Below the pieces are notes generated by a model. That model was not told where the DNA came from, did no database searches, and was given only the letters and a program-made list of their open reading frames with translations. From assembly GCA_965233585.1 (NCBI GenBank), contig CBDDTI010000295.1, positions 1 through 64,000 of the forward strand: a stretch of DNA of 64,000 nucleotides. Direction: 5' to 3'. Of this stretch, positions 1-64,000 are shown piece after piece (positions within the stretch are counted from its first letter, which is position 1; each line of letters begins with the position of its first letter). The position numbers and the translations under genes are program-made. This DNA comes from a bacterium (GTDB lineage Bacteria; SAR324; NAC60-12).

Positions 1-354
1 AATCTTGGATACATAAAAGCTAACCAACCGCTATGGCTTCGGGTGCCATAGACATTTTGTAGAAAATCGGTGGTATTTTCATCTAAACCAAAGTTTTCTA
101 TAAGGTCGGCTTCGTCTGTTTTAAAATTGTCGTTGTAAATAAAGTTTTCGCTTTTGGTGTTATAGGGTGGGTCTATATAAATCATTTTGATTTTCTCAAA
201 ATAATTTTGTTTGAGAATTTTGAGGACTTCTAGGTTATCGCCACGAATGACTACATTTTGAGATTGCGAGTTTCTGGATTCCGTGTCAAGCCTGCAATGA
301 CTGGTACCGTTGACATTGTCACCATTCCGTACTGGATTCTCCCCCTTTTTCAAA
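1..354 (-). pseudogene. mod: Type III R-M DNA methyltransferase (Mod), downstream fragment; continues off the left edge of the window
   Basis: Not in the ORF track. Manual minus-strand translation gives QNVVIRGDNLEVLKILKQNYFEKIKMIYIDPPYNTKSENFIYNDNF...SHSGWLAFMYPR, with the GDNL, DPPY and HSxWLxFMYPRL motifs of type III Mod. Separated from its N-terminus by the insertion at 355-2896. Confidence 0.93.
260..301. repeat. REP-like palindromic element lying in frame inside mod
   Basis: GAGATTGCGAG...GGATTCCGTGTCAAGCCTGCAATGAC matches the intergenic repeat family GTCATT(C/G)CG-N-CTTGA-N-CG(G/C)AATC seen at 709-1014, 21393-21676 and 34303-34800. Confidence 0.8.
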
Positions 355-656
355 GGCAGTGTTTAGTTGGTATTGTCATTGCATGTGAGAGTGAATTTGA
401 GGAATGGAAATGGGAAGTTGTCATCATTGTGGGAGTCAGACTTATATCAAGAATGGAAGTTACAAAGGGGTTCAGAGGTATCGTTGCAAGTCATGTCAGA
501 GAGCATTCACCTCAAATGGGTTGAGAATCCCACTAGAGACCAAGCGTCAAGCCTTAGAGATGTATGTCAATAGTGTAGGCATCAGAAAGATCGCTCGTTT
601 TTTGCAGGTGTCTCCCGCTTCAATTGTCAACTGGATCAAAAAAGCTAGAGTGTCTC
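355..656 (+). mobile_element. Truncated IS1-family copy (left end and partial insA)
   Basis: Near-identical to 2124-2425, with two amino-acid differences in InsA (G/R, R/K). Identity stops after GTGTCTC at 656. ORF 404-724 is a Zn-ribbon/HTH InsA with a read-through tail. Confidence 0.9.
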
Positions 657-708
657 CTTCACTGAAGGGGAATAAGAAGACGAAAAAACAAGCCTGCAAA
701 CTCCCTTT

Positions 709-1014
709 GTCATTCCGCACTTGATGCGGAATCTCAACAAAGAAGAATGAGATTGCGGGTCAAGCCCGCAATGACGGTTGTTTAGAGCTTGTAGGTCAAG
801 ATGAGTAATGACGTCAACTTAGTCATTCCGTGCTTGATGCGGAATCTATCTTAAACCAAGCACAGATTCCTACATGACTGGATTCCTGCTTTCGCTCCGA
901 ATGACAATAGTAGTCATTCCGCACTTGATGCGGAATCTCAACAAAGAAGAATGAGATTGCGGGTCAGGTCCCGCAGACGCCAACTTAGTCATTCCGTGCT
1001 TGACGCGGAATCTC
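709..1014. repeat. Cluster of REP/BIME-like palindromes
   Basis: Alternating GTCATTCCGCACTTGATGCGGAATCTC and GAGATTGCGGGTCAAGCCCGCAATGAC units. About 709-761 is duplicated at about 913-965. Confidence 0.88.
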
Positions 1015-1113
1015 AAAAAATAAGAACCGTTTGAGAAAAAAGCGAATAAATGGGGAAAAGAAGTAGAGACAAAAAGTGAGATTGCTCACTCAAGGTGAGC
1101 CATGACAGCGTTT

Positions 1114-1716
1114 TTATTTGGCAGGAGGAAGAAAAGAAAACAAAAAAGCTAATACGACTCCAAGCGTCACCAGATTTAAAGAAATGCCAAAACCCACCAT
1201 CCATTTCAGGAGTTTTTGCTCTCCTTTTAAAGAATAGACGTCTTCTCTGACATTCTGAATGTCTTCTTTCAACTCATCTCTGACATTTTGAATGTCTTCT
1301 TTCAGTTCATCTTTGACGTCTTTGATTTCATTTCTGACATTTTGAATGTCTTCTTTCAGTTCATCTTTGACGTCTTTGATTTCATCTCTGACATTTTGAA
1401 TGTCTTCTTTCAGTTCATCTTTGACGTCTTTGATTTCATCTCTGACATTTTGAATGTCTTCTTTCAGTTCATCTTTGACGTCTTTGATTTCATTTCTGAC
1501 ATTTTGAATGTCTTCTTTAGTGGCTTTTTGCTCCAGTTTTTCATTAAGACTTGTCTCTAAACCAGAAATTTGCTCTTTAGTAGAAAGTTTTGCAAAGTTG
1601 CTTTCTACCACAAACTTAAATTCTTCTGTCAATGCCTCTGCTTGCTCTTGTTCAAAGCCTGCAGCTTGCAAGTGTTTGGAAGTCTTGAGTGTGTCAAAAA
1701 GTAATGCGGTTTCCAT
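1114..1716 (-). CDS. DUF1640/CCDC90/Bdr-like coiled-coil protein with C-terminal membrane anchor
   Basis: N-terminal FDT...L..AGF..EQAEAL head, ATKED neck motif, repetitive coiled coil and a hydrophobic C-terminal helix (LLKWMVGFGISLNLVTLGVVLAFLF). Confidence 0.85.
   Translation of the reverse strand: METALLFDTLKTSKHLQAAGFEQEQAEALTEEFKFVVESNFAKLSTKEQISGLETSLNEKLEQKATKEDIQNVRNEIKDVKDELKEDIQNVRDEIKDVKDELKEDIQNVRDEIKDVKDELKEDIQNVRNEIKDVKDELKEDIQNVRDELKEDIQNVREDVYSLKGEQKLLKWMVGFGISLNLVTLGVVLAFLFSFLPPAK
1245..1517 (-). repeat. 54-bp coding tandem repeat (KEDIQNVR[N/D]EIKDVKDEL x4, plus shorter 11-aa units)
   Basis: Near-perfect DNA repeats are directly visible. Confidence 0.95.
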
Positions 1717-1822
1717 CAGCCGATAAGTGAGAATGTCAAAACCAGAATCATAACAAATTTAAAGACAAAATGGAAATAAAGAGAAAAAAAGAAAAGAAAA
1801 GCGAGAAGTTTGAAAGAAGAAT

Positions 1823-2090
1823 GAGATTGCGGGTCAAGGTAAGCAATGACCAAAAAACAAGTCTGCAGGTGTCAGAGTAGGGACAAACCCAAGTGTTTGT
1901 CCTGTGTTTTAAGAAAAAAAGAAGAGATTGCGGGTCAAGGCGAGCAATGACCAAAAAACAAGTCTGCAGGTGTCAGAGTAGGGACAAACCCAAGTGTTTG
2001 TCCTGTGTTTTAAGAAAAAAAGAAGAGATTGCGGGTCAAGGTGAGCAATGACGGTTGTTTAGAGCTTGTAGGTCAAGGTAAGCAATGACG
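1823..2090. repeat. REP cluster with a 101-bp tandem duplication containing a GTAG-type REP
   Basis: GAGATTGCGGGTCAAGG recurs at 1823, 1924 and 2025. Each of the two complete units contains GTAGGGACAAACCCAAGTGTTTGTCCTG. Confidence 0.88.
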
Positions 2091-2123
2091 AAAGGCAAAG
2101 TGTTTCAATTCCCCTCCATTGGA

Positions 2124-2896
2124 GGCAGTGTTTAGTTGGTATTGTCATTGCATGTGAGAGTGAATTTGAGGAATGGAAATGAGAAGTTGTCATCATTGTG
2201 GGAGTCAGACTTATATCAAGAATGGAAGTTACAAAGGGGTTCAGAGGTATCGTTGCAAGTCATGTCAGAAAGCATTCACCTCAAATGGGTTGAGAATCCC
2301 ACTAGAGACCAAGCGTCAAGCCTTAGAGATGTATGTCAATAGTGTAGGCATCAGAAAGATCGCTCGTTTTTTGCAGGTGTCTCCCGCTTCAATTGTCAAC
2401 TGGATCAAAAAAGCTAGAGTGTCTCAACTTCCAAAAGACGCACCAAGTTTCCATGCACAAGTAGATAGTATAGAGATGGATGAGATCTACACTTTTGTTC
2501 AAAAAAAAGCCAAAGAGTAGCTGTTTGGACAGCCTATTCTCGTCAAGAACAATGTGTGATTGCCTTTGTGATAGGCAAAGGATTAGCAGCAGCAAAGAAG
2601 CTGTATGCACTAGTCAAAGCACAACGAGCTAGAATTGAAACGATTTATACAGATGCCAACTCATGCTATCAAGTGGCATTTGCACAACTCCAAATTCCAC
2701 AAAAGCATCAGATAGGCAAGGACAACACTCATCTCATTGAATCTTCTAATTCTTCCATCAGAGATAACCTAGCTCGCTTGATGAGAAAATCTAAACGACA
2801 TTCCAAAACTTTTGACATGCTGGAACACTCTCTACAACTCTTCTTTGACTATAAAAGGTTTGAAAAATATCATGCCAATATCAAGTGAACACTGCC
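2124..2896 (+). mobile_element. Complete IS1-family insertion sequence (773 bp)
   Basis: Imperfect terminal IRs GGCAGTGTTTAGTTGGTATTGTCAT and GGCAGTGTTCACTTGATATTGGCAT (reverse complement). insA/insB arrangement and length typical of IS1. Confidence 0.93.
2173..2888 (+). CDS. IS1-family transposase InsAB, via a probable -1 programmed frameshift
   Basis: InsA 2173-2520 (CxxC...CxxC, HTH, ends EMDEIYTFVQKK). A8 slippery run at 2501-2508. The -1 frame continues SQRVAVWTAYSR...IYTD...HLIESSNSSIRDNLARL, the DDE core. Confidence 0.88.
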
Positions 2897-3210
2897 TTTT
2901 TCAAAGGGGGCAAGGGGGATTTAGATTGCCCTGCTTCAAATTGTAATTCAAATTCTGTTTCACTATCGGCTTTGGCACGTGCGATTCCTTTACCTGCAAA
3001 GGTGAGTTCGTAGCCTTTGTTGTTGCTGGTCGTTTGTGCAATATCTACAAAATCTTGTAAGGCGTTGATGTTAAGTTGTCCATCGCTATTGACTAAATGA
3101 GGGATTAGCTTTTTAAGGGCTTGTAGCTTTTGGTTTTTTTCTTGTTGTAAAGATTTGTTAGGTTCAATGGTTTTGATACCGTTTGCCTGTGCTTGTTTTT
3201 TATCTATCAT
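2897..3210 (-). pseudogene. mod: Type III Mod methyltransferase, N-terminal fragment
   Basis: MIDKKQ...LKKLIPHLVNSDGQLNINALQ...KGYELTFAGKGIA resembles Mod N-termini. It joins the 1-354 fragment in frame once the transposon and one copy of the duplication are removed. Confidence 0.85.
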
Positions 3211-3217
3211 TTTCAAG

Positions 3218-4204
3218 TTATATTTTAGTATGGAGTAAAAGCATGACAATCCCTATCATTTTTTCCTGATCATTAGGGTTGGATTCGGCAATTAAAATGG
3301 TCAACGTTGCTAAAGTTTCAGGGCTTATTTTCTTGGTAAAATTAAAGCCTGCTTTTTGCAAAAACCAAATAAAAGCAAATGCTGCACTGCGTTTGTTTCC
3401 ATCATTGAAAGAGTAATTTTTAACGATAAAATACAGCAAATGGGCGGCTTTTTGTTCTACACTTGGATAAGCATCTTCACCAAAAATCGTTTGAAAAACA
3501 TTGCCAATAATTCCTTTTAAATTTCCGCTTTTCTTTTCTTGTGCAAAAAGGTCAGTCGCTTCTTTTCTGTCTATGAGTTCCAATTTTAATTTTTCTAAAT
3601 CTTGCTGTAACTTTTCTGCGGAAATTTGTATTTCGGTTTGAGTTCCTTTTTGCGGAAAAGAATTTTTATCAAAACAATCCAAAGTCAACCAAGTTGGAGC
3701 AAAGCTTTTTATAAGTTCTAAAATATCTGATGCTTGTATAGTTTTATTATCTTTAATGAGTTGTTTCACATCTTCCACCGCTTGTAAAAATTCTTGGTGG
3801 TTTTGCTGGAGGCGATGTTGATTGATAGTAAAGCCTTTGGTGATGTGTTGTTTAAGTGTCTGGGTTGCCCATTTACGAAAAGCAATTGCCCTTGATGAAT
3901 TGGTTCTATATCCAACCGCTAAAATAATATCCAAAGAATAATAGGCTACGGGCTTATCAGAATGTGCAATATGCAAAAACTGCATATTGCTTTTTTCATC
4001 TACTTCGTTGTCCTTAAATATGTTGCGAATATGACGCGATATAACCGACTGGTCTTTCTCATACAACAGGGTTAAATCTTTTTGACTTGCCCAAATCGTT
4101 TCGTTGTCAGCATCGGTTTTCAGTTGCAATGCTCCGTCTTTGGTTTGGTAAATGGCGAAGGGAGCTTGTGGTTTTTCAGGAGGCATTTTTATATGTTTTT
4201 TCAA
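3218..4204 (-). CDS. RhuM/Fic-DOC family protein
   Basis: RhuM-like N-terminus (ETIWASQ, YYSLDIILAVGYRTNS...FRKWAT) plus a Fic/Doc domain with the degenerate motif NYSFNDGNKR. Confidence 0.9.
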   Translation of the reverse strand: MKKHIKMPPEKPQAPFAIYQTKDGALQLKTDADNETIWASQKDLTLLYEKDQSVISRHIRNIFKDNEVDEKSNMQFLHIAHSDKPVAYYSLDIILAVGYRTNSSRAIAFRKWATQTLKQHITKGFTINQHRLQQNHQEFLQAVEDVKQLIKDNKTIQASDILELIKSFAPTWLTLDCFDKNSFPQKGTQTEIQISAEKLQQDLEKLKLELIDRKEATDLFAQEKKSGNLKGIIGNVFQTIFGEDAYPSVEQKAAHLLYFIVKNYSFNDGNKRSAAFAFIWFLQKAGFNFTKKISPETLATLTILIAESNPNDQEKMIGIVMLLLHTKI

Positions 4205-4216
4205 CGTCTCTAATTG

Positions 4217-4297
4217 TTAGTTTTGATGCTCGGCTTGCGTTTGTGAGCTGTCAATGGTGTTGATGCCTTTTGCTTGTGTGTCTTGTTTGTTTATCAT
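4217..4297 (-). pseudogene. Degenerate duplicate of the mod 5' end (26 aa)
   Basis: MINKQDTQAKGINTIDSSQTQAEHQN* resembles the Mod start MIDKKQAQANGIKTIEPNKSLQQEKN. Confidence 0.55.
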
Positions 4298-4450
4298 TGA
4301 CTAGTTGATTAAGATGAGATTATAATGCGGGATTTTGTGAAAGTGGCAGTTTGAGACACATCTTTTGCACTTCTCTATTGTTTACTTCTAAAGTTTGCTG
4401 TCATCTTATGGGGAATCAGCAAAACAGTCATACCTAATTGGATAAGTCAG

Positions 4451-4654
4451 ATGGTCACAATAAAAATTAACGATGTCATTCAGCAGTATGAAGAGGGGAC
4501 TTCTCTTTTAGAAGTCATATCCAAAGAGGTGTCTTTTTTAGAGGGCATTGCTGTGGCACTCAATCAAGAAGTCATTACCAAAAAGCAATGGTCAGGTCAA
4601 ATCTTAAAAGACCAAGATAGTATATTGGTCGTGAAAGCAAGTCAAGGAGGTTAA
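4451..4654 (+). CDS. thiS: Sulfur carrier protein ThiS
   Basis: 67 aa, IAVALNQEVI, C-terminal GG; first gene of the thi operon. Confidence 0.95.
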   Translation: MVTIKINDVIQQYEEGTSLLEVISKEVSFLEGIAVALNQEVITKKQWSGQILKDQDSILVVKASQGG

Positions 4655-6520
<1,866 letters not shown>

Positions 6521-6521
6521 C

Positions 6522-7130
6522 ATGCTGATACTTCTTTCTCCTGAAAAAGAGGCTGATGATGAAATAGACACAGTGAATGGGCTTTTTGAAGCAGGCTTGT
6601 CAGTCTATCATTTAAGAAAACCCCATAAAACTTATCAAGAACATTGTCAGTATTTAGACCAAATCCATTCAGAATATCACCACAGAATAGTCGTTCATTT
6701 TTTTGATGAATTGCTGGAAACTTACGATTTAAAGGGAGTTCATTTTAAGGAGTCGCAACGGAACAATGACGGTCTTGTTTTAACAGAAAAAGTTGATGTT
6801 TTGAAGAAGAAAGGGAAAACTGTCAGTAGTGCGTTTCATCATATTGAGGATTTGTTGACATGTCCTTTCTGCTTTGATTATCATTTACTCAGTCCTGTAT
6901 TCTCATCTATTTCAAAAAAGGGGTATCAAGGAAAAGTCTTTAATGTCAATGGCATCAATAAAGTCGTAATAGGAATGGGTGGAATCACTCCCCAAAAAAT
7001 ACCTGAAATCGTCCAACTAGGGTTTTCTGGAATTGCAGTTTTAGGAGCTGTCTGGCAAACAGTGAATCCCGTAGCAAGTTTTGCTCATCTGAAAAATAAA
7101 TATAATCTTCATTATGAAAAACAGACCTAA
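6522..7130 (+). CDS. Thiamine phosphate synthase family protein (short ThiE/TenI-like paralog)
   Basis: YHLRKP, LSPVFSSISKKGY, MGGI and AVLGAVW motifs; lies in the thi operon. Likely start is ATG 6522. Confidence 0.85.
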   Translation: MLILLSPEKEADDEIDTVNGLFEAGLSVYHLRKPHKTYQEHCQYLDQIHSEYHHRIVVHFFDELLETYDLKGVHFKESQRNNDGLVLTEKVDVLKKKGKTVSSAFHHIEDLLTCPFCFDYHLLSPVFSSISKKGYQGKVFNVNGINKVVIGMGGITPQKIPEIVQLGFSGIAVLGAVWQTVNPVASFAHLKNKYNLHYEKQT

Positions 7131-7863
7131 TGTACTCACCATTGCTGGTTTAGACCCCTCTAATGGTGCAGGATTAGTAGCTGATACCAAAACGTTTGAA
7201 GCCTTAAAATGTTATGGACTTTCGGTGTGTTCAGCAAACACTGTACAAAATGACGTGGATTTTAAGGATTGTTATTGGATTCCTAGCAAGGTGATAAACG
7301 CACAGTTACAAGTATTGTTTGCACGCTTTCAAGTAACTTATGTGAAAATTGGCATCATGCAGAATTGGAAAGAAACTTTAGCATTGATCAATGAAATTCT
7401 GAGCTATAATGCTCATGCAAAAATCATTGTAGATCCAATTCTAAAATCAAGCTCTCATTTTCATTTGAATACCGATACTGAATTTAATGTATTAGATGCA
7501 ATTTTAGAGAAGATTTATTTGTTAACTCCTAACTATCATGAAATTCAGCAATTATACCCTGCCAAAAGTATAGAGGACACTATCAAACACATGACAAGCA
7601 AAACAAACCTTCTCTTAAAAGGAGGGCATGACCCACATCAATTAGGTCAAGACAAGTTGTTTAAAAAAGGAGGGCAAATGTATGTCTTGAATCCCAAGAA
7701 AAAAAATTGCTCAAAAAAACATGGCAGCGGCTGTGTGTTAACAGCGGCAATTACTAGCTATTTAGCATTGAAAAATCCATTATTAAAAGCCTGTTACAAA
7801 GGTAAAAGATATACTGAAAAAATATTGAGTTCCAATGAAACTTTGTTGGGTTATCATGGATAA
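7114..7863 (+). CDS. thiD: Hydroxymethylpyrimidine/phosphomethylpyrimidine kinase
   Basis: VLTIAGLDPSNGAGL.AD, DP, LTPN, LKGGH and HGSGC motifs. Confidence 0.94.
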   Translation: MKNRPNVLTIAGLDPSNGAGLVADTKTFEALKCYGLSVCSANTVQNDVDFKDCYWIPSKVINAQLQVLFARFQVTYVKIGIMQNWKETLALINEILSYNAHAKIIVDPILKSSSHFHLNTDTEFNVLDAILEKIYLLTPNYHEIQQLYPAKSIEDTIKHMTSKTNLLLKGGHDPHQLGQDKLFKKGGQMYVLNPKKKNCSKKHGSGCVLTAAITSYLALKNPLLKACYKGKRYTEKILSSNETLLGYHG

Positions 7864-8482
7864 ATTATATTACATATCACAGGGGGAAACTGAAGAAAGG
7901 CAGTTGCAAAATATTAAAAATGCTTGTGATTCGGGCTGTGAATTAATTCAATTAAGAGTGAAAAATGTGCCAGAAGCACTTCATATAAGAATTGCTGAAA
8001 AAGCACTAGTCATTTGCAAAGAATATCAAGCGGCTTTGATCATTAATGACTCGGTGAGCATTGCAGAACAAATCAATGCAGAAGGTGTGCATTTAGGTAA
8101 AAATGATATGCCCCCTTTGTTAGCTAGAGAAAGACTGGGAGAGAAAAGGATCATTGGAGGAACTGCAAATACTTATGAAGATTGTCTTTCTTTAATCTGT
8201 CAGAAAGTGGATTACATTGGATTAGGTCCTTTTCAATTCACAACCACCAAAAAGAATTTAAGCCCTGTGTTGGGATTTGAAAAAGTTGCAACAATTTTAT
8301 CAAAATTGGAGTCAACGAAACATACGCCTCCTATTTATGCCATTGGTGGTATTGAAGAAAAACACATCGCTCAACTTTATGAGACAGGTGTTTATGGAGT
8401 TGCTTTTTCAGGACTACTCTCTAATAAGCCGATACATATTACCAAAAAAACAATCAAAAAATTAAGAGAATATTTTATTTAA
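7856..8482 (+). CDS. thiE: Thiamine phosphate synthase
   Basis: IQLRVK, IIND, GVHLG, GTAN, DYIGLGP..TTTK and AIGGI motifs. Confidence 0.94.
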   Translation: MDKLYYISQGETEERQLQNIKNACDSGCELIQLRVKNVPEALHIRIAEKALVICKEYQAALIINDSVSIAEQINAEGVHLGKNDMPPLLARERLGEKRIIGGTANTYEDCLSLICQKVDYIGLGPFQFTTTKKNLSPVLGFEKVATILSKLESTKHTPPIYAIGGIEEKHIAQLYETGVYGVAFSGLLSNKPIHITKKTIKKLREYFI

Positions 8483-8497
8483 AAAACGATAATAAAG

Positions 8498-9292
8498 ATG
8501 GGATTGTTACAAATAGGAGACAAAAAATTTAGTTCAAGATTATTTACAGGAACGGGGAAATTCAGTTCATCATTGTTGATGCAAGAGTCTTTGTTAGCAT
8601 CGGGTAGTGAGCTGGTGACTGTTGCTTTAAAAAGAGTAGATGTAACAGATGAACAAGATGACATTTTAAAATATTTAAAACACCCTAGAATTAATTTATT
8701 ACCCAATACTTCTGGGGTCAGAACAGCTGAAGAAGCCATTTTTGCTGCACAATTAGCACGTGAGGCTTTGGAAACAAATTGGATCAAATTAGAAATCCAT
8801 CCTGACCCAAAATACTTGTTACCCGACCCAATAGAAACATTAAAAGCGTCAGAAAGTTTGGTCAAAATGGGGTTTGTGGTCATGCCATATATTCATGCAG
8901 ACCCTGTCTTGTGTAAACGTTTAGAAGAAGTTGGGACACAATGCGTGATGCCTTTGGGGGCACCTATAGGAACTAATAAGGGATTAAAAACGTTTGATTT
9001 TTTGGAAATCATTATTGAACAAAGTAACGTGCCTGTCATTATAGATGCGGGGATTGGCAGTCCGTCTCATGCGACACAAGCTATGGAGATGGGGGCAGAT
9101 GCAGTACTCATCAATACTGCCATTGCTGTCTCTCAAAATCCTATAGAAATGGCAAAGGCTTTTCAAATGGCAGTGCAGGCAGGGAGAATGGCTTATGAGT
9201 CAAAACTAGCTCCAATGATACACAAAACAGCTCAGGCAAGTAGCCCTTTGACCTCTTTTTTAGAAAATCCATCATGTCAGCATCAAGAATAG
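8498..9292 (+). CDS. thiG: Thiazole synthase
   Basis: [29 protein letters not shown] and DAGIG motifs. Confidence 0.97.
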
Positions 9293-9298
9293 TCAACA

Positions 9299-10441
9299 AT
9301 GGTCAAAGTAAAAAACCTACCGCGAGAGTCCCCAAATTTTAAATCGGTCTTTGAAAACTATGATTGGAACTTGGTTTTACAAGAAATCTATGAAAAAACT
9401 ACCAAAGATGTAGAAAACGCATTGAACAATCCTAGAAGAAATTTAGAAGATTTTAAATCTTTAATCTCGCCATCTGCAAAACCGTATTTAGAACAAATTG
9501 CAATCATAAGTCAGCAACTGACTCAAAAAAGATTTGGCAATACTATACAAATGTATGCCCCTATGTATTTGAGCAACGAATGTCAGAATATATGTACTTA
9601 TTGCGGATTTAGTTTGACCAATAAAATTCCTCGTCAAACTTTAACAGAAGAAGAGATTTTGAAAGAAGTCACTTATATTAAATCAAAAGGATATGACCAT
9701 ATTCTTTTAGTCACAGGTGAAGCTCACAGGACAGTTGGTGTAGATTATATCAAAAATGCAATGTGTTTAATACGCAAGTATTTTTCTAATATCACCATAG
9801 AAGTACAGCCTTTAAAACAAGAGGAATACGAAACTTTGATATTGCATGGATTGTATGCAGTGTTGGTGTATCAAGAAACTTATCATAAAAGCACCTATCA
9901 AAAGCATCATCCTAAAGGGAAGAAATCCAATTTTAATTATCGTTTAGAAACGCCAGACCGTTTGGGAAGAGCAGGCGTACATAAAATAGGACTAGGCGCC
10001 TTATTTGGCTTGGAAGATTGGAGAGTAGATAGTTTCTTTACAGCATTGCATCTAAAATACCTACAAAAAACTTATTGGAAAACAAAATACTCCATCTCTT
10101 TTCCTAGACTGCGTCCACACTCTAGGGGATTGACCCCAAAAGTAGCTATGATTGATGCTGATTTAGTACAGCTGATCTGTGCTTTTAGATTATTAGACGA
10201 AGATGTAGAATTGTCTATTTCTACAAGAGAAAGTGAATGGTTTAGAGACCATATTGTGAAATTAGGGATTACTTCTATGAGTGCAGAATCAAAAACCAAC
10301 CCCGGAGGTTACACTATAAATTCACAATCATTAGAACAGTTTGAAATTTCAGATGAACGAAGTACAGAAAGTATTGTAAGCATGTTAAAATCAAACGGAT
10401 TAGAGGCAGTGTGGAAAGATTGGTCAAATAATTGGGAATAA
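9299..10441 (+). CDS. thiH: 2-iminoacetate synthase (radical SAM)
   Basis: APMYLSNECQNICTYCGF (CxxxCxxC), YQETY, ISFPRLRP and SAESKTNPGGY motifs. Confidence 0.96.
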   Translation: MVKVKNLPRESPNFKSVFENYDWNLVLQEIYEKTTKDVENALNNPRRNLEDFKSLISPSAKPYLEQIAIISQQLTQKRFGNTIQMYAPMYLSNECQNICTYCGFSLTNKIPRQTLTEEEILKEVTYIKSKGYDHILLVTGEAHRTVGVDYIKNAMCLIRKYFSNITIEVQPLKQEEYETLILHGLYAVLVYQETYHKSTYQKHHPKGKKSNFNYRLETPDRLGRAGVHKIGLGALFGLEDWRVDSFFTALHLKYLQKTYWKTKYSISFPRLRPHSRGLTPKVAMIDADLVQLICAFRLLDEDVELSISTRESEWFRDHIVKLGITSMSAESKTNPGGYTINSQSLEQFEISDERSTESIVSMLKSNGLEAVWKDWSNNWE

Positions 10442-10549
10442 ACAAGGCGGGTCAAAAATGATCAGAATTAACTAAACACATGACAGAAAAATCTATAACA
10501 AACAAAGACCGATTTTAGCATCAATACATCGTGGGAAAGTCTGCCATAT

Positions 10550-10801
10550 GTGATTGATATATTAACTGCTGGTGTCTATACCATTGCGTCAGTCAAAAAG
10601 ATCAATGAAGTCATACAATACAAGTTAGGTTTCTTGTCGTTTGAGACTGTTGATTGGGAATTTACGATACATGAAGTCAAGTATAAAAAAGAACTTTTCA
10701 AACTACTAACTGAGTTGTACGAATCTGCAAACCTCTTGAGAGAACCCTTTAATCACAAGACTGTTGCTTTGAATGTTATTAACATTCTTAAAATGTTCTA
10801 A
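10550..10801 (+). CDS. Hypothetical protein or gene remnant
   Basis: 83-aa ORF with a GTG start in AT-rich DNA after thiH; no recognisable motif. Confidence 0.3.
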   Translation: MIDILTAGVYTIASVKKINEVIQYKLGFLSFETVDWEFTIHEVKYKKELFKLLTELYESANLLREPFNHKTVALNVINILKMF

Positions 10802-10883
10802 TCAATCAAATTTTGATATTTTCGTAGTTTGTCACAGTTCATTTAAGTCAAATTGATGACAGACAAAGCAAATGAAGTCTTGT

Positions 10884-12854
10884 TTACCTCATTCTAATTT
10901 TTTGGGTTTGGAAGAGATGCAGAGGTTGTTGGATTTGTCCTGATTTGTCAAAAACAAAAGGTTCATCTGCCAGTAGGTTTGGGTTCAGTAAGGCTTGCTG
11001 TAATTGACGATGGGTTTGGACTGTACCACTGGCTAAAATCTTTCGGAGTTTGCGAAGGGTGTAATAAGCGTATGCTGTGTATTTGGAAGGCATACGGTAA
11101 TAGTTAGGTTTGAAAAAATATTGATGATAAAGTGTCAAGAAAGGGTCATCTATGGTGGGCTTGAAGTAGTATTCAAAAAAATCTGTAAAGACTCCTTTCA
11201 GGTCTTTGTATTGAGTCCATTCGGTTCTCACTCTGTTGTCATTCCAGAGGCTGTCACCCAAAAGTATTGATTTTTCTAAATGGTATAACCTTAAATATGG
11301 CAAGATGACTTTAGCCAGTTGGGGATTGTTGCGATTGAGGGGAATGAAGAGTGCGTCAAAGTCGTTCCAAACCTGTGTGGCTTCATCTTTAAAGTCTCCT
11401 GTCAAATCTTTAGGAGGTTGGAAGGCAGGCATGACCCATCGGTTTTTTCCAGTCAATGTGTCAAATTGCGGGATAAATGTTTTTTCAAGACCAGTGAAGT
11501 GAGACACAGCCACAACCTTTGCCCCAAGATTTTCTACTTCCTTCCAAAATAATGTCGCTTTGCGTTGACCATCTTTGGTTGCAGGGTAGAGAATAGCAAA
11601 GCGTCTCCTGCCTTCGTTCAGCACAGCATACCTTGCCAAAGCGGTGATTTCTTTTTTCCAGTGGTGATGACTTCTAAAAATAAAATTTCCAATATTGGCA
11701 ATTTCTAAGGTTTGGGAAAAAGAGATAAGAGGGACTTTTAAACTTTGGGCTTCTTCTGCGGCGGCAATGGAGGTTTTCAAAGTCATTGGTCCCAAAATGG
11801 CACTGACTTTTTCTTCTTCTATCAAGGTTTGCACAGCACGTCTTGTCTCAATGGCAGAGAGTTTGGAGTCACGAAAGACAAGCTGAAGTTTGCCAAGCCC
11901 TTCGTCTGCAATGGAAGGGTCAAGCAAGGCGAGCTTCAAACCATCTATGACTTGCGATGTAATCTGATTGACTTGAATGTTTGGCGAGTTCATGGGCAAC
12001 ACCACGCCAATTCTGCGCAAGTGCAAAGACCTTTTAACTCTAAGTTGCTTTTTTAAAAGATTCAGCTTGCTTTCCAACTCTATATCCCCGTAACTTTGTG
12101 CCACTTGCAACAAGATTTTAATCTCTTCCCATGCTTCATCTGGAGCGACGCTAGCTAACATTTGCAAACGCAAAATGTCTTTGCTTCTTTGCACAAAAGT
12201 ATGATTGGAATAGGTGTCAATGAGTGTCTTAAAAAGGTCTTTGGACTCCAGTGCTTCAAGTTCTGTCAGCAGTTGTTGCTCCAATTTGGAATCATACTTT
12301 TCTTGAATCTGCCAAACGCCATATTCAATCGCAGTATTGATTTTATTTTGTTGTAACGCCAGCTGTCTTAAATCTTTGAAGATTTGGAAACGGAGGTTTG
12401 AATTGAGGCGAAAAAGCCATGTCAATTCTTGTTCGTGGGGGATTTCTGGTAGTTCTTCAAGATAGATTTTGGCTTGTATCCAATAATAATAAGCCATTGG
12501 GGAAACTTCTGTTTCAGGGAATTGTGAAAGAAGTTTGTGTGCCAACGATTTGGAGTGGTCAAATTTTTTGAGGGCATTTGATGAGATGACAGCCAAAAAA
12601 AGCGTCTCATCGGTTTTGAGTTCTATCTTTGGGGAATCTAAAACCGTTGCCAGTTTTTCAGGATTCTGTTTTAAAAAATCAATGAGTTCGGGGAAGGTTT
12701 TGGGGAGTTCTTTTGATGCGGAATACAGAGAAGTTTCTGGAATGGGTTCAAAATCTTGGTCTTCAAAAACTTCCTTTAAAATTTGGTTAGGTGTTTGAGC
12801 CACGGCTTGCCATGACAAAAAGAGGCAGACCATGACCATTCCAAAGCGAATCAT
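10884..12854 (-). CDS. LpoA/LppC-like penicillin-binding-protein activator (helical N-terminus + type 1 periplasmic binding fold)
   Basis: Signal peptide; IGVVLP, LVFRDS, AILGP, FAILYP and FDALFIP motifs. Confidence 0.75.
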   Translation of the reverse strand: MIRFGMVMVCLFLSWQAVAQTPNQILKEVFEDQDFEPIPETSLYSASKELPKTFPELIDFLKQNPEKLATVLDSPKIELKTDETLFLAVISSNALKKFDHSKSLAHKLLSQFPETEVSPMAYYYWIQAKIYLEELPEIPHEQELTWLFRLNSNLRFQIFKDLRQLALQQNKINTAIEYGVWQIQEKYDSKLEQQLLTELEALESKDLFKTLIDTYSNHTFVQRSKDILRLQMLASVAPDEAWEEIKILLQVAQSYGDIELESKLNLLKKQLRVKRSLHLRRIGVVLPMNSPNIQVNQITSQVIDGLKLALLDPSIADEGLGKLQLVFRDSKLSAIETRRAVQTLIEEEKVSAILGPMTLKTSIAAAEEAQSLKVPLISFSQTLEIANIGNFIFRSHHHWKKEITALARYAVLNEGRRRFAILYPATKDGQRKATLFWKEVENLGAKVVAVSHFTGLEKTFIPQFDTLTGKNRWVMPAFQPPKDLTGDFKDEATQVWNDFDALFIPLNRNNPQLAKVILPYLRLYHLEKSILLGDSLWNDNRVRTEWTQYKDLKGVFTDFFEYYFKPTIDDPFLTLYHQYFFKPNYYRMPSKYTAYAYYTLRKLRKILASGTVQTHRQLQQALLNPNLLADEPFVFDKSGQIQQPLHLFQTQKIRMR

Positions 12855-12876
12855 TTAGATTTGATAAGGATTGATG

Positions 12877-14148
12877 TTATTCAACCACTTCGCGTAACAC
12901 AAAAGTCGGAAGTTTCATAAAAGGTTCGTGGTTGATTTGTGCCACTGCTTTTTGTACCTGGGATTCTAAGCAGACCTCTAAAACGATGACAAAAGCCGTT
13001 TCTTGCCCTGTGTTGCCAAAATACTGATATTGAGGAAGTTGCAAAACAGAATGGATTCCAATGTCAAATTGTGCCAAAAGTTTGGTAATCCTTGCAATGA
13101 CCCCTTTTTGTTCCTGAATCCAAAAACGCAAAGTATGTTGGAATTGAATGTCTGACAGTTGAAGAACAGGCAGAGGTTTTGGATTTGAGAAAGCATGGTA
13201 AGGTGTTGCTGAAGAAAGCTCCCATAAATCTGCCAAAATGGCAGAGGCTGTGGATTCACTACCTGCACCTTGACCTTGCAAATAGAGTTCTTTGACGTGC
13301 GTTCCAAAAAGTTGCAATCCATTTTCTACACCCTGCAAATTGGCAATGGGTTTCTGCCAAGACACTAAAGCAGGGAACACTCCAACACCCCATTTTTGAA
13401 CACCTTCATCAAACTGTAAATAAGCCAGATGTTTCACTTTTTTGTGTAAAAGCCTTGCATAACTAAAATCGCAAGGGGCAACACGTTCAATGCCTTCTAA
13501 AGGGATTTGGTGGACATCTAAATATTGATTGGTGATGAAATGGGCTAGAATGGACAACTTGTATCGTGCATCAAAACCTTTGACGTCATTGTCAGGCGTG
13601 GCTTCCGCAAATCCTGCTTCTTGTGCCATCAACAAGACTTCATCAAAACTTCTCTTTGACTCCTCCATCGCTGTTAAAATGTAGTTGTTTGTACCATTGA
13701 CGACGGCAAGGCATTGCTGAATTTCTTTAGACCGAAAGTAATCTCCTAAAAGTTTCAAGATAGGAATCCCCCCGCAAACGGCGGCGCCAAAGAGTAAGTG
13801 GACACCATTGCTTTTGGCAAGTTGGGCAAGTAAGAGACCATGCGTTGCAATTAAATCTTTGTTTGCACTAATGACGTGTTTTTTGTGGCAAAGTGCTTTT
13901 TCAATCACGTCTTTGGCAAATTCTACTCCTCCCACTGTTTCAATGACGACATTGACTTGTGATGAATTTAAAACGTCATCCAGGCAAGACACAAAGCAGT
14001 CAGGAATTTGTTGGTAAAGGGCAGAAGACTCTGGAGTGCGTGTGAGAATTTGAACAAGCTGAAATTCTGGGTTCTGCTCTTTGAGTAAAATCTTTGCAAT
14101 GCCAGAACCCACCGTTCCAAGACCAATAATTGCAATTTTGAACTTCAT
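12877..14148 (-). CDS. hom: Homoserine dehydrogenase with ACT domain
   Basis: GLGTVGSG, SANK, AAVCGGIP, NGTNNYIL, GFAEA and GAG...TASA motifs. Confidence 0.95.
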   Translation of the reverse strand: MKFKIAIIGLGTVGSGIAKILLKEQNPEFQLVQILTRTPESSALYQQIPDCFVSCLDDVLNSSQVNVVIETVGGVEFAKDVIEKALCHKKHVISANKDLIATHGLLLAQLAKSNGVHLLFGAAVCGGIPILKLLGDYFRSKEIQQCLAVVNGTNNYILTAMEESKRSFDEVLLMAQEAGFAEATPDNDVKGFDARYKLSILAHFITNQYLDVHQIPLEGIERVAPCDFSYARLLHKKVKHLAYLQFDEGVQKWGVGVFPALVSWQKPIANLQGVENGLQLFGTHVKELYLQGQGAGSESTASAILADLWELSSATPYHAFSNPKPLPVLQLSDIQFQHTLRFWIQEQKGVIARITKLLAQFDIGIHSVLQLPQYQYFGNTGQETAFVIVLEVCLESQVQKAVAQINHEPFMKLPTFVLREVVE

Positions 14149-14171
14149 AAAAAATAATATTTATTAAAATT

Positions 14172-15257
14172 TCAGATGCCAATGATGGTGAAAAGAATGG
14201 AAAAGATGGCATCTGCAATGATGACAAAGAAAATAGAACTGACCACCGATGCTGTTGTTTGTTGCCCAACACTTCCTGCACCACTGGTGACTTTCATGCC
14301 ACGATAACACCCCATGAGGCTAATCACAGCGGCAAAGACGAAGCACTTACCCAAGCCAATCAAGGCATGCCTGAGTGGCACCTCTTGTTGCAACCTTGTA
14401 AAAAAGACATAGTAGGGAATGTCTAAACTCCAGTAAGCAATCATTGCCCCGCCAATCACACCCAACAAATCTGCCCAAAATGCAAGCAATGGTAAGGCAA
14501 TCATCAATGCCCAAAACTTTGGAGCAACGAGGTATTCAATCAGATTTAAGCCGATGACCTTCATTGCATCAATTTCTTCAGAAGTTTGCATCGTCCCTAT
14601 CTCTGCAGTAAATGATGCACCAGAACGTCCTGCGACCAAAATAGAGGTCATCAAAGGTGCAAGTTCTCTGAGCATGGTGATAGAAACCAGTTCTACTACA
14701 AAGATATTTGCCCCAAATTGCTTGAGTTGAGCGGCTGATTGAAAGGCGATAATCATACCCATTAAAAATGAAATGAGTCCAATGATAGGCAAGGCTTGCA
14801 GTCCTGCCGTCTCAAGATAGTAACAAGTGTCTTTCCAACGGATTTGATGAGGTTTGAGAAATTCTTTGAAAAGCTCGGTGCTAGCCCGACCAAAAAACTC
14901 AAAAAAATCTAAGACAGACAAGCAATTTTGAACAACCGCTTTTCCTAATTTTGTGAAAAATGACTTGTTTTTGAGTGGAAGAGTGGGAGGCGATGGAGTG
15001 ACCTCTGAAAACTGTAACAGAGGCTCAATCGTAGAAGAAATATTGACAAACTTAAGAGCCTTCTTTTGTTGCAAACTTTGCTGACTGCAACAAATGAGCA
15101 GACCAACACCAGAGACTTCTAAGTGTTCTACTTTGGCAAAGTCTAATGTCAGCTCTTGACCTTCATCTAGCAAGGCTAACTTTTCTTCAATTTGGGGAAG
15201 TAATTCGCCAATATTCTGAAGTTCAAGTCTTGGAGGAAGGGACAGAATCATGGGCAA
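14172..15257 (-). CDS. mlaE: MlaE-family ABC permease with N-terminal STAS domain
   Basis: LRELAPLMTSILVAGRSGASFTAEIGTM..SEEIDA and VGQQTTASVV motifs. Confidence 0.92.
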   Translation of the reverse strand: MPMILSLPPRLELQNIGELLPQIEEKLALLDEGQELTLDFAKVEHLEVSGVGLLICCSQQSLQQKKALKFVNISSTIEPLLQFSEVTPSPPTLPLKNKSFFTKLGKAVVQNCLSVLDFFEFFGRASTELFKEFLKPHQIRWKDTCYYLETAGLQALPIIGLISFLMGMIIAFQSAAQLKQFGANIFVVELVSITMLRELAPLMTSILVAGRSGASFTAEIGTMQTSEEIDAMKVIGLNLIEYLVAPKFWALMIALPLLAFWADLLGVIGGAMIAYWSLDIPYYVFFTRLQQEVPLRHALIGLGKCFVFAAVISLMGCYRGMKVTSGAGSVGQQTTASVVSSIFFVIIADAIFSILFTIIGI

Positions 15258-15495
15258 TATAAATTTTAAATCCGTCTTCTTGAATCCCTTTCAGTCTTGG
15301 GTTTTGCTGTTGCTTGGCTTTGAGGCAGTCTGGACATGAACAATTTTCAAAGTGCGTTTTTTGGAATTTTTTGATTTTCAGGAGGGATAAATCTTTGCCT
15401 TCTTGTTGCATCTCTTTGAGCCGTTTTTCAACTTGTTGGAGTATTGTCTGCAGAACGGCTTCCTGCATAGAAGGTGTGGAAAATTTTGAAAACAT
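15223..15495 (-). CDS. Hypothetical protein
   Basis: 90-aa ORF packed between co-oriented genes; contains HFENCSCPDC. Confidence 0.55.
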   Translation of the reverse strand: MFSKFSTPSMQEAVLQTILQQVEKRLKEMQQEGKDLSLLKIKKFQKTHFENCSCPDCLKAKQQQNPRLKGIQEDGFKIYIAHDSVPSSKT

Positions 15496-15498
15496 GGG

Positions 15499-16542
15499 TT
15501 AGATTTTTTCGTAATCCAACGATGCTAACTTTTCTTGAAACTCCTCCTCACTGATGCTTCCTTCTGCAAATTGATGAGAAATCTCGTTGATTTTGACGCT
15601 GATTTCAGACATCTCTTCTTTGATTTGGTCTTCGCTATTTGAATAATATGCTTTGCCTTGTTCAAAAAGTTTTGAAACACTTTTTTTCAAAAGTTCACTA
15701 TCCAACGTCTGACCTGATTTGATCCACTCTATAGCAACATTCCCCACTGTCCATGTAGATGCGTAAAATAAAGCAGAGCTGAGTTGAGAATGACAAGCAG
15801 GTAAAAGTTTTGACAAGCCTGCGACCAGCAGTTTTGAGCCTAAAACATTGTAAGTCAATGCTAGAAAGTCTTTGATTTGAGTGAGAGAAATGTCCTTCCT
15901 CTGTATTTTAGAGATTAAAGACACAAGGCGATACTGAAGGGGCAACAAAAGAATGATGTCAGAGACAAAAGGACTAGGGACAGCCCCTGCAGCTGCTGAG
16001 ATTGCAGCATAACGTTTGATGACTGACTCAAAGTCACTACCCCCACTTTCACCAGACACACCTGATTCATTGAATGTAGAGGCTAACTCTGAAAAGGATT
16101 CTAGGGAGGTATAATGTTTGCGGATTTGTTCTTGTTCTTGGTTACTCAACCCAAAAATATCTGCAATGGTTTCAATAATCTGTTGTTCTTCGTGAGTAAG
16201 AATGCCATCTGCATATCCAATCCCCCAAAGGATTTCAAAGATAGAATGTTGAAGTTGCCTATTATGAATCTGCTTTGCCAGTGCAGGAAGTTGAGCTTTG
16301 TCAACTTCTATGTCTGACAGTTCCAGTTGAAGCCCCAAACGTTCAATCACCTCCCGAAGATATGAGGCTTCATCTTCAGAAACGTCACCATCAACTGCAG
16401 AGATGATATACCCGATTTTCAGTGCTGAAATAACCTCTTCTTCTGCCACTTGTAGAGAACGGGACTGCTCTTGACCGCAGTAAAAACAAAAGTTTGTCAC
16501 TTTCATCAATTCTCGGCCACAACTTGGATTCTTGCAATTCAT
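15499..16542 (-). CDS. Zinc-ribbon + TerB-like + DUF697/YcjF-like domain protein
   Basis: CKNPSC...CFYCG; VDGDVSEDE and ADGILTHEE (TerB); AAAGAVPSPFVSD (DUF697-like). Confidence 0.7.
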   Translation of the reverse strand: MNCKNPSCGRELMKVTNFCFYCGQEQSRSLQVAEEEVISALKIGYIISAVDGDVSEDEASYLREVIERLGLQLELSDIEVDKAQLPALAKQIHNRQLQHSIFEILWGIGYADGILTHEEQQIIETIADIFGLSNQEQEQIRKHYTSLESFSELASTFNESGVSGESGGSDFESVIKRYAAISAAAGAVPSPFVSDIILLLPLQYRLVSLISKIQRKDISLTQIKDFLALTYNVLGSKLLVAGLSKLLPACHSQLSSALFYASTWTVGNVAIEWIKSGQTLDSELLKKSVSKLFEQGKAYYSNSEDQIKEEMSEISVKINEISHQFAEGSISEEEFQEKLASLDYEKI

Positions 16543-16712
16543 CTGAACTTCACTCCTGAGTACAAAATCAAATCCAGAGAGTGTAACATAATTTTTCCTC
16601 AAATAAAAACTTTAAAAAACGTGGTACAATCACCTTTGACTTCATTTAGAAGATGATGAATGTGATTGCCAATCATGTTCACCTTCTTCGTGCCTTGAAA
16701 GAATGGTTTAAC

Positions 16713-17369
16713 ATGTTTGAACTGCAACAAGTTTCTAAATTCTACCCTCAACATCGTGTGCCAATTTTCTATCAAACAACATGCTGTTTTTCAAGACATT
16801 CATTTAATTACGTTGGGGGGTCTTCGCAATGCGGAAAAACGACGTTGATGAAGTTACTTTTAGGTCAAGAAAAGTCTAATTCTGGTGAAGTTCTTTTTGA
16901 AGGGCAAGGCATCAATCATTCTAAAAAGCAGATTGCAGATTTGAGAAGACAAACCAGCTGGATTGCACAAGAGCCTCTTTTTTTGTCAGACCAAGATGTC
17001 TGGTCTAATCTTGTGTTTCCTTTGAAGTTGAGGAAGCTCAAAGAACCAGATTTTTCCAAAGCTATCACCTCGCTTGCTGAAAAATTAGGACTGACTGCTA
17101 TTTTCAAACAACCATTAAAACAGACCACTCCCACAGAAAGACAACTGCTTTCTATTGCAAGAGCATTTGCAACAAACCCTAAAGTCATTCTTGCTGACGA
17201 ACCCACACAACATCTTTCAACCGAACAAGGCAGGCAAGTTTTGAAGTTTCTGTATGATGCACACAAACAAGGCGTGACAATCATCATCGTTTCACAACAA
17301 ATTTATTCCTTTTGGAAGCTCAAGCCTAACTTTTTCATCAAACAAGGCAAGATCATTGCCAATGTCTAA
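16713..17369 (+). CDS. FtsE-like ABC ATP-binding protein (divergent)
   Basis: Walker A GSSQCGKTT, LRR motif and ILADEPT; signature motif degenerate. Confidence 0.75.
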   Translation: MFELQQVSKFYPQHRVPIFYQTTCCFSRHSFNYVGGSSQCGKTTLMKLLLGQEKSNSGEVLFEGQGINHSKKQIADLRRQTSWIAQEPLFLSDQDVWSNLVFPLKLRKLKEPDFSKAITSLAEKLGLTAIFKQPLKQTTPTERQLLSIARAFATNPKVILADEPTQHLSTEQGRQVLKFLYDAHKQGVTIIIVSQQIYSFWKLKPNFFIKQGKIIANV

Positions 17370-17396
17370 CAATGTCTCACACTGATTTTCAAGGAG

Positions 17397-18119
17397 ATGC
17401 CTATGTCCAATGAATACACAGACGGAGAATATCTGGCAAAAAATCCCAAATGGCACGTTGCAGATTCCGCATGGAAGGCATCAAAGATTTTTCAAGTTTT
17501 AAAACAAAATCAAGTTGTTCCCAAAACTCTGATTGAGGTCGGTTGTGGGGCAGGTGAAATCTTGAATTGCCTCAGCCAGTCTTTTCCAGAGACTCAATTA
17601 GATGGATATGATATTTCACCCCAAGCACACCAGCTGGCAATCAAACGTCAAAAAAAACATCTTTCATTCTATTTAGGAGATAGCTTTGCTGATGGCAAAA
17701 AATACGATGTTGCCCTTGCCATAGATGTTTTTGAGCATGTAGAAGACCATTTTGCTTTTTTAAGAAATTTAAGACAGAAGGCAAGTCATCATGTACTTCA
17801 TATCCCGCTTGATTTATCTGCACAAGCAGTTTTGAGGGGAACACCTTTGACCTACACCCGTCAAAGTGTTGGACACTTGCATTACTTCACAAAAGACACC
17901 GCTTTTGCAACATTACACGAAACAGGTTTTGAAGTCCAAGATTGGTTTTATACTGCGGGTTCTCTTGAATTACCAGCAAAGTCTGTCAAAACTTGGATTG
18001 CCAGAAGCCCCAGAATGTTAGGATTTAAGTTTTTACCTGATTTGACCGTGAGAACGTTAGGAGGGTTTTCTTTGATGGTCTTGGCAAAGCCTAGGCAGGA
18101 TTTACAAAGTGAGATATGA
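17397..18119 (+). CDS. Class I SAM-dependent methyltransferase
   Basis: EVGCGAG, GYDIS and DVFEHV motifs. Confidence 0.9.
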   Translation: MPMSNEYTDGEYLAKNPKWHVADSAWKASKIFQVLKQNQVVPKTLIEVGCGAGEILNCLSQSFPETQLDGYDISPQAHQLAIKRQKKHLSFYLGDSFADGKKYDVALAIDVFEHVEDHFAFLRNLRQKASHHVLHIPLDLSAQAVLRGTPLTYTRQSVGHLHYFTKDTAFATLHETGFEVQDWFYTAGSLELPAKSVKTWIARSPRMLGFKFLPDLTVRTLGGFSLMVLAKPRQDLQSEI

Positions 18120-18934
18120 AGCAAAAATGGCAGCTGATTATTGATGGTGGCTATTCTCCTTCCTTCAACATGGCAGCTGATTCTTACTTAATGAAGCAAG
18201 TGACTCCTCATTCTTTGCCTGTGTTAAGGCTTTACCAATGGAATCAACCCACCCTTTCTATTGGCAATAATCAAAAATTGGAGACTCTGGGATTGCAAGA
18301 AGGTTCGCCAATACGTCCTGTCATCATCAGAAGAATGACAGGAGGACAGGCTGTTTTGCATGGCAGCGATTTGACATATTCCATGACTGCTCAATCTACT
18401 CTTTTTGGAGGAGTTTTAGAAACTTACAGGTCACTCGCCTCTGCATTTGTTCAATTTTTCACAAATTTGGGACTGACTCCTAACATTGTTCAGCCATCAC
18501 GGCGCAAAAGAATACAGTCTGCTGGTGCTGCTTGCTTTACAGCAGTGTCTTCTTATGAACTGACAATCGGTGGGAAAAAAATCATTGGCAGCGCTCAAAG
18601 GCAGACGTCCAAAGCATTTTTGCAACATGGCTCAATTCCCCTACATTCACAAAATCTTGATGACCTTTTTATTGCAAAAGCAGGAATGACCTACCAAGAC
18701 CAGATGACCTCTCTTGAAGAACAAAATTGTTTGCTCAATCAAAATATAGACTCCTTACAGCAAAACATGATTGATGTGTTTCAAAAGACCTTCAACATAG
18801 ATTTTGAACAAAAACTTTGGACTCCTCAAGACTTGCAATCTATTGAACAAGAGCAAGAAGAGTTTCCAGAGCTACCTTTTGAAAAATATTTGGAACTTGT
18901 GCAAAATAGAATCCTTATTGTTGGTGGTGATTAA
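18116..18934 (+). CDS. Lipoate-protein ligase A/LipM family protein
   Basis: NMAAD, LRLYQW, RRMTGGQAVLH, KIIGSAQ and LQHGS motifs. Confidence 0.92.
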   Translation: MKQKWQLIIDGGYSPSFNMAADSYLMKQVTPHSLPVLRLYQWNQPTLSIGNNQKLETLGLQEGSPIRPVIIRRMTGGQAVLHGSDLTYSMTAQSTLFGGVLETYRSLASAFVQFFTNLGLTPNIVQPSRRKRIQSAGAACFTAVSSYELTIGGKKIIGSAQRQTSKAFLQHGSIPLHSQNLDDLFIAKAGMTYQDQMTSLEEQNCLLNQNIDSLQQNMIDVFQKTFNIDFEQKLWTPQDLQSIEQEQEEFPELPFEKYLELVQNRILIVGGD

Positions 18935-19086
18935 TCGCCCCAAGTGTAGCTATTTTAAAATAACCCAGCTATAGTGAATCCTTGCACTTTTCATGTAGGA
19001 TTAGTAGATTAGTTCATTTCCAATCAAGCAAGATGTAGAGAAAGTACTAATCTTAGGTAGTTTAATGACTAAATTATGGTTTAAAT

Positions 19087-20241
19087 ATGAAACTAACAAA
19101 TGAAGAGGTTAACCGATATTCAAGGCATTTGAGGCTTCCTGAAGTAGGGCTTGAGGGTCAAGAATGTTTGAAAGAGGCAAAAGTTTTGATTGTAGGTGCA
19201 GGTGGCTTGGGGTGTCCAATCGGTATGTATCTTGGAGCGGCTGGCATTGGAACAATCGGCTTGATGGACTTTGATGTGGTGGATTTGTCAAACCTACAAC
19301 GTCAAATTGCGTACGGAATTGACGACATTGGCAAGCCTAAAATAGAACAACTTCGCAAGACCATTCGTGCCTCAAATCCCAACATTGAAGTCCCCGTTCA
19401 TTCAGAAGGTATCAACAACGACAATGCACTAGAAGTTTTTGCACAATACGATGTCATTGTTGATGGGTCAGACAACTTCAATACTCGCTATCTTGTCAAT
19501 GATGCGTCATTTTTGACAAAAAAGCCGTTGATTTATGGCTCTATTTTCCGCTTTCAAGGGCAAATGACCATCTTTAACTATGAAAACTCTGCATGTTATC
19601 GTTGTTTGTATGAATCCCCACCTCCTGCCGCTTTAGTCCCAAATTGTGCAGAAGGCGGAGTTCTTGGTGTCTTACCCGGGATTGTAGGAATGATTCAAGC
19701 CACTGAAGCCATCAAACTTTTGCTGAACCGTGGGCAAACGTTGGTCAATAGGCTCTTACTCTTTGATGCGATGAAGATGAGCTTTAAAGAATTGAAAATC
19801 TATAAAAAGCCTGATTGTCCACTTTGTGGAGAAAACCCAACCATAGACAAATTGCAAGACTATGATGCCTTTTGCAATGTTTCTATCAGCCAAGACAGCC
19901 AAGATGAAGAAGAACTTGATGAACAAGCATTTTCTATGACCCCTGTTGAGCTGAAAGCCATCTTAAAAGAAAGAGCTGTCAAATTGGTAGACGTCAGAGA
20001 ACAACACGAATGGGACATTTGCCACATTGAAGGTGCTGTGTTGATTCCAAGCAGTGAATTTGACCAACGTTTGAATGAGCTGGATCCCAATGATGAAATC
20101 TATCTTTACTGCTACAAAGGGACACGTTCTATGAAGGCATTGAAAAAGCTTTACGGTGCAGGTTTTAGACACATTAAAAGTATTGAAGGAGGGATTGACC
20201 GATGGGCTGAATTGATTGACCCTGCTATGCCTCGTTACTAA
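19087..20241 (+). CDS. moeB: MoeB/ThiF adenylyltransferase with C-terminal rhodanese domain
   Basis: RYSRH, GAGGLG, SNLQRQ, DGSDNF, CYRC, NCAEGGVLG and CPLCG motifs; rhodanese CYKGTRS. Confidence 0.93.
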   Translation: MKLTNEEVNRYSRHLRLPEVGLEGQECLKEAKVLIVGAGGLGCPIGMYLGAAGIGTIGLMDFDVVDLSNLQRQIAYGIDDIGKPKIEQLRKTIRASNPNIEVPVHSEGINNDNALEVFAQYDVIVDGSDNFNTRYLVNDASFLTKKPLIYGSIFRFQGQMTIFNYENSACYRCLYESPPPAALVPNCAEGGVLGVLPGIVGMIQATEAIKLLLNRGQTLVNRLLLFDAMKMSFKELKIYKKPDCPLCGENPTIDKLQDYDAFCNVSISQDSQDEEELDEQAFSMTPVELKAILKERAVKLVDVREQHEWDICHIEGAVLIPSSEFDQRLNELDPNDEIYLYCYKGTRSMKALKKLYGAGFRHIKSIEGGIDRWAELIDPAMPRY

Positions 20242-21151
20242 ACTCATTTTGCAGAGCTGGACAATCGGAAGTGTCCTTGACTGGACACGTCAGTTTTTTA
20301 AAGAGGCAGGCATTGAATCGTTCAAACTGGATTCAGAGTTGTTGCTGGCTTATGTGTGCGATTGTTCTCGCTTACAACTCCTTTTGCAACATGACAAACC
20401 TCTTGTTGATGCAGAATTGACAAAATATCGTCATTTGATTAAAAGGAGAAAAGCAGGAGAACCCGTTGCTTACCTCACACAGCAAAAGTATTTTTGGGAT
20501 TTAGCAGAGCCTTTAATCATCAATCATGGTGTGTTAATCCCCCGACCTGATACCGAAGTTTTGGTAGAATTAGCAGTGCAGGAAATCCAACAAGTTCAAG
20601 AATCCTCTCCTGAAAGAAATGTCAAAATCTTGGAGCTTGGCACAGGAAGCCTTGCACTGCCCCTCGCTTTAATGACATCGCTACAAAATCTTGAATGTCT
20701 GTCTATTGACATCAGTCATCAGGCACTTCAAGTGTCCAATGCCAATCGTGAAAAGTTTCAACATGTGATGGATTCAGGGCATCACAAGCTAACCTTAATC
20801 CAAGCTGACCGCTTTGAATGCCTTGCACAAGTGGCATCTTTTGACTTCATTCTCTCCAACCCTCCTTATATTCCCTCAAATGACATTCCAACTTTGCAAA
20901 GAGAAGTCAGCCAGCATGAACCTCATCTTGCTCTTGATGGCGGAAGAGATGGATTGGATTTTTACAGATATTTGATGAAGACCGCTCCGCAACTGCTGAA
21001 ACCCAACGGAAAACTTTTGCTTGAGATAGGAGAGTCTCAAAACGAACTCATCAAACATTTACTTCCTGAATCCTTACAACTGTCAAAAACATTCCATGAT
21101 TTGCAAAACATTCCACGTGCCATTTGTTTAAGCTACTTCACTGACAAATGA
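20216..21151 (+). CDS. prmC: Release factor glutamine methyltransferase (start uncertain)
   Basis: RRKAGEPVAY, VLIPRPDTE, ELGTGS, SNPPY and ALDGG.DGL motifs. Confidence 0.94.
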   Translation: MTLLCLVTKLILQSWTIGSVLDWTRQFFKEAGIESFKLDSELLLAYVCDCSRLQLLLQHDKPLVDAELTKYRHLIKRRKAGEPVAYLTQQKYFWDLAEPLIINHGVLIPRPDTEVLVELAVQEIQQVQESSPERNVKILELGTGSLALPLALMTSLQNLECLSIDISHQALQVSNANREKFQHVMDSGHHKLTLIQADRFECLAQVASFDFILSNPPYIPSNDIPTLQREVSQHEPHLALDGGRDGLDFYRYLMKTAPQLLKPNGKLLLEIGESQNELIKHLLPESLQLSKTFHDLQNIPRAICLSYFTDK

Positions 21152-21188
21152 GCATTCATTAAAACATTCATCAGTCAAAAGGAGGTTT

Positions 21189-21374
21189 ATGAAATATCGT
21201 GTTGACGTCAAAGAAATTTGGGAACGTTCCTATGTCGTGGAGGCAAAAAGCAAAGCACACGCAAAGAAAATTGCACAAGACCAATCCAAAGCCTCTGCTA
21301 AACCCTTAACTTCCATCAGATTTTGGGGGTTGATTAGCCCTGAAGCATGGACAGTGGAAGAAGCAAAAAATTGA
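21189..21374 (+). CDS. Small hypothetical protein
   Basis: Strong RBS (AAGGAGG) before the ATG; YxV...YVVEAxSxxxA pattern. Confidence 0.7.
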   Translation: MKYRVDVKEIWERSYVVEAKSKAHAKKIAQDQSKASAKPLTSIRFWGLISPEAWTVEEAKN

Positions 21375-21392
21375 GTTTGTTAAAGTTGACGA

Positions 21393-21676
21393 TGGATTCC
21401 GTGTCAAGCACGGAATGATAGACTTGTCATGGTTCACCTGACTCTGCAAACTCTATACTGCCGTCATTCCTGCGAAAGCAGGAATCCATGCGATGTTGAC
21501 GATGGATTCCGTGTCAAGCACGAAATGACTGCTACTGTCATTCGGAGCGAAAGAACGTCACCCCTGTGAAAACAGAGGCAGGAATCCATTGTAAAATCTG
21601 GGTAAACTCCGAATCCAGTCCTGAAGAAATCCATGCCTTGTTTAAGGGAGATTCTGCATCAAGTGCTACAATGACG
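21393..21676. repeat. REP-like palindrome cluster (left border of the surface-protein island)
   Basis: GGATTCCGTGTCAAGCACG(G/A)AATGA twice, GTCATTCCTGCGAAAGCAGGAATCC, and GTCATTCGGAGCGAAAG...GCAGGAATCC. Confidence 0.88.
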
Positions 21677-21697
21677 GAAGATTTTTTTACAAAACAC

Positions 21698-21727
21698 TTG
21701 ACAACAGCAATATGTTAAACATAGAAT
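21698..21727 (+). promoter_or_regulatory. Putative sigma70 promoter of the giant lipoprotein locus
   Basis: TTGACA-N18-TAGAAT, about 40 bp upstream of ATG 21765. Confidence 0.6.
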
Positions 21728-21764
21728 TGATGCCTTTGTGTTTTCACTCTTCGCTTAAAAGGTT

Positions 21765-21884
21765 ATGATGAGAAAAAAAGTAAAATCCCCGTTTGCAAAT
21801 CAAACTCAAATCTTATCTAAAACATTGGAAAATAGAAATATTTGTCATAAAAACAACGAACTTTACCCCCCCCCCCCCGAATAA
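21765..21884 (+). CDS. 39-aa leader ORF; probable frameshifted 5' end of the giant lipoprotein
   Basis: AAAAGG then ATGATG. Translates MMRKKVKSPF...NELYPPPPE* and stops immediately after the C13 tract. Confidence 0.55.
   Translation: MMRKKVKSPFANQTQILSKTLENRNICHKNNELYPPPPE
21866..21878 (+). repeat. Poly-C (C13) simple sequence repeat; candidate phase-variation switch
   Basis: 13 consecutive C in AT-rich DNA. Confidence 0.9.
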
Positions 21885-22003
21885 CACCTTTTTATGACAA
21901 AATAAAAGCCTCACTTCTTTCCTCTTCCCCCTTTCATTTTCCAACACGTTTTCTTTCTTTTACCTTCACTCTCATCTTTTTTCTCAAATGTTTTGATAGA
22001 AGA

Positions 22004-25000
22004 TTGAGATTATCCAGAAAACATGGGTTAAGTTTGACCAAATCGCTCACTCTGTTCAGTGCAACATTGTTGGTTGTTGTGGGTTGTGGTTCTCCTTTTG
22101 TTTCCGAAAAAACAAGTGAGGATACACAGAATCCACCACCCAAACCAATGGCTCAAGAAACTCAAGATTCTATCCCTTCAGTCAATTTGCAAACAGGGTA
22201 TTTTGATAATGTTTCAGGAGTAGCTTACCAAACTTCATCAGGTCAAACAGGAATTGTAGGCAAAGACTTTTCTTATCAATACATACCAGATGATACTGTG
22301 ACATTTTTCATTCAAAAAAAGAATGAAACCATCATACTTGGAGAAGTGGAAGCGGGAGATGTGACTGTCTATGATTTTGTAGATGAAATTCCTGTCATTC
22401 AAGTCTTGTCTGCAGAGGATAGTGATTTTGATTCAGGTAATGGTTACCAAATCAAAAATCAGCCACCTGCTCAAGTCGCTCATCATCCATTGCATTGGTC
22501 AGACCAACAAAATCTGCTGGCATCAAACCAAAACGATCACTCCTTACCCATCTCGTTCAGCTCAAACTTCATTGCAAGCAATCCAACACCTATACAAGAA
22601 ATTGACCTGCAAGAATTGAATGATGAAGATTTACAGAAGCTCTCTCAACTCTATCCTGATGTCCTTGACCCTGATGCTGTTTATAAAAATATAGAAAATC
22701 TCTTTGCACAATACGCATCAGAAAAACCAAGTAAGACCTTGGAAAATTATATGAAGGGTGGAAGGTTCAAACTACTACTACCTTACAGCGCAAAAGTATC
22801 TAATTTAATGCGATATTTTCCCAAAGCCAAAGATAGCAATGGGAATGTCATCCGTGGGTATGACTACGAGCCACAAATTGGAGTAGGAACTATTGATACA
22901 GAAGCAAAGCTTTACCAAGCACGGGCAAAACTCTATGCTGTCATCAATAAGTTACAAAGTTATGAACGAAGTGTTTCCACAAAACGATTACAGACTACCA
23001 ATAGTATTGTTGAAACACGTGCTGATTACCTTGATCAAGCTGAAAAAGTTTTTGATTTTGCAGAACAGGTGGGGGACGTTATGGCTGCTGCTGCTGGCGG
23101 AGGAAAATCAGCAGCACTCAAGGCGGGAGGTAAATTTGCTTTGAAACAATCAGTGATTTTCGTTCAAGACCAAATCACTCAATATTTATTTGATCTAATA
23201 AAAGAAAAGTTAGAGAAAAAATCAGAAGAACTCCGTATGGAGTATGCTGAGAAAAATAATCTTACCCCAGAAGAAGTGGAAGAATTGATTAAGAAGCAAG
23301 AGCAACTAGTCACTGACCTCATCAAACTCTTAAGTCTGCCTCAACAAATAAAGGTAAGCATCATCACAAGAATTGATAACTATCAACTACCCATTCAAAT
23401 CAAAAATAAAAGTTTAAATCATGCTGTTCATGCTGTCATAAGAGAATCAGCAAAATGTGCAGTGGATGAAGTTTTTAATATGAGCCCAGATAATATGAAA
23501 GTTCATTATAAAGGATTTGTGAAAAAATCTGTAAATAAATATGTAGCCAAAGTACAAAACGGGAAAGTGTATTGGGGTACAGATAGACGTTTTAAATATA
23601 CCAAAGACTACAGATCCTTTTTAAAAAAAGGACTCAAGAACATAGTGAAACGTTGTATAGAAAAGAACAGGCTTAAGATGCTCAAATACGGTCTAAAAAA
23701 AGTAGGAGTAGAAGACCTTGATAAACACGGACATGCAAAAATGTTGGATGACATTATTTCAACTGCTACAAAAATATCAAGAGGATGTGTAAAAAACAAG
23801 GCGACTTGTGCAATAGAAGCCCAAGCTAGATTAGTTCTTTTGGGTGGTAGATTTGCAAATAATCTTGGTGCAACTGCAGCTTCAATTGCATTAACTGAGA
23901 TGGCAGAAAAGCAACAAGTTCTTAATTTAGGTTATTTAGAATACACCAGACTCCTCACCATTTTTGAATATGTGTTTGGAGAAGACCAAAGTGAAGCAAA
24001 AGTACATGAGTTTATTGAAAATTATTTGAGACTCAACGTTCCTAAAAAAACGGGAGCAACAACGAAATACTATGAGGATTTAGCTGATTTTGCAGAAGAT
24101 TACTGTCTTCCACATTTGCGTTTGACTCAAGTCTATGCTACTGACAAATGGGTTTCAAATAGCAAGGCTTGTAACGAAAAAAATCAGACTGATGAATACC
24201 GTCAGGATTCAACAGCCCTCATTTTGGGCAATATTTTTATGAACTATTATGCTGGTCATCCATACATAGACACAGTGGATGATTTTTTCGCCAAAAGATC
24301 TATTAGAGAAAGCATACCTCTTCCTGATGGCTTTTTTAGTTTGAGAAGACATGTTTACGACACAGGGAAAGTGGCTTTTTATCAACATATCACCTCACTC
24401 ATGCAAACAGGTTTTTTTAAATTTAAGCCAGAAAATGAGATTAAGTTAGAAAATGTTGTAGGAATTACAGGTCAACAAGATCAAGGCAATGTGAGTGTTC
24501 ATAATTTTATTAAATTTGATAATCTCAAATATCTTTACAATGATGAAGACGCATCTAGCACTCTTAGCCTCAAATTATCCTCCAAATCTTTAAAAGGAGG
24601 TTATTTTAAAATTAAGGAAATCAAAATTTTAAATCCACAAAATAAAACCTCTTTAGATTTAGCTTATCAAGGAAATTGCTTAAATTTTGTTCAAGTCAGA
24701 CCACTATCATCAATCACATGTGAGTTGGTGTCCTCCATAAACCGACCACTACCTCACCAGTTTTATGTCTCTGTTCAATACTTCAAACAGCTTAATCGCG
24801 AAAGTGCGGACGATTATCTGGTTACTATGGCAAAACTGGCTCCCCCCACACTTGATCTTCAACCTAAATCATACCAAGCAGAACAAGATGAACTGCTCAT
24901 CAAAGTCCATTTTAACAATCAAGGCTATGATCTTTCAGAAATTGAGTATGAATTTCAGATTGTGGGTTCCATGGAATCAAATTTCACTTCATCAACTTTT

Positions 25001-28000
25001 CAAAGTGATACTGATCAACTTGGTGAAGGAACAAAAGTTGTTTCATCTGACCCCTCTTACATCATTCAAAACCCATCAGGCAATTATGATGTGACAGTCA
25101 CTGCTTATGACAAGAAGACACGACAGCAGTTAGCCGCAGTGAGCCGATTGATAAGAGAACGTCAAGCTGCGATCCAACCAGATTTAGTCTGGACTGCCAA
25201 TCAACCTCTTATCTCTACAGCATTAGGAAAGAGTTTTAAAATTGCTCCTCAAGTGAAGCAGACCAAGAAAAATCATTCTGTTGATTTTTCCAAAATCCAA
25301 CACAACTGTTTCAAACTAGGGTTGGCTAAAAACAAATTTGCGTTCTATCAAGTCTTGTCTGATCCATCTTGTGCAGGAAAAGAGATTCCTATCTCTTTAA
25401 AGGTCTCTGTTGGTGATCAGACCAAAGAAGTGAAGTCTAATATCAAAATTGCCACACTTTCCAAAAAAGCCTTTGTCTATTTCCGCCCTGAAATGGATTT
25501 ACCTGCTGATGGAAGCTCTATTGTTCAAGGGCAGACTCTCACTAAGAAGTGGGGATTTAACAACAATGGGGGAATCACGATCAAAAATTTACGAGTCAAA
25601 TCAGTCAAAACTTCTGGAATAGAACAAGGAGCAGTCAGTTTTTCAAAGACCAACTGGAATCCGGGCGAGCTGAACGAATTTTCACTCACATTGAAAAATA
25701 CAAAATCTAATCAAAAAGAGTTTTATGGTCGTTTTGAGCTAGAGCATGACTCAGATGGCGATGGTCAATATGAACCTCTCCCTTTCAGGGATGGTCGTCA
25801 AGCATACATGACATATCAGTTCAATGCTGCTCAGAATGGGATTTATTCTGTCAAAGTTTTTAAAAGATACGGTCAAACAGTGATCTCTTTAAGGACCAAA
25901 TACCCTGTTTCACATAACCAAATGAGTTTGATTATCAGTGGTTATGATCAAACTCAATCTTTAAGACGATTAAAAAGTAAAACTCGTTTTGAATTCAGCA
26001 AAAAACTAGCTGATGGAAAATATGCAGGTCTTTTCAATTTGCTTGATCAAAATAAGCAAGTTGTGGGGTCTAAGTCATTTTCTTTCGCAGTAGGGCAACC
26101 TCAAACTCCTGTGAATCCACCGCCTAGCCAAAAACCTTCTATCTCTTCCATGACTCCCCAGCAGGCTACTCAATCCATTGGAAAGAAATTTATAGTCAAA
26201 GGAAAGGGTTTGCATCAAGGTTTAAAAATGTATCTTGACCGAGAAGCAAATTGTTTGTCTCCCCAGATGAATTCTGATCAGACACAAGCCACTGTTTTTT
26301 GCACTCCTCACAAATCAGGCAATGTGAACTTTTATATTCAAGACAGCAAAGGTCAAAACATCTCTGCCTCTCCATATTCTGTCAGAGTCTCTGCATACTC
26401 TGCTAAAAAACCAACACTTTTACAAATTGCACCAACTCACAAAGTCGCTGATAACATAGGCTTCACATTGTCCTTGCATGGGGCAGATTTTAATACTCAA
26501 AGTCGCATAGAACTTGGTTTGATAGGAGGAAACACGGGGAGAGTGAAACCCATTTACGTTTCTAGCACCAAGCTAGAAATCAAAAAATTCCCAGCATTGA
26601 AAAAACTAGCAGGCAAAACACTCATGTTGAGAGTCAAAAATGGAAGAAAAATTTCTGATTGGAAATACTTGACTTTCGCTCAACAGGCATCACCCAAACC
26701 CAATCCTCCCTCTCAACCTAAACCAACACCATCCAATCCTCCAAATCAGCCTAAACAAGATATTGTAACCATTACATCTAATCCTAATCGCAATATCTTA
26801 TCTTCTCCTAACGGGGGTGAAGTTTGGATTTATGGCAAAACAGAAACGGTTCGTTGGAATCAGAATGCACTAGGAGGAAGCTATCTGGATATTTATGTTT
26901 TGCATGATGACCCAACAGTGCTCAGCAACAGCCAAGTTGCAGACCTGTCTGTGATCAATTCTAAACGATGGTATCGTTTTGCAACCAAAATTAGGAATAC
27001 AGGAAGTTATACAGTAGATCCAGCAAAACTAAACTCACGTGGAGATGCATACCTGATTTTAATTGTTTCAAGCAGTGACAAGACAAAATTTGATTTAAGC
27101 GATAAGACCTTCGGCATCTTCCCAAAACTTCCAAGCCTACCCCCTTCAGGTGGAGGAGATAGCACAACTTCTAAACCTGTCTTCAATAGTGGCGTGGCAC
27201 TTTCTCAAGGTAACGGGTACATCAACACTGCTTGGAATGCAGCATACAATGCCACCAGATATGAACTCTATCGCTCCACTAACAGCTCTTATTGGGGAAG
27301 TAGAATTTACAGTGGCACTGGTACTAGTTACAGAGACACCAATGTCTCTGATGGCACCACTTACTACTATCGTGCCAAAGCATGTAATAATGCAGGTTGT
27401 ACCGATGGCAGGCAAAATTTCTTCACATATCGCAAGCCTTCTTCAGGAAGTGGAGGAGGCAGTAACCCTTCTAAACCTTCATTCAATAGTGGCGTGGCAC
27501 TTTCTCAAGGTAGCGGGTACATCAACACTGCTTGGAATGCTGCATCCAATTTCACCAGATATGAACTCTACCGCTCTACTAACAGCTCTTATTGGGGAAG
27601 CAGAATTTACAGTGGCTCTAACAACAGTTACAGAGACACCAATGTCTCTGATGGAACAACTTATTACTATCGTGCCAAAGCATGTAATAGTGCAGGTTGT
27701 ACTGATGGCAGGCAAAATTACTTCACATATCGCAAGCCTTCTTCAGGAAGTGGAGGAGGTAGTACTCCGACACCTTCCGCACCAACTTTGTCTTCTCTGA
27801 CACCTGACACTCAGAAAGCCAAAGGTCACTATTTTGACGTCTATTTTTATGGTTCAAACTTCACTTCTAGCAGTCAAGTAGAAATAGACAATGGGCGTAC
27901 ACCTTCCACGACTTATGTCTCCAGTTCAGAATTAAAAATTAGCATTCAGGCTAGTCAAAACTTGGCAGGTCAAACCCTGAAATTTAGAATCAAAAATGGC

Positions 28001-28603
28001 TCTCAAACTTCTGGTTGGAAGACCATCAGCTTTTTAACACCAACCAGTCCAACTCCTGAAGTCACTTCTATTTCTCCAACGACAGTCACTGAAGGAACAA
28101 GCACCACTTTCACTGTAACAGGACAACACTTACCCAGCACTCTTGCTATGTCCCTACAAGGTTCAGCAAGCTGTGGCAGTGAGTCTGTCAATTCTGCAGG
28201 AACACAAGCCACCATCACCTGTATTCCTAAGAGAACTGGCGATGTTGCTTTCTATGTCGCACCTCAAGATGGAGGAAAGGCTGTTCAAGGTTCTCCTTTT
28301 ACCATCACAGTCAAATCTTCTAAACTCTCATTATCCAGACTTTCGCATACAAGAGTGTCTGCAGACGGCTCATCTTTCAATCTCTACTTTTATGGCTCCA
28401 ATTTCACAAGGAATGCTGAAATAGAATATGGACGGACTACATCTTCTAGAAGATACACTTATAGCTCTCCCCGATACCTTTCAAGTTCAAGATTGGGAGT
28501 GGGTTTCACAGCAGCAAAGTCTTTAGCTGGCAAAACTCTTCAGTTTAGAGTGAAAGATGGTTCTCAAACTTCTGAGTGGAGATACCTGGGCTTTACAAAT
28601 TGA
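22004..28603 (+). CDS. Giant (2199 aa) multidomain surface lipoprotein / putative adhesin
   Basis: Lipobox LLVVVGC; NBR1-like Ig motif (DGSSIVQGQTLTKKWGFNNNG); several IPT/TIG-like units (P.ISSMTP, PTLSSLTP, PEVTSISP); SPNGGEVW domain; two FN3-like repeats; Pro/Gly-Ser linkers. Confidence 0.85.
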   Translation: MRLSRKHGLSLTKSLTLFSATLLVVVGCGSPFVSEKTSEDTQNPPPKPMAQETQDSIPSVNLQTGYFDNVSGVAYQTSSGQTGIVGKDFSYQYIPDDTVTFFIQKKNETIILGEVEAGDVTVYDFVDEIPVIQVLSAEDSDFDSGNGYQIKNQPPAQVAHHPLHWSDQQNLLASNQNDHSLPISFSSNFIASNPTPIQEIDLQELNDEDLQKLSQLYPDVLDPDAVYKNIENLFAQYASEKPSKTLENYMKGGRFKLLLPYSAKVSNLMRYFPKAKDSNGNVIRGYDYEPQIGVGTIDTEAKLYQARAKLYAVINKLQSYERSVSTKRLQTTNSIVETRADYLDQAEKVFDFAEQVGDVMAAAAGGGKSAALKAGGKFALKQSVIFVQDQITQYLFDLIKEKLEKKSEELRMEYAEKNNLTPEEVEELIKKQEQLVTDLIKLLSLPQQIKVSIITRIDNYQLPIQIKNKSLNHAVHAVIRESAKCAVDEVFNMSPDNMKVHYKGFVKKSVNKYVAKVQNGKVYWGTDRRFKYTKDYRSFLKKGLKNIVKRCIEKNRLKMLKYGLKKVGVEDLDKHGHAKMLDDIISTATKISRGCVKNKATCAIEAQARLVLLGGRFANNLGATAASIALTEMAEKQQVLNLGYLEYTRLLTIFEYVFGEDQSEAKVHEFIENYLRLNVPKKTGATTKYYEDLADFAEDYCLPHLRLTQVYATDKWVSNSKACNEKNQTDEYRQDSTALILGNIFMNYYAGHPYIDTVDDFFAKRSIRESIPLPDGFFSLRRHVYDTGKVAFYQHITSLMQTGFFKFKPENEIKLENVVGITGQQDQGNVSVHNFIKFDNLKYLYNDEDASSTLSLKLSSKSLKGGYFKIKEIKILNPQNKTSLDLAYQGNCLNFVQVRPLSSITCELVSSINRPLPHQFYVSVQYFKQLNRESADDYLVTMAKLAPPTLDLQPKSYQAEQDELLIKVHFNNQGYDLSEIEYEFQIVGSMESNFTSSTFQSDTDQLGEGTKVVSSDPSYIIQNPSGNYDVTVTAYDKKTRQQLAAVSRLIRERQAAIQPDLVWTANQPLISTALGKSFKIAPQVKQTKKNHSVDFSKIQHNCFKLGLAKNKFAFYQVLSDPSCAGKEIPISLKVSVGDQTKEVKSNIKIATLSKKAFVYFRPEMDLPADGSSIVQGQTLTKKWGFNNNGGITIKNLRVKSVKTSGIEQGAVSFSKTNWNPGELNEFSLTLKNTKSNQKEFYGRFELEHDSDGDGQYEPLPFRDGRQAYMTYQFNAAQNGIYSVKVFKRYGQTVISLRTKYPVSHNQMSLIISGYDQTQSLRRLKSKTRFEFSKKLADGKYAGLFNLLDQNKQVVGSKSFSFAVGQPQTPVNPPPSQKPSISSMTPQQATQSIGKKFIVKGKGLHQGLKMYLDREANCLSPQMNSDQTQATVFCTPHKSGNVNFYIQDSKGQNISASPYSVRVSAYSAKKPTLLQIAPTHKVADNIGFTLSLHGADFNTQSRIELGLIGGNTGRVKPIYVSSTKLEIKKFPALKKLAGKTLMLRVKNGRKISDWKYLTFAQQASPKPNPPSQPKPTPSNPPNQPKQDIVTITSNPNRNILSSPNGGEVWIYGKTETVRWNQNALGGSYLDIYVLHDDPTVLSNSQVADLSVINSKRWYRFATKIRNTGSYTVDPAKLNSRGDAYLILIVSSSDKTKFDLSDKTFGIFPKLPSLPPSGGGDSTTSKPVFNSGVALSQGNGYINTAWNAAYNATRYELYRSTNSSYWGSRIYSGTGTSYRDTNVSDGTTYYYRAKACNNAGCTDGRQNFFTYRKPSSGSGGGSNPSKPSFNSGVALSQGSGYINTAWNAASNFTRYELYRSTNSSYWGSRIYSGSNNSYRDTNVSDGTTYYYRAKACNSAGCTDGRQNYFTYRKPSSGSGGGSTPTPSAPTLSSLTPDTQKAKGHYFDVYFYGSNFTSSSQVEIDNGRTPSTTYVSSSELKISIQASQNLAGQTLKFRIKNGSQTSGWKTISFLTPTSPTPEVTSISPTTVTEGTSTTFTVTGQHLPSTLAMSLQGSASCGSESVNSAGTQATITCIPKRTGDVAFYVAPQDGGKAVQGSPFTITVKSSKLSLSRLSHTRVSADGSSFNLYFYGSNFTRNAEIEYGRTTSSRRYTYSSPRYLSSSRLGVGFTAAKSLAGKTLQFRVKDGSQTSEWRYLGFTN
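27168..27759 (+). repeat. 300-bp tandem duplication encoding two FN3-like domains
   Basis: KP.FNSGVALSQG.GYINTAWNAA...YELYRS...DTNVSDGTTYYYRAKACN is repeated with near DNA identity. Confidence 0.93.
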
Positions 28604-28706
28604 GACTGAACTACTCAAGCATGTTTGAATCACGGAGGTTCAAAAAACTCCCTGTCAAACTGCTTGACTCCTCACTTTTTAACAAAAATCAACATTAGAA
28701 AAAATT

Positions 28707-31448
28707 ATGAAGATCAATCATTTTGCAAGATGGGTCAGTTTGATATTACTCATTAATGCTTGTGGAGACTCTGGTAACAACCAGAACTCCCAAGCACCAC
28801 AACCAGCAGTCGCAGTGTCTGAAAGTCAGGAACAAGTGCCTTGTCCGCAACAAGGCAACCTCACCATTAAGAATGAACGTTCGTCAGATGTCGTGGTCGG
28901 CTATTCTCCTTCTTTAGAGAATAAAGATGCCCAACTGGCTCTGGTGCCTCCTCACTCTCAATGCCAACTTGACCTCTCCAAAGGGCAAGGTGATTTCGTC
29001 AAATTATACTGGGCAGACTATCAAGACCTATACGCAGGAGAAGCAGCAACGCCATCTTCTGACAACCAACCAAAAAGCAAAGCATTCAAACGTTCTGAAA
29101 TCACTACTTGGGTCATCACTCCCACAAATCCCCAAACTCCTCAAGACTCTCCTGGGTCTGAATCAGGAGGGGGAGAAGACAATCCACCACAAAAACCTGA
29201 CAACCAACCGCCAAGTACACCACATACACTGAATATCAGAGATGTTGGAGCAGATTACGTCACCATTGACTGGGCAGACTCTATTGATCCTGATGGCACT
29301 ATTGCAGGCTATGAAGTCTCTTACAAAACAGGCAACGGGTTGTGGACGGGAGAACAAATCACCACTCAAAACACTTACACCTTCAGCAATTTACAATCCA
29401 ACACTAGCTACACCTTCCGAGTGCGTGCCAAAGATGATGAAGACGCTTGGAGTGCTTACATCAATAGTCCTGAAATCAAAACAAAGGCTTTAGGTAGCTC
29501 TTCAGGAGGAGGAGGCGGAGGCGCCAACCCACCACAACAACCTGCCAAACCCTCCAGTTTGTCTATTTCAAACAGAACCTTAACTTTTGCCACTCAATCA
29601 GGCAACAGCTATCAATGTAGCAAAGATGGAGGTACAAATGTCAGTGATTGCAGCAGTCCCTTTCCTTTTGGCAACAATGCCATTGCCTCAGGCAAGCTCT
29701 GCGTCCGTGCCAAAGCATCAGGCAATGCCCCTGCTTCTGACTGGGCTTGTTACCAGCAAGGCATCCAACCTTCATCCGCTTGGAAGGAAATCAAAGCTAG
29801 TGATGATATTTTTTGGAAACACACCAGCGTTGTGTTTGGTGGCAAAATGTGGATGCTGGGCGGAAATGGCAGAGATGTCTGGAGTTCTTCTGATGGCAGG
29901 ACTTGGACAAAAGAGACTGCTTCAGCAGTTTGGGGAAGAAGGCATGGCCACACCAGCATTGTGTTCAATAACAAAACGTGGGTACTAGGTGGACATGACG
30001 GAATAATTGATTACAAAAATGATGTCTGGAGTTCTTCTGATGGCAAGACTTGGACCAAAGAGACGGCTTCAGCAGGCTGGTCAGGAAGGTATGGACACAC
30101 CAGCATTGTGTTCAATAACAAAATGTGGGTGCTGGGAGGATATGAGGGAATGGCAGGTCGTATAAACGATGTCTGGAGTTCTTCTGATGGCAAGACTTGG
30201 ACCAAAGAGACGGCTTCAGCAGGCTGGTCAGGAAGGTATGGACACACCAGCATTGTGTTCAATAACAAAATGTGGGTGCTGGGAAGTGGCAACGATGTCT
30301 GGAGTTCTTCTGATGGCAAGACTTGGACCAAAGAGACGGCTTCAGCAGGCTGGTCAGGCTGGTCAGGAAGGTCTGGACACACCAGCATTGTGTTCAATAA
30401 CAAAATGTGGGTGCTGGGAGGATATGAGGGAATAATTGATTACAAAAATGATGTCTGGAGTTCTTCTGATGGCAAGACTTGGACCAAAGAGACGGCTTCA
30501 GCAGGCTGGTCAGTAAGGTCTGAACACACCAGCATTGTGTTCAATAACAAAATGTGGGTGCTGGGAGGGAGTTACAAAAACGATGTGTGGAGTGCTTCTG
30601 ATGGCAAAGCTTGGACAAAAGTCACAGATGTAGGGTCTTCAGCAGGCTGGTCAGTAAGGTCTGAACACACCAGCGTTGCGTTCAATAACAAAATGTGGGT
30701 GCTGGGGGGAGGTGACAAGGGTGTGTGGAGTTCTTCTGATGGCAAGTCTTGGACAAAAGTCACAAGTGTAGCAGGCTGGCGAGGCTGGCGAGGCTGGGGA
30801 GTAAAGGGTGGACACACCAGCATTGTTTTCAATAACAAAATGTGGGTGCTGGGAGGGAGTTACAAAAACGATGTCTGGAGTTCTTCTGACGGCAGGAATT
30901 GGACCAAAGAGACTGCTTCAGCAGGCTGGTCAGGAAGGGATAGCCACACCAGCGTTGCGTTCAATAACAAAATGTGGGTGCTGGGAGGAAAGGGCACAAT
31001 GGGTAGCAAAAACGATGTCTGGAGTTCTTCTGATGGCAAGACTTGGACCAAAGAGACTGCTTCAGCAGGCTGGTCAGGAAGGAATAACCACACCAGCATT
31101 GTGTTCAATAACAAAATGTGGGTGCTGGGAGGAGGTGGCGAAAACGATGTCTGGAGTTCTTCTGATGGCAAGACTTGGACTAAAGAGACTGCTTCAGCAG
31201 GCTGGTCAGGAAGGAATAACCACACCAGCATTGTGTTCAATAACAAAATGTGGGTACTGGGAGGGGGTTACAAAAACGATGTCTGGAGTTCTTCTGATGG
31301 CAAGACTTGGACTAAAGAGACTGCTTCAGCAGGCTGGTCAGGAAGGGATAGCCACACCAGCATTGTGTTCAATAACAAAATGTGGGTGCTGGGAGGATAT
31401 GGTCCCAAATCTGGTAGCAAAAACGATGTCTGGGCTTTTGAACCTTGA
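28707..31448 (+). CDS. Surface lipoprotein: FN3 + 12 Kelch-like/Asp-box repeats (beta-propeller)
   Basis: Lipobox LINAC; FN3 (YTFRVRAKD); repeats HTSIVFNNKMWVLGG-x-NDVWSSSDGKTWTKETASAGWSGR. Confidence 0.9.
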   Translation: MKINHFARWVSLILLINACGDSGNNQNSQAPQPAVAVSESQEQVPCPQQGNLTIKNERSSDVVVGYSPSLENKDAQLALVPPHSQCQLDLSKGQGDFVKLYWADYQDLYAGEAATPSSDNQPKSKAFKRSEITTWVITPTNPQTPQDSPGSESGGGEDNPPQKPDNQPPSTPHTLNIRDVGADYVTIDWADSIDPDGTIAGYEVSYKTGNGLWTGEQITTQNTYTFSNLQSNTSYTFRVRAKDDEDAWSAYINSPEIKTKALGSSSGGGGGGANPPQQPAKPSSLSISNRTLTFATQSGNSYQCSKDGGTNVSDCSSPFPFGNNAIASGKLCVRAKASGNAPASDWACYQQGIQPSSAWKEIKASDDIFWKHTSVVFGGKMWMLGGNGRDVWSSSDGRTWTKETASAVWGRRHGHTSIVFNNKTWVLGGHDGIIDYKNDVWSSSDGKTWTKETASAGWSGRYGHTSIVFNNKMWVLGGYEGMAGRINDVWSSSDGKTWTKETASAGWSGRYGHTSIVFNNKMWVLGSGNDVWSSSDGKTWTKETASAGWSGWSGRSGHTSIVFNNKMWVLGGYEGIIDYKNDVWSSSDGKTWTKETASAGWSVRSEHTSIVFNNKMWVLGGSYKNDVWSASDGKAWTKVTDVGSSAGWSVRSEHTSVAFNNKMWVLGGGDKGVWSSSDGKSWTKVTSVAGWRGWRGWGVKGGHTSIVFNNKMWVLGGSYKNDVWSSSDGRNWTKETASAGWSGRDSHTSVAFNNKMWVLGGKGTMGSKNDVWSSSDGKTWTKETASAGWSGRNNHTSIVFNNKMWVLGGGGENDVWSSSDGKTWTKETASAGWSGRNNHTSIVFNNKMWVLGGGYKNDVWSSSDGKTWTKETASAGWSGRDSHTSIVFNNKMWVLGGYGPKSGSKNDVWAFEP
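29820..31435 (+). repeat. Twelve ~130-145-bp coding tandem repeats
   Basis: Near-identical DNA scaffold with two variable segments per unit. Confidence 0.95.
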
Positions 31449-31549
31449 AAATCCTCATACTGTCATTGTGAACACATATCTACAATCTCAAAGAGCAAGA
31501 ATCCCCCATCTACTTCAAAGGGACGGGTTTCTTCATTCCCCCTTTGATA

Positions 31550-31608
31550 GGCAGTGTTCACTTGGTATTGTCATGATATTTTTCAAATCTTTTATAGTCA
31601 AAGAAGAG
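31550..31608 (-). mobile_element. Isolated right-end remnant of the same IS1 element
   Basis: GGCAGTGTTCACTTGGTATTGTCATGATATTTTTCAAATCTTTTATAGTCAAAGAAGAG matches the reverse complement of 2838-2896 with few mismatches. Confidence 0.88.
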
Positions 31609-31661
31609 TCAGTCATTTTGCTTGACTCTTCATTTTTTAACAAAAATCAACACTAGGAAAC

Positions 31662-34199
31662 ATGATGAAAATCAATCATTTTGCAAGATGGGTCAGTTTG
31701 ATATTACTCATTCATGCCTGTGCAGACTCTGGTAACAATCAGAACTCCCAAGAGCAACCAGCAGTCGCAGTGTCAGCAAGTCAGGAACAAAGTGTGCCTT
31801 GTCCGCAACAAGGCAACCTCACCATTAAGAATGAACGTTCGTCAGATGTCGTGGTCGGCTATTCTCCTTCTTTAGAGAACAAAAAAGCTCAACTGGCTCT
31901 GGTGCCTCCTCACTCTCAATGCCAACTTGACCTCTCCAAAGGGCAAGGTGATTTCGTCAAATTATACTGGGCAGACTATCAAGACCTATACGCAGGAGAA
32001 GCAGCAGAACCATCTTCTGACAACCAACCAAAAAGCAAAGCATTCAAACGTTCTGAAATCACCACTTGGGTCATTACTCCCACAAATCCCCAAACTCCTC
32101 AAGACTCTCCTGAGTCTGAATCAGGAGGGGGAAAAGACAAACCACCACAAAAGCCAGACAACCCTGACAATCAACCGCCAAGCACACCGCATATACTGAA
32201 CATCAGAGATGTTGGTACAGATTACGTCACCATTGACTGGGCAGACTCTATTGATCCTGATGGCGCAATCACAGGTTACGAAGTCTCTTACAAAGCAGGC
32301 AATAATGGATTTTGGACAGGGACAAGCACGACAGACAGCACAACTTACACCTTTAACAACTTACAACCTAACACCGCTTACACCTTCCGAGTCCGTGCCA
32401 AAGATGATGACGATGCTTGGGGTGATTACATCAACAGTCCTGAAATCAAAACAAAGGCTTTAGGTAGCTCTTCAGGAGGAGGCGGCGGAGGCGCCAACCC
32501 ACCACAACAACCTGCCAAACCCTCCAGTTTGTCTATTTCAAACAGAACCTTAACTTTTGCCACTCAATCAGGCAACAGCTATCAATGTAGCAAAGATGGA
32601 GGTACAAATGTCAGTGATTGCAGCAGTCCCTTTCCTTTTGGCAACAATGCCATTGCATCAGGCAAACTCTGTGTGCGAGTGAAGGCATCAGGCAATGCTC
32701 CTGCATCAGACTGGAGTTGTTACAATCAAGCCATTGCTGCAGCTAACCAAGCACCAAGCAAGCCCAGCACGATTCAAACCAGCAATGTTGGAGCAGACAG
32801 CATCACGGTGTCATGGACTGCTGCCACAGATTCAGATGGGAGCATTGCAGGCTATCAAGTCTCTTACAAAGAAGGGAGCAACGGCTGGACAGGAGAACAA
32901 ACCACCACCCAAACCACTTACACTTTCAGCAGTTTGCAATCTAACACCAGCTACACTTTCCGAGTGCGTGCCAAGGATGATGACGATGCTTGGAGTGGAT
33001 ACAAAGAAAGTAACCGTTTTGGTTTTAATCTCAAATTTAAAGCGATTTCTAAATCTGGATTGGCAAAATCAGAACCTTCTTTTGCAATAAACGAAGAAGG
33101 GTATTTATTTTCTTGGGGCAATAATAATAAAGGTCAGTTAGGGTTAGGTGATACAGATAAGAGAACTAGACCGACACGTGTGGGTAACAAAACATATCAA
33201 ACTGTTTCTTCTGGAAGCTTTATGGCTTTGGCAATAGATACGAAAGGGCATTTGTTTTCTTGGGGAGAAAATATAGCAGGATCGTTAGGATTAGGTGGCG
33301 AAAGCATTACTTACAAAACAAACAGATTCGGTGAGCAATATGTAACTCAACCTTATCAAATAGGAAGTAGAAAATATCGTCTAATAGAAGCAGCTGGAAT
33401 AAGTTCCTTTGCAATTTCAACAAGTGGTGGATTTTATTCTTGGGGCTATAATGGCACTCTGGGACACCTTGCACTGAGTGATAATAGTAGTGATAATCAT
33501 TATGGAACTCAAACAGGATGTCTATTGAATGGGATTAATTCTAAATCAGACAGCAATCATAAATACTATTTAGATCAACCTCACCTAAGAAACCCTAGTA
33601 AAACAGGAAATCTCACTGCTATATCTGCAAGCATAACAGGTTCTCACGTATTAGCTATAAGCAGCAATGGCACTATTTCTTGGGGATTTGGCTGGTTTGG
33701 CTTACTTGAAGATTCTACTACATCAGTACTGTCTAGCGATCAAGAGGGACGTCCTTGTGTTGGTTATCACATCAGCGTCGGTAATACAAAGTATCAAAAT
33801 GTTGCAGCAGCTAAATGGGTATCTTTTGGAATTGATAGTCAGGGTCATCTTTATAGTTGGGGAAGACCTGGTGCCAGACTTGGTAGGTCTGTTCCCAGTT
33901 CTCAGATAATTATGTTGCCATTTAACAAAAATAGTAAGTTAGCCTCTACAAAAAGAGGTCGGATAGGAAATAGAAAATACAAAACGATAACAGCGTACTA
34001 CGAAAGTGCTTTTGCTTTAGATGAAAATGGTCATTTGTTTGCTTGGGGAGGCTTTAATGGCAAAAGTACACCAACACAACTGGGTAATGAAAAATACAAA
34101 AAAATTAGCAACGGATTAGGCATTGATGAAAACGGCTTCCTTTGGCAATGGAACAAGGAATATCCTACTCCTAAACCAGTGAGACTTGTGCAATATTGA
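31662..34199 (+). CDS. Surface lipoprotein paralog: 2x FN3 + RCC1-like repeat domain
   Basis: First ~350 aa nearly identical to the 28707 protein; lipobox LIHAC; RCC1 motifs FAINEEGYLFSWGNNNKGQLGLG and AIDTKGHLFSWGEN. Confidence 0.88.
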   Translation: MMKINHFARWVSLILLIHACADSGNNQNSQEQPAVAVSASQEQSVPCPQQGNLTIKNERSSDVVVGYSPSLENKKAQLALVPPHSQCQLDLSKGQGDFVKLYWADYQDLYAGEAAEPSSDNQPKSKAFKRSEITTWVITPTNPQTPQDSPESESGGGKDKPPQKPDNPDNQPPSTPHILNIRDVGTDYVTIDWADSIDPDGAITGYEVSYKAGNNGFWTGTSTTDSTTYTFNNLQPNTAYTFRVRAKDDDDAWGDYINSPEIKTKALGSSSGGGGGGANPPQQPAKPSSLSISNRTLTFATQSGNSYQCSKDGGTNVSDCSSPFPFGNNAIASGKLCVRVKASGNAPASDWSCYNQAIAAANQAPSKPSTIQTSNVGADSITVSWTAATDSDGSIAGYQVSYKEGSNGWTGEQTTTQTTYTFSSLQSNTSYTFRVRAKDDDDAWSGYKESNRFGFNLKFKAISKSGLAKSEPSFAINEEGYLFSWGNNNKGQLGLGDTDKRTRPTRVGNKTYQTVSSGSFMALAIDTKGHLFSWGENIAGSLGLGGESITYKTNRFGEQYVTQPYQIGSRKYRLIEAAGISSFAISTSGGFYSWGYNGTLGHLALSDNSSDNHYGTQTGCLLNGINSKSDSNHKYYLDQPHLRNPSKTGNLTAISASITGSHVLAISSNGTISWGFGWFGLLEDSTTSVLSSDQEGRPCVGYHISVGNTKYQNVAAAKWVSFGIDSQGHLYSWGRPGARLGRSVPSSQIIMLPFNKNSKLASTKRGRIGNRKYKTITAYYESAFALDENGHLFAWGGFNGKSTPTQLGNEKYKKISNGLGIDENGFLWQWNKEYPTPKPVRLVQY

Positions 34200-34302
34200 T
34201 AAAACCTCACAGTCAATGGCATTTGCATCATTCAAAAAACTCCCATGCGTGTTCCCATTTTTAAGTAGAAAAATCTCTGACCCTGTGTTCATTCATTTGC
34301 AA

Positions 34303-34800
34303 TGGATTCCTCATCAAGCACAGAATGACAACTATTGTCATTCGGAGCGAAAGAACGTCACCCCCTGTGAAAACAGGGGCAGGAATCCAGTCACGTTAGG
34401 AATCTGTGCTTGGTTTGGTGATAGATTCCGCATCAAGTTCAGAATGACAAAGAACGTCTTCACCTTGAAAACCGTCATTGCGGGCTTGATACGCAATCTT
34501 CTTTGTCTTGCGTGTCTTGGTCATCTGTGGGCTTGCCCCGCAATCTCTTTTTTCCTAACTACCCCCGTCATTGCTCACCTTGACCCGCAATCTCTCTTTT
34601 TTCTTTGCTTTCCTCTTCCCAATAACTCCATTTTTTGAGATTCCGCATCAAGTGCGGAATGACTGAGAATATCTTCATTTTTCCTAACTACCCCCGTCAT
34701 TGCTCACCTTGACCCGCAATCTCATTCTTCTTAAAACACAGGACAAACACTCGGGTTTGTCTCTACGCTGTCATCTGTGGGCTTGACCCGCAATCTCTCT
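34303..34800. repeat. REP-like palindrome cluster (right border of the island)
   Basis: Multiple GTCATTGC(G/T)(G/C)..CTTGACCCGCAATCTC units, GAGATTCCGCATCAAGTGCGGAATGAC and a reverse GTAG-type REP at about 34739-34766. 34305-34448 is an inverted homolog of about 822-935. Confidence 0.88.
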
Positions 34801-34915
34801 TTTTTCCCAGACTACTCCGTCAGGCTTTGTTTTTTCGTTATGGCTCGCCTTCAACTCTGATAGAAGCGATCCCCAAAGATACGATGCTTTAAAAAGGGAG
34901 AACTTCCTAAAATGA

Positions 34916-34943
34916 TTGACAACTTGGGGGCAGTCGTTATACT
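34916..34943 (+). promoter_or_regulatory. Putative sigma70 promoter of gltA
   Basis: TTGACA-N16-TATACT, followed by RBS AAAGGAG before ATG 35003. Confidence 0.65.
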
Positions 34944-35002
34944 CTTTTGCTTTTCAAGAATGATGGTTTATTGAGCAGTATTATTTAGAATAAAGGAGTC
35001 TT

Positions 35003-36292
35003 ATGTCTAAGCAAGCAACACTTCAGCTGCCGTCTGGCAAGTCTATTGAACTTCCTGTTGTGGAAGGAACAGAGTCGGATCGTGCTGTGGATATTAGTCG
35101 GTTACGTGCCAGCACGGGATTTACAACTTTTGACCCGGGCTTTGGCAACACAGCAGGTTTTAAGAGTGAAATCACCTATTTAGATGGTGAGAAAGGAATT
35201 TTACGTTACCGCGGAATCCCCATTCAACAACTTGCAGAAAATGCAGATTTTTTGGAGGTATCGTATCTTTTGCTTTATGGAAGTTTGCCCTCAAAAGCGA
35301 CTTTGCAAGAGTTTTCAAGTCAGATAGAAAAAAGTAATTTTTTGCCTGAAGACATTTATAACTTTGTTCAAAATTCTCCCAGTGCGGCACACCCTGTTGC
35401 CAACTTAGCTTCTGCGACGGTCTCTCTTTCTGCTCATTATGCCAAAGTTTCAGGAGAGGCAGCAGTTGAAAAATTTGGGTCAAATGTAATTCAGATGCTT
35501 GCAAAAATCCGTGTGCTTGCTGCATACGCTTATCGTAAATCTGTGGGGCAACCTTTGCTACCACCTGAAGAAGGGCAGTCATATTGTGGGAATTTTTTAA
35601 AAATGATGTTTGCGGCGCCGGGACAGGATTATCAAGTGCAACCTGTTGTTGAAAAAGCCTTGAATCTTCTGCTGATTTTGCACGCAGACCATGAACAGAA
35701 TTGCAGTACTTCTACTGTACGGACAGTGGGTAGTGGCATGGCTAATTTTTATGCTTCTATTGCGGCGGGAATCTTGGCACTTTGGGGACCTTTGCATGGT
35801 GGAGCAAATCAGCAGGTGATTGAGATGTTGCAGCGCATTCGTGAAGAAGGGGGAGACATCAAACGTTTTATAGAGATGGCTAAGGACAAAAGCAATCCGT
35901 TTCGTTTGATGGGTTTTGGGCATCGTGTTTACAAAAATTACGACCCACGTGCTGCCATTGTCAAAAAATCATGCGACTCTGTGCTAGAGCAACTGGGGGT
36001 CAATGATCCTTTGCTAGATATTGCCAAAGAGTTGGAACATGTGGCTCTGAATGATTCTTATTTTCAAGACCGCAAACTCTATCCCAATGTTGACTTTTAT
36101 AGTGGTGTGATTTACCGAGCGGTTGGCATTCCAACCAATATGCTGACAGTCATGTTTGCACTGGGAAGGCTACCGGGTTGGGCGGCTCAATGGTATGAAT
36201 TAATGAATGACCCCGAAAAAAGAATCATCAGACCCCGACAAATCTATACTGGGGAGCAGGAACGTGGGTATGTTGCTGATGACCTGCGTTGA
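35003..36292 (+). CDS. gltA: Citrate synthase
   Basis: LHADHEQNCST, GPLHGGAN, LMGFGHRVYKNYDPRA and YPNVDFYSG motifs. Confidence 0.98.
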   Translation: MSKQATLQLPSGKSIELPVVEGTESDRAVDISRLRASTGFTTFDPGFGNTAGFKSEITYLDGEKGILRYRGIPIQQLAENADFLEVSYLLLYGSLPSKATLQEFSSQIEKSNFLPEDIYNFVQNSPSAAHPVANLASATVSLSAHYAKVSGEAAVEKFGSNVIQMLAKIRVLAAYAYRKSVGQPLLPPEEGQSYCGNFLKMMFAAPGQDYQVQPVVEKALNLLLILHADHEQNCSTSTVRTVGSGMANFYASIAAGILALWGPLHGGANQQVIEMLQRIREEGGDIKRFIEMAKDKSNPFRLMGFGHRVYKNYDPRAAIVKKSCDSVLEQLGVNDPLLDIAKELEHVALNDSYFQDRKLYPNVDFYSGVIYRAVGIPTNMLTVMFALGRLPGWAAQWYELMNDPEKRIIRPRQIYTGEQERGYVADDLR

Positions 36293-36352
36293 TTCCTTAC
36301 AACCTTAATCAAAGGCAATTTAAGAGACCATGCTGTCACATTGCTTGCAAAC

Positions 36353-37123
36353 ATGAATTTAGAACACTACATCAAGAAACGTCAAGAACACAAGTCAACG
36401 TTGCTGATGACTCATTTGGTGGTTGGGTATCCTTCGCTTGAGGCGAACTATCAGATGTTGGAGGCGATGGAACAAGCAGGGGTTGACCTTGTTGAGCTTC
36501 AAATGCCTTTTAGTGAACCGATTGCTGATGGTCCTTTATTTGTGCATGCCAATCAACAAGCATTGGAACAAGGGGTAACGTTCCAAAAGTATCTGCAATT
36601 TGCCAAAGAAGTGACGCAGAAATATCGCTTTCCTGCACTGATGATGGGCTACCTCAACACAGCTTTTCAACAGGGGTACCATCAATTTTGCAAACAGTTG
36701 CAAGACGTTGGTTTGGCAGGATTTATCCTTGCTGACCTGCCTGTTGAAGAAGGAGCAGAGTTGTTCCAATCTTGTGCAGAATTTGAGCTTTCTCCTATTT
36801 TGATTTGCACACCAACCAATACAACTGCTCGCCTGCAAGAGATTGTTCAACAAGCCAAAGGATTCCTTTATTGTGTGGCAAGAAAAGGAGTGACAGGTCA
36901 AAAAACAGACCTTGATGAGGAGACATTTTTGCTTTTGGAACGTTGCCGAGAAAGGTCATCTATTCCTCTGGGATTGGGGTTTGGCATTTCTTCTTCAGAA
37001 CAAGTGAAGGCATTGCAGGGCAAAGCAGATTTGCTGATTGTTGGTTCTGCGTTGTTGCGTGCTTGGCAAGAAGGAGGTTTACATCAATATCAAAAACAAC
37101 TTCAAAAACTTTCTGTGAAATGA
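36353..37123 (+). CDS. trpA: Tryptophan synthase alpha chain
   Basis: VELQMPFSEPIADGP, MGYLN, DLP.EE, GVTG, GFGIS and IVGSA motifs. Confidence 0.93.
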   Translation: MNLEHYIKKRQEHKSTLLMTHLVVGYPSLEANYQMLEAMEQAGVDLVELQMPFSEPIADGPLFVHANQQALEQGVTFQKYLQFAKEVTQKYRFPALMMGYLNTAFQQGYHQFCKQLQDVGLAGFILADLPVEEGAELFQSCAEFELSPILICTPTNTTARLQEIVQQAKGFLYCVARKGVTGQKTDLDEETFLLLERCRERSSIPLGLGFGISSSEQVKALQGKADLLIVGSALLRAWQEGGLHQYQKQLQKLSVK

Positions 37124-37186
37124 GGCTTTCAAGGAGTTTTGAAGGGTCATAAGTTTCTTAAAATCAACCTAAACAAGATTGAAACC

Positions 37187-37780
37187 ATGCGTTCTATTTT
37201 CCTTATTTTCGTTGCTTTGTTTGCTTATTCTCATTCGCTTTTTGCTGTGGATATTCTGACCCCTGGTGAGATTCGGAATCAACTGCTTTCTCGGGATAAA
37301 ACGTCCAAAGTGCCATCATTTGAGGGTCGGATCACCCGCATCACAGATTCTGAAAGCGTTTGGGTGCATATCAGCTCAAAACCACTCTTTAGCAAATGGA
37401 CTTACAAGTTGTCCCGTGCCTCGCTTGATGTAGATCGTCAAGAAATCAAAGTCTGGCTTGACTATGTTTCGCCTGCTCGTTCTATCAGTCGTGGCAAAAA
37501 ATACAATGATTGGTTTAAGAAAAAAGTGGCTTATGAGATGGCACAGAAGTTTCAAAATCAAAAGGTTCGTGTACAATACAGAATCATCTCACATGCTTAC
37601 CGCATGAAAGGCATGGTTTGGAGTTCAGAAGAATCTGTCAATTTGTGGCTTGTGGAGAATGGTTGGTCGTTCTATCTATTGCCCCAAGACTCTAAACAGA
37701 GGCGATTTCACAATGAGTTGGTCACTGCAGAACAAAAAGCCCAGAGAGCAAAAGTAGGACTTTGGAAAGGAGCAGAATAA
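37187..37780 (+). CDS. Secreted thermonuclease (SNase)-fold protein
   Basis: Signal peptide; SVNLWLVENGW...AEQKAQRAKVGLW C-terminus typical of SNase. Confidence 0.7.
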   Translation: MRSIFLIFVALFAYSHSLFAVDILTPGEIRNQLLSRDKTSKVPSFEGRITRITDSESVWVHISSKPLFSKWTYKLSRASLDVDRQEIKVWLDYVSPARSISRGKKYNDWFKKKVAYEMAQKFQNQKVRVQYRIISHAYRMKGMVWSSEESVNLWLVENGWSFYLLPQDSKQRRFHNELVTAEQKAQRAKVGLWKGAE

Positions 37781-37785
37781 ACTTG

Positions 37786-38478
37786 ATGCTTGAACAGAAA
37801 CAGCTTGATGAGGCGTTCCAAAAACTTTCTCAAGACGTTGCTTCTTATTCCAAACGTTTTCATTCGCAAGAAGTCAAGGTGATTGCAGTCAGCAAGACAA
37901 TGCCTGCTTCTATGGTCAACATGGCAGTTAAGGCAGGTTTTAGACGATTTGGAGAAAATAGAGTACAAGAGGCGTTGGAAAAAATACCACAGGTTCAAGG
38001 AAACGATTTGGAGTGGCATTTGATTGGTTCATTGCAAACCAACAAAGCAAGGTTTTGTCCTCAACACTTCCAATGGCTTCATTCTTTGGATTCCATCAAA
38101 CTTGCAAAGCGACTGAATCAACACTTTGCAGATGCTAACCAGACTCTCAACGTCTTAATTCAAGTCAATGTTTCTCAAGAAGACTCTAAACATGGACTTG
38201 ATTCGTGGGAAGAGGTTTTGCAATTATCAGAATTTTTACAAGAATGCCCTGCCTTAAAACTAAAAGGTTTAATGGGGATTGCAGGATTACATGATGACGA
38301 AAAAGGAGTGAGACAATCCTTTTCAAAACTTTATCAATGGCAAAATCAGTTGCAAAGTGTGGTCTCATCATGCACAGAGCTTTCTATGGGCATGAGCCAT
38401 GATTATCTTTGGGCATTGGAAGAAGGAGCGACCATGGTACGCATTGGGTCAGCCATTTTTGGCAGACGTTCCCCATGA
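37786..38478 (+). CDS. yggS: PLP homeostasis protein YggS/PLPBP
   Basis: IAVSK, FGENRVQE, WHLIGSLQTNK, LSMGMS and VRIGSAIFG motifs. Confidence 0.96.
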   Translation: MLEQKQLDEAFQKLSQDVASYSKRFHSQEVKVIAVSKTMPASMVNMAVKAGFRRFGENRVQEALEKIPQVQGNDLEWHLIGSLQTNKARFCPQHFQWLHSLDSIKLAKRLNQHFADANQTLNVLIQVNVSQEDSKHGLDSWEEVLQLSEFLQECPALKLKGLMGIAGLHDDEKGVRQSFSKLYQWQNQLQSVVSSCTELSMGMSHDYLWALEEGATMVRIGSAIFGRRSP

Positions 38479-39215
38479 AAATCGGAATCCTTGGGTTTAG
38501 ATCATTTGTTCAATCTCTTTTGCAGGATTCACCAGCTGAACTTGAAGTCTGGATTTATCCAGAACATCAACAAGCCCATGAGATGACATTGCCCCCAAAT
38601 TGGCATGTTGAATACTCGCTAGAACATTTGTTCCAAGAAGTCAATTTGATTTTTATTGATCTTTCATGGAATGAATTTTCCTTGCTTGCAAACCAAATCC
38701 GCACCCTCATTGCAGACCGACACGTTTTGGTCTCTTTGAACAAGGGTTTTTCATTGAAAAAACTTGACCAGCTACTGAATGAACGCAAACAAATCTTGAT
38801 GACGAAAAGCCCCCTTGCCAACTTGTCTCAATGTCCTGTGGTTCTTTTGTTTGGGGACTCTGTGGAATCCCAAGAAAAGGGAGCATTGATGCAACTTTTC
38901 CCCAAAACAACAGAAAGCCAGACAGAAGAAGAATTTCAAATTTTGCGTGGCATTGTGGAACAAGCTCCTTTTTTGGTTGCCACAGTTTTAGATGCGTTGT
39001 GCGATGGGGCGTGGGTCAATGGGGTTTCAAGGCAACAGGCTTTCCAGTTGGCATGGCAAAGCGTTCAAGGTTTTCTGGGCAGCACTTCACAACCGTTCCC
39101 TCTTCAAAAGATGATGAATCAGCACAGGCTTTCTTCTTCTTGTACTTTAACTTTAGAAAAACATAATTTCCGCTATGCAATCATTGATGCACTTCAACAG
39201 GTCAAACAGCCATGA
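38475..39215 (+). CDS. Divergent pyrroline-5-carboxylate reductase-like protein
   Basis: Sits between yggS and yggT, the usual proC position; DALCDGAW.NGVSRQQA and TLEKHNFRYAIIDA resemble the ProC C-terminus. Confidence 0.6.
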   Translation: MKIGILGFRSFVQSLLQDSPAELEVWIYPEHQQAHEMTLPPNWHVEYSLEHLFQEVNLIFIDLSWNEFSLLANQIRTLIADRHVLVSLNKGFSLKKLDQLLNERKQILMTKSPLANLSQCPVVLLFGDSVESQEKGALMQLFPKTTESQTEEEFQILRGIVEQAPFLVATVLDALCDGAWVNGVSRQQAFQLAWQSVQGFLGSTSQPFPLQKMMNQHRLSSSCTLTLEKHNFRYAIIDALQQVKQP

Positions 39216-39472
39216 CTTTACATGACTTGACCTACTTTTTAATTGAGGCACTTAATATCTATTCCTATCTACTTATCTTGAGAGTGTTGATGTCATGGAT
39301 TCCTGTTGATCCGTCTTCGTGGTTAGTGCAAACTTTAATCAAGATAACAGAGGTTGTCCTTGCTCCGTTAAGACGTTCCATTCCTCCTGTTTATGGGATA
39401 GATTTATCAACGATGGCAGCACTTTTAGGTATCTACTTAATCAAATATCTCCTACTGAGGTCTCTTGCTTAA
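39212..39472 (+). CDS. yggT: YggT family membrane protein
   Basis: RVLMSWI...ITEVVLAPLRR.IPP..GIDLS motif. Confidence 0.93.
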   Translation: MTLHDLTYFLIEALNIYSYLLILRVLMSWIPVDPSSWLVQTLIKITEVVLAPLRRSIPPVYGIDLSTMAALLGIYLIKYLLLRSLA

Positions 39473-40502
39473 AAAATTGACACTCATCGTACTTTGGAAA
39501 GTGTGGTTAAGTTCTGCCTATGCAGGTTCTGTCATTGTGATTGCTGATGTGCTAAACGTCAGAAGTGAACCTAAAGGCAGGAGGATTGCCAGAGTTTTAG
39601 AGGGGCAACAATTTCAGATGTTCCAGACTCAGCAAGGGTGGGGTCAGATTCTTTTTAGAAAAGGAGAAAAAGGGTGGATTCATCTGGATTATGTCAAGCC
39701 ATTTATTCCCAACTCGCCATCTATTCTCTTAGACCAATTTTGTCAGCAAATCAATCGTGAATTTTCAAAGTTGGCACAGAAAGAAACCCAATGCCTTGCA
39801 GAAGATTGGACGGCAACACACTATTCAGCACAGGGCAGACCACTCCTTTACACAGTGCTAGGGACAGAAGGGCAAGTCTCCTTATTGTTGTGTAGTGTGC
39901 ATTCTGATGAAAACACGACTTATCATTGTTTCCGTCTAAGGCAATGGCTCAAAGAGAGAGAAGACCTGATTAAAAGACGCTTGGTGATCATGCCCTTGGT
40001 CAATCCTGATGGTTATTTTCACTCCCCTAAAACCCGTCAAAACGGGAGAGGGGTTGACCTCAATCGGAATTTACCGACGGCTCGCTGGGTTCAATTAGCT
40101 TACAAAACTTGGAGAAAGAAAGGTTCATCAAAAAGACGTTACCCGGGAAGACGCTCAAACTCCGAGCCTGAAAATCAGTTTTTGATTGATTTAATCCAGA
40201 AGTATCAGCCTGATCGGATTATTTCATTGCATTCTCCCCTACATTTTATTGACCTAGATTACTCATCAAACAATCGTTCTGTCTTGAAAAAAGCCAAATT
40301 GCTGGCATGGACATTTTCAAAAGATAGTCATTTTAAATTTCTTGATTACAGAACCTTTCCGGGGAGCCTTGGACGCTATGCGTCAGAATGGGAGATTCCT
40401 GTTTACACTGTGGAGTTACCCTCTGCCACTTCTAAAAATCAGCAAGGCTACTTCCAGCAAATCCACCAAAGTATGCTAAAACTGCTCAATGATTCTTTGT
40501 GA
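39465..40502 (+). CDS. SH3b + M14 zinc carboxypeptidase (murein peptide amidase MpaA-like)
   Basis: LNVRSEP...GWIHLDYV (SH3); VHSDE, NPDG, RQNGRGVDLNRN, SLH and VELP motifs. Confidence 0.85.
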   Translation: MLKKLTLIVLWKVWLSSAYAGSVIVIADVLNVRSEPKGRRIARVLEGQQFQMFQTQQGWGQILFRKGEKGWIHLDYVKPFIPNSPSILLDQFCQQINREFSKLAQKETQCLAEDWTATHYSAQGRPLLYTVLGTEGQVSLLLCSVHSDENTTYHCFRLRQWLKEREDLIKRRLVIMPLVNPDGYFHSPKTRQNGRGVDLNRNLPTARWVQLAYKTWRKKGSSKRRYPGRRSNSEPENQFLIDLIQKYQPDRIISLHSPLHFIDLDYSSNNRSVLKKAKLLAWTFSKDSHFKFLDYRTFPGSLGRYASEWEIPVYTVELPSATSKNQQGYFQQIHQSMLKLLNDSL

Positions 40503-41857
40503 TGAACACCCCGCTTTGCAAAATGTCATGGCTTTTTAAAATTTGCTTTGTTTTCCTGAATGCCTTCCTTTTAGTGCTGTATGGCGATTCCATCTTCAAT
40601 TCGTTAGACAGAATTTCAAAAAAAGGCAATTTAAAGGTCATTCTTCAAGAAGAAGAGCCTTTTTTCTATCAGGAATTAGGCATGCAAAAAGGGATTCATT
40701 ATGACCTTGCTAGATTGTTCGCTCAAGAGCTTGGTGTGGTGGTGGAGTTTGTCAGAATCAAAAAAATCAATGAAGTGTCTCATCTGCTGAAAACGGGTCA
40801 AGCAGACATGGCATTGGTTGGCAGAATCACAAAATCATCTCAAGAAAGACTGTTTTCTAGGCCCTATCTCTACACAAGTCAAATGGTTGCCTGCCGACGT
40901 GGTGGCGACATTCCTAAAAGAGAGACTGCCCCTGAACAAATTCAGCTGACCATTCCTAGCAGGTCTTATGCACAAGAAGATGCTACCCCAGCTCTCTGGA
41001 GTGTGACAGATGCCTCACCCTATGAGCTTTTTGAACAACTTTCATCTAAAAAATCTGGTTGTTTATTGGTCAATGAGACAGATTTTTTAACATTCAGAAG
41101 ATACTTTCCACAAATCAAAGAAGTTCAAATGCTACCCAAAAAACAAGGCATTTCAGCAGAGTTTCCTCAGCATGCAAAGGTTTTGAAAGACAAATTTGAT
41201 CAATGGTTGGTGTTAAATGCTCAATGGGTTCAGTCATTAGAAAAAACTTATTACGATAGATTCCATGAGCTGACTTATTCTGATTTAATCATTTTTCACT
41301 ACCGAGTGACCAATCGTTTGCCAAAATTCTTAAAATATTTCAAGGAAGCAGGAAGACGTCATCAATTACCCTGGCAGCTTTTGGCAGCGCAGGCTTATCA
41401 AGAGTCTCATTGGAATCCTAGGTCTAGGAGTAAAACAGGTGTGAGAGGGATGATGATGCTTACAAAACCCGTTGCTAAAGAGTTGAATGTGAATCGTTTA
41501 GACCCTGTTCAAAGTATTTTTGGAGGCACACGGTACCTGAAACAACTGATTGCACGAGTCCCTTCAAATGTCTCTGAACAAGACAAAATGTGGTTTGCCC
41601 TTGCCGCTTACAATGTGGGAATGGGACACGTACGAGATGCACAAAAGTTGACAGAAAGCAAGCAACAAGACCCTGGGGACTGGCAAACCGTGAGAGCTAT
41701 TTTGCCCAAGTTAGCCTTGAGAAAATATTACAAAAAACTCAGATATGGCTACGCCAGAGGATATGAAGCCGTCCATTATGTCAGACGTATTCGCGAGTTT
41801 TATGCCATTATTTTACGATTCCCCAATACTCAAACGCTTTCTCTCCAACGTCTGTAA
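40502..41857 (+). CDS. mltF: Membrane-bound lytic murein transglycosylase F
   Basis: SBP-like N-domain + SLT domain (AYQESHWNP, GVRGMMMLT, LAAYNVG.GH, YGYARGYE). Confidence 0.92.
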   Translation: MNTPLCKMSWLFKICFVFLNAFLLVLYGDSIFNSLDRISKKGNLKVILQEEEPFFYQELGMQKGIHYDLARLFAQELGVVVEFVRIKKINEVSHLLKTGQADMALVGRITKSSQERLFSRPYLYTSQMVACRRGGDIPKRETAPEQIQLTIPSRSYAQEDATPALWSVTDASPYELFEQLSSKKSGCLLVNETDFLTFRRYFPQIKEVQMLPKKQGISAEFPQHAKVLKDKFDQWLVLNAQWVQSLEKTYYDRFHELTYSDLIIFHYRVTNRLPKFLKYFKEAGRRHQLPWQLLAAQAYQESHWNPRSRSKTGVRGMMMLTKPVAKELNVNRLDPVQSIFGGTRYLKQLIARVPSNVSEQDKMWFALAAYNVGMGHVRDAQKLTESKQQDPGDWQTVRAILPKLALRKYYKKLRYGYARGYEAVHYVRRIREFYAIILRFPNTQTLSLQRL

Positions 41858-42090
41858 CATCATTCACTTCAAAAAATTCCAATAAGCCTGTTTAGCAATT
41901 CATCTTTTTATGTTAGAATCTATTTTCTTCTCCATCACCTTTAACCTCAAGTTTTTGGTCTGATGACTTCAAATTTAAAGAAAATAGACTTCTTTTTTAA
42001 AAAAGAGTTTTGTTTTGAAATAAAAAACTTGCATCATTGATACAAAATCGGTTATAAATAAAGTCTTTACTTTTTGAATCAGTAACACCT

Positions 42091-43137
42091 ATGGACATTC
42101 ACTCTAAAAAAAATCAACCCCTTCATTCAAAGGATATTGACGAACTGCTTCTGAATATCCAAAAAAATCTTTTCAAGTCTCCTAAAAACAACAAAATTGG
42201 CATCATCGCTATTGTTGTTTTAGTGTTGTTGGCTTGGTTGAGTTCAGGTTTTTTTATTGTTGAACCACCAGAACAAGCCGTTGTCAAACGTTTTGGAAAA
42301 TTTCATCGCATTGAAGGACCAGGTCCACATTTGGCGTTCCCAGTTCCGATAGAAAGTGTCATTGTTGAAAATGTGCGTCAGGTTCGCCGTTTAGAGATAG
42401 GCTTTCGCACGATTGACCCAGGTCCCCCCGCACGTTACCGTCCCGTTCCAAAGGAATCACTGATTTTGACAGGTGATGAAAATATTTTAGATGTCCAATT
42501 CACCGTTCAATATCGTATCCAAGAGCTGGATAATTATCTGTTCCAGTTGACCAATCCTCAGCAAACCGTGCGTGCAACTGCAGAGGCTTCTATGCGTGAA
42601 ATCATTGGACGCACCACCGTTGATGACGCTCTCACAACAGGAAAAGCTCCGATTGAAACAGCAGTCAAGGATTTGATGCAAAACTTGTTGAATATTTACG
42701 AATCGGGGATACGAGTAGACCTTGTCAAGCTCCAAGATGTTCACCCTCCTGAAGAAGTGAAAGAAGCGTTTAAAGATGTCGCCAGTGCCAAAGAAGACCG
42801 TGAGAAGTTGATTAACCAAGCTCATGGTTTTCGTAATAACCTTTTGCCAAAGTCCAGAGGAGAGGCGGCAGAAAATCTCAACAAAGCCCATGCCTACGCA
42901 AAACAAGTTGTCTTGGAAGCCTTAGGACAAGCCAGACGTTTTGAGCTGATTTATGACAAATATAGGCAGGCTAAAGAGATTACAAAAGACAGGATTCGTA
43001 TTGAAACGATGGAAAAAATTCTTCCCAATGCTCAAAAAATTATTGCAGATCCTCAACTTGGCAAAAACTTTTTGCCATTTCTACCGATTCAACAGCAATT
43101 AGCAGACCAGACTAAAAAGACAGCTCAAGGAGAGTAA
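42091..43137 (+). CDS. hflK: FtsH modulator HflK
   Basis: TM + SPFH domain; LTGDENI, LQDVHPPEEVKEAF.DV and P..RGEA motifs. Confidence 0.93.
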   Translation: MDIHSKKNQPLHSKDIDELLLNIQKNLFKSPKNNKIGIIAIVVLVLLAWLSSGFFIVEPPEQAVVKRFGKFHRIEGPGPHLAFPVPIESVIVENVRQVRRLEIGFRTIDPGPPARYRPVPKESLILTGDENILDVQFTVQYRIQELDNYLFQLTNPQQTVRATAEASMREIIGRTTVDDALTTGKAPIETAVKDLMQNLLNIYESGIRVDLVKLQDVHPPEEVKEAFKDVASAKEDREKLINQAHGFRNNLLPKSRGEAAENLNKAHAYAKQVVLEALGQARRFELIYDKYRQAKEITKDRIRIETMEKILPNAQKIIADPQLGKNFLPFLPIQQQLADQTKKTAQGE

Positions 43138-43147
43138 AAATTTAAAG

Positions 43148-43480
43148 ATGACCTTGAATTATGCGATTCAAAACAAATGTTGCGTCGTTACAGTTCAGGG
43201 GAACATTGCGGGTGAGTATGCGGCTCGGTTTCAAAGGGAGATGTTGCAGATACTCATGCAACAGAAGGGTTACACTTTGATATTGGATTTTTCTAATGTC
43301 AAAAAAATTGATGCGACAGCCTTAGGTTTTTTGCTGTTTTGCATCAAAAAGCTAGAAGCACAGGCACAGAAGATCTCAATATGCGGGGTCAATCTTAAGA
43401 ATCAGAGACTGCTCGCCATGTCTGGGCTTGAACAGCTTTTGAAAACCTTTCCTTCAGTACAACAAGCGATGGCACAGTAA
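43148..43480 (+). CDS. STAS-domain anti-sigma factor antagonist
   Basis: LILDFSNVKKIDATALG motif; 110 aa. Confidence 0.85.
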   Translation: MTLNYAIQNKCCVVTVQGNIAGEYAARFQREMLQILMQQKGYTLILDFSNVKKIDATALGFLLFCIKKLEAQAQKISICGVNLKNQRLLAMSGLEQLLKTFPSVQQAMAQ

Positions 43481-43502
43481 CACTATCTAATGATTTTTTA
43501 AT

Positions 43503-44864
43503 ATGAAAACTCTATCATTCCTCGTTCTCTCATTCTTTCTTTTCACCTTCTCACAGTCCTTTGCTCAAGATGACTTGACGTCGTTCCTTCAGGAGTCTCT
43601 GAAGGAATCTAAGATGCGAGCCAAATTGATTGAAATCCTTCGCCCTGCTGTTGTACAAATTAGTGTAGATAAGGAGGGAGAATTAAGCGAATTGAGGGAG
43701 CGATTCAATTTACGTATTCCTCCTCGGTCTGGGGTGGGGTCTGGGTCTATCATCTCCCAAGATGGCTACATTCTTACGAACAATCATGTCATTGAAGAAG
43801 CATCATCGGTGAGCGTGCAGCTGGCAGATGGTCGTGAATTTGAAGCAGAGATTATCGGTAGCGATCCGCTCTCTGATATTGCAGTGATTAAAATTGACGC
43901 AGAAGATTTGCCTACGATTGGGTTTGGTGATTCAGATTATCTTCAAATTGGCGAGACCGTGATTGCGATAGGCAACCCGTTTGGTCTTTCTTTAACCGTG
44001 ACAATGGGCATTGTCAGTGCAAAAGGTAGAGATGTGGGCGTTGCAGATTATGAAGATTTTATTCAAACTGACGCAGCAATCAATCCGGGAAGCAGTGGCG
44101 GACCTTTGATTAATCTGGAAGGCAAGTTAGTAGGCGTCAACACTGCTATTTTTTCAAGAAATGGGGGCTATCAGGGAATTGGATTAGCTGTCCCAATCAA
44201 CATGGCAAGTCGCATTGCCGATGATTTGATCAAACATGGCAAGGTCAAGAGAGGTTGGTTAGGCGTCAGTATTCAAGACATAGATAGAGAACTTGCAGAA
44301 AAATGGGATTTGGAAACCCATGAAGGTTCTTTGGTGACAGAAGTTCTTCCAGACTCTCCTGCTGAAGAAGCAGGTTTGCAAAGGCGTGACTTCATTATGA
44401 CAGTCAACGGCAAGAAAATACGCAATAGCAACCAACTCCGTAATGTTGTCGCAAGTATAGAACCCGAAACAGAAACCACCTTTGAAATTATTCGCGATGG
44501 TCAAAAAATATCGGTGGACATCTTCTTAGAAACCCGCCCACAACGAGTTGCCCTTCAAAGATCTACTCCAAAAAAGACGTCTCCGATTGGTGTCACTGTT
44601 CGCAAAATGGACGCTGATGCTTCCTCAAGGCTGGGTTATGACCCTCCTATCACGAAAGGAGTCTTGATTACTGATGTAGAAATGGGGTCTCCTGCTTATC
44701 GTGCAGGGCTACTTTCAGGCTACGTGATTTTGGAAGTAGAAAACACAGAGGTCAATTCAGTGAGTCAGTTTGAACGTTTGATTGAGGAAGGAGATTTGAA
44801 AAAAGGAATTGTAATACTGACTGCCACACCAAATGGAAGTCGGTTTGTTGTGTTGCACAGATAA
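43503..44864 (+). CDS. DegP/DegQ (HtrA) serine protease with two PDZ domains
   Basis: GSG.II...ILTNNHV, DIAVIK, IQTDAAINPGSSGGPL and RGWLGV motifs. Confidence 0.96.
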   Translation: MKTLSFLVLSFFLFTFSQSFAQDDLTSFLQESLKESKMRAKLIEILRPAVVQISVDKEGELSELRERFNLRIPPRSGVGSGSIISQDGYILTNNHVIEEASSVSVQLADGREFEAEIIGSDPLSDIAVIKIDAEDLPTIGFGDSDYLQIGETVIAIGNPFGLSLTVTMGIVSAKGRDVGVADYEDFIQTDAAINPGSSGGPLINLEGKLVGVNTAIFSRNGGYQGIGLAVPINMASRIADDLIKHGKVKRGWLGVSIQDIDRELAEKWDLETHEGSLVTEVLPDSPAEEAGLQRRDFIMTVNGKKIRNSNQLRNVVASIEPETETTFEIIRDGQKISVDIFLETRPQRVALQRSTPKKTSPIGVTVRKMDADASSRLGYDPPITKGVLITDVEMGSPAYRAGLLSGYVILEVENTEVNSVSQFERLIEEGDLKKGIVILTATPNGSRFVVLHR

Positions 44865-44866
44865 AA

Positions 44867-45784
44867 CTATTCCTTAGGTCCCATCTCATTGCTAGATGGG
44901 AGATCTTTCATTCTTCTGTCTTTGCCCCCAAGATATACAAAATAGCACATCTCTTTGAGTCTTGAGTACACTCTTTTGCCAACTCGTTCTGTCAGGAGAT
45001 CATTGATTAAATAGGTTTCATCAGGTTTTTCTTTGGTTCTGATTCGTTCTTGCATAGTGGTTTCTTTGCTTTCTGTGTAGTTGGAAGTAATCATCACAGG
45101 TTTATGGCTGTTGTAACGTTCGGAAATCAGCAAATCCAAAACGCCCAGCTCCCATGCAGTGTTGCGTCCTTTTCCTAGATCATCAATAATCAACATCTGT
45201 GTTTCCAAATGAGGTTGTATGACCTCACTTTCAGAAATTCCTTGTGAGTAGCCTGAACGTAGCTCAAAAAGCAGTTGTGTAAACTCTTGAAAAATGCAAG
45301 AAATGCCATACTTGACAGTGCAGAGAGACGCCACTGCTGCCATGAGGTGTGTTTTTCCAGTACCAGTCGGACCAAGTAATGCAACACCAAGATAAGCAAT
45401 TTTGCTTTGTAAGTCCTTATCAGAAGGATTTTGAAGAGTTTTGTGATAGTTTCTAAGATTCAAATCAAGATAATTGACGGTGTCTGCATTGTTGCTATCT
45501 TTTTCGTAGTTAGAAAGACTGGCTAGTGCAAACTTTTTAGGCATTCTCATTTGATTATAGAGGTTGATGCGATGGTTGAGTTCACGGCATACTTGACATG
45601 GGTTAGCAAAATCACGTCCCAAAGAATCTCTGTAAAAAGTAAAACCCATGCCTTTGCAATCTTGACATTGTCCAACACAAGAACATGCTTTGGCTTGTGC
45701 ATATTTTGCTGATGAATCAACATAAATCTCTACTCCTGTATAATCACAATGTTGGCAATATGTTGGGGACACTGAAGCTGACAT
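44867..45784 (-). CDS. DnaC/IstB-like AAA+ ATPase with Cys-rich N-terminus
   Basis: GPTGTGKTHL, LIIDDLG, RYN..KP.MITSN and RVYSRL.EMC motifs; several CxxC. Confidence 0.88.
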   Translation of the reverse strand: MSASVSPTYCQHCDYTGVEIYVDSSAKYAQAKACSCVGQCQDCKGMGFTFYRDSLGRDFANPCQVCRELNHRINLYNQMRMPKKFALASLSNYEKDSNNADTVNYLDLNLRNYHKTLQNPSDKDLQSKIAYLGVALLGPTGTGKTHLMAAVASLCTVKYGISCIFQEFTQLLFELRSGYSQGISESEVIQPHLETQMLIIDDLGKGRNTAWELGVLDLLISERYNSHKPVMITSNYTESKETTMQERIRTKEKPDETYLINDLLTERVGKRVYSRLKEMCYFVYLGGKDRRMKDLPSSNEMGPKE

Positions 45785-45809
45785 ACTCTGTTTTTGAAAA
45801 ATAAAAAGA

Positions 45810-46838
45810 ATGTTAAAAAATGATTTGCTTTTACGCACACTCCAAGCAAAGCCTGTTGAAAGGACTCCTGTTTGGTTGATGCGTCAAGCAGGTAGAACTG
45901 ACCCACTTTATCAGCAAATCAGGCAAAAAGACGGACGTCCACTAGATGAACTCTTTTGTGATGTAGAACTTTCAACAACCATTTCTCTTTTACCTGAACG
46001 AATGGGAGTTGATGCAATCATCATGTTTCAGGATATTCTGACGCCACTCAAAAGTCTAGGAATCCCTTTTTATTTTAGACCTGCACCACAATTTGATGAA
46101 CCGCTGACCGATATTTCTCAAATCAAAAAATTTAAAAAAATCAATTCACAGCAAGATTTTTATACAGTTGGTCAATTAATTCAATCGGTCAAGACTCAGC
46201 TGAACGGGAGGCTTCCTGTTTTGGGCTTTGCAGGTGCGCCTGCAACTGTTGCTTTATTTTTGATGGCGGGTCAAAGTCCTAGCTCCAACTTACCCAAGTT
46301 ATTAGAATTTGCCTCGCAACGTCAATCTTTTTTCCAAGAACTCCTTGACCGCCTAACTGAAATGACGGTGGAGTATCTTCAATCTCAAATCCAAAACGGA
46401 ATTGATGCCTTCCAACTCTTTGAATCTTTTGCAGAATCCTTTTCAGACAAGTTTTACGAAACGTTTGCACTGCCAACGCATCAAAAAATTTTTGAGGCAC
46501 TTCCCCAAACAACACCATCAATTTTGTTTGCGAAGGAATGGAAAAGGCTGGATCACCTGTTGGCAAGTGGTGCAAAAGTTTTAAGCATTGGAACGAGTCT
46601 TGACTTGCAAGAATGTTATCAAAACATACCTGACGACACCATTTTACAAGGCAATGTTGACAATGTCTTGCTAAAAGATGCAACGACCCAAGAGGTTTGC
46701 CAAGCTGTCACAAATTGTCTTCAACAAGGAAGAAAAGGTCGGCATATTCTCAATTTGAATCATGGACTGCTGCCTGACACCCCATTTGAGAATGTTTTAC
46801 AAGTGATTGAAACAACAAGACAATTTCAAAATCCATGA
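45810..46838 (+). CDS. hemE: Uroporphyrinogen decarboxylase
   Basis: PVWLMRQAGR, DAIIMFQDIL, GFAGAP, QGN and NLNHG motifs. Confidence 0.95.
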   Translation: MLKNDLLLRTLQAKPVERTPVWLMRQAGRTDPLYQQIRQKDGRPLDELFCDVELSTTISLLPERMGVDAIIMFQDILTPLKSLGIPFYFRPAPQFDEPLTDISQIKKFKKINSQQDFYTVGQLIQSVKTQLNGRLPVLGFAGAPATVALFLMAGQSPSSNLPKLLEFASQRQSFFQELLDRLTEMTVEYLQSQIQNGIDAFQLFESFAESFSDKFYETFALPTHQKIFEALPQTTPSILFAKEWKRLDHLLASGAKVLSIGTSLDLQECYQNIPDDTILQGNVDNVLLKDATTQEVCQAVTNCLQQGRKGRHILNLNHGLLPDTPFENVLQVIETTRQFQNP

Positions 46839-47800
46839 GTTTTGAACACATTCAAGGACAAGAACAAGCAATCGGCTTTCTTAAAAGCCTTGTACAAACT
46901 GGCAATATTCCCTCTGCCTTGCTTTTTTGTGGCATGCCTCATGTTGGTAAAGCAACGACTGCCAAAGCTCTGGTACAAGCCCTCAACTGCCAAAATTCTG
47001 AAAACAAACCTTGCTTGACTTGTGAGCATTGTCGTCAAATTGCAGATGACTCTTTTCCAGATTTTATGGAAGTTGCTCCTGATGGAAAATTCATTAAAAT
47101 TGCACAAATTCAAAAAGCGATTCAATGGATTCAATTTAGACCTGACCCTAACATCACAAAAACTTTGGTCATTGACCAAGCAGAAGCAATGAATTTAGAG
47201 TCTGTCAATGCGTTCTTGAAAACACTGGAAGAACCCCCTCCCAACACACTTTGTCTTTTGCTTGCATCTCAAAGAAGTGCTTTGCCTGAGACTATTCTTT
47301 CTCGTTGTCAAACAGTCCGATTTAAGCCTTTGTCTAAAAACACGATTCAATGCCTTCTGCAACAGGCTGGGGCATCGCAGGAAGAAAGTCAGTTTGCTTC
47401 ACAATTTGCAATGGGTTCATTGAATCAACATTGGGTTTCCAATCAAAATGAGTTGAAAGAATTGCGTCACTTTTTATTGGAGTTGTTAACCCAAAACTCT
47501 TTGGAGTCTTTCACAGCTTTATTCCAAAATTCAGACAAATGGGGTGCAAAAGATGGAGTCTGGTCTGATGTCTTAGACCTTGTGGAATCTATCTTGCGTG
47601 ACCTGCTATGGCTTATTCAAACGCAAGACACAGCAGGACTCCTTCATATAGATTGTTTGGAAGAGTTAGCCAAATGCCATTTTTCACAAGAACGTTTGTT
47701 GGAGCTTTATGAGGCTTTGCAGTGGACAAGGAGTAACATCAAAAGTGGGGCGAATGTCCCCTTAGCACTAGATTCATTTTGGATTCAATTAGGAACATGA
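46835..47800 (+). CDS. holB: DNA polymerase III delta' subunit
   Basis: ALLFCG..HVGK, C..C..C, NAFLKTLEEPP and TILSRC motifs. Confidence 0.93.
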   Translation: MSFEHIQGQEQAIGFLKSLVQTGNIPSALLFCGMPHVGKATTAKALVQALNCQNSENKPCLTCEHCRQIADDSFPDFMEVAPDGKFIKIAQIQKAIQWIQFRPDPNITKTLVIDQAEAMNLESVNAFLKTLEEPPPNTLCLLLASQRSALPETILSRCQTVRFKPLSKNTIQCLLQQAGASQEESQFASQFAMGSLNQHWVSNQNELKELRHFLLELLTQNSLESFTALFQNSDKWGAKDGVWSDVLDLVESILRDLLWLIQTQDTAGLLHIDCLEELAKCHFSQERLLELYEALQWTRSNIKSGANVPLALDSFWIQLGT

Positions 47801-48381
47801 TGAGACGTTTCATCATTACATCATCTTTTTGTTTGCTTGTTGCCTTGCTTGTCCCCGATTTTGTGTTGGCTCAAGAAGAAGAAACACAAGCCCCTGCTGA
47901 AAATAGCTTGCCTTTGCCTGACGTTTCCCCAGAACAGAGAGCAAAAGATGAGTTTGCTGTCTTACCGACTCCTTTTGAAGTTGAGACTGCCAAAAAGCAA
48001 GTCAAAGACATGTTTAAAACTCTTTTGAGACTCTGGCAAGAGGAAAGGTATTTTGAGATGTATCAGATGGGATATGTCTCCTCTCAAAACACGGTGGAAG
48101 AACAAGAGTTTGCAACACGCATGGTGAAGCTGGATTACTTACCTGTCTTTCCTGAAGACGAGCCAACGCTTGAGTTGAAGTTTCGCTACCGTTCGTTAAT
48201 TTACGTCACAACCCGCTTACAGTTCAAACATAAGACCAACAACACCATCAAATTCATCAAACCTCACCAATTTTTGCTGATGTATGAAAACGGAGCATGG
48301 CGAGTGGATTTGATCCAGATTCTCCGTTCACCCTTTTATTCTGCCTTTCCTGCAGAACCTGTGCAGGAGTCCAAATCTTAG
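47797..48381 (+). CDS. Exported hypothetical protein
   Basis: Signal peptide (VLAQEE); ENGAWR near the C-terminus suggests an NTF2-like fold (weak). Confidence 0.75.
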   Translation: MMRRFIITSSFCLLVALLVPDFVLAQEEETQAPAENSLPLPDVSPEQRAKDEFAVLPTPFEVETAKKQVKDMFKTLLRLWQEERYFEMYQMGYVSSQNTVEEQEFATRMVKLDYLPVFPEDEPTLELKFRYRSLIYVTTRLQFKHKTNNTIKFIKPHQFLLMYENGAWRVDLIQILRSPFYSAFPAEPVQESKS

Positions 48382-48388
48382 AGTCATC

Positions 48389-49489
48389 ATGCCTGAATCT
48401 ATCCTTATTGTTGACGATCAAGAAAACAATCGTTTGGTCATTGAAGATGCCTTGCGAAAAAGAAATCTTGACTTCTCCCATGCCTCTAGTGGTGAAGAAG
48501 CATTAAACATGCTCAATGCTCAAACACCTGACGTGATCTTGATGGACCAAATGATGCCCGGTTTAAGTGGCATTCAAACCATTGGACAAATTAAGCAACA
48601 AGAAAGGCTGATGGATATACCCATTTTGATGATCACAGCCCGTGATGACACGGCAACACTCAAAAAAGCATTTGATGCAGGGGCATCAGATTACATTGTC
48701 AAACCCATAGAACCTGTTACACTCAATGCCCGAGTCAGTGCGGCATTGAAAACAAAATTTGCACTGGAACAAGAAAAGACATTGACCAAAGAATTGGAAA
48801 GTCAAAAGCGTGAGCTTTCCAAATTTGTGCATGTCGTCAGCCATGATCTGAAGTCTCCCGCCGCCAGCGCTGCCAGTTTGTTTAACTTCTTCCTGTTCCG
48901 TATCAAAACAGACTATCCTGACCTAGTCAACAATCCAGACTATCAAGAAATTTTGCAACGGATACCAAGCTCATTGCAGCGCATGTTAGATTTTGTTGAT
49001 GTGACTTTGGAATATGCCACAGCAGGCAAAACAGTTGGCAAACTCGTACCAACGCCAATGCAAGACATTGTCAATGAAGTACTACAAGACCTTGCAGATG
49101 CTCTCAACCAACCATTGATTTCTATTGAGATACAAGATGATTTTCCTGAAGTTTTGTGTGATTCTTTGAAAATCAAGCAAGTCTGGCAGAATTTACTTGC
49201 AAATGCGGTCAAATACCGTGTGAAAGACCGAATGACTCATTTGCATTTAGGTTGGAAAGAAAGCGGGACAGGCTATGCGTTTTGTGTGCAAGATAATGGT
49301 GTTGGCATTCCAGAAGATGCCAGAGAAAGCATTTTTGAACCCTTTGTCAGACTAGATAATTCACAAGAAGGTTCAGGAGTAGGGCTTGCCACCGTGCAAC
49401 AAATTATCGTTGCTCATCAAGGTCAAATTTCTGTTGACCCAAATTACACACAAGGCACAAGAATTTGGTTTACACTGGCTCGGTTGTAG
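48389..49489 (+). CDS. Hybrid response regulator / sensor histidine kinase
   Basis: REC domain (ILIVDD, DQMMP, KP) + SHDLKSP, NLLANAVKY, DNGVGI and GSGVGL motifs. Confidence 0.95.
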   Translation: MPESILIVDDQENNRLVIEDALRKRNLDFSHASSGEEALNMLNAQTPDVILMDQMMPGLSGIQTIGQIKQQERLMDIPILMITARDDTATLKKAFDAGASDYIVKPIEPVTLNARVSAALKTKFALEQEKTLTKELESQKRELSKFVHVVSHDLKSPAASAASLFNFFLFRIKTDYPDLVNNPDYQEILQRIPSSLQRMLDFVDVTLEYATAGKTVGKLVPTPMQDIVNEVLQDLADALNQPLISIEIQDDFPEVLCDSLKIKQVWQNLLANAVKYRVKDRMTHLHLGWKESGTGYAFCVQDNGVGIPEDARESIFEPFVRLDNSQEGSGVGLATVQQIIVAHQGQISVDPNYTQGTRIWFTLARL

Positions 49490-49533
49490 TTGTCTTAATT
49501 CTTTTCATTCATCACAAAATCTAAACTCATCTT

Positions 49534-50307
49534 ATGAGACCACTTCAGAAAATTATAGAGTCTTCTAAGGTTCAGAAAGTCATCATTGCTCTCATCGTCA
49601 TCAATGCCATCATTCTTGGAATTGAAACGATTGAGATGCCCGAAAATTTATACACATTTTTTGTTTGGATAGATCATTTGATTCTGGCAGTTTTTGTTCT
49701 GGAGATTGTTGCTAAACTACTGGTGTATCGCTTTGCATTCTTTAAAAATTTTTGGAATCTTTTTGATTTAGCGATTGTGTCCATTTCACTTGTTCCTTCA
49801 GCTGGAGCATTATCGGTCTTACGTGCATTGCGTGTGTTGAGAGTCTTGCGTCTGATTTCTACGGTATCCAGCTTGAGACGCGTGATTGAGGCACTCATTC
49901 GTTCTATACCAGGTCTAGGCTCTGTCACAATTATCATGGGCTTGATCTTTTATGTGTTTGCTGTCATTGGAACAAACCTATATCAAGATGATTTTCCCCA
50001 ATGGTTTGGCAGTTTAGGCAAGACGATGTACAGCCTGTTCCAAATTATGACACTAGAAAGCTGGTCAATGGGCATTGTGAGACCTGTGATGGAAAAATTC
50101 CCGATGGCTTGGTTTTTCTTTATTCCCTACATTCTTATCACCACTTTCACCATTGTCAATTTGTTCATTGCCATCATTGTCAGCTCTATGCAAGAACATA
50201 CAACAGAAGAAGATGCACAGCAAAAAATTGACCTAGAAAAACGACTTGACACAATGGAAAAACGGATTTTAGAAGAATTACAAAAATCTTTGAACTTGAA
50301 AAAATAG
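49534..50307 (+). CDS. Bacterial voltage-gated sodium channel (BacNav)
   Basis: Six TM segments, S4 RALRVLRVLRLIS and selectivity filter TLESWS. Confidence 0.95.
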   Translation: MRPLQKIIESSKVQKVIIALIVINAIILGIETIEMPENLYTFFVWIDHLILAVFVLEIVAKLLVYRFAFFKNFWNLFDLAIVSISLVPSAGALSVLRALRVLRVLRLISTVSSLRRVIEALIRSIPGLGSVTIIMGLIFYVFAVIGTNLYQDDFPQWFGSLGKTMYSLFQIMTLESWSMGIVRPVMEKFPMAWFFFIPYILITTFTIVNLFIAIIVSSMQEHTTEEDAQQKIDLEKRLDTMEKRILEELQKSLNLKK

Positions 50308-50625
50308 TGTCATTCCAACAGGTGCAGAAAAATTAGACAAAGTTCTTGTTTCAGGTTAGTCTTGCTGGGTTTCATAACACCTGTGAATGATGACTTAAAC
50401 AATCACATCACACAGAATCACTGGCTTACAAAAAACTCTTTTTTGAGAAATTCCAGAATTTTGTCTTTTAGATAGAAGTTTGTTAGGCTGTGTGAATGAA
50501 AACTTTTTTACCGCTTACTTCATTTTTAGCTTGATGGATTTAACAAATGGCATCACATACCCTCATTGACTCCTGACAACAACACATGCAGAAAACTTTG
50601 GTTTTTTCTTTTTTAGGAATTTGTT

Positions 50626-50805
50626 ATGAGAGACGTTTTTTTACAACAAATGAACGCATGCCTTGCTGGAATTGGAGGAGGTTTTGCGTATCTGCTAAGC
50701 AATCAAAGAGAGTTTACAGTGGAAGTCATAGCGGGAATGGCTTGTCTAACCATAAGCTATGTACTGCTATACTTCAAAATTCAAAACATAAAGGAGGACA
50801 AATGA
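50626..50805 (+). CDS. Small 2-TM hypothetical protein (59 aa; not in the ORF track)
   Basis: AGGA RBS; MRDVFLQQMNACLAGIGGGFAYLLSNQREFTVEVIAGMACLTISYVLLYFKIQNIKEDK. Confidence 0.55.
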   Translation: MRDVFLQQMNACLAGIGGGFAYLLSNQREFTVEVIAGMACLTISYVLLYFKIQNIKEDK

Positions 50806-50891
50806 CAGGATATTTTATGCTAGGATTGATCATCATATTTTCATCAATCTGTATTCACAATGCAATCAAAAACGGAAAGAAAAAAGACTAA
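50802..50891 (+). CDS. Small 1-TM peptide (29 aa)
   Basis: AAGGAGG RBS and ATGA overlap with the previous stop; MTGYFMLGLIIIFSSICIHNAIKNGKKKD. Confidence 0.55.
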   Translation: MTGYFMLGLIIIFSSICIHNAIKNGKKKD

Positions 50892-51064
50892 GTCTTAGGA
50901 TTATCTGACTTGGTTTTTTTAATCTTCCTAAATCAACAGCATGAAACAAATCATCTAATTGATCAGGTATCAGATCATACGCATGTCTTTGTCCAATCTG
51001 ATAATCAGTCAAATGAAGTTGACATCATTTAAATAAATCGGTTATCTTTGTTGATTTTTACAAA

Positions 51065-51925
51065 ATGTCTCACTTGACTCCCATAGACTATACTACCCCA
51101 GATGCCAGTCAACGATTTGTAGAGTCGTTGTATCATACTGGTTTTGGTGTTTTGAAAAACCACCCACTTTGTATTGATGAAGTCCAGTTGATTTATCAGC
51201 AATGGCATACGTTTTTCCAAAGTGATGAAAAGGAACGTTACCAATATAACCCTGAAAAGATGGACGGCTTCTTCTCAACTCAAATTTCTGAAACAGCCAA
51301 AGGACACAAGACAAGAGACATCAAAGAGTATTATCACTACTATCCTTGGGGCAGGTGTCCTCCACAGCTTAAAGACATCACACATCGTTATTATGAATCT
51401 ACCAAACTTTTTGCTCAAAAATTACTTGGTTGGATAGAGGAACATTCACCAAAAGAGGTGAGGGAAAGGTATAGTATTCCACTTTCACAAATGCACTCTG
51501 ACAATACTTTACTGAGAATCTTGCACTACCCCCCCCTGCCAGAAGAAAGAAAACCAGATGCTTTGCGTGCTGCTGCCCATGAAGACATCAATCTCATTAC
51601 CATTTTGCCAGCATCAAATGAGCCGGGTTTGCAAGTCAAAACCAAAGATGGTGAGTGGCTGCCAATCCCTTGCGATTTTGGAAACTTGATTGTAAACATT
51701 GGAGACATGTTACAAGAAGCATCAGGGCGATACTTCCCTTCTACTTCGCACCGTGTCATCAATCCTGAGGGTATGGACAAACGCAAGTCTCGTATTTCAT
51801 TGCCACTTTTTTTGCATCCAAATAGTGATGTAGTCTTGTCTGACCAGTACACTGCAGGCAGTTATTTGGAAGAAAGGCTCAAAGAATTGGGAGTCAAGGC
51901 ATCAAGTGCTGGTCAAGATAGTTGA
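51065..51925 (+). CDS. 2OG-Fe(II) oxygenase, isopenicillin N synthase family
   Basis: TGFGVLKNH, LLRILHYP, AHEDIN (HxD), NIGDML, STSHRV and RISLP motifs. Confidence 0.93.
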   Translation: MSHLTPIDYTTPDASQRFVESLYHTGFGVLKNHPLCIDEVQLIYQQWHTFFQSDEKERYQYNPEKMDGFFSTQISETAKGHKTRDIKEYYHYYPWGRCPPQLKDITHRYYESTKLFAQKLLGWIEEHSPKEVRERYSIPLSQMHSDNTLLRILHYPPLPEERKPDALRAAAHEDINLITILPASNEPGLQVKTKDGEWLPIPCDFGNLIVNIGDMLQEASGRYFPSTSHRVINPEGMDKRKSRISLPLFLHPNSDVVLSDQYTAGSYLEERLKELGVKASSAGQDS

Positions 51926-51943
51926 TAAAATTGATAAAATTGA

Positions 51944-51973
51944 TTGACAAAGATGACTTTGCCAATCTATAAT
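51944..51973 (+). promoter_or_regulatory. Putative sigma70 promoter of the BMP gene
   Basis: TTGACA-N18-TATAAT, directly preceded by tandem TTGATAAAA repeats. Confidence 0.7.
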
Positions 51974-52020
51974 CCATCACTCTTTATTTATTGTTAACCT
52001 TATTTCTAAACAGGTATCAA

Positions 52021-53025
52021 ATGAAATTGATTAAGCATATTGTGAAGCTCTCGCTCATCGGGGGCTTGGTTGGGTCTGTCGCTTCTGCTGAGGAATTCAA
52101 ACCGGCAGTCATTTATGACGTAAGTGGCAAGCATGATAAATCTTTTGGCGAGGCTGCCTATAACGGGGCAGAAAGATTCAAAAAGGACACCGGAATCAAA
52201 TACAAAGACTTTGAACCGAGTAAACCAATCCAGATTCAACAAACAATGGAACGTTTTGCCAAGAGGAAATATAGCCCCATTGTGGGCGTTGGCTTTATCC
52301 TTGGACCAATCATGGAAGGAGTGGCAAAAAAGTATCCAGATGTTTCTTTTACCGTGATTGATGCAGTGGTTGATTTGCCTAACGTGCAGTCTGTTCTTTA
52401 CAAGGAACACGAAGGGTCGTTTTTGGTTGGAATGTTAGCCGCGATGAAGTCCAAGACAGGGGTTGTAGGTTTTGTTGGAGGTATGGACATTCCAACTATT
52501 AAGAGGTTTGGTTGTGGATACGAACAAGGAGCCAAGCATGTCAATTCTAACATGCAAGTGATCCATAACATGACAGGTACAGACCATACGGCTTGGAGTA
52601 ATCCGACTCGTGCAGGGGAGTTAGCAAGGGCACAGTTTCAGAAGGGTGCAGATGTCATTTTTGCTGCTGCTGGGGGGTCTGGCTTGGGTGTCTATCAGGC
52701 GGCTAAAGAAGCTGGCAAATATGCAATCGGCGTGGATAGCAACCAAAATTATCTACATCCCGGGACGATGCTGACTTCTATGGTCAAAAGGGTAGACGTT
52801 GGTGTTTACAATTCTTTTAATGATTCCCATCAAGGCAAGTTTCAAGCGGGGGTTGTCACACTCGGTTTGAAAGAAGATGGGGTCGGTTGGGCATATGATC
52901 AATACAACAAAGACTTGATTACAGCTGAAATGAAAGCAAGCGTAGAACAAGCCAGAAAGGACATTATCAGTGGCAAAGTCAAGGTGGTTGACTACATTGC
53001 CAATAACAACAAATGCACCTATTGA
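52021..53025 (+). CDS. BMP/PnrA-family ABC substrate-binding protein (nucleoside-type)
   Basis: DKSF, EHEGSFLVG, GFVGG, GADVIFAAAG, AIGVDSNQ and SMVKRVD motifs. Confidence 0.94.
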   Translation: MKLIKHIVKLSLIGGLVGSVASAEEFKPAVIYDVSGKHDKSFGEAAYNGAERFKKDTGIKYKDFEPSKPIQIQQTMERFAKRKYSPIVGVGFILGPIMEGVAKKYPDVSFTVIDAVVDLPNVQSVLYKEHEGSFLVGMLAAMKSKTGVVGFVGGMDIPTIKRFGCGYEQGAKHVNSNMQVIHNMTGTDHTAWSNPTRAGELARAQFQKGADVIFAAAGGSGLGVYQAAKEAGKYAIGVDSNQNYLHPGTMLTSMVKRVDVGVYNSFNDSHQGKFQAGVVTLGLKEDGVGWAYDQYNKDLITAEMKASVEQARKDIISGKVKVVDYIANNNKCTY

Positions 53026-53218
53026 CTTGACCCAAGCCTGTGTCTTCTCAAAAGTCTCTTGGGATTTTGAGAAAGGTTTAGTGTATCAATCTTTTTTTTC
53101 AGAGGCAGCAAATTAACATCATGCTGTCTTTGGAAATCCACCGAAGCGTCAAATGTTGCAGTGGCAACTCATTAAGCTCTGCAACTATCTACAACCATAA
53201 AAACATGTTGAACAAGCC

Positions 53219-54088
53219 ATGAATCAAAAACAACTACAAGAGAGTTTTCAAAACTTCCATCATGCTGGTTACTGCGTGATAGAAGATGTAGTACCTCAGC
53301 AAGAGTGTCAAAGACTTCAAAAAGAAATAGGTTTGATTGTTGACGGATTTGACACTGATGAAATGGTCTCTGTTTTTAGTGGCAGCGACAAGAAAAAGAG
53401 GAGTGACCAATATTTTCTGACATCAGGAGATACCATTCGTTGCTTTTTTGAAGAAAAGGCATTTGGCAGCGATGGTCAAATGCTGAAAGCCAGAAAAGAA
53501 TGTATCAACAAAGTCGGACATGCGTTGCATGATTTGAACCCTCAATTTGAGTCGTTCTCTTATTCTCACACCATCTCTGAGATTGTGGAACATCTGCCCT
53601 TGAAAGTCCCTCAGATTATCCAGTCCATGTATATTTTCAAACAACCGCGTATTGGTGGGGAGGTTCGCTGCCATCAAGATAGCACCTACTTTCTGACTGA
53701 CCCTTTAAGTGTTGTTGGTTTATGGTTTGCGTTGGAAGATGCTACGTTAGAAAATGGTTGTTTATGGGCAATCCCTGGAGGGCATCACCAGCCTTTGAAA
53801 GAAATCTTTAAAAGAACAGAGGACAATTTGAGTGGATACCATGAAGAACTTGACAGTTCAAGCTGGGACACAGAACAAGCGATTCCTTTGGAAGTGCCTC
53901 AAGGGAGCTTAATCGTCTTGCATGGGCAACTGCCACACTTTAGCAAAGACAATCTTTCTGCAAAAAGTCGTCATGCCTACACGCTCCATTTGGTAGATGG
54001 CTCTGCTCATTATCACGAAACTAATTGGTTGCAACGTCCCAACATCCCTATCCGAGATTTTAAAACGGTTGCCAACTCTCTCACTTAA
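53219..54088 (+). CDS. Phytanoyl-CoA dioxygenase family protein (PHYHD1-like)
   Basis: YFLTSGDTIRCFFEE, INKVGHALH, QSMYIFKQPRIGGEV..HQD, WFALEDATLENGCL and NWLQR motifs. Confidence 0.92.
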   Translation: MNQKQLQESFQNFHHAGYCVIEDVVPQQECQRLQKEIGLIVDGFDTDEMVSVFSGSDKKKRSDQYFLTSGDTIRCFFEEKAFGSDGQMLKARKECINKVGHALHDLNPQFESFSYSHTISEIVEHLPLKVPQIIQSMYIFKQPRIGGEVRCHQDSTYFLTDPLSVVGLWFALEDATLENGCLWAIPGGHHQPLKEIFKRTEDNLSGYHEELDSSSWDTEQAIPLEVPQGSLIVLHGQLPHFSKDNLSAKSRHAYTLHLVDGSAHYHETNWLQRPNIPIRDFKTVANSLT

Positions 54089-54185
54089 TTTGCTCAGATT
54101 TGTTGAGTCCTGTCTAAAAATGACGGAGTCAATTTTTTGAGTTTAAACTACCAATCTACAAATTCCCATTCATTGCTAAAAAGCT

Positions 54186-55739
54186 ATGTCTTCGTCTCTT
54201 GCGATTGAACTGGTTGACGTCTGTAAAACATTCGGTCAGGTGGCTGCTAACAGGAAGGTTCACCTTCAAGTTGAACAAGGGACAATTCACGGCATCATTG
54301 GAGAAAATGGTGCGGGCAAATCTACTTTGATGAATATCCTATATGGCTTTTATCAAGCAGATGGTGGACAAATCAGAGTTCATGGAAGGGAAGTCACCAT
54401 GACAAGCCCCAAAGATGCTATTGAAATTGGGATTGGAATGGTGCATCAACATTTCATGTTGGTAGAGAATTTGACTGTTTTGGAAAATATCATACTTGGT
54501 ACAGAACAAAGCGTTTTGATTCGTCAAAACTTCAAACAAGCAAGACAGGTTCTTGATGAAATTGAGAAGCAATATGGTCTGTCTGTAGATTTAGAAACAA
54601 AGGTAGAAAATCTGTCTGTTGGCGCTCAACAACAAGTAGAAATCCTCAAAACACTTTACCGACAATCTAAAATACTCATTTTAGATGAACCCACTGCGGT
54701 TTTGACACCACAAGAAAGTGAAAAACTTTTTAAAATACTAGAAGCCCTCGCCAAAGGTGACGTGACTGTCATTCTCATCACGCATAAACTCAAAGAAATT
54801 ATGGCAATCACAAATCACGTCACAGTGATGCGTGCGGGTGAAGTCGTGATGAACTCCCCTACTTCTTCAACCAATATAGAAGATCTGGCAACTGTTATGA
54901 TTGGTCGCAAACCCCATACAGAACGTCAGCATAAGCAAAATATTGCCAAAACACTTAAATTCCACGTAGAGGGTCTTTCTTATTCAGACAAAAGGGGTGT
55001 TCAACTCCTGAAAAACATCAATTTAAAAGTCCATACAGGTGAAATTGTAGGAATTGCAGGAGTTTCTGGTAATGGTCAAAGCGAGCTTTTGGAGGTTTTG
55101 ACAGGAATGACCCCTTTTGGAAGTGGGTCATTGACACTGCATCACCAAGACGGTTCTACTACTACCATCACGCCACAGCAACCGATGACTCCCAAGCTGA
55201 TGAGGCAACTCAAAGTGGCACACCTTCCAGAAGACAGACTGAAAACAGCCATCATTAAAGACTTTTGGGCAACTGAAAATGCCATCTTAGGCTATCAGGA
55301 CAACAAAATTTACAATCAAGGTTTATTGATGAATCAAGCCAGTATCTTGGAGGACACCAAAAACAAAATGCAAAATTTTGATGTGCGACCTAGTAATCCT
55401 TGTTTATTGATGAAACATTTTTCTGGTGGCAATCAGCAAAAATTAGTCATTGCCAGAGAATTGTCAGCAAAGCCTGATGTCATCATCATTGGACAGCCCA
55501 CAAGAGGGGTGGATATTGGAGCGATTGAGTTCATTCACGACCAAATGATTCAGATGCGTAACAGTGGCGTTGCTATCATTCTTGTCTCTGTGGAACTAGA
55601 TGAAATCAAGGCACTTTCAGACAGAATTGTCGTGATGTGTCAAGGAGAAATCACAGGTGAAGTCTCTGCCCAAGATGCAGATGAGCAAACTCTTGGGTTG
55701 ATGATGGCAAACGCACTCAAAAGAAAAGAAACAGCATGA
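54186..55739 (+). CDS. Nucleoside/sugar ABC transporter ATP-binding protein (two ABC domains)
   Basis: GENGAGKST, MVHQHF, GVSGNGQ, SGGNQQK and QPTRGVD motifs. Confidence 0.95.
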   Translation: MSSSLAIELVDVCKTFGQVAANRKVHLQVEQGTIHGIIGENGAGKSTLMNILYGFYQADGGQIRVHGREVTMTSPKDAIEIGIGMVHQHFMLVENLTVLENIILGTEQSVLIRQNFKQARQVLDEIEKQYGLSVDLETKVENLSVGAQQQVEILKTLYRQSKILILDEPTAVLTPQESEKLFKILEALAKGDVTVILITHKLKEIMAITNHVTVMRAGEVVMNSPTSSTNIEDLATVMIGRKPHTERQHKQNIAKTLKFHVEGLSYSDKRGVQLLKNINLKVHTGEIVGIAGVSGNGQSELLEVLTGMTPFGSGSLTLHHQDGSTTTITPQQPMTPKLMRQLKVAHLPEDRLKTAIIKDFWATENAILGYQDNKIYNQGLLMNQASILEDTKNKMQNFDVRPSNPCLLMKHFSGGNQQKLVIARELSAKPDVIIIGQPTRGVDIGAIEFIHDQMIQMRNSGVAIILVSVELDEIKALSDRIVVMCQGEITGEVSAQDADEQTLGLMMANALKRKETA

Positions 55740-56848
55740 GCAGCGCCAAGAAAGTCACGCCTCTACCTTCTTACATAGATTACTTTGTCTTACCTCTCAT
55801 TAGCATCGCACTATCCTTCTTTTTTGCAGGGTTGGTCATTCATCTTGTCATTGGCGAAGACCCGATGGAGGCTTTTGGCTATATGTTTACTGGTGTCTTT
55901 GGTTATAGTGAAGGGATTGGATACACGCTTTATTACACCACTAATTTTATTTTTGCAGGATTGGCATTTTGTGTCGCATTTAAAGCATCAATGATCAACA
56001 TCGGTGCTGAAGGACAAGGTTATATTGCTTCTTTAGGAGCATCGGCTGTGATTTTATCAATAGACCAGACTTTGCCTAGTTTGATAGTGATTTTGCTCGG
56101 TATGACTAGTGCTGTGGCATTTGGGGCATTTTGGGCATTTGTACCCGGATACCTTAAAGCAACCAGAAGCTCCCACGAAGTCATCACAACCATCATGTTC
56201 AATTTCATTGCCAATGCTTTGGTGCTTTATGTCATTGTCAATTTTCTAATTCCTGAGGGTTCAGAAAGCACTGTCAGCAGAAAATTTGAACCTGATGTGT
56301 GGCTTGTGGACATGCAAACTATCTTGAGCTGGTTTGGTTTTGAAACTGACAAAACACCTGCAAACCTCAGCTTTTTCATGGCACTACTTGTTGCATTTTT
56401 ACTCTGGATTTATGTTTACAAGACACGATTTGGTTTTGCGATTCGTACGGTGGGGCAAAGTGAAAATGTTGCCAATTATGCAGGGTTAGACACCAAACGT
56501 GTCCAAGTGACTGCCATGTGTATCAGTGGCGGACTAGCAGGAATGATGGCAATCAATGCAGTCATGGGCAGTCAACACCATATGATGTTAGAAATTGTTG
56601 CAGGTGAGGGATTTGTTGGGATTGCAGTGGCATTGATTGGTCGCAATCACCCTTTGGGAATTATCCTATCGGCACTGCTCTTCGGTTTTTTGTATCAAGG
56701 CGGGACAGAAATGTCTTTTGAATTGAGCAATATCTCCAAAGAAATGGTCATCGCCATTCAGGGAATGATTGTGTTTTTTGTGGGAGCTTTGCCATTAGCA
56801 TTTAAAGCACCAATAACCAAAATTTATCATCGCTATTTGACACGCTAA
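55736..56848 (+). CDS. Nucleoside ABC transporter permease
   Basis: NIGAEGQ, HEVITTIMFN and GIAVAL.GRNHP motifs. Confidence 0.93.
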   Translation: MSSAKKVTPLPSYIDYFVLPLISIALSFFFAGLVIHLVIGEDPMEAFGYMFTGVFGYSEGIGYTLYYTTNFIFAGLAFCVAFKASMINIGAEGQGYIASLGASAVILSIDQTLPSLIVILLGMTSAVAFGAFWAFVPGYLKATRSSHEVITTIMFNFIANALVLYVIVNFLIPEGSESTVSRKFEPDVWLVDMQTILSWFGFETDKTPANLSFFMALLVAFLLWIYVYKTRFGFAIRTVGQSENVANYAGLDTKRVQVTAMCISGGLAGMMAINAVMGSQHHMMLEIVAGEGFVGIAVALIGRNHPLGIILSALLFGFLYQGGTEMSFELSNISKEMVIAIQGMIVFFVGALPLAFKAPITKIYHRYLTR

Positions 56849-56868
56849 CCGCCAGCCAAGCTATCTAA

Positions 56869-57846
56869 ATGTTTGAATTATACACAGCATTTTTGCAAAC
56901 CATTGATGCAACATTCAGGCTGTCAACGCCCCTAATTTTGGCATCTATGGCTGGGTTATTGTGTGAACGTTCTGGAATCATCAACATTGGTTTGGAAGGC
57001 AAAATGCTGGGGTCTGCTTTCGCTGCGGCAGCTGTTGCCAGTTTAACTGGAAGTGTCTGGCTTGGCATGTTGTCTGCGATGACGCTGGGAGTCATCTTGG
57101 CATTATTGCATGGACTGGCTTGCATCACTTACAGAGGAGACCAAATTATCTCTGGGGTTGCTATCAATATGCTGATGAGTGGCTTCACTGTTTTGATGAG
57201 TCTTGCCATCTTTTCAACATCTGGTACGACCCCCCAACTTTCAGGAGAAGCTCGCTTTAACCCAATCGGACTTCCATTTGCAGAAGTTTTTGGTAAGATT
57301 CCCGTCCTTGGTCCTATCTACCAAGAAGTCATTTCTGGGCATACCTTCCCAGTTTATGCGGCTTTTCTTTCGGTTGGCGTAGTCGCTTGGGTACTGTATC
57401 GGACGACGTTCGGACTGCACTTACGAGCTGTTGGAGAAAATGCCCAAGCCGTAGAAACTGCTGGAATTTCTGTGTACAAAACAAGATATATGGCATTGGT
57501 GGGGTGTGGCATTTTATGTGGTATTTCAGGGAGCTATTTATCTACTGCACAAAATGCTCAATTTTTAAGAGAAATGAGTGCAGGGCAGGGATACATGGCT
57601 CTGGCTGCTCTCATCTTTGGAAAGTGGCGCCCCAGAACGACACTATTCGGTTGCTTACTCTTTGGGTTTTTAGATGCCCTCTCAGTGCGTTTACAAGGCA
57701 CGTCTTTGCCCTACATGGGCGAAATCCCAGTACAGCTTATCCAAGTACTGCCCTACTTGCTCACCGTCGTTTTATTAGCAGGATTCATTGGCAATGCCAT
57801 TGCTCCTAAAAACATTGGACAGCCCTACGAAAAACAGGCGATTTAA
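56869..57846 (+). CDS. Nucleoside ABC transporter permease
   Basis: ERSGIINIGLEG, LRAVGE, ALAALIFGKWRP and LPYLLT motifs. Confidence 0.93.
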   Translation: MFELYTAFLQTIDATFRLSTPLILASMAGLLCERSGIINIGLEGKMLGSAFAAAAVASLTGSVWLGMLSAMTLGVILALLHGLACITYRGDQIISGVAINMLMSGFTVLMSLAIFSTSGTTPQLSGEARFNPIGLPFAEVFGKIPVLGPIYQEVISGHTFPVYAAFLSVGVVAWVLYRTTFGLHLRAVGENAQAVETAGISVYKTRYMALVGCGILCGISGSYLSTAQNAQFLREMSAGQGYMALAALIFGKWRPRTTLFGCLLFGFLDALSVRLQGTSLPYMGEIPVQLIQVLPYLLTVVLLAGFIGNAIAPKNIGQPYEKQAI

Positions 57847-57896
57847 AGTTAGGAGAGAGGAACGTTTGGAGGAAAATTTGAAAAGGGAAAAAAGGG

Positions 57897-57925
57897 AATG
57901 GCAACGATTGAACATTGCCATTTTG
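57897..57925. terminator. Hairpin between convergent genes (possible bidirectional terminator)
   Basis: AATGGCAA-loop-TTGCCATT followed by a T-run. Confidence 0.5.
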
Positions 57926-57945
57926 TTTGAAAGTCTTGAAGTCTT

Positions 57946-59424
57946 TTAACGTTTCATATTGACCATCGTGTCAATCATTTCATCAGACACAGTCACCGTC
58001 TTCGCATTCGCTTGGAAGGCACGTTGTGTCTCAACCATCGCTACAAATTCCTTAGCAAGGTCAACGTTGGATTCTTCAAGAGTTTGATTACGTGTAACAC
58101 CAAAGCCACCCACACTCGGATTGCCTTTTGAGATACGACCTGCCGCCAGGGAACGTTCAAACAGGTTATCTCCCGCTTTGGTCATTTTTTCTGGATTGTC
58201 AAAAGCCGTGAGCGAAAGCATGCCCATCGGTCTTCGGTGTCCGCTGTCAAATAATCCTTGAATGATGCCATCAGAGGTGACAGAAATGCTTTCTAATGTT
58301 CCGCTGGGGTGTCCATCTGCTTTGATTGCAAGAACTTTGGAAGCTGAGGCAAATTGTGTTACGCCTTCAAGACCCGTTCTTTCGTCAAGTGGGTCATCAG
58401 GGTTTGAGCCTTTTCCAAGATTAACCCCAATAATTTGTGGAGCATCTCCGCCAAAATCTACAACAACTTGTGGAAATCCCGTTTCAGGGTTCACAGGAGC
58501 AGGTTGTAAGATGGGAGGACCTGAAGTAATCGGTTGCCCCGTGGCAGGATCCACTCCCGAAGTTTGTGCCACAAACTGACCTCCTGTTGTTTGAAGCAAA
58601 CGACCATCATCATCAAATTGCAAAAATCCTCCACCGACAGCAATTTTTTGACCGGGACGCTGTCCCAAATCACCACCATCAAAAGTCATATACCATTCCC
58701 ATTGATTCTTGACTCCGGGGGTGGTTTGTCCTGTGGCAGGGTCTGTTTGGGGTGGCACATCAGGTCGTCTTCTGAAGACAACATTTGCGGTGTGTTCTGC
58801 CCCAAGGTCGTCAAACACTGTGACACTTGATGCAAAGTTGTACATGTGGCTTTTGACATTGGTTGGGTCAAATGGAGTGTCGCGAATAGGAGAGTTAGAA
58901 TCTAGGTTTGCCACAGCGGTCACACCACTACCAAACGAGCCATCGCCTGTGCGTTGAGGCGGATCCACCACTCCTAACACTTGCAATTTGTGGGGTAATC
59001 CAACAGCTTCATCTGTCTGGGGGTCTACATCCTGCACCTGAACAAAAAGCCCTCTGTCAGTGGTCAGCATGCCATTTTCATCAAATGTAAAATTTCCTGC
59101 TCGTGTGTAAAATTCCTTGCCAAAGCGGTCTTGCACTGTAAAAAACCCTTTGCCATTGATGGCAAGGTCTGTTTGCTTGTCAGTCATTTTAAATGACCCT
59201 TGTTTAAAACTGGCATTGACGCTGGAGATTCCAACACCTTTGCCAAGTTTTGTAGGACCAATGCCTTGTGAAAAGTCTGATGATAGAATGTCTTCAAAGT
59301 CCACACGGCTCCCCTTGTAACCGACAGTGTTGACATTTGCAATATTACTACCAACAACAGTCATGGTACGACCCATCGTACTCACACCGCTTGCTCCTGC
59401 TCCTAATGCTCCAAGTAATGCCAT
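57946..59424 (-). CDS. flgE: Flagellar hook protein
   Basis: NIANVNTVGYK, DLAING.GFF, YTRAGNF and LEESNVDLA.EF motifs. Confidence 0.95.
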   Translation of the reverse strand: MALLGALGAGASGVSTMGRTMTVVGSNIANVNTVGYKGSRVDFEDILSSDFSQGIGPTKLGKGVGISSVNASFKQGSFKMTDKQTDLAINGKGFFTVQDRFGKEFYTRAGNFTFDENGMLTTDRGLFVQVQDVDPQTDEAVGLPHKLQVLGVVDPPQRTGDGSFGSGVTAVANLDSNSPIRDTPFDPTNVKSHMYNFASSVTVFDDLGAEHTANVVFRRRPDVPPQTDPATGQTTPGVKNQWEWYMTFDGGDLGQRPGQKIAVGGGFLQFDDDGRLLQTTGGQFVAQTSGVDPATGQPITSGPPILQPAPVNPETGFPQVVVDFGGDAPQIIGVNLGKGSNPDDPLDERTGLEGVTQFASASKVLAIKADGHPSGTLESISVTSDGIIQGLFDSGHRRPMGMLSLTAFDNPEKMTKAGDNLFERSLAAGRISKGNPSVGGFGVTRNQTLEESNVDLAKEFVAMVETQRAFQANAKTVTVSDEMIDTMVNMKR

Positions 59425-59563
59425 AGTTTTTTCCTTATTTAAATGTTAATCATCATTCGTTGAGTCTATTGGTTTCATAGACTCAAATACATATTTTTTG
59501 AAACCTGTATCAAGTGAGAGAGACAGAAAGTTTTGCCTCCATCTCCCATTGGATCATTAAAGT

Positions 59564-60370
59564 TTATTCATTCGTTTTGATTGAAGGTGCTTGAGCATTT
59601 TGCACAGGCACCATCGGCTTAGGTTCTAACTCCGTTTTGATTGGGAAAGGAGTTGCCTGAGAAAATCGCTTGCTAGTTTGATGATCCAACCCTTGAATTT
59701 GAGAAAGAGGAAAACGTTCCCCTGCAATTTCAACCATAGGTTTTCCATTGTCAAAATAGATAGAAGACACACGACCTTGTTTATATTGCTGCGCTTCAAT
59801 CGTTTCGCCTGTGCTAGTTTTGGCATTGATAGAATAACGATAAGTACCAGCAGAAGCGAGGTCTCCTGAGTCATCACGTCCGTCCCAAGTGAAAGAATGT
59901 GTTCCTTTTTGTTGCACTCCTAAGTCTAGGACACGAATCACTTCGCCTTGATCATTAGCCACTTGCACCCTGACAGAGTCTGCCTCTGCATCAAGCGAAT
60001 ACACGCCCTCTGCGCTTTGCCCCTGTTCTATGTTAAGAAAGCTGGAACTCACACGGACGTCTTTGTCCAAAAAGGAATAGGCAGAAGAGGTCACAGAGTC
60101 TCCTTGAATGGCAAGGAGATGATCCATTTTGCGATTCATACCCTGCAACTGCTCCACTGTTCCCATTGAGGTCATTTGTTGCATCATCTTGTTGGAATCC
60201 ATTGGGTCAAGGGGGTCTTGATGAGCCAACTGGGTCATCATCAAATTTAAAAAATCCTGCTTGCCAAGTTCTTTTTGATTCCTTGAAGCACCCTCTGCCC
60301 CATGAGTCTTAGCAGACTGCTGACGAAGGGAAGAGCTTGCTTGATTCACTGCTTGATTCACTGTTGCCAT
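59564..60370 (-). CDS. flgD: Flagellar hook capping protein
   Basis: LGKQDFLNLMMTQL..QDPLDP and FTWDGRD motifs. Confidence 0.95.
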   Translation of the reverse strand: MATVNQAVNQASSSLRQQSAKTHGAEGASRNQKELGKQDFLNLMMTQLAHQDPLDPMDSNKMMQQMTSMGTVEQLQGMNRKMDHLLAIQGDSVTSSAYSFLDKDVRVSSSFLNIEQGQSAEGVYSLDAEADSVRVQVANDQGEVIRVLDLGVQQKGTHSFTWDGRDDSGDLASAGTYRYSINAKTSTGETIEAQQYKQGRVSSIYFDNGKPMVEIAGERFPLSQIQGLDHQTSKRFSQATPFPIKTELEPKPMVPVQNAQAPSIKTNE

Positions 60371-60380
60371 TTGATCTGTC

Positions 60381-61703
60381 CTATACGTAAAGGTTAAGTC
60401 CTGAGGCACTCACTGCCCTTTGATACACTTGAGAAGGTTTGGGTTCTACAACACCAGAAGACGCTCCATGATTGCTCCCGTAGTTTTCACGAAACCCTCC
60501 TTGTTCTGCTTGTTGTCCATCACGTTGAAATGGATTTTGTTCCACGTCTACCGCTAGCTGAAGTTGCTGAAATTCCATATCTTCACGTTTCATTAACATT
60601 TCACGCAAAGAGGCAAGGTCTGATTCAATCATCTGCTTGGCTTCTACTGAGCCAACTAGCATCTCAACTGACAAATTCTCACCTTCTTGGCTTAACTTCA
60701 TACGCATTGAGCCAAGATGCTTTGGGTGGAGTTCAAGAATCAGTTCTTTGACCTCGTTGTCTTCCTTCCGAAATTGAATTTGCGAGGCAATTTTTTCAAG
60801 ATTCATTCGTTGTTCTGTACTTTTGGTTTCTTGTACTTTGGTTGCTTTTTCTGAATCTTGAGTGAATAAATCTTGGGGAGTGTCAATGGAGATGTTGCCA
60901 TCTGACGTCATCTCTTGGGAGTCTGTCAAAATCTCTTGAAGTTGCTCTTCCTGTTGAGCAATAGAATAAGCTGGCGAAAGGGGAGTTTGTGATGAGGTTG
61001 TTTGTTGTTGATTAAATAGTCCAAGTGCCGCTGCAGTAGAAGTTGTTTTGACTTGGGTCTCTGTGGGGGCAAAAACACGTCCCTCTTCAAGAGAAACACC
61101 TTCTCTAGCTAAGATTTCACTTTCTGTCAAGATATTTTGACGGAAGTCTTTCAACAATGATGAATCGTGTTCTATTGACTGTTCATCTAAGACACCAATT
61201 TGTCTGGCGTAAGCATGTTCAAGGTGGTTTTCAATGGTGACTTTATGGTGAGCAGATTGTTGTCCTGTTTCGTTAAAAATGGGGGTCTTTTCACTCATGG
61301 ATAGAGGAAGCTCTGCATTGGTCAACTCTCCCATGCTTTCAAGTGAGCCATTTTGCAAAGGACTCGCTCCTAAATTGGCTTTTGACGCATCAGTTTCAAC
61401 ACGCCATCTTAGCATCTGGTCCACTTGTTCTTGAATTTGTTCTGCCTCAAAAGTCATGGAATGGACATTTGAACTCATAGGACTTGCCACTGCCAGCAGA
61501 CTGGCTTGTTCCATCTGTTCTGCTTGTTGCTCAAGCAAAGAAGGGTCAAGCTCAGTTTCATTCAAAACTCCCTCTATATCAAACGCATTGACGAGACCTT
61601 GCTCTTTAAAGGCTTGAGAAAATTTGCTTGAGCTTTCTGAATTGGGAGTTTTTTGGGGGATGTGGGATTGTTGAAAAGATGTGGGTTGTGATCCAATTTG
61701 CAT
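60381..61703 (-). CDS. fliK: Flagellar hook-length control protein
   Basis: Low-complexity N-terminus and C-terminal LELHPKHLG; upstream of flgD. Confidence 0.88.
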   Translation of the reverse strand: MQIGSQPTSFQQSHIPQKTPNSESSSKFSQAFKEQGLVNAFDIEGVLNETELDPSLLEQQAEQMEQASLLAVASPMSSNVHSMTFEAEQIQEQVDQMLRWRVETDASKANLGASPLQNGSLESMGELTNAELPLSMSEKTPIFNETGQQSAHHKVTIENHLEHAYARQIGVLDEQSIEHDSSLLKDFRQNILTESEILAREGVSLEEGRVFAPTETQVKTTSTAAALGLFNQQQTTSSQTPLSPAYSIAQQEEQLQEILTDSQEMTSDGNISIDTPQDLFTQDSEKATKVQETKSTEQRMNLEKIASQIQFRKEDNEVKELILELHPKHLGSMRMKLSQEGENLSVEMLVGSVEAKQMIESDLASLREMLMKREDMEFQQLQLAVDVEQNPFQRDGQQAEQGGFRENYGSNHGASSGVVEPKPSQVYQRAVSASGLNLYV

Positions 61704-61726
61704 GGCAGCCTTTTCTAAAAATTGAT

Positions 61727-62308
61727 TTACTGTTTACTGGCAATCATTCCAATCAACTTGGCAGATTGCGCCCCGTCCATTTGGGAAAGAATGGCAGCAG
61801 ATGTTTTTTCTTTCATTTTGATTAAGATTTTGACAGCCACTTCAGGCTCCAATGCTGCAAGCGATTGAGCCGCCCTGCCAACTTCCATACGTTCGTAAAA
61901 CGCAATGGTCTTGTTAAACTGCTCATTATCAATGACTTTTTTGCGTTCAATGTCTTCTTGAATAGATTGCTGTAATTTCTCAAGTTGTTGAATTTGCCGC
62001 TTGATGTCATTTTCCAGAGACTTCAGTTGCTGTTCTCTTCTATTGAGTGCAATTTCCTTGGCATCTAACTTTTTTTCTTTCTCGAGCAATTTGGTCAAGA
62101 CTTGCTTCTCACTTTCTGTAAACTTACGAGGCTTCTTGACTTGAGTCTTTTCTTCATCTTTTGGAGAGCAAAAGTCCAAATTCCCTTTTTTACAAAGGTC
62201 TTTCACAAAATCTGGAACATCTACTGCCAAAATAAGACTTGGAAAAGCAATAAACATACCCAAACAGATTGTTTTTTTGACAAAGTGTTTCAACCTCTTC
62301 ATGCCCAC
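61727..62308 (-). CDS. MotE/YlxF-like flagellar protein (coiled coil + MgtE_N-like)
   Basis: FYERM....AA...M....AAILSQM pattern; lies between fliJ and fliK. Confidence 0.8.
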   Translation of the reverse strand: MGMKRLKHFVKKTICLGMFIAFPSLILAVDVPDFVKDLCKKGNLDFCSPKDEEKTQVKKPRKFTESEKQVLTKLLEKEKKLDAKEIALNRREQQLKSLENDIKRQIQQLEKLQQSIQEDIERKKVIDNEQFNKTIAFYERMEVGRAAQSLAALEPEVAVKILIKMKEKTSAAILSQMDGAQSAKLIGMIASKQ

Positions 62309-62384
62309 CTCTGTTTTGATAGTTTCATTGTCAAGTCATTTTTTTGTAAAAACTTCATATCTGCTTCGTGTCTTTTGAAAGGAT

Positions 62385-62831
62385 TCAGACTTGATGGTTT
62401 TGTTTCAACACATGATTTTGTGCAATTTCATCCATTTGTGAACGTTCTAATTGTTCCTGCTTCTTGCGGGCTAAGAGTTCCCTTTTTTCTTTAATGATTT
62501 CTAAAGCTCGTCTTTTTTGACCTGCTTGAGCCACTTCTGAACGTTTGCTTTCCACAAGTTGATTTTGTTCTTGTAGCCTTTGCTGAAGCAAGTTGATTTG
62601 ATACAGTAACCTCTTTTTAAAAGCATTATGTTCTTGTAACACTTGCACCGAAAGAATGCCTGTTTTCAGGCTGTCTGCTTGGAGGTCGCTTTGTGCAATA
62701 GATTGCTGTGCTTGTGCAATTTGGACTTCAAGATTTTTGGCAACTTGAAGCTGTTGGGCATATTCCTTTTGTTTCAGCTTCTCAAGTCGTTTACGAACAT
62801 CTAATGCAGTTTGTAGGCGAAATCTTTCCAT
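62385..62831 (-). CDS. fliJ: Flagellar export protein FliJ
   Basis: FRLQTALDVR start, coiled coil and E..QMDE end; flagellar context. Confidence 0.88.
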   Translation of the reverse strand: MERFRLQTALDVRKRLEKLKQKEYAQQLQVAKNLEVQIAQAQQSIAQSDLQADSLKTGILSVQVLQEHNAFKKRLLYQINLLQQRLQEQNQLVESKRSEVAQAGQKRRALEIIKEKRELLARKKQEQLERSQMDEIAQNHVLKQNHQV

Positions 62832-62924
62832 CTTGTCTTCTGCTATACAAATAAAATGCCATTTGAAAGATTTTGATTTTGGAGTAAGCTATTTGGCTTG
62901 GACCAATCTGCAACCTTGACATTG

Positions 62925-64000
62925 ATGAGCTTTTTGAACCAAGACCTTCAACCCCCTTTTTATTGTTTGTTTTATCGTGAAAGTCAGCTGACTTTAGGCT
63001 GGGTTGAATCCCAACAAAACACGAAAGTTGAACTTTGGACAGCACACTCCTCCAAGTCTTCACTCCTCAAACTTAACAGACTTGAATTGTTTTGGAAGCC
63101 TCCCAACATGAAGACTGAACGTCAAGAAGCCGTTGCAAGCCTTAAAGCACTCCATGAAAACCTTTTGCACCTTGCTCAAAGTTGTCCGATTGAGGAACTT
63201 TATGAGTTGAGTGAGGCAAATGTAGAGTATTCATTGGAAGATTTGGTGACTGTGGTCTTTGCCTCGTCTGACCAAATTCACGAGGCTGTCTCGCTCTTTT
63301 TGGCTCTGGAACAAGACCGACGCTTTTTCAAACGAAAACACAAAAATTACATTGCACGCACGTCTGAAGAAATTGCTCTCATAGACAAACAGCAGGAAGC
63401 CTTGTTGAAAGAACAACAATTTGCACAACAGACAAAAGATTGGATTCAAGAATTAGAAGATGGCATTTGGACTCAAAAGACGGCTTCTGAGGAACAAAAG
63501 TTGTGGTTGAGGCAAATTTTGCATTTGTTGGTTCATGGGAAAAATGCTCCGCATTGGTCAAGATTTGCCAATGTGCTTGCTCTCAAACAAGTCTCTCGTG
63601 GTGAACCAGATGAATTGTTTTTGCTAAAAATTCTGCAACAGGCAGATTGCAAACCTTCATTTGGCAGGCTGACTTTGTTGCGTGCAGGGGTCAAGTATGA
63701 CTTCCCCAAAGCATTGGAAGAAGAAGCTCTTGCTATCACAAATGCCCCTTTTACGACACCACAAGCACCCATGAAGGCATTCACGATTGACGGGGTCAAA
63801 ACCAAAGATTATGACGATGCGATTTCAGTCATTGAATATGGCGATTCTCAAATCAAGTTAGCTGTGCATATTGCTGACTTATCCTCTCTTGGCAAAGAAT
63901 CGTCATTGTTCCAAGAGTGTTTGAAACGCGTGTCTTCCGTTTACACAATCAAGCAAAACTTTCCCATGCTTCCTGAGGTGCTTTCAGAAGATTATTATTC
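62925..64000 (+). CDS. RNase II/RNase R (RNB domain) exoribonuclease; runs off the right edge of the window
   Basis: Not in the ORF track. Frame is open from ATG 62925 and gives AFTIDGVKTKDYDDAIS...LAVHIAD...R.SSVY...PMLP. Confidence 0.9.
   Translation, partial: MSFLNQDLQPPFYCLFYRESQLTLGWVESQQNTKVELWTAHSSKSSLLKLNRLELFWKPPNMKTERQEAVASLKALHENLLHLAQSCPIEELYELSEANVEYSLEDLVTVVFASSDQIHEAVSLFLALEQDRRFFKRKHKNYIARTSEEIALIDKQQEALLKEQQFAQQTKDWIQELEDGIWTQKTASEEQKLWLRQILHLLVHGKNAPHWSRFANVLALKQVSRGEPDELFLLKILQQADCKPSFGRLTLLRAGVKYDFPKALEEEALAITNAPFTTPQAPMKAFTIDGVKTKDYDDAISVIEYGDSQIKLAVHIADLSSLGKESSLFQECLKRVSSVYTIKQNFPMLPEVLSEDYY

Follow-up and report, generated by a model that had tools for sequence, protein, structure and literature searches.

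Can a type III restriction-modification gene (R-M gene) that is interrupted by an insertion sequence be switched back on? This question is raised by the methyltransferase gene mod at the edge of the window (the whole 64,000-nucleotide stretch of contig C295 analysed here, from a SAR324 bacterium), which is split by an IS1-bounded insert. The evidence presented below points to a locus that several separate IS events have probably inactivated, and that is probably not an on/off switch.

A type III mod gene split by an insert

The pieces of mod and their neighbors are as follows.

1..354, minus strand: methyltransferase part of mod with DPPY (162-173), running off the contig start
2897..3210, minus strand: 5' part of mod, N-terminal domain, codons 1-104 (from longer homologs and the ORF list)
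3218..4204, minus strand: RhuM/Fic-domain gene directly upstream of mod (Pfam PF13310, PF02661)
4217..4297, minus strand: remnant of another mod start, 26 codons (56-nt repeat, 77% alike; translation)

The two mod pieces align to one and the same set of full-length Mod proteins (in P0001, residues 1-98 at 79% identity, with the DPPY piece going on to residue 186). The frame of the 5' part now continues into the IS end and meets a stop at 2881 (ORF list); this part has 58 longer homologs with identities of up to 79%, all but 2 of them carrying PF01555. The nearest solved relatives of the full-length homologs (query P0004) are the type III Mods 6K0W and EcoP15I 4ZCF; the gene is a beta-class Mod with DPPY related to these solved type III enzymes. 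RhuM/Fic-related genes are also found upstream of mod in the loci L025 and L031.

A perfect 9-bp duplication, TTTTTCAAA, flanks the 2,542-bp IS1-bounded insert at 346-354 and 2897-2905. Its copies lie directly outside the IS ends GGCAGTG (355) and CACTGCC (2896), and the chance of a 9-base match at window composition is ~1e-5 by arithmetic estimate. When 355-2905 was removed by script, 219 codons with 0 stops were obtained, giving exactly the peptide quoted in the original prediction and reaching the contig edge. The split of a type III mod, the duplication, and the reopened frame, all put forward in that prediction, were thus confirmed. Because any insertion flanked by a target-site duplication (TSD) restores the frame when removed, the read-through only shows that there is no other lesion in these 657 coding bases; a clean TSD and a restorable frame alone do not make a switch. 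The 219 codons are part of an expected ~630-660, position 1 of the window being the contig start.

Structure of the insert

The insert is made up as follows.

355..656, plus strand: truncated left IS1, IS positions 1-302, with just the 5' part of insA (2 differences to the right copy)
657..1113, no strand assigned: REP-like hairpin array (cargo), opening with the half-hairpin TTCACTGAA-GGGG (genome-wide repeat counts)
1114..1716, minus strand: gene for a CCDC90-like coiled-coil protein (cargo), 200 aa (Pfam PF07798, E 1e-15)
1812..2123, no strand assigned: second REP-like array (cargo), closing with the half-hairpin CCCC-TCCATTGGA (repeat listing)
2124..2896, plus strand: complete IS1-family element of 773 bp (insA 2173-2520, A8 slippery run 2501-2508, InsAB' end 2888)

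The original description of a composite IS1 transposon holds for the outer ends, which are IS1 ends with the TSD directly outside the unit. The unit does not consist of two complete IS1s: the left copy is only a 302-bp stub with neither InsB nor an inner end, and the right copy alone is complete. There, InsAB' (238 aa) is an open fusion via a -1 shift at the A8 run. The element belongs to the IS1 family by its profiles (NF033558 and NF050000 on insA, PF03400 on insB) and by its size and ends: 773 bp, terminal inverted repeats, and an 8-9-bp TSD at 7 of the 27 full copies in this genome and at the window unit. A further 11 copies of the IS share 98% identity or more, in agreement with the claim that IS1 knocked out this mod recently.

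The CCDC90-like cargo gene has 54-nt internal repeats and is one of 22 paralogous starts in this genome. At C745:289085-286627 lies a paralog of this IS-CCDC90-IS unit, which shares its inner junctions and is part of an 8.8-kb IS-bounded unit with an 8-bp TSD. The stub shows 2 differences from the right copy versus 25 from the C745 left copy, and this closeness to the right copy also fits capture of the cargo into a resident IS.

One could suspect that the stub and cargo are an assembly chimera arising at IS and REP repeats, and that mod really carries a single IS. The genome has many near-identical IS copies, contig C745 ends in eukaryote-like sequence, indicating that chimeric contigs exist in this assembly, and the 656/657 junction is without confirmation in other runs. 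Short-read contigs reach just 28-30 letters into the IS, below the 31-letter bridging rule, and the three short-read runs come from one study, one of them perhaps from the source sample. However, no second, identical copy of the cargo exists in this genome, the junction at IS position 302 is no repeat boundary that a collapse would create, and short-read contigs match 946-1303 and 1489-1645 of the cargo without differences. A chimera is therefore very unlikely.

The target hairpin and the IS1 lineage

The insert occupies a hairpin that itself belongs to a REP-like insert in mod.

261..345, minus strand: downstream part of the in-frame REP-like insert in mod (together with 2897-2919, net +31 aa versus most homologs)
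341..354, plus strand: left half of the target hairpin, a C5 run and the TSD copy TTTTTCAAA (346-354)
2897..2910, plus strand: right half of the target hairpin, the second TSD copy (2897-2905) and a G5 run

When empty, the site forms a hairpin with an 8-bp stem and a loop of 3 nt. From F.GKG to GDNL, the mod read-through spans 69 aa, compared with 38 aa in 84 of the 94 scorable homologs, and inserts of 18-79 aa occur at the same place in 7 of 93 (140 proteins compared, 46 not scorable, 1 regex miss dropped). The REP-like insert is thus in frame, at a site where several homologs also have inserts. R-M genes account for 3 of the 5 long ORFs with internal repeats in this genome. A search of the genome (92% complete) revealed no RAYT/Y1 transposase for the repeats, and NCBIfam RPE models gave no match on 6 proteins at E values up to 1.

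A preference for AT-rich targets is typical of the IS1 family, though not defining. The window IS1 lineage does not follow it: of its 62 ends in this genome, 48 abut C-run/9-bp/G-run hairpins (for unique flanks, 41 of 55), against a background of 2.1%. The exceptions are 14 ends without a G run and the 8.8-kb C745 unit, which lies in an AT-rich site. G is enriched at outward positions 10-13, most ends keep a fixed register in palindromic repeats, and the usual pattern is for the 9-bp duplication to span the loop and the inner part of the stem. No such hairpins were found at the 69 ends of a second IS1 family (family B) in this genome, or at 12 flanks of plasmid IS1s (6 of 10 loci). Metagenomic relatives with 39-56% identity, whose ends were called by matching to the inverted repeat (IR) of the window IS, had 72 of 79 flanks at hairpins (41 of 46 loci; 3.8 expected); earlier end-calling, in which IRs extended into palindromes, gave 56 of 76. 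In the tree, the 48 related rows form one side of a branch with support 87/84 (not starred; 115 columns). A search for the IS DNA in relatives of this bacterium (44 genomes of its family) gave 1 weak 35-bp match.

These counts have to be read with the state of the flanks in mind. An own TSD is kept by only 7 of the 27 full copies and by 10 of 39 relatives, so many flanks have been rearranged. Flanks are also non-independent, some being shared by duplication and several metagenomic loci being near-identical, and binomial p-values for the hairpin bias are therefore overstated. When CCCC-N-GGGG was simply counted, spacings of 10-11 nt were only mildly in excess (21 and 11, versus 0-14 at other spacings), which indicates that free perfect targets are few. 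Judged by these sequence comparisons, the window IS1 belongs to a widespread lineage with copies in hairpins, unlike the other IS1 elements checked. We infer that its transposase chooses the hairpin as target; the bias could also stem partly from selection for harmless sites.

Fate of the remaining R-M locus

Only one mod C-terminus in this genome matches the window mod. It lies at C747:1385-1804, at a contig start and in compatible orientation, and matching C-termini were present in 0 of 87 other genomes of the phylum. On C747, two IS1 copies sever the C-terminal 140 codons of mod, the flank carrying a TGA in frame (1382-1384), and a DUF3644 gene breaks off at profile position 79 of 183. In place of a linked full-length Res with helicase and nuclease, C747 holds the one matching res of this genome, with only profile positions 621-980 of 986 and only the 3' 394 codons; the first ~600 codons are gone. 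The 5' part of a res of the window-mod subfamily was found nowhere in this genome's contigs.

The C747 pieces appear to be the continuation of the window mod, which would join the two contig ends C295-C747. Across 118 homologs, the bit scores of the N-piece and C-piece correlate (rho 0.68). The gap expected between the pieces is 885-1203 nt (13 proteins), and a short-read contig extends 940 nt beyond the window edge before it ends. The middle of mod (~950 nt, with the TRD and SAM-binding motif) is absent from this genome's contigs by tblastn; among the matches listed, there was no protein identical to it (120 of 314) and no RNA dataset carrying the locus.

The C747 pieces might instead be a second, separately decayed paralog, with the rest of the window mod intact in an assembly gap and the gene a single-hit pseudogene. 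The assembly does have gaps, related genomes often hold two paralogs of the window Mod (L024/L025), and farther upstream the window holds what is left of another mod start. We nevertheless consider this unlikely: the genome contains exactly one N-part and one C-part, both at contig starts and in compatible orientation, and the 940-nt overhang fits the missing length. With no full res of the subfamily in the genome, restriction is lost either way unless res also lies in a gap.

If C747 is the continuation, the remainder of mod and the res that the original prediction proposed to check are both broken, the outcome by which that prediction would be refuted. The Mod C-terminal domain contacts Res, according to PMC4490356. 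In that case, removal of the insert from the window mod would yield no more than an orphan methylase truncated at its C-terminus, and restriction would stay absent. Open frames were found in two further type III-like mod/res pairs of this genome, so on sequence evidence the cell still has a type III-like barrier. A switch whose excision would bring back methylation and block incoming DNA is not supported.

A phasevarion-like on/off switch, in which a single reversible IS knockout sits in an otherwise intact type III system, has some features in its favor. The TSD is perfect, the read-through is open, the IS is intact and young, and precise excision has been reported for the hairpin-associated IS186 (PMC3861542); PMC4687120 gives only parameters for modelling excision. 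However, the second cut with its in-frame TGA and the 5'-deleted res speak against an intact system, no phasevarion-type simple sequence repeat (SSR) occurs in the three sequenced mod pieces, and in the assembled contigs of the runs no empty-allele joint was seen among the matches listed (15 of 47 joints). According to a review (PMC11868660), IS events are typically unidirectional, occur at low frequency, and are not phase-variable. The reversible switch of the original prediction is thus highly improbable, C747 being taken as the continuation.

Proposed history and wider meaning

In our reading, which we consider probable, an IS1 entered the loop of a C-run/G-run hairpin lying in frame inside a type III mod, and several separate IS events have probably put the R-M locus as a whole out of action, so that it is probably not switchable. 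The transposase would pick the hairpin as target. As CCDC90-like genes appear to be fenced by REP arrays, IS copies would land on both sides of them, creating IS-CCDC90-IS units. Such a unit may have reached mod by transposition as a whole or, about equally probably, by recombination into a single resident IS. A later deletion with 1-2 nt of microhomology would have removed most of the left IS. The same mod would have been cut again before its C-terminal, Res-contacting domain, as the two joined contig ends suggest, and an adjacent deletion by the second IS1 family would have taken the 3' half of the DUF3644 gene together with the half of res that encodes the helicase.

The mod knockout itself is ordinary genome decay. 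More tentatively, at slightly less than even confidence, the window IS1 may represent an undescribed, widespread IS1 clade with a 238-aa DDE transposase specific for ~18-bp C-run/G-run hairpins. Tolerated in-frame REP inserts would serve as landing pads, so that the IS selectively destroys restriction systems and ferries in REP-fenced CCDC90-like genes. If the transposase sets the target, REP targeting extends to the IS1 family, a very small DDE transposase whose palindromic target is defined becomes available to study or use, and defence genes may be lost in two steps, a tolerated in-frame repeat and then an IS into that repeat.

Comparison with known systems

REP targeting has already been published for other IS families; what is unusual here is the target of an IS1 element. 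PMC1525189 and PMC3184786 describe IS1397/ISKpn1 and ISPsy8 (IS3), IS621/ISPpu9/ISPpu10 (IS110), ISRm22 (IS4), ISRm5 (IS256), and ISNm1106 (IS5). As in the window lineage, their copies occupy palindromic repeats, in many cases at the axis of symmetry, and inter-copy recombination of ISRm22 leaves mismatched TSDs, comparable to 20 of the 27 full copies here. Unlike them, the window element is an IS1, outside the five families named there, and its target is a C-run/9-bp/G-run hairpin shared by relatives across many metagenomes, in some cases inside coding frames. For IS1 in Shigella, a REP association of only 6/101 is given (Table 1; PMC1525189/PMC3184786). We found no literature on REP or hairpin targeting by the IS1 family, which does not establish its absence from print, and none on IS in mod of symbionts.

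The repeats resemble CGTC-type REPs and Rickettsia RPE-4/RPE-6, which are palindromic, mostly intergenic, and sometimes in frame, adding 20-30 aa; no Y1 transposase is reported for CGTC REPs either (PMC3733652). In this genome, too, palindromic repeats without a Y1 transposase lie in frame in some proteins, but the in-frame copies concentrate in R-M genes and are occupied by IS. The C5/G5 hairpin hit by the IS is not CGTC-tagged and adjoins a CGTC-like repeat, the family assignment being by resemblance only.

The window Mod is similar to type III Mods (M.HpyAXI-like 6K0W; EcoP15I 4ZCF) in its beta class, N-terminal domain, DPPY, and C-terminal domain, with res in a putative operon. Unlike phasevarion systems, the locus has no SSR or invertible element, is multiply broken, and has a 5'-deleted res. 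Classical IS1 and Tn9-type composites share with the window unit a length of ~770 bp per IS, GG...TG ends, an insA/insB -1 shift on an A run, 8-9-bp TSDs, adjacent deletions, and IS-bounded units. In contrast to these composites, the window unit has a left copy reduced to a 302-bp stub and carries as cargo a CCDC90-like gene set in REP arrays; whereas classical IS1 targets are AT-rich, those of the window IS are G/C-run hairpins.

The insertion in mod

The type III methylase gene mod at the window's left edge, where position 1 is also the start of its contig, C295, is interrupted by a real and recent IS insertion.

Features of the insertion
346-354 and 2897-2905: 9-bp target-site duplication (TSD), TTTTTCAAA
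355-656: left IS stub, IS positions 1-302 only
1114-1716: CCDC90-like coiled-coil gene (cargo), flanked by two REP-like arrays
2124-2896: right IS, complete IS1, frameshifted transposase intact

The duplication lies immediately outside IS ends 355 and 2896, and in silico deletion of 355-2905 leaves 219 stop-free codons encoding the peptide of the original prediction. Two IS1 copies were predicted to bound the insert; this holds for the right copy, which has 11 further copies of at least 98% identity, but the left one is truncated. Both mod pieces align to the same ~630-aa Mod proteins, and a close homolog has the type III Mods 6K0W and EcoP15I as its top solved-structure matches, in agreement with the predicted type III identity. 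Short-read contigs from three runs of one study span 1-383 and about 2868-4400; because they reach 28-30 letters into the IS at each junction, just below the 31-letter bridging threshold, they are supportive only. No empty-allele joint occurred among the 15 joints shown of 47 in these contigs.

The remainder of mod and res

The genome assembly (12 Mb, 747 contigs) contains a single match to the missing Mod C-terminus, at 1418-1804 of contig C747, close to the contig start.

Order of features on C747
Leftmost: partial older IS, 25 nt from the young IS
608-1380: young IS (same type as the window's right copy), right flank formed by the mod C-terminal part
Next: mod C-terminal 140 codons
Next: DUF3644 gene, cut at profile position 79/183
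2124-2883: copy of the second IS1 family, with a 30-nt extra end and no TSD
Next: 3' 394 codons of res only

We infer that the ends of C295 and C747 belong to one mod gene. Each of the two parts, N- and C-terminal, occurs once in the assembly and their orientations are compatible, the C747 C-terminus is absent from the 87 other genomes of the phylum searched, and the scores of the two pieces are correlated over 118 homologs. The gap expected from homologs is 885-1203 nt (13/14 proteins scorable), and a contig from one short-read run reaches 940 nt beyond the window edge. Separate paralogs would be the alternative to this join: the stretch between the two ends is an unsequenced gap, and Mod paralog pairs are found in related genomes.

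If the one-gene join holds, the rest of mod is broken as well, by the IS and by an in-frame TGA in its right flank (C747:1382-1384), the kind of damage that the original prediction regarded as marking a long-dead gene. Clean excision of the C747 IS would still leave this stop ahead of the C-terminal domain, which touches Res in EcoP15I (PMC4490356, in part). The res gene expected beside mod is reduced to its 3' end, and its 5' part has no match in the assembly: with four complete Res sequences of 946-970 aa, taken from related loci, as queries, matches cover residues ~576-970 only, and the Res profile PRK15483 has a single match, at positions 621-980 of 986. The proposed reversible ON/OFF switching of the system by IS excision is therefore very improbable, given also that the three sequenced mod pieces contain no SSR, and that IS events are described as typically low-frequency, one-directional and outside phase variation (review PMC11868660, in part). 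The mod/res locus is probably a pseudo-system broken several times. Two other mod/res pairs, near 722-730 kb of C746 and 107-115 kb of C747, have open frames. At window 4217-4297, upstream of a RhuM/Fic gene, 26 codons left over from another mod start suggest an earlier tandem arrangement like that on C746. A putative thiamine biosynthesis cluster follows at 4451-10441 (thiS/C/E/D/E/G/H-like ORFs, named by reading of translations).

Hairpin at the IS target site

The empty mod site folds into an 8-bp stem with a 3-nt loop. This hairpin belongs to an in-frame insert: the spacing from F.GKG to GDNL is 69 aa here vs 38 in 84/94 scorable homologs (140 proteins, 46 not scorable, one pattern miss), and 7/93 homologs have their own inserts of 18-79 aa at this place. 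In the assembly, GGG begins 9-11 nt outward at 48/62 ends of this IS vs 2.1% of random sites, and at 41/55 ends once identical flanks are removed. The second IS1 family shows the pattern at 0/69 ends and has AT-rich TSDs. Among metagenomic relatives of the IS (39-56% identity; 46 loci, at least one end called in 41), 72/79 flanks carry the pattern vs 3.8 expected from local background (56/76 with a cruder first end-calling), and ten more distant plasmid IS1s show it at 0/12 flanks (6 loci with IR pairs); the groups were defined by transposase similarity, not flanks, and kin and near-duplicate flanks are not independent. In a tree, from which locus L103 was omitted as too short, a single branch (support 87/84, not starred) separates the 48 related rows from the rest.

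R-M genes as possible landing pads

Copies of the IS are confined to five large contigs (2.9 Mb in total). Of 383 repeat matches on these contigs, 12 lie inside 5/1,488 ORFs of at least 250 aa; three of the five belong to R-M systems, namely the res fragment and the genes for a type III Mod and a type ISP enzyme. Open frames of at least 100 codons abut 15/62 IS ends, 5/15 in R-M genes; all these counts are small and come from one genome.

IS ends in R-M genes
This mod: two ends
Type IIG pieces on C745 (Eco57I and TaqI_C matches): two ends
RLDAEYY-containing gene on C747, a putative specificity subunit by this motif: one end

An unoccupied hairpin of the same type lies where an Eco57I-type gene meets its neighbour on C729. 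In-frame repeats appear to expose R-M genes to this hairpin-associated IS1 lineage.

Two open-frame genes on C747 are unoccupied candidate pads: the type ISP enzyme (164936-169576, 1,547 aa, four internal repeat matches) and a type III Mod (107301-109445, 715 aa, three). In other assemblies, three Mods with open frames and lengths of 788-824 aa (P0002, P0011, P0021) have long repeat-derived inserts ahead of GDNL, and the latter two also ahead of DIGY; these are the two Mod places struck by IS in the present assembly. The five large contigs are very rich in decaying R-M genes; several of their 26 PF01555 (DNA methylase) matches have stops or adjoin copies of the second IS1 family.

Origin of the IS-CCDC90-IS unit

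A paralogous unit at C745:289085-286627 has the same inner half-hairpins. It is enclosed in an 8.8-kb unit (C745:286627-295420) bounded by inverted IS copies, with its own 8-bp AT-rich TSD. The left window stub is of young type (2 changes from the right copy vs 25 from the C745 left copy), and microhomology at its joint with the cargo is 2 nt when compared with an older-type right end and 1 nt when compared with a young-type one. Mosaic young/old copies also occur in the assembly. The young-type stub, the mosaic copies and the paralogous unit fit either of two routes: the unit may have transposed whole, or a circle bearing the cargo may have recombined with an IS already in place.

CCDC90-like starts lie within 1.3 kb of a copy of this IS in 8/22 cases. 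The family is expanded (the window gene and 21 other places), with a near-identical N-terminus and heptad repeats of variable length. The 8.8-kb unit carries three such genes and a 1,085-aa lipoprotein-like ORF; four more form an array with three IS copies at C745:329045-335282, adjoining a TaqI_C-domain gene piece. At one end of C745 the bacterial sequence gives way to eukaryote-like DNA rich in microsatellites, probably through a chimeric join. Several other contig ends also look eukaryote-like, so the assembly mixes the bacterium with other DNA.

Comparison with known systems

Classical IS1 prefers AT-rich targets, and Tn9 is the familiar comparison for an IS1-bounded unit. A literature search, with key reviews outside its coverage, found no report of hairpin targeting by the IS1 family. 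Published work gives REP association for 6/101 Shigella IS1 (PMC1525189), intragenic REPs of 20-30 added aa (PMC3733652) and a general enrichment of terminator-like hairpins upstream of ISs (PMC13548323). REP targeting has been published for IS3, IS110, IS4, IS256 and IS5 elements (PMC1525189, PMC3184786, in part); the element described here shares palindromic targets with them, but belongs to the IS1 family.

Follow-up and report, generated by a model that had tools for sequence, protein, structure and literature searches.

A shared stalk with Kelch or RCC1-like propeller heads: two adjacent predicted lipoprotein genes of a SAR324 bacterium and their modular family

Two adjacent genes of a SAR324 bacterium (GTDB lineage NAC60-12; assembly GCA_965233585.1), here called A and B, encode predicted lipoproteins in which closely similar N-terminal stalks are joined to different heads, a Kelch/Asp-box propeller in A and an RCC1-like propeller in B. 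The window analyzed is the 64,000-nucleotide stretch at the start of contig CBDDTI010000295.1 (C295). We put the probability at roughly two in three that the two genes are tandem paralogues of an ordinary, lineage-specific family of modular envelope lipoproteins with surface binding heads and not a programmed head-swapping system. The domain make-up, mosaic divergence, family size and purifying selection that underlie this reading are established at the level of the sequence.

Both genes are intact ORFs and, together with the gene upstream, make up three consecutive surface-protein genes among housekeeping genes (Table 1). DNA homology between A and B begins ~45 nt 5′ of each ATG; the shared upstream region described in the earlier note is borne out by this stretch and by the 19-mer that it contains, which has exactly two copies in the window (at 28676 and 31634) versus none expected from shuffled sequences. 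A scan for promoters and terminators returned 9, compared with 9.5 expected, and hence no excess over chance. Residues 1-349 of A and 2-354 of B are identical at 319 of 354 positions (90%; BLASTP). The earlier claim of about 350 nearly identical N-terminal residues holds as an overall figure but not as a uniform one, since near-identical and strongly diverged tracts alternate. Beyond ASDW(A/S)CY, where divergence had been placed, there is indeed no significant BLASTP similarity between the two proteins. On the 3′ side, B is followed by interspersed repeats and then by a citrate synthase gene, and the 150-aa ORF that overlaps these multi-copy repeats is taken to be spurious. Among the 80 loci kept in a comparison of this citrate synthase, the best reaches 61% identity and the matches are scattered over many phyla, so that the gene neither supports nor contradicts the SAR324 assignment. 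Copies of the repeats are enriched beside family genes: 31 of 107, 38 of 99 and 18 of 47 matches fall no more than 1.5 kb from one, in flanks that together make up 2.5% of the five large contigs.

Table 1. Positions (in the window) and properties of genes A and B, their modules and their surroundings.
Feature	Position	Strand	Description
Upstream neighbour of A	22004..28603	+	2199-aa predicted lipoprotein (..LLVVVGC..) with IPT/TIG and choice-of-anchor-Z repeats
Upstream stretch common to A and B	28661..28706 (A)	+	Counterpart 31619-31663 (B), 89% over 45 nt; contains 19-mer TTTTTAACAAAAATCAACA
Gene A	28707..31448	+	913 aa, intact ORF; signal peptide with lipobox-like LLINAC (Cys19), base domain, FN3, four-cysteine FN3-like module, 12-blade Kelch/Asp-box head
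Base domain of A	28836..29132	+	Residues 44-142; all-β in a low-confidence model (pLDDT 56.9)
FN3 of A	29202..29492	+	Residues 166-262
Four-cysteine module of A	29529..29753	+	Residues 275-349; compact FN3/Ig-like sandwich
Head of A	29754..31445	+	12 Kelch blades, Asp-box-like motif, variable loops; GC3 0.49
A-B spacer	31449..31661		Contains a ~60-nt interspersed repeat (about 31549-31609) with 32 BLAST matches in the genome, its own copy included
Gene B	31662..34199	+	845 aa, intact ORF; lipobox-like LLIHAC (Cys20), base domain, FN3, four-cysteine module, second FN3, RCC1-like propeller
Second FN3 of B	32745..33032	+	Residues 362-457; absent from A
Head of B	33033..34196	+	RCC1-like propeller, seven repeats; GC3 0.24
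Short interspersed repeats 3′ of B	34302..34805		Overlap a 150-aa ORF, 34186-34638

The stalk can be followed module by module. Lipoboxes conform to the consensus [LVI][ASTVI][GAS]C, in which an N or H at position −2 is atypical; the lipobox-like motifs of A and B have N and H, respectively, at this position. In the architecture that we propose, a lipobox signal peptide would provide A and B with a lipid anchor. The stalk would consist of a small all-β base domain, a compact FN3-like module with disulfide bonds, and FN3 domains, of which A has one and B two; it would bear a β-propeller head of 12 Kelch/Asp-box blades in A and of seven RCC1 blades in B. The base domain of A may be distantly related to the first base domain found in other members of the family, to judge from weak scores (hhalign probability 77%, E = 2e-5, 53 columns). 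Pfam fn3 (PF00041, cut-off 25) scores 53.2 bits in A and 107.7 bits over two stretches in B, and FN3 was all that a PDB sequence search with the N-terminal 349 residues matched. For the four-cysteine module, an AF2 model with a pLDDT of 84.7 gave structure matches to FN3/Ig-like sandwiches in 50 of 50 VIA rows (Z 6.8-7.7), the best Foldseek match (TMq 0.59) being the C-terminal domain of chitobiase. A search with its profile recovered 651 representative proteins at E ≤ 0.001, and many of these contain 7-20 copies; among seven of these scanned with Pfam, four have weak bacterial Ig-like matches (CHB_HEX_C, Big_13, Y_Y_Y, Ig_J), one matches only Peptidase_M23, one only Big_13, and one is a family protein of this same genome.

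The heads are as the earlier note had described them. The 12 Kelch/Asp-box repeats of A, present as 11 full units plus one blade split between the two ends, score well above the Pfam cut-offs (Kelch_1 139.5 bits, cut-off 20.1; Kelch_KLHDC2 160.5 bits, cut-off 50), and every blade carries S-x-D-G-x-x-W. At the DNA level the blades are 81-90% alike, and TRF detected only this Kelch array and a 9-nt repeat of 3.2 copies within it. The further FN3 and RCC1-like domain ascribed to B are likewise present, the latter with RCC1 at 50.1 bits (cut-off 21.7) and RCC1_2 at 61 bits (cut-off 22), whereas WD40_RLD, at 129.9, falls under its cut-off of 150; reading the sequence by eye gave seven repeats with the pattern A(I/L)xxxGxL(F/Y)SWG. 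Kelch propeller in A, RCC1-like propeller in B and FN3 in both are thus all assigned above Pfam cut-offs. Relatives of the two heads within the genome are distant. The nearest paralogous head to that of A (C746:485812-488151) shares ~71% nucleotide identity. For the head of B, nothing else in the genome matches at the DNA level, and its protein identity to the six other RCC1 ORFs is 24-28% in the longer alignments and up to 36% in short ones; of its 683 RCC1-type homologues, the 120 outside proteins listed reach at most 34% identity where at least 50% of the query is covered. Composition changes with the head, as had been observed for the DNA after about 33010: GC falls from 0.50 (32600-32999) to 0.36 (33000-33399). 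With GC3 values of 0.395 for the stalk, 0.49 for the Kelch head and 0.24 for the RCC1 head, set against genome percentiles of 0.205 (1st), 0.274 (5th), 0.374 (50th) and 0.469 (99th), the two heads are at opposite extremes of the genome's range.

What the heads do can be approached from their blades, which in A are near-identical save for two loops, a pattern more in keeping with a binding surface than with an active site. On our preferred reading, A and B would be exported and displayed at the cell surface, where each head would bind a ligand of its own, be it on a host surface, a particle or another cell, so that the pair would offer two specificities on a common stalk. The propellers of sialidases and other glycosidases likewise contain Asp-box motifs, and a catalytic role is conceivable for that reason: Asp-box propellers such as that of A, with its Asp-box-like motif, could act on glycans, or the heads could capture substrates for uptake. 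This would agree with the resemblance of the four-cysteine module to the chitobiase C-terminal domain, with the frequency of FN3 modules in glycoside hydrolases and with the occurrence of LamG3 and Lcl_C among other heads of the family. We nevertheless consider a catalytic or nutrient-acquiring function unlikely, given that no catalytic family in Pfam or NCBIfam matches A or B and that the bacterial RCC1 propellers among the homologues of the B head are annotated only as RCC1-like.

Divergence within the shared part is strikingly uneven. In total, 110 of 1108 aligned columns differ between A and B, in a structured pattern, with dS at 0.077 in the base domain, 0.86 in the FN3 core, 0.06 from the end of FN3 to the 5′ part of the four-cysteine module and 1.33 in the 3′ part of that module. 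The FN3 core of A (29309-29425) is only 60-73% identical to the first FN3 of B, and the segment 29286-29460 of A is 83% identical to the second FN3 of B. The longest identical run, 173 nt (29514-29686), was reached in none of 20,000 permutations; it stops inside the four-cysteine module, between ..NNAIA and S, and divergence beyond this point is at the family-wide level. Such patchiness of dS implies recombination or gene conversion, which we traced by pairwise tract mapping, and the mosaic fits duplication combined with gene conversion at module boundaries. As judged from these tracts, both genes are chimeras. Their common 5′ part was duplicated, and unrelated heads became attached where the four-cysteine module ends; gene conversion has since homogenized the 5′ parts in patches, some of which came from other modules or paralogues. 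Data from one genome would accord with an old duplication followed by conversion and with a recent duplication followed by replacement of patches. With an overall dN/dS of 0.22 and values of 0 to 0.23 in the individual tracts, the shared part is under purifying selection; positive selection in the FN3 core is unsupported at a dN/dS of 0.22.

The same structured differences bear on whether the tandem arrangement could be an assembly artefact, in which two strain-specific 3′ ends of one gene were wrongly placed one after the other or a collapsed repeat was joined incorrectly. The assembly is of metagenome type, with 747 contigs and much non-bacterial DNA, and the shared part is a 1.1-kb repeat, beyond the span of short reads. 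However, besides the 110 ordered differences between the copies, unique contigs cover 28000-28742 (upstream gene to the start of A), 29657-30029 (A module to Kelch), 31611-31800 (spacer to the start of B, run X4) and 32627-34352 (B module through RCC1 to downstream sequence), and C295 itself is 256 kb long with 95% ORF cover. We therefore regard an artefact as exceedingly improbable.

A search of the genome and a catalogue of C-termini, as the earlier note had proposed, recovered FN3 and four-cysteine modules in 24 ORFs, with 35 FN3 stretches in 17 ORFs and 29 four-cysteine stretches in 21. This family has at least six head types; among the 20 ORFs scanned of the 22 lying outside the window, head matches comprise Kelch, SBBP, Lcl_C, DUF5122 and LamG3. 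At least two more gene sets combine near-identical N-termini with different heads, for example C295_229597 and C745_223705, which are 96.9% identical over 390 residues and then unrelated (Kelch plus LamG3 versus SBBP), and a single-module conversion tract (231 nt, 93.5%) joins C746_377622 to C746_502677 and C746_539726. The process described for A and B operated across the whole family. These several head types, the other same-N-terminus sets and the mosaic dS uphold the modular part of the earlier proposal, namely heads carried on a common stalk with joints at stalk modules.

The other part of that proposal, an active exchange system, fares worse. Programmed head-swapping or antigenic variation would entail frequent exchange within the population at the four-cysteine or FN3 modules, altering specificity or evading recognition. 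It could account for the several gene sets with near-identical N-termini and different heads, and for the fact that high-identity tracts stop at the same module edges: the identity drop of A and B, between ..AIA and S, is also the point at which three other family ORFs are cut, between ..GDDAIA and ELDPQ... Those three ORFs, however, share 100% identical DNA, so that they probably reflect one event, later copied. Interspersed repeats and a 760-nt mobile element are abundant at the family loci, and the splitting of at least one other member at a G7 tract suggests that surface variation matters to the organism; around the starts of A and B themselves (−150 to +330), A/T runs of at least 9 and G/C runs of at least 7, which could serve as phase-variable repeats, are absent. 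Against exchange, none of the genes neighbouring A and B is a recombinase gene, and no promoterless silent cassettes were found, each head residing within a full gene. None of the 97 RVT_1 matches that would point to a diversity-generating retroelement is on C295, and the sole match on a large, dense-coding contig (C746:294.6 kb) is tens of kb from the nearest family gene. Neither head has a recent donor, as the identities given above indicate, and since A and B are direct repeats, crossing over between them would delete or duplicate rather than swap.

Population data for the locus, comprising assembled contigs from four sequencing runs of three samples in one study, showed no differences. Both unique head junctions are spanned by independent Logan contigs without a single difference, that of A (29657-30029) in three runs and that of B (32627-34352) in two. 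Contig joints, all of which are at repeats and have short sides of <35 nt, were not accepted as variants, and the "other letters" seen at 29049-29051 and 31880-31889 are those of the paralogue, i.e., cross-mapping. Taken with the identical junctions in the three samples, these observations make programmed swapping very unlikely in our judgement, and tandem paralogy within a modular lipoprotein family is the reading that we retain.

A protein search with the N-terminal 349 residues found 13 proteins, of which nine are this organism's own and four match FN3 only; the exact N-terminal domain occurs only in these two genes. The seven matches to the class-II base region are all from this organism, although one (P0008, 95% identical to a gene of this genome but located on an 8120-nt contig) may stem from another assembly. 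Among 40 kin genomes (24 of the same family and 16 of the same order; group samples, some of them incomplete), there were 0 matches at E ≤ 1e-5, and a metagenome scan with the shared N-terminus yielded 59 pattern matches, none of them a relative. The earlier note had contrasted its proposal with a situation in which only two copies exist and their heads are fixed. Half of this is what we find, in that the exact N-terminal domain is restricted to two genes and the heads are unchanged in three samples of one study. An enrichment of Kelch and RCC1 proteins in symbionts of marine invertebrates, also put forward, found no confirmation in a literature search of listings. The suggestion that the system may be undescribed is apt for the base domain of the family but not for the underlying principle: variable tips on a conserved anchor are already known from other bacteria and phages.

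A bolder interpretation, which we regard as doubtful, is that at least 24 genes make up a combinatorial repertoire of surface receptors, in which several N-terminal/signal classes are combined with at least six head types, the disulfide-bonded FN3-like module acts as a universal joint for re-assortment of heads by non-allelic recombination, and some members are switched on and off at poly-G tracts. Such a repertoire would parallel variable receptor families, and with it an uncultured bacterial associate of a marine invertebrate would track host or prey surfaces. If the heads do bind such surfaces, the family would be a compact natural example of how many specificities can be built from few stalk parts, and its members would be candidate molecules for the attachment of an uncultured marine bacterium to its partner. 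In any case, the mosaic clearly exemplifies gene conversion and module shuffling within one genome.

Three known kinds of protein invite comparison. Polymorphic toxins (Rhs, CdiA and similar) consist of a conserved N-terminal part and alternative C-terminal modules, made by recombination, and A and B resemble them in joining a conserved N-terminal part to alternative C-terminal modules. Their heads, however, are propellers of the binding type, and the alternatives are full genes rather than orphan C-terminal cassettes. The likeness drawn in the earlier note does not go deeper, because searches of Pfam and NCBIfam revealed no toxin domain but only Kelch, RCC1 and FN3-type families, and no immunity gene was found 3′ of A, which is followed by B, or of B, which is followed by the repeats and citrate synthase (the ORF at 34186-34638 lay outside the family scan). 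The mosaic adhesive trimer (MAT) fibre proteins of Bdellovibrio bacteriovorus are described as trimeric phage-like fibres, some with an S74 domain, which is an intramolecular chaperone in one group, and they include non-S74 members (Caulton et al. 2024, PMC10769870). As presented there, they likewise constitute a repertoire of surface proteins in one genome, with a common plan and diverse chimeric tips thought to widen the range of targets (PMC10769870). A and B differ in being predicted lipoproteins whose propeller heads are carried on FN3-type stalk modules, and Peptidase_S74 has no Pfam match in either at E ≤ 0.01. The third kind comprises the widespread and mostly uncharacterized bacterial RCC1-like and Kelch surface proteins with FN3/Big stalks, which have the same head folds, Ig-like stalk modules (some PF00041, PF18962 or PF02368) and export signals. 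What sets A and B apart from these is that adjacent genes place two head folds on one near-identical stalk, whose base domain is found only in this organism.

Genes A and B, the tandem paralogues whose coordinates are tabulated below, are best read as members of a lineage-specific family of modular lipoproteins that has been shaped by recombination and carries propeller heads; the proteins probably serve in binding. Residues 1–349 of A and 2–354 of B share 319/354 identities by BLASTP, with no significant alignment beyond an ASDW(A/S)CY motif. At the DNA level the homology begins ~45 nt 5' of each start codon, and a 19-mer picked out in the earlier note occurs exactly twice within the window and not at all in shuffled sequence, which bears out the description there of a common upstream region and near-identical N-termini that diverge at this motif. 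Both proteins begin with a lipoprotein-like signal at residues 1–20 by sequence inspection (LLINAC in A, LLIHAC in B), the −2 residue of which is atypical of the lipobox consensus.

The heads are of different kinds. Pfam assigns one fn3 domain and Kelch families to A, and two fn3 domains with RCC1 and RCC1_2 above their cut-offs to B, where WD40_RLD falls under its own. The head of A consists of 12 blades; every blade has an Asp-box-like motif and a pair of variable loops, and the blade DNA is mutually 81–90% alike; seven RCC1-type repeats can be read by eye in the head of B. The Pfam assignments and the blade listing thus agree with the earlier claim of 12 Kelch/Asp-box repeats in A and of an additional FN3 and an RCC1-like domain in B, and the AT-richer DNA reported for the latter is confirmed by a drop in G+C past ~33000.

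The finding is real and wider than was first seen. A search of the assembly of the window's organism with the FN3 and four-cysteine modules together yielded 24 ORFs across four large bacterial contigs. Among the 22 family ORFs outside the window, 20 were covered by a Pfam head scan, which found Kelch, SBBP propeller, Lcl_C, DUF5122 propeller and LamG3 heads; RCC1 in B is a sixth type. (The assembly totals are 25 ORFs with the Kelch type of A and seven with RCC1.) Several N-terminal classes recur coupled to different heads, and a conserved three-domain base of ~300 aa is present in nine of the ORFs. C295_229597 (Kelch and LamG3) and C745_223705 (SBBP) are 96.9% identical across 390 aa and unrelated beyond, C745_61774 (Kelch) matches that stretch at 92.8% identity over its second half, and C746_639182 and C747_469437 share 88% identity across 548 aa before differing. 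In both sets the high-identity tracts stop at a module boundary, either the C-terminal end of the four-cysteine module or the edge of an FN3. C747_469437 (locus L013, outside the window) starts directly after a G7 tract, with a matching signal peptide (MQKLINRC..) upstream in another frame, and looks from its sequence like a poly-G frameshift "off" state.

The four conserved cysteines lie in residues 275–349, previously noted as a Cys-containing domain. A model built from 24 of the 29 genome copies (three truncated, one duplicate and one without a locus were omitted) reached a pLDDT of 84.7; VIA-align matched it to FN3/Ig-like sandwiches in 50/50 rows (Z 6.8–7.7), and the best Foldseek TM-score was 0.59, to the chitobiase C-terminal domain. 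At E≤0.001 its profile picks up 651 representative proteins, 139 of which pass E≤1e-10; tandem arrays of 7–20 copies are present in many. A Pfam scan took in seven of the 150 listed proteins: four gave weak matches to CHB_HEX_C, Big_13, Y_Y_Y or Ig_J, one matched Peptidase_M23 alone, one Big_13 alone, and the seventh is the assembly's own family protein. Precomputed domain lists for database proteins P0002, P0003, P0004 and P0007 include PF28033.1, an accession newer than the Pfam copy scanned. From the profile matches, fold and Pfam scan it follows that the module is a commonplace bacterial stalk domain, represented in this family by a disulfide-bonded subtype.

The base domain follows the signal peptide. 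Residues 44–142 have no match in Pfam, NCBIfam or PDB sequences, and phmmer with filters off gave weak matches (E 0.005–0.2), almost all to other family members; hhalign aligned the A/B base with the first base domain of those members at 77% probability (E 2e-5, 53 columns). The AF2 model is all-beta and poor (pLDDT 56.9). Within the assembly the A/B type is limited to A and B, protein searches found base domains in the window's organism alone, none of 40 kin genomes gave a match, and neither did a metagenome scan. The search with the shared N-terminus that the earlier note proposed recovers the modules and at least six head types, but not the exact base domain outside this pair.

Genes A and B and the tracts of their shared region
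Feature	Position	Strand	Description
Gene A	28707..31448	+	intact ORF, 913 aa
Gene B	31662..34199	+	intact ORF, 845 aa, adjacent to A on the same strand
Base domain			A versus B dS 0.077
FN3 core			A versus B dS 0.86
FN3 end to 5' part of four-cysteine module			A versus B dS 0.06
Last 18 codons of four-cysteine module			A versus B dS 1.33

The shared region is a mosaic of low- and high-dS tracts, with dN/dS of 0 to 0.23 across tracts and 0.22 overall. Its longest identical run, 173 nt (29514–29686), was matched in 0/20000 permutations. The FN3 stretch of A at 29286–29460 is 83% identical to the second FN3 of B, whereas the FN3 core of A reaches only 60–73% (60-nt windows) against the first, whose own core has its nearest counterpart in an FN3 of C746_639182 (81.6%). 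Single FN3 modules of otherwise different family genes are likewise joined by a 231-nt tract of 93.5% identity. Breakpoint mapping, as earlier proposed, places the collapse of A/B identity at ..AIA|S; three other family ORFs are truncated at this very codon, with a new lipoprotein start after it, a coincidence that is no more than a hint. These ORFs (at C745:64540–64929, C747:471015–471404 and C745:228249–228348) break inside the four-cysteine module at ..GDDAIA and, since their DNA is 100% identical, probably reflect one event. No stop codon separates them, across a spacer, from the beginning of another lipoprotein gene (MNMKFFIYSFLIVLVFGGC..), and the resulting read-through ORFs are 1686 and 1170 aa long.

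Nothing else in the assembly matches the RCC1 head of B at the DNA level; the head is 24–28% identical to the other six RCC1 ORFs in longer alignments (up to 36% in short ones) and at most 34% identical to outside proteins where at least half of the query is covered, among 120 listed. The Kelch head of A shows ~71% nucleotide identity to its nearest paralogue. Given such low identity to any relative, neither head is a recent copy of an existing gene. The stalk has a typical GC3 of 0.395 (housekeeping neighbours 0.37–0.39, genome median 0.374), the Kelch head lies above the genome's 99th percentile at 0.49, and the RCC1 head falls between the 1st and 5th percentiles at 0.24 (other RCC1 ORFs 0.34–0.43). 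This contrast indicates, on compositional grounds, that A and B are chimeras of parts with different histories.

The earlier proposal of a polymorphic receptor system that exchanges its heads holds in that heads have been recombined onto a common stalk across the family, but active swapping finds no support in this one genome: no recombinase was found among the neighbouring genes, and contig C295 carries none of the 97 RT matches. Housekeeping genes flank the locus (MoeB and PrmC upstream; citrate synthase, TrpA, YggS and MltF downstream), and no homopolymer tract was found near either start. Four sequencing runs, drawn from three samples of a single study, contain the locus, and contigs across both head junctions show 0 differences; as these contigs may come from the source study itself, they are weak evidence on strain variation. 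The sole RT match on a large dense-coding contig (C746:294.6 kb) is separated from the closest family gene by tens of kb, and 96/97 lie outside the four largest contigs. About 4–5 Mb of the 12-Mb assembly is in contigs densely covered by ORFs, and 532 contigs (5.2 Mb) are <30% covered by ORFs of at least 120 aa; the sparse contigs and the RT distribution fit eukaryotic (host) DNA binned together with the bacterium.

Directly upstream of A, a predicted 2199-aa lipoprotein gene (22004–28603) carries IPT/TIG and choice-of-anchor-Z repeats and two near-identical FN3-like units of ~100 aa, each ending in a Cys pair. The spacers are packed with short interspersed repeats, copies of which are enriched next to family genes. 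Those at 31549–31609 and 34302–34805 have 32 to 107 BLAST matches each in the assembly, their own copy counted; for the elements downstream of B, 29–38% of matches lie ≤1.5 kb from a family gene, such flanks making up 2.5% of five large contigs (as a share of whole contig, not of intergenic space). A 760-nt element recurs 33 times (C746:53092–53852 and 32 more), each copy spanning at least 726 nt with ≥98.7% identity; examples, all outside the window, are C745:227489–228248, C295:233609–234368 and C295:74496–75259. By inspection of coordinates, 8/33 are inside or within ~1.6 kb of family genes; one splits C746:52362–58076, and one insertion has an 8-nt flank overlap that looks like a target-site duplication.

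The family is not a member of the polymorphic toxins, to which it had been likened. Nor does it probably belong to the Bdellovibrio MAT fibres (PMC10769870), although it works in the manner of such repertoires with constant stalks and variable tips.

Follow-up and report, generated by a model that had tools for sequence, protein, structure and literature searches.

Results

Organization of the locus

The six-gene locus described here is a variant of known nucleoside-scavenging loci, plus one orphan enzyme. It occupies positions 51065-57846 of the window, the whole 64,000-nucleotide stretch of bacterial DNA that was analysed. ORF and Pfam domain calls gave six intact ORFs, all on the plus strand, in the order that an earlier note on this DNA had described. 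The first gene (51065..51925; 286 aa; PF14226 and PF03171) encodes a 2-oxoglutarate (2OG)-Fe(II) oxygenase of the SO_2589/3ON7 family, with an isopenicillin N synthase (IPNS)-like fold and the residues H172, D174, H229 and R243. It is followed by the genes for a PnrA/BMP-family binding protein (52021..53025, or alternatively from 51991; 334 aa from the ATG; PF02608 Bmp), a PHYHD1-clade dioxygenase predicted to be a 2'-O-methyl nucleoside demethylase (53219..54088; 289 aa; PF05721 PhyH), an ABC ATPase of the sugar/nucleoside importer type with two ABC_tran nucleotide-binding domains (54186..55739) and two ABC permeases, both PF02653 (55736..56848, overlapping the ATPase gene by 4 nt, and 56869..57846). 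The intergenic gaps, from 5' to 3', are 95, 193, 97, -4 and 20 nt. Single contigs from two public runs cover 49400-59000 with zero differences (both runs belong to one study, possibly the assembly's own source), and a misassembly of the locus was rejected on this basis.

A perfect sigma-70 consensus (TTGACA-18-TATAAT, 12/12; 51944..51973, plus strand) separates the IPNS-like gene from the BMP gene and heads the transporter genes; by a hand estimate, the chance of such a site in the region is about 1%. Another promoter-like site (TTGACA-18-TATCTT, a 10/12 consensus match; 51019..51048, plus strand) precedes the SO_2589-type gene. In the consensus scan, sigma-70 sites overall were no commoner than in shuffled sequences (13 vs 15.5). 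Given the two sites, the SO_2589-type gene adjoins the transporter genes and yet is probably transcribed separately, as judged from the predicted promoters. Thus, of the two oxygenase genes said to be interleaved with the transporter, only the PhyH gene, between the BMP and ATPase genes, sits inside the cluster.

RNA folding gave an 11-bp hairpin between the BMP and PhyH genes (53100..53132, plus strand), possibly an mRNA-stabilising or attenuating element. A further hairpin (57897..57922, no strand assigned), in the stretch that separates the locus from a convergent gene, likely marks the end of the transcription unit; terminator-like sites were not enriched (4 vs 6.7 in shuffled sequences). 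The convergent gene, read from its sequence, resembles a flagellar hook gene. Rfam gave no match within 50200-58000.

A predicted nucleoside importer of the PnrA/BMP type

The BMP protein, the double-domain ATPase and the two PF02653 permeases make up the composition of a PnrA/BMP importer. Among solved structures, the binding protein is closest to Lbp (7X0R; E 9e-53), whose crystal contained guanosine, to BmpD (6SHU; adenosine) and to PnrA/TmpC. The systems of Treponema (PnrA/TmpC), Borrelia (BmpD) and Clostridium thermocellum (Lbp) share the domain set of the window's importer and are its top PDB matches, but differ from it in two respects: the N-terminus of the window's binding protein is a signal-peptide-like stretch that lacks the lipoprotein Cys, and a dioxygenase gene is placed between the binding protein and the ATPase. 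In the three loci that could be resolved out of four orthologous ones examined in relatives, an IU nucleoside hydrolase lies between BMP and ATPase, in the slot that PhyH occupies here. Other importer orthologues have nucleoside catabolic genes nearby: a hydrolase (L135-L137), adenosine deaminase (L132), udk (L121), rbsK-rih (L178) and cdd (L283). A vitamin B6 importer was rejected, with NCBIfam scores far under the cut-off (73.9 vs 400 for the binding protein). Family membership and neighbours together indicate that the BMP, ATPase and permeases very probably import nucleosides, as the earlier note had proposed.

A PHYHD1-clade dioxygenase within the importer cluster

The PhyH protein is a member of the PHYHD1 clade (match to human PHYHD1, E 1.6e-61). 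Its iron triad, H152/D154/H240, is invariant in 15/15 aligned bacterial members. Docking of human PHYHD1 placed K102, H105, Q139, W277, F161 and the purine-contacting S154 in contact with the substrate (PMC12709175). When these positions were mapped by eye, the ribose-contacting residues were kept as K98, H101, Q135 and W270, and the aromatic stacking position was Y157 here against F161 in the human enzyme. S154 corresponds to R150 and is T, V, P or K among active enzymes of Table S2 in that paper; because it varies among active enzymes, it does not define the clade.

The report to which the earlier note alluded does exist: PMC12709175 (2025) describes 2'-O-demethylation of free 2'-O-methyl nucleosides by eukaryotic and viral members, namely human PHYHD1 and orthologues from animals, plants, fungi and viruses, and the window protein falls in the same clade. 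Comparison by eye with Table S2 found no bacterial PHYHD1-clade protein among the tested sequences. The bacterial enzymes tested there (FJS, Acidisoma, Sphingomonas and Poribacteria) differ in motifs from the PHYHD1 clade and, by eye, lack the INKxGHALH and QSMYIFK segments; the comparison of the window protein with the tested enzymes was visual. The window enzyme shares with human PHYHD1 (PDB 2OPW/3OBZ) the clade, the metal triad and the ribose- and, save for S154, base-contacting residues; unlike it, the window enzyme is bacterial and its gene is embedded in an importer operon. The main text of PMC12709175 makes no mention of genomic context or neighbours. From the activity shown for its homologues, we consider it highly likely that the window PhyH protein is a 2'-O-methyl nucleoside demethylase.

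Among 80 bacterial PHYHD1 homologue loci, nine had a nucleoside ABC importer within 7 kb, and the six of these annotated in detail carried cdd, PNP, deoC, deoA, add, upp, amn or 5'-nucleotidase genes; the other 71 had no nucleoside link by this test (ABC importer within 7 kb). A PHYHD1 orthologue was present in 12 of 40 relatives, none with a transporter gene within 1.5 kb of it.

An orphan oxygenase of the SO_2589 family

The upstream oxygenase matches the SO_2589 structure 3ON7 over its full-length sequence and fold (E 1.4e-115, TM 0.89, about 60% identity), with the HxD...H and RxS motifs intact. SO_2589 of Shewanella oneidensis, listed without a defined function in PMC10467617, belongs to the same family; the window gene differs by its adjoining nucleoside importer. 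In the literature searched, with most subscription journals outside its scope, no function was assigned to SO2589/3ON7/3OOX, and none to links between IPNS-family proteins and nucleosides or between dusA and an oxygenase. A strict isopenicillin N synthase was rejected: IPNS entries match only partially (E ~5e-6), close full-length similarity is lacking, and the IPNS name is a fold label. An ESM Atlas search returned solely the same, unnamed family, and scanning metagenomes with this one oxygenase as query uncovered a single weak locus, which was uninformative. The family occurred in 34 of 301 sampled gammaproteobacterial genomes.

Thymine 7-hydroxylase (T7H) is the nearest characterised relative, both by profile (E 8e-27) and by fold. 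The Neurospora crassa enzyme (PDB 5C3P-5C3S) has the same fold and the same metal/2OG ligands at about 23% identity; E122, R190 and F292 of that enzyme correspond to the conserved E88, R151 and F249 of the window protein. These residues could suggest a T7H-like 5-methyl oxidase of thymine, 5-methyluridine or 5-methylcytidine. The T7H substrate sandwich (F292/Y217 with N87, E122, R190 and N294) is, however, incomplete: Y217 and N294 are replaced by I175 and H251, and the N87 position is variable. Moreover, a far closer bacterial T7H relative forms a separate subfamily (L139, E 1e-63), and no isoorotate decarboxylase neighbour was identified in the SO_2589-family loci, which offered a single divergent Amidohydro_2 gene (L196). 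We regard this reading as very improbable.

Recurrent nucleoside genes beside the orphan oxygenase

A co-oriented nucleoside gene (nupC, hydrolase, cdd, ABC importer or dusA) stood directly beside the SO_2589-family gene in 17/75 loci, a count inflated by a reference set drawn partly from the neighbours seen, as compared with 10/547 for the remaining genes of those loci and 8/3639 in the own genome. These controls replace a first background of 8/6074, which took in gene-poor contigs. The count excludes purN and an acid phosphatase (two loci each) as well as single cases of a divergent phosphorylase-like gene and of a dusA at 3 kb distance. The ABC contexts were ABC-rbsK-rih-oxygenase (L178/L217), ABC-rih-oxygenase-cdd (L272) and rbsK-rih-oxygenase-BMP-ABC-cdd (L283), and the others rbsK-rih (2 loci), udk-nupC (5), nupC (1), pnuC (1) and dusA (5). 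With four cases found further, the dusA-oxygenase pair is conserved in nine genomes of at least four orders; it may descend from one ancient event, the tree being unresolved.

The upstream oxygenase might instead have nothing to do with nucleosides and lie only by chance beside a standard nucleoside ABC operon that includes PHYHD1. Promoter-like sites both precede and follow the oxygenase gene; most family loci are solitary (58/75 without a nucleoside link by the direct-neighbour test), and the orthologues in two relatives had no nucleoside neighbours in the DNA examined. Against this stand the repeated, differently built nucleoside contexts, whose label changes 9 times on the family tree (a quick tree with deep branches open), the recurrence of the oxygenase-BMP adjacency in L283, and the window protein's closest neighbours on the same quick tree, which are udk-nupC-linked. 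A chance neighbour is accordingly unlikely in our estimation.

No SO_2589-type gene occurred in the 80 PHYHD1 loci and no PHYHD1 gene in the 75 SO_2589-family loci; the locus described here is the only one with both oxygenases among those examined. The linkage recurs for each oxygenase separately, so the objection that it is not conserved does not hold, but no other locus examined showed all six genes in this arrangement.

Candidate substrates of the orphan oxygenase

The neighbours suggest that the IPNS-like enzyme acts on nucleosides; it need not be a demethylase, and they favour a pyrimidine such as dihydrouridine. We think it likely that the enzyme oxidises another, probably pyrimidine, nucleoside. 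The likeliest single reaction, which we infer only tentatively, is the conversion of 5,6-dihydrouridine to uridine, via desaturation or via hydroxylation and water loss. Equally tentative, if not slightly more so, is the proposal that the widespread SO_2589/3ON7 family is a 2OG-dependent dihydrouridine oxidase and that the locus pairs ribose-methyl and ring-reduced unblocking enzymes with one importer. The literature searched on dihydrouridine oxidation, desaturation, breakdown and salvage, with most subscription journals outside the scope, contained no such reaction. A fungal dihydrouracil oxidase (PMC9585004) would perform the same net 5,6-desaturation, but it is dihydroorotate-dehydrogenase-like, acts on the base and is unrelated to 2OG oxygenases.

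The enzyme could also be a further demethylase, not orthologous to PHYHD1, that acts on nucleosides methylated at the 2'-O or on the base and here duplicates or complements PHYHD1, a reading in line with the earlier note. Such a role fits the neighbouring genes for hydrolase, kinase, deaminase and transporter, the fold class includes O-demethylases, and PHYHD1 is found in just 8/68 SO_2589-family-positive genomes, as expected of a replacement (counted in family-positive genomes only). This reading is nevertheless rather doubtful: it leaves the dusA pair unexplained, and the two enzymes coexist here and in three other genomes (G041, G394 and G624).

A pyrimidine deoxynucleoside 2'-hydroxylase would convert deoxynucleosides to ribonucleosides and so feed ribose-specific hydrolases and uridine kinase, like the fungal thymidine salvage via thymine ribonucleoside cited in PMC4787775. 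Consistent with this, deoC is absent from all 11 genomes that show linkage between the SO_2589-type gene and rih, udk or nupC, and from the window genome, as compared with its presence in 46/57 other family-positive genomes. After kinship correction, however, only 3 supported independent pairs are left and the absence is not significant; hydrolase-route genes would be expected anyway in deoC-less genomes, and deoC is present in all 9 dusA-linked genomes. Overall, deoC occurs in 46/68 family-positive against 10/80 family-negative genomes (23/34 against 10/80 in one class draw), so that a 2'-hydroxylase would be mostly redundant. We hold this reading to be distinctly unlikely.

Discussion

Our preferred reading is that the locus would take up nucleosides from RNA breakdown and unblock those that ordinary enzymes cannot use. 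The BMP-ATPase-permeases would bring in nucleosides; the PHYHD1-clade enzyme, with O2, 2OG and Fe(II), would hydroxylate the 2'-O-methyl group to give the plain nucleoside and formaldehyde; and the separately promoted SO_2589-type enzyme would oxidise a second, probably pyrimidine, nucleoside. These three steps taken together, with the substrate of the last left unfixed, are reasonably probable. Thereafter, products of unlinked genes would act, a Rih-type hydrolase freeing ribose and ribokinase phosphorylating it, while formaldehyde would leave by a glutathione-dependent removal route (genes found; flux inferred). Genes for a Rih-like hydrolase and a ribokinase, as well as frmA and fghA, are present in the window's genome. 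That genome is 92.5% complete, and udk (uridine kinase), upp (UPRT), deoC and psuG were not found in it; with neither uridine kinase nor UPRT found, the bacterium more probably harvests ribose than carries out simple nucleoside salvage. Import and demethylation of modified nucleosides, as first suggested, are thus backed by the importer and the PHYHD1-clade enzyme, but their nucleotide salvage is doubtful.

The PHYHD1 half provides a bacterial operon setting for an enzyme activity reported in 2025; bacterial members of this clade seem to be uncharacterised. The orphan half matters more: the crystal structure for the SO_2589 family dates from 2010, no function had been attached to it, and a short list of candidate substrates is now at hand. 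Dihydrouridine is an abundant, major tRNA modification. If the dihydrouridine oxidase proposal is true, it would close a gap in the fate of this modification and add to RNA recycling by marine and host-associated bacteria; should the SO_2589-type enzyme turn out to be a further demethylase or to hydroxylate deoxynucleosides, this would still put a name to a missing salvage enzyme.

Organization of the locus

The six genes that the earlier note had described between 51065 and 57846 on the forward strand, encoding an SO_2589-type oxygenase (51065-51925), a BMP binding protein, a PhyH protein of the PHYHD1 clade, an ABC ATPase and two permeases, all proved to be intact and in the same orientation. 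This stretch was found in one piece, without differences, on contigs of two runs, both from one study. A perfect sigma-70 consensus lies within the 95 nt that separate the first oxygenase gene from the BMP gene, and a weaker sigma-70-like site precedes the oxygenase gene; the locus is therefore likely to comprise two transcription units, the single oxygenase gene and a five-gene operon, BMP-PhyH-ATPase-permease-permease.

An Ion_trans protein similar to voltage-gated sodium channels of bacteria is encoded 757 nt upstream (49534-50307) and is apparently unrelated. An ORF of 101 codons at 50586-50891 had no Pfam match; a shorter, hydrophobic reading frame starting at about 50802, with a good ribosome-binding site, may be the real gene there. 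The 12-Mb assembly probably includes non-bacterial DNA: contigs longer than 5 kb with less than 50% ORF cover total about 6.9 Mb, as against 4.7 Mb of gene-dense sequence, and a thymidine kinase match on contig C248 is split into exon-like pieces.

The PhyH protein and its homologs

Human PHYHD1 matched the window PhyH with an E value of 1.6e-61, other PhyH structures with 1e-11 or worse. The earlier note had mentioned reports that PHYHD1-like enzymes demethylate 2'-O-methylated nucleosides, and PMC12709175 confirms this for orthologues, which acted on free 2'-O-methyl nucleosides and not on nucleotides or RNA. The docking residues of PHYHD1 given there (K102, H105, Q139, W277 and F161) correspond to K98, H101, Q135, W270 and Y157 of the window protein. 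By-eye comparison with the sequences in Table S2 of that paper revealed common eukaryote-type motifs, whereas the bacterial enzymes assayed there fall into another subgroup; given both, we infer, on good grounds, that the window PhyH would be a 2'-O-demethylase.

At nine of the 80 best PHYHD1 homologue loci, out of at least 570, a nucleoside ABC importer is encoded no more than 7 kb away; by record title, seven of these loci are alphaproteobacterial and two actinobacterial. The gene lies within a nucleoside operon at L016 (ABC-cdd-PNP-deoC-deoA-PHYHD1-5'-nucleotidase) and L083 (amn-PHYHD1-BMP-ABC-PNP). The other 71 loci, many of them from related Acidobacteria or on short contigs, showed no nucleoside link. 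An orthologue was present in 12 of 40 relatives, with transporter adjacency in none of the 12; in two of eight loci viewed more widely, a BMP gene lay about 16 kb from PHYHD1. At one relative's locus (L127:7663-15243), PHYHD1 is convergent to a cluster with M20 peptidase, carbamoyltransferase, kinase and xanthine-dehydrogenase-like domains, a neighbourhood that recurs at L022.

The BMP transporter

The best solved relatives of the binding protein are Lbp, BmpD and PnrA/TmpC, and guanosine and adenosine are described as bound in solved relatives in PMC9601137 and PMC7093131. Orthologues (54-55% identity) occur in 11 of 40 relatives, and the slot between the BMP and ATPase genes is occupied by a nucleoside hydrolase in three of the four orthologous loci examined (the slot was not resolved in the fourth). 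Of the binding proteins aligned, those of the nucleoside operons at L217 and L083 are the closest (60%). The own genome has a second BMP ABC system (G000:C746:276000-295000), followed by polysaccharide-deacetylase-family and arginase-family genes, frmA and fghA, possibly for purine or ureide use beside a formaldehyde sink.

The SO_2589 family and its gene neighbours

By sequence (E 1.4e-115 to 3ON7) and by fold (model pLDDT 92.6, TM 0.89), the upstream oxygenase falls in the SO_2589 family, whose structure PMC10467617 places among enzymes without defined function. Its homologues are mostly 62-68% identical, and the named ones are from marine gammaproteobacteria; of 301 genomes of one class, 34 yielded a family member, as did 33 of 401 genomes of the phylum. 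Diverged family genes form tandem pairs at L295:5596-7382 (G731) and L296:5595-7322 (G734), which suggests split substrate ranges. A CC_0200/3OOX-type oxygenase (E 1.6e-92) comes first in an oxygenase-udk-BMP-ABC order at L121:6986-13389 (G008), so this sister family may share a pyrimidine nucleoside role.

We collected 75 family loci (36 and 32 from two sets, six of 14 plasmid-collection matches and one relative). A co-oriented nucleoside gene directly adjoins the family gene in 17 of them; the same holds for 10 of 547 other genes at these loci and for 8 of 3639 genes of the own genome's gene-dense part. The ratio is overstated, since the reference set was drawn partly from the neighbours observed. 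The neighbours nevertheless form specific settings that differ in build: ABC operons with a Rih-type hydrolase at three loci, rbsK-rih at two, udk-nupC at five, dusA at five, and nupC and pnuC at one each. The oxygenase-BMP adjacency of the window recurs at L283. On a fast tree, the salvage label switches nine times, and the rows nearest the window oxygenase are udk-nupC-linked, without strong support. The family also tends to occur together with deoC, which 23 of 34 family-positive genomes have, compared with 10 of 80 family-negative ones (the first 80 of 267); kin genomes in these counts are not independent.

Candidate substrates of the SO_2589-type oxygenase

The linked udk, cdd and Rih-type hydrolase genes suggest a pyrimidine ribonucleoside as substrate. 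Among characterised proteins, thymine 7-hydroxylase (T7H) is the nearest; of its residues described in PMC4787775, E122, R190 and F292 are kept whereas Y217, N294 and N87 are not. A more specific hint than any other comes from dusA (tRNA dihydrouridine synthase; match above cut-off), directly upstream of the oxygenase gene in the paired loci. Targeted searches of gene-bearing genomes found the pair in 5/11, 2/2 and 1/4 genomes of three orders and, outside these, in G196, that is, in nine genomes of at least four orders. Other neighbours differ among five dusA loci read widely; all five genomes have uridine kinase. Hydrolases should find dihydrouracil a poor leaving group, and desaturation at C5-C6 by a ferryl intermediate, or hydroxylation there with subsequent loss of water, is chemically feasible; by either route the enzyme would convert dihydrouridine to uridine. 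We tentatively rank dihydrouridine first among the candidate substrates, at less than even odds. Neither a function for the family nor oxidation of dihydrouridine by a 2OG-dependent enzyme turned up in the literature covered, which excluded subscription journals and bioRxiv supplements.

A second demethylase acting on methylated nucleosides, in keeping with the occurrence of PHYHD1 in only 8 of 68 family-positive genomes (a count confined to such genomes), is rather unlikely. That the enzyme takes deoxynucleosides is improbable: none of the 11 genomes in which the family gene is linked to rih, udk or nupC has deoC, but a kinship-corrected test of this absence was not significant, and deoC is present in most family-positive genomes. 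5-Methylpyrimidines are a very doubtful substrate. At L139:7372-9390 (G001), the gene of another 2OG oxygenase, with fungal T7H as best solved relative (E 1e-63), immediately precedes a BMP gene and encodes a candidate bacterial T7H by sequence; similar pairs occur at L213 and L214.

Fate of the products and implications

The own genome has a Rih-like hydrolase, ribokinase, frmA, fghA and one Dus gene. At its 92.5% completeness, searches recovered none of upp, udk, deoC and psuG, and no dihydropyrimidinase above cut-off; its sole phosphorylase-family match is an MTA/SAH nucleosidase, and of four phosphoribosyltransferase matches three have names and one has none. The earlier proposal of import and demethylation for salvage is thus modified: ribose harvesting, for which genes are present, fits better than pyrimidine nucleotide salvage, which is disfavoured by the missing udk and upp, absences that are not proven.

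The neighbourhood co-occurrence check proposed earlier, when run, found each oxygenase recurring near nucleoside genes, PHYHD1 within 7 kb of an importer at 9/80 loci and the SO_2589 family as direct neighbour at 17/75; none of these 80 and 75 other loci has both at one importer. Import and 2'-O-demethylation are of known kinds; what is new is the joining of two oxygenase types at one importer, together with the dusA clue. With similar caution, the SO_2589/3ON7 family could be a 2OG-dependent dihydrouridine oxidase, and the locus would then pair two unblocking enzymes with one importer.
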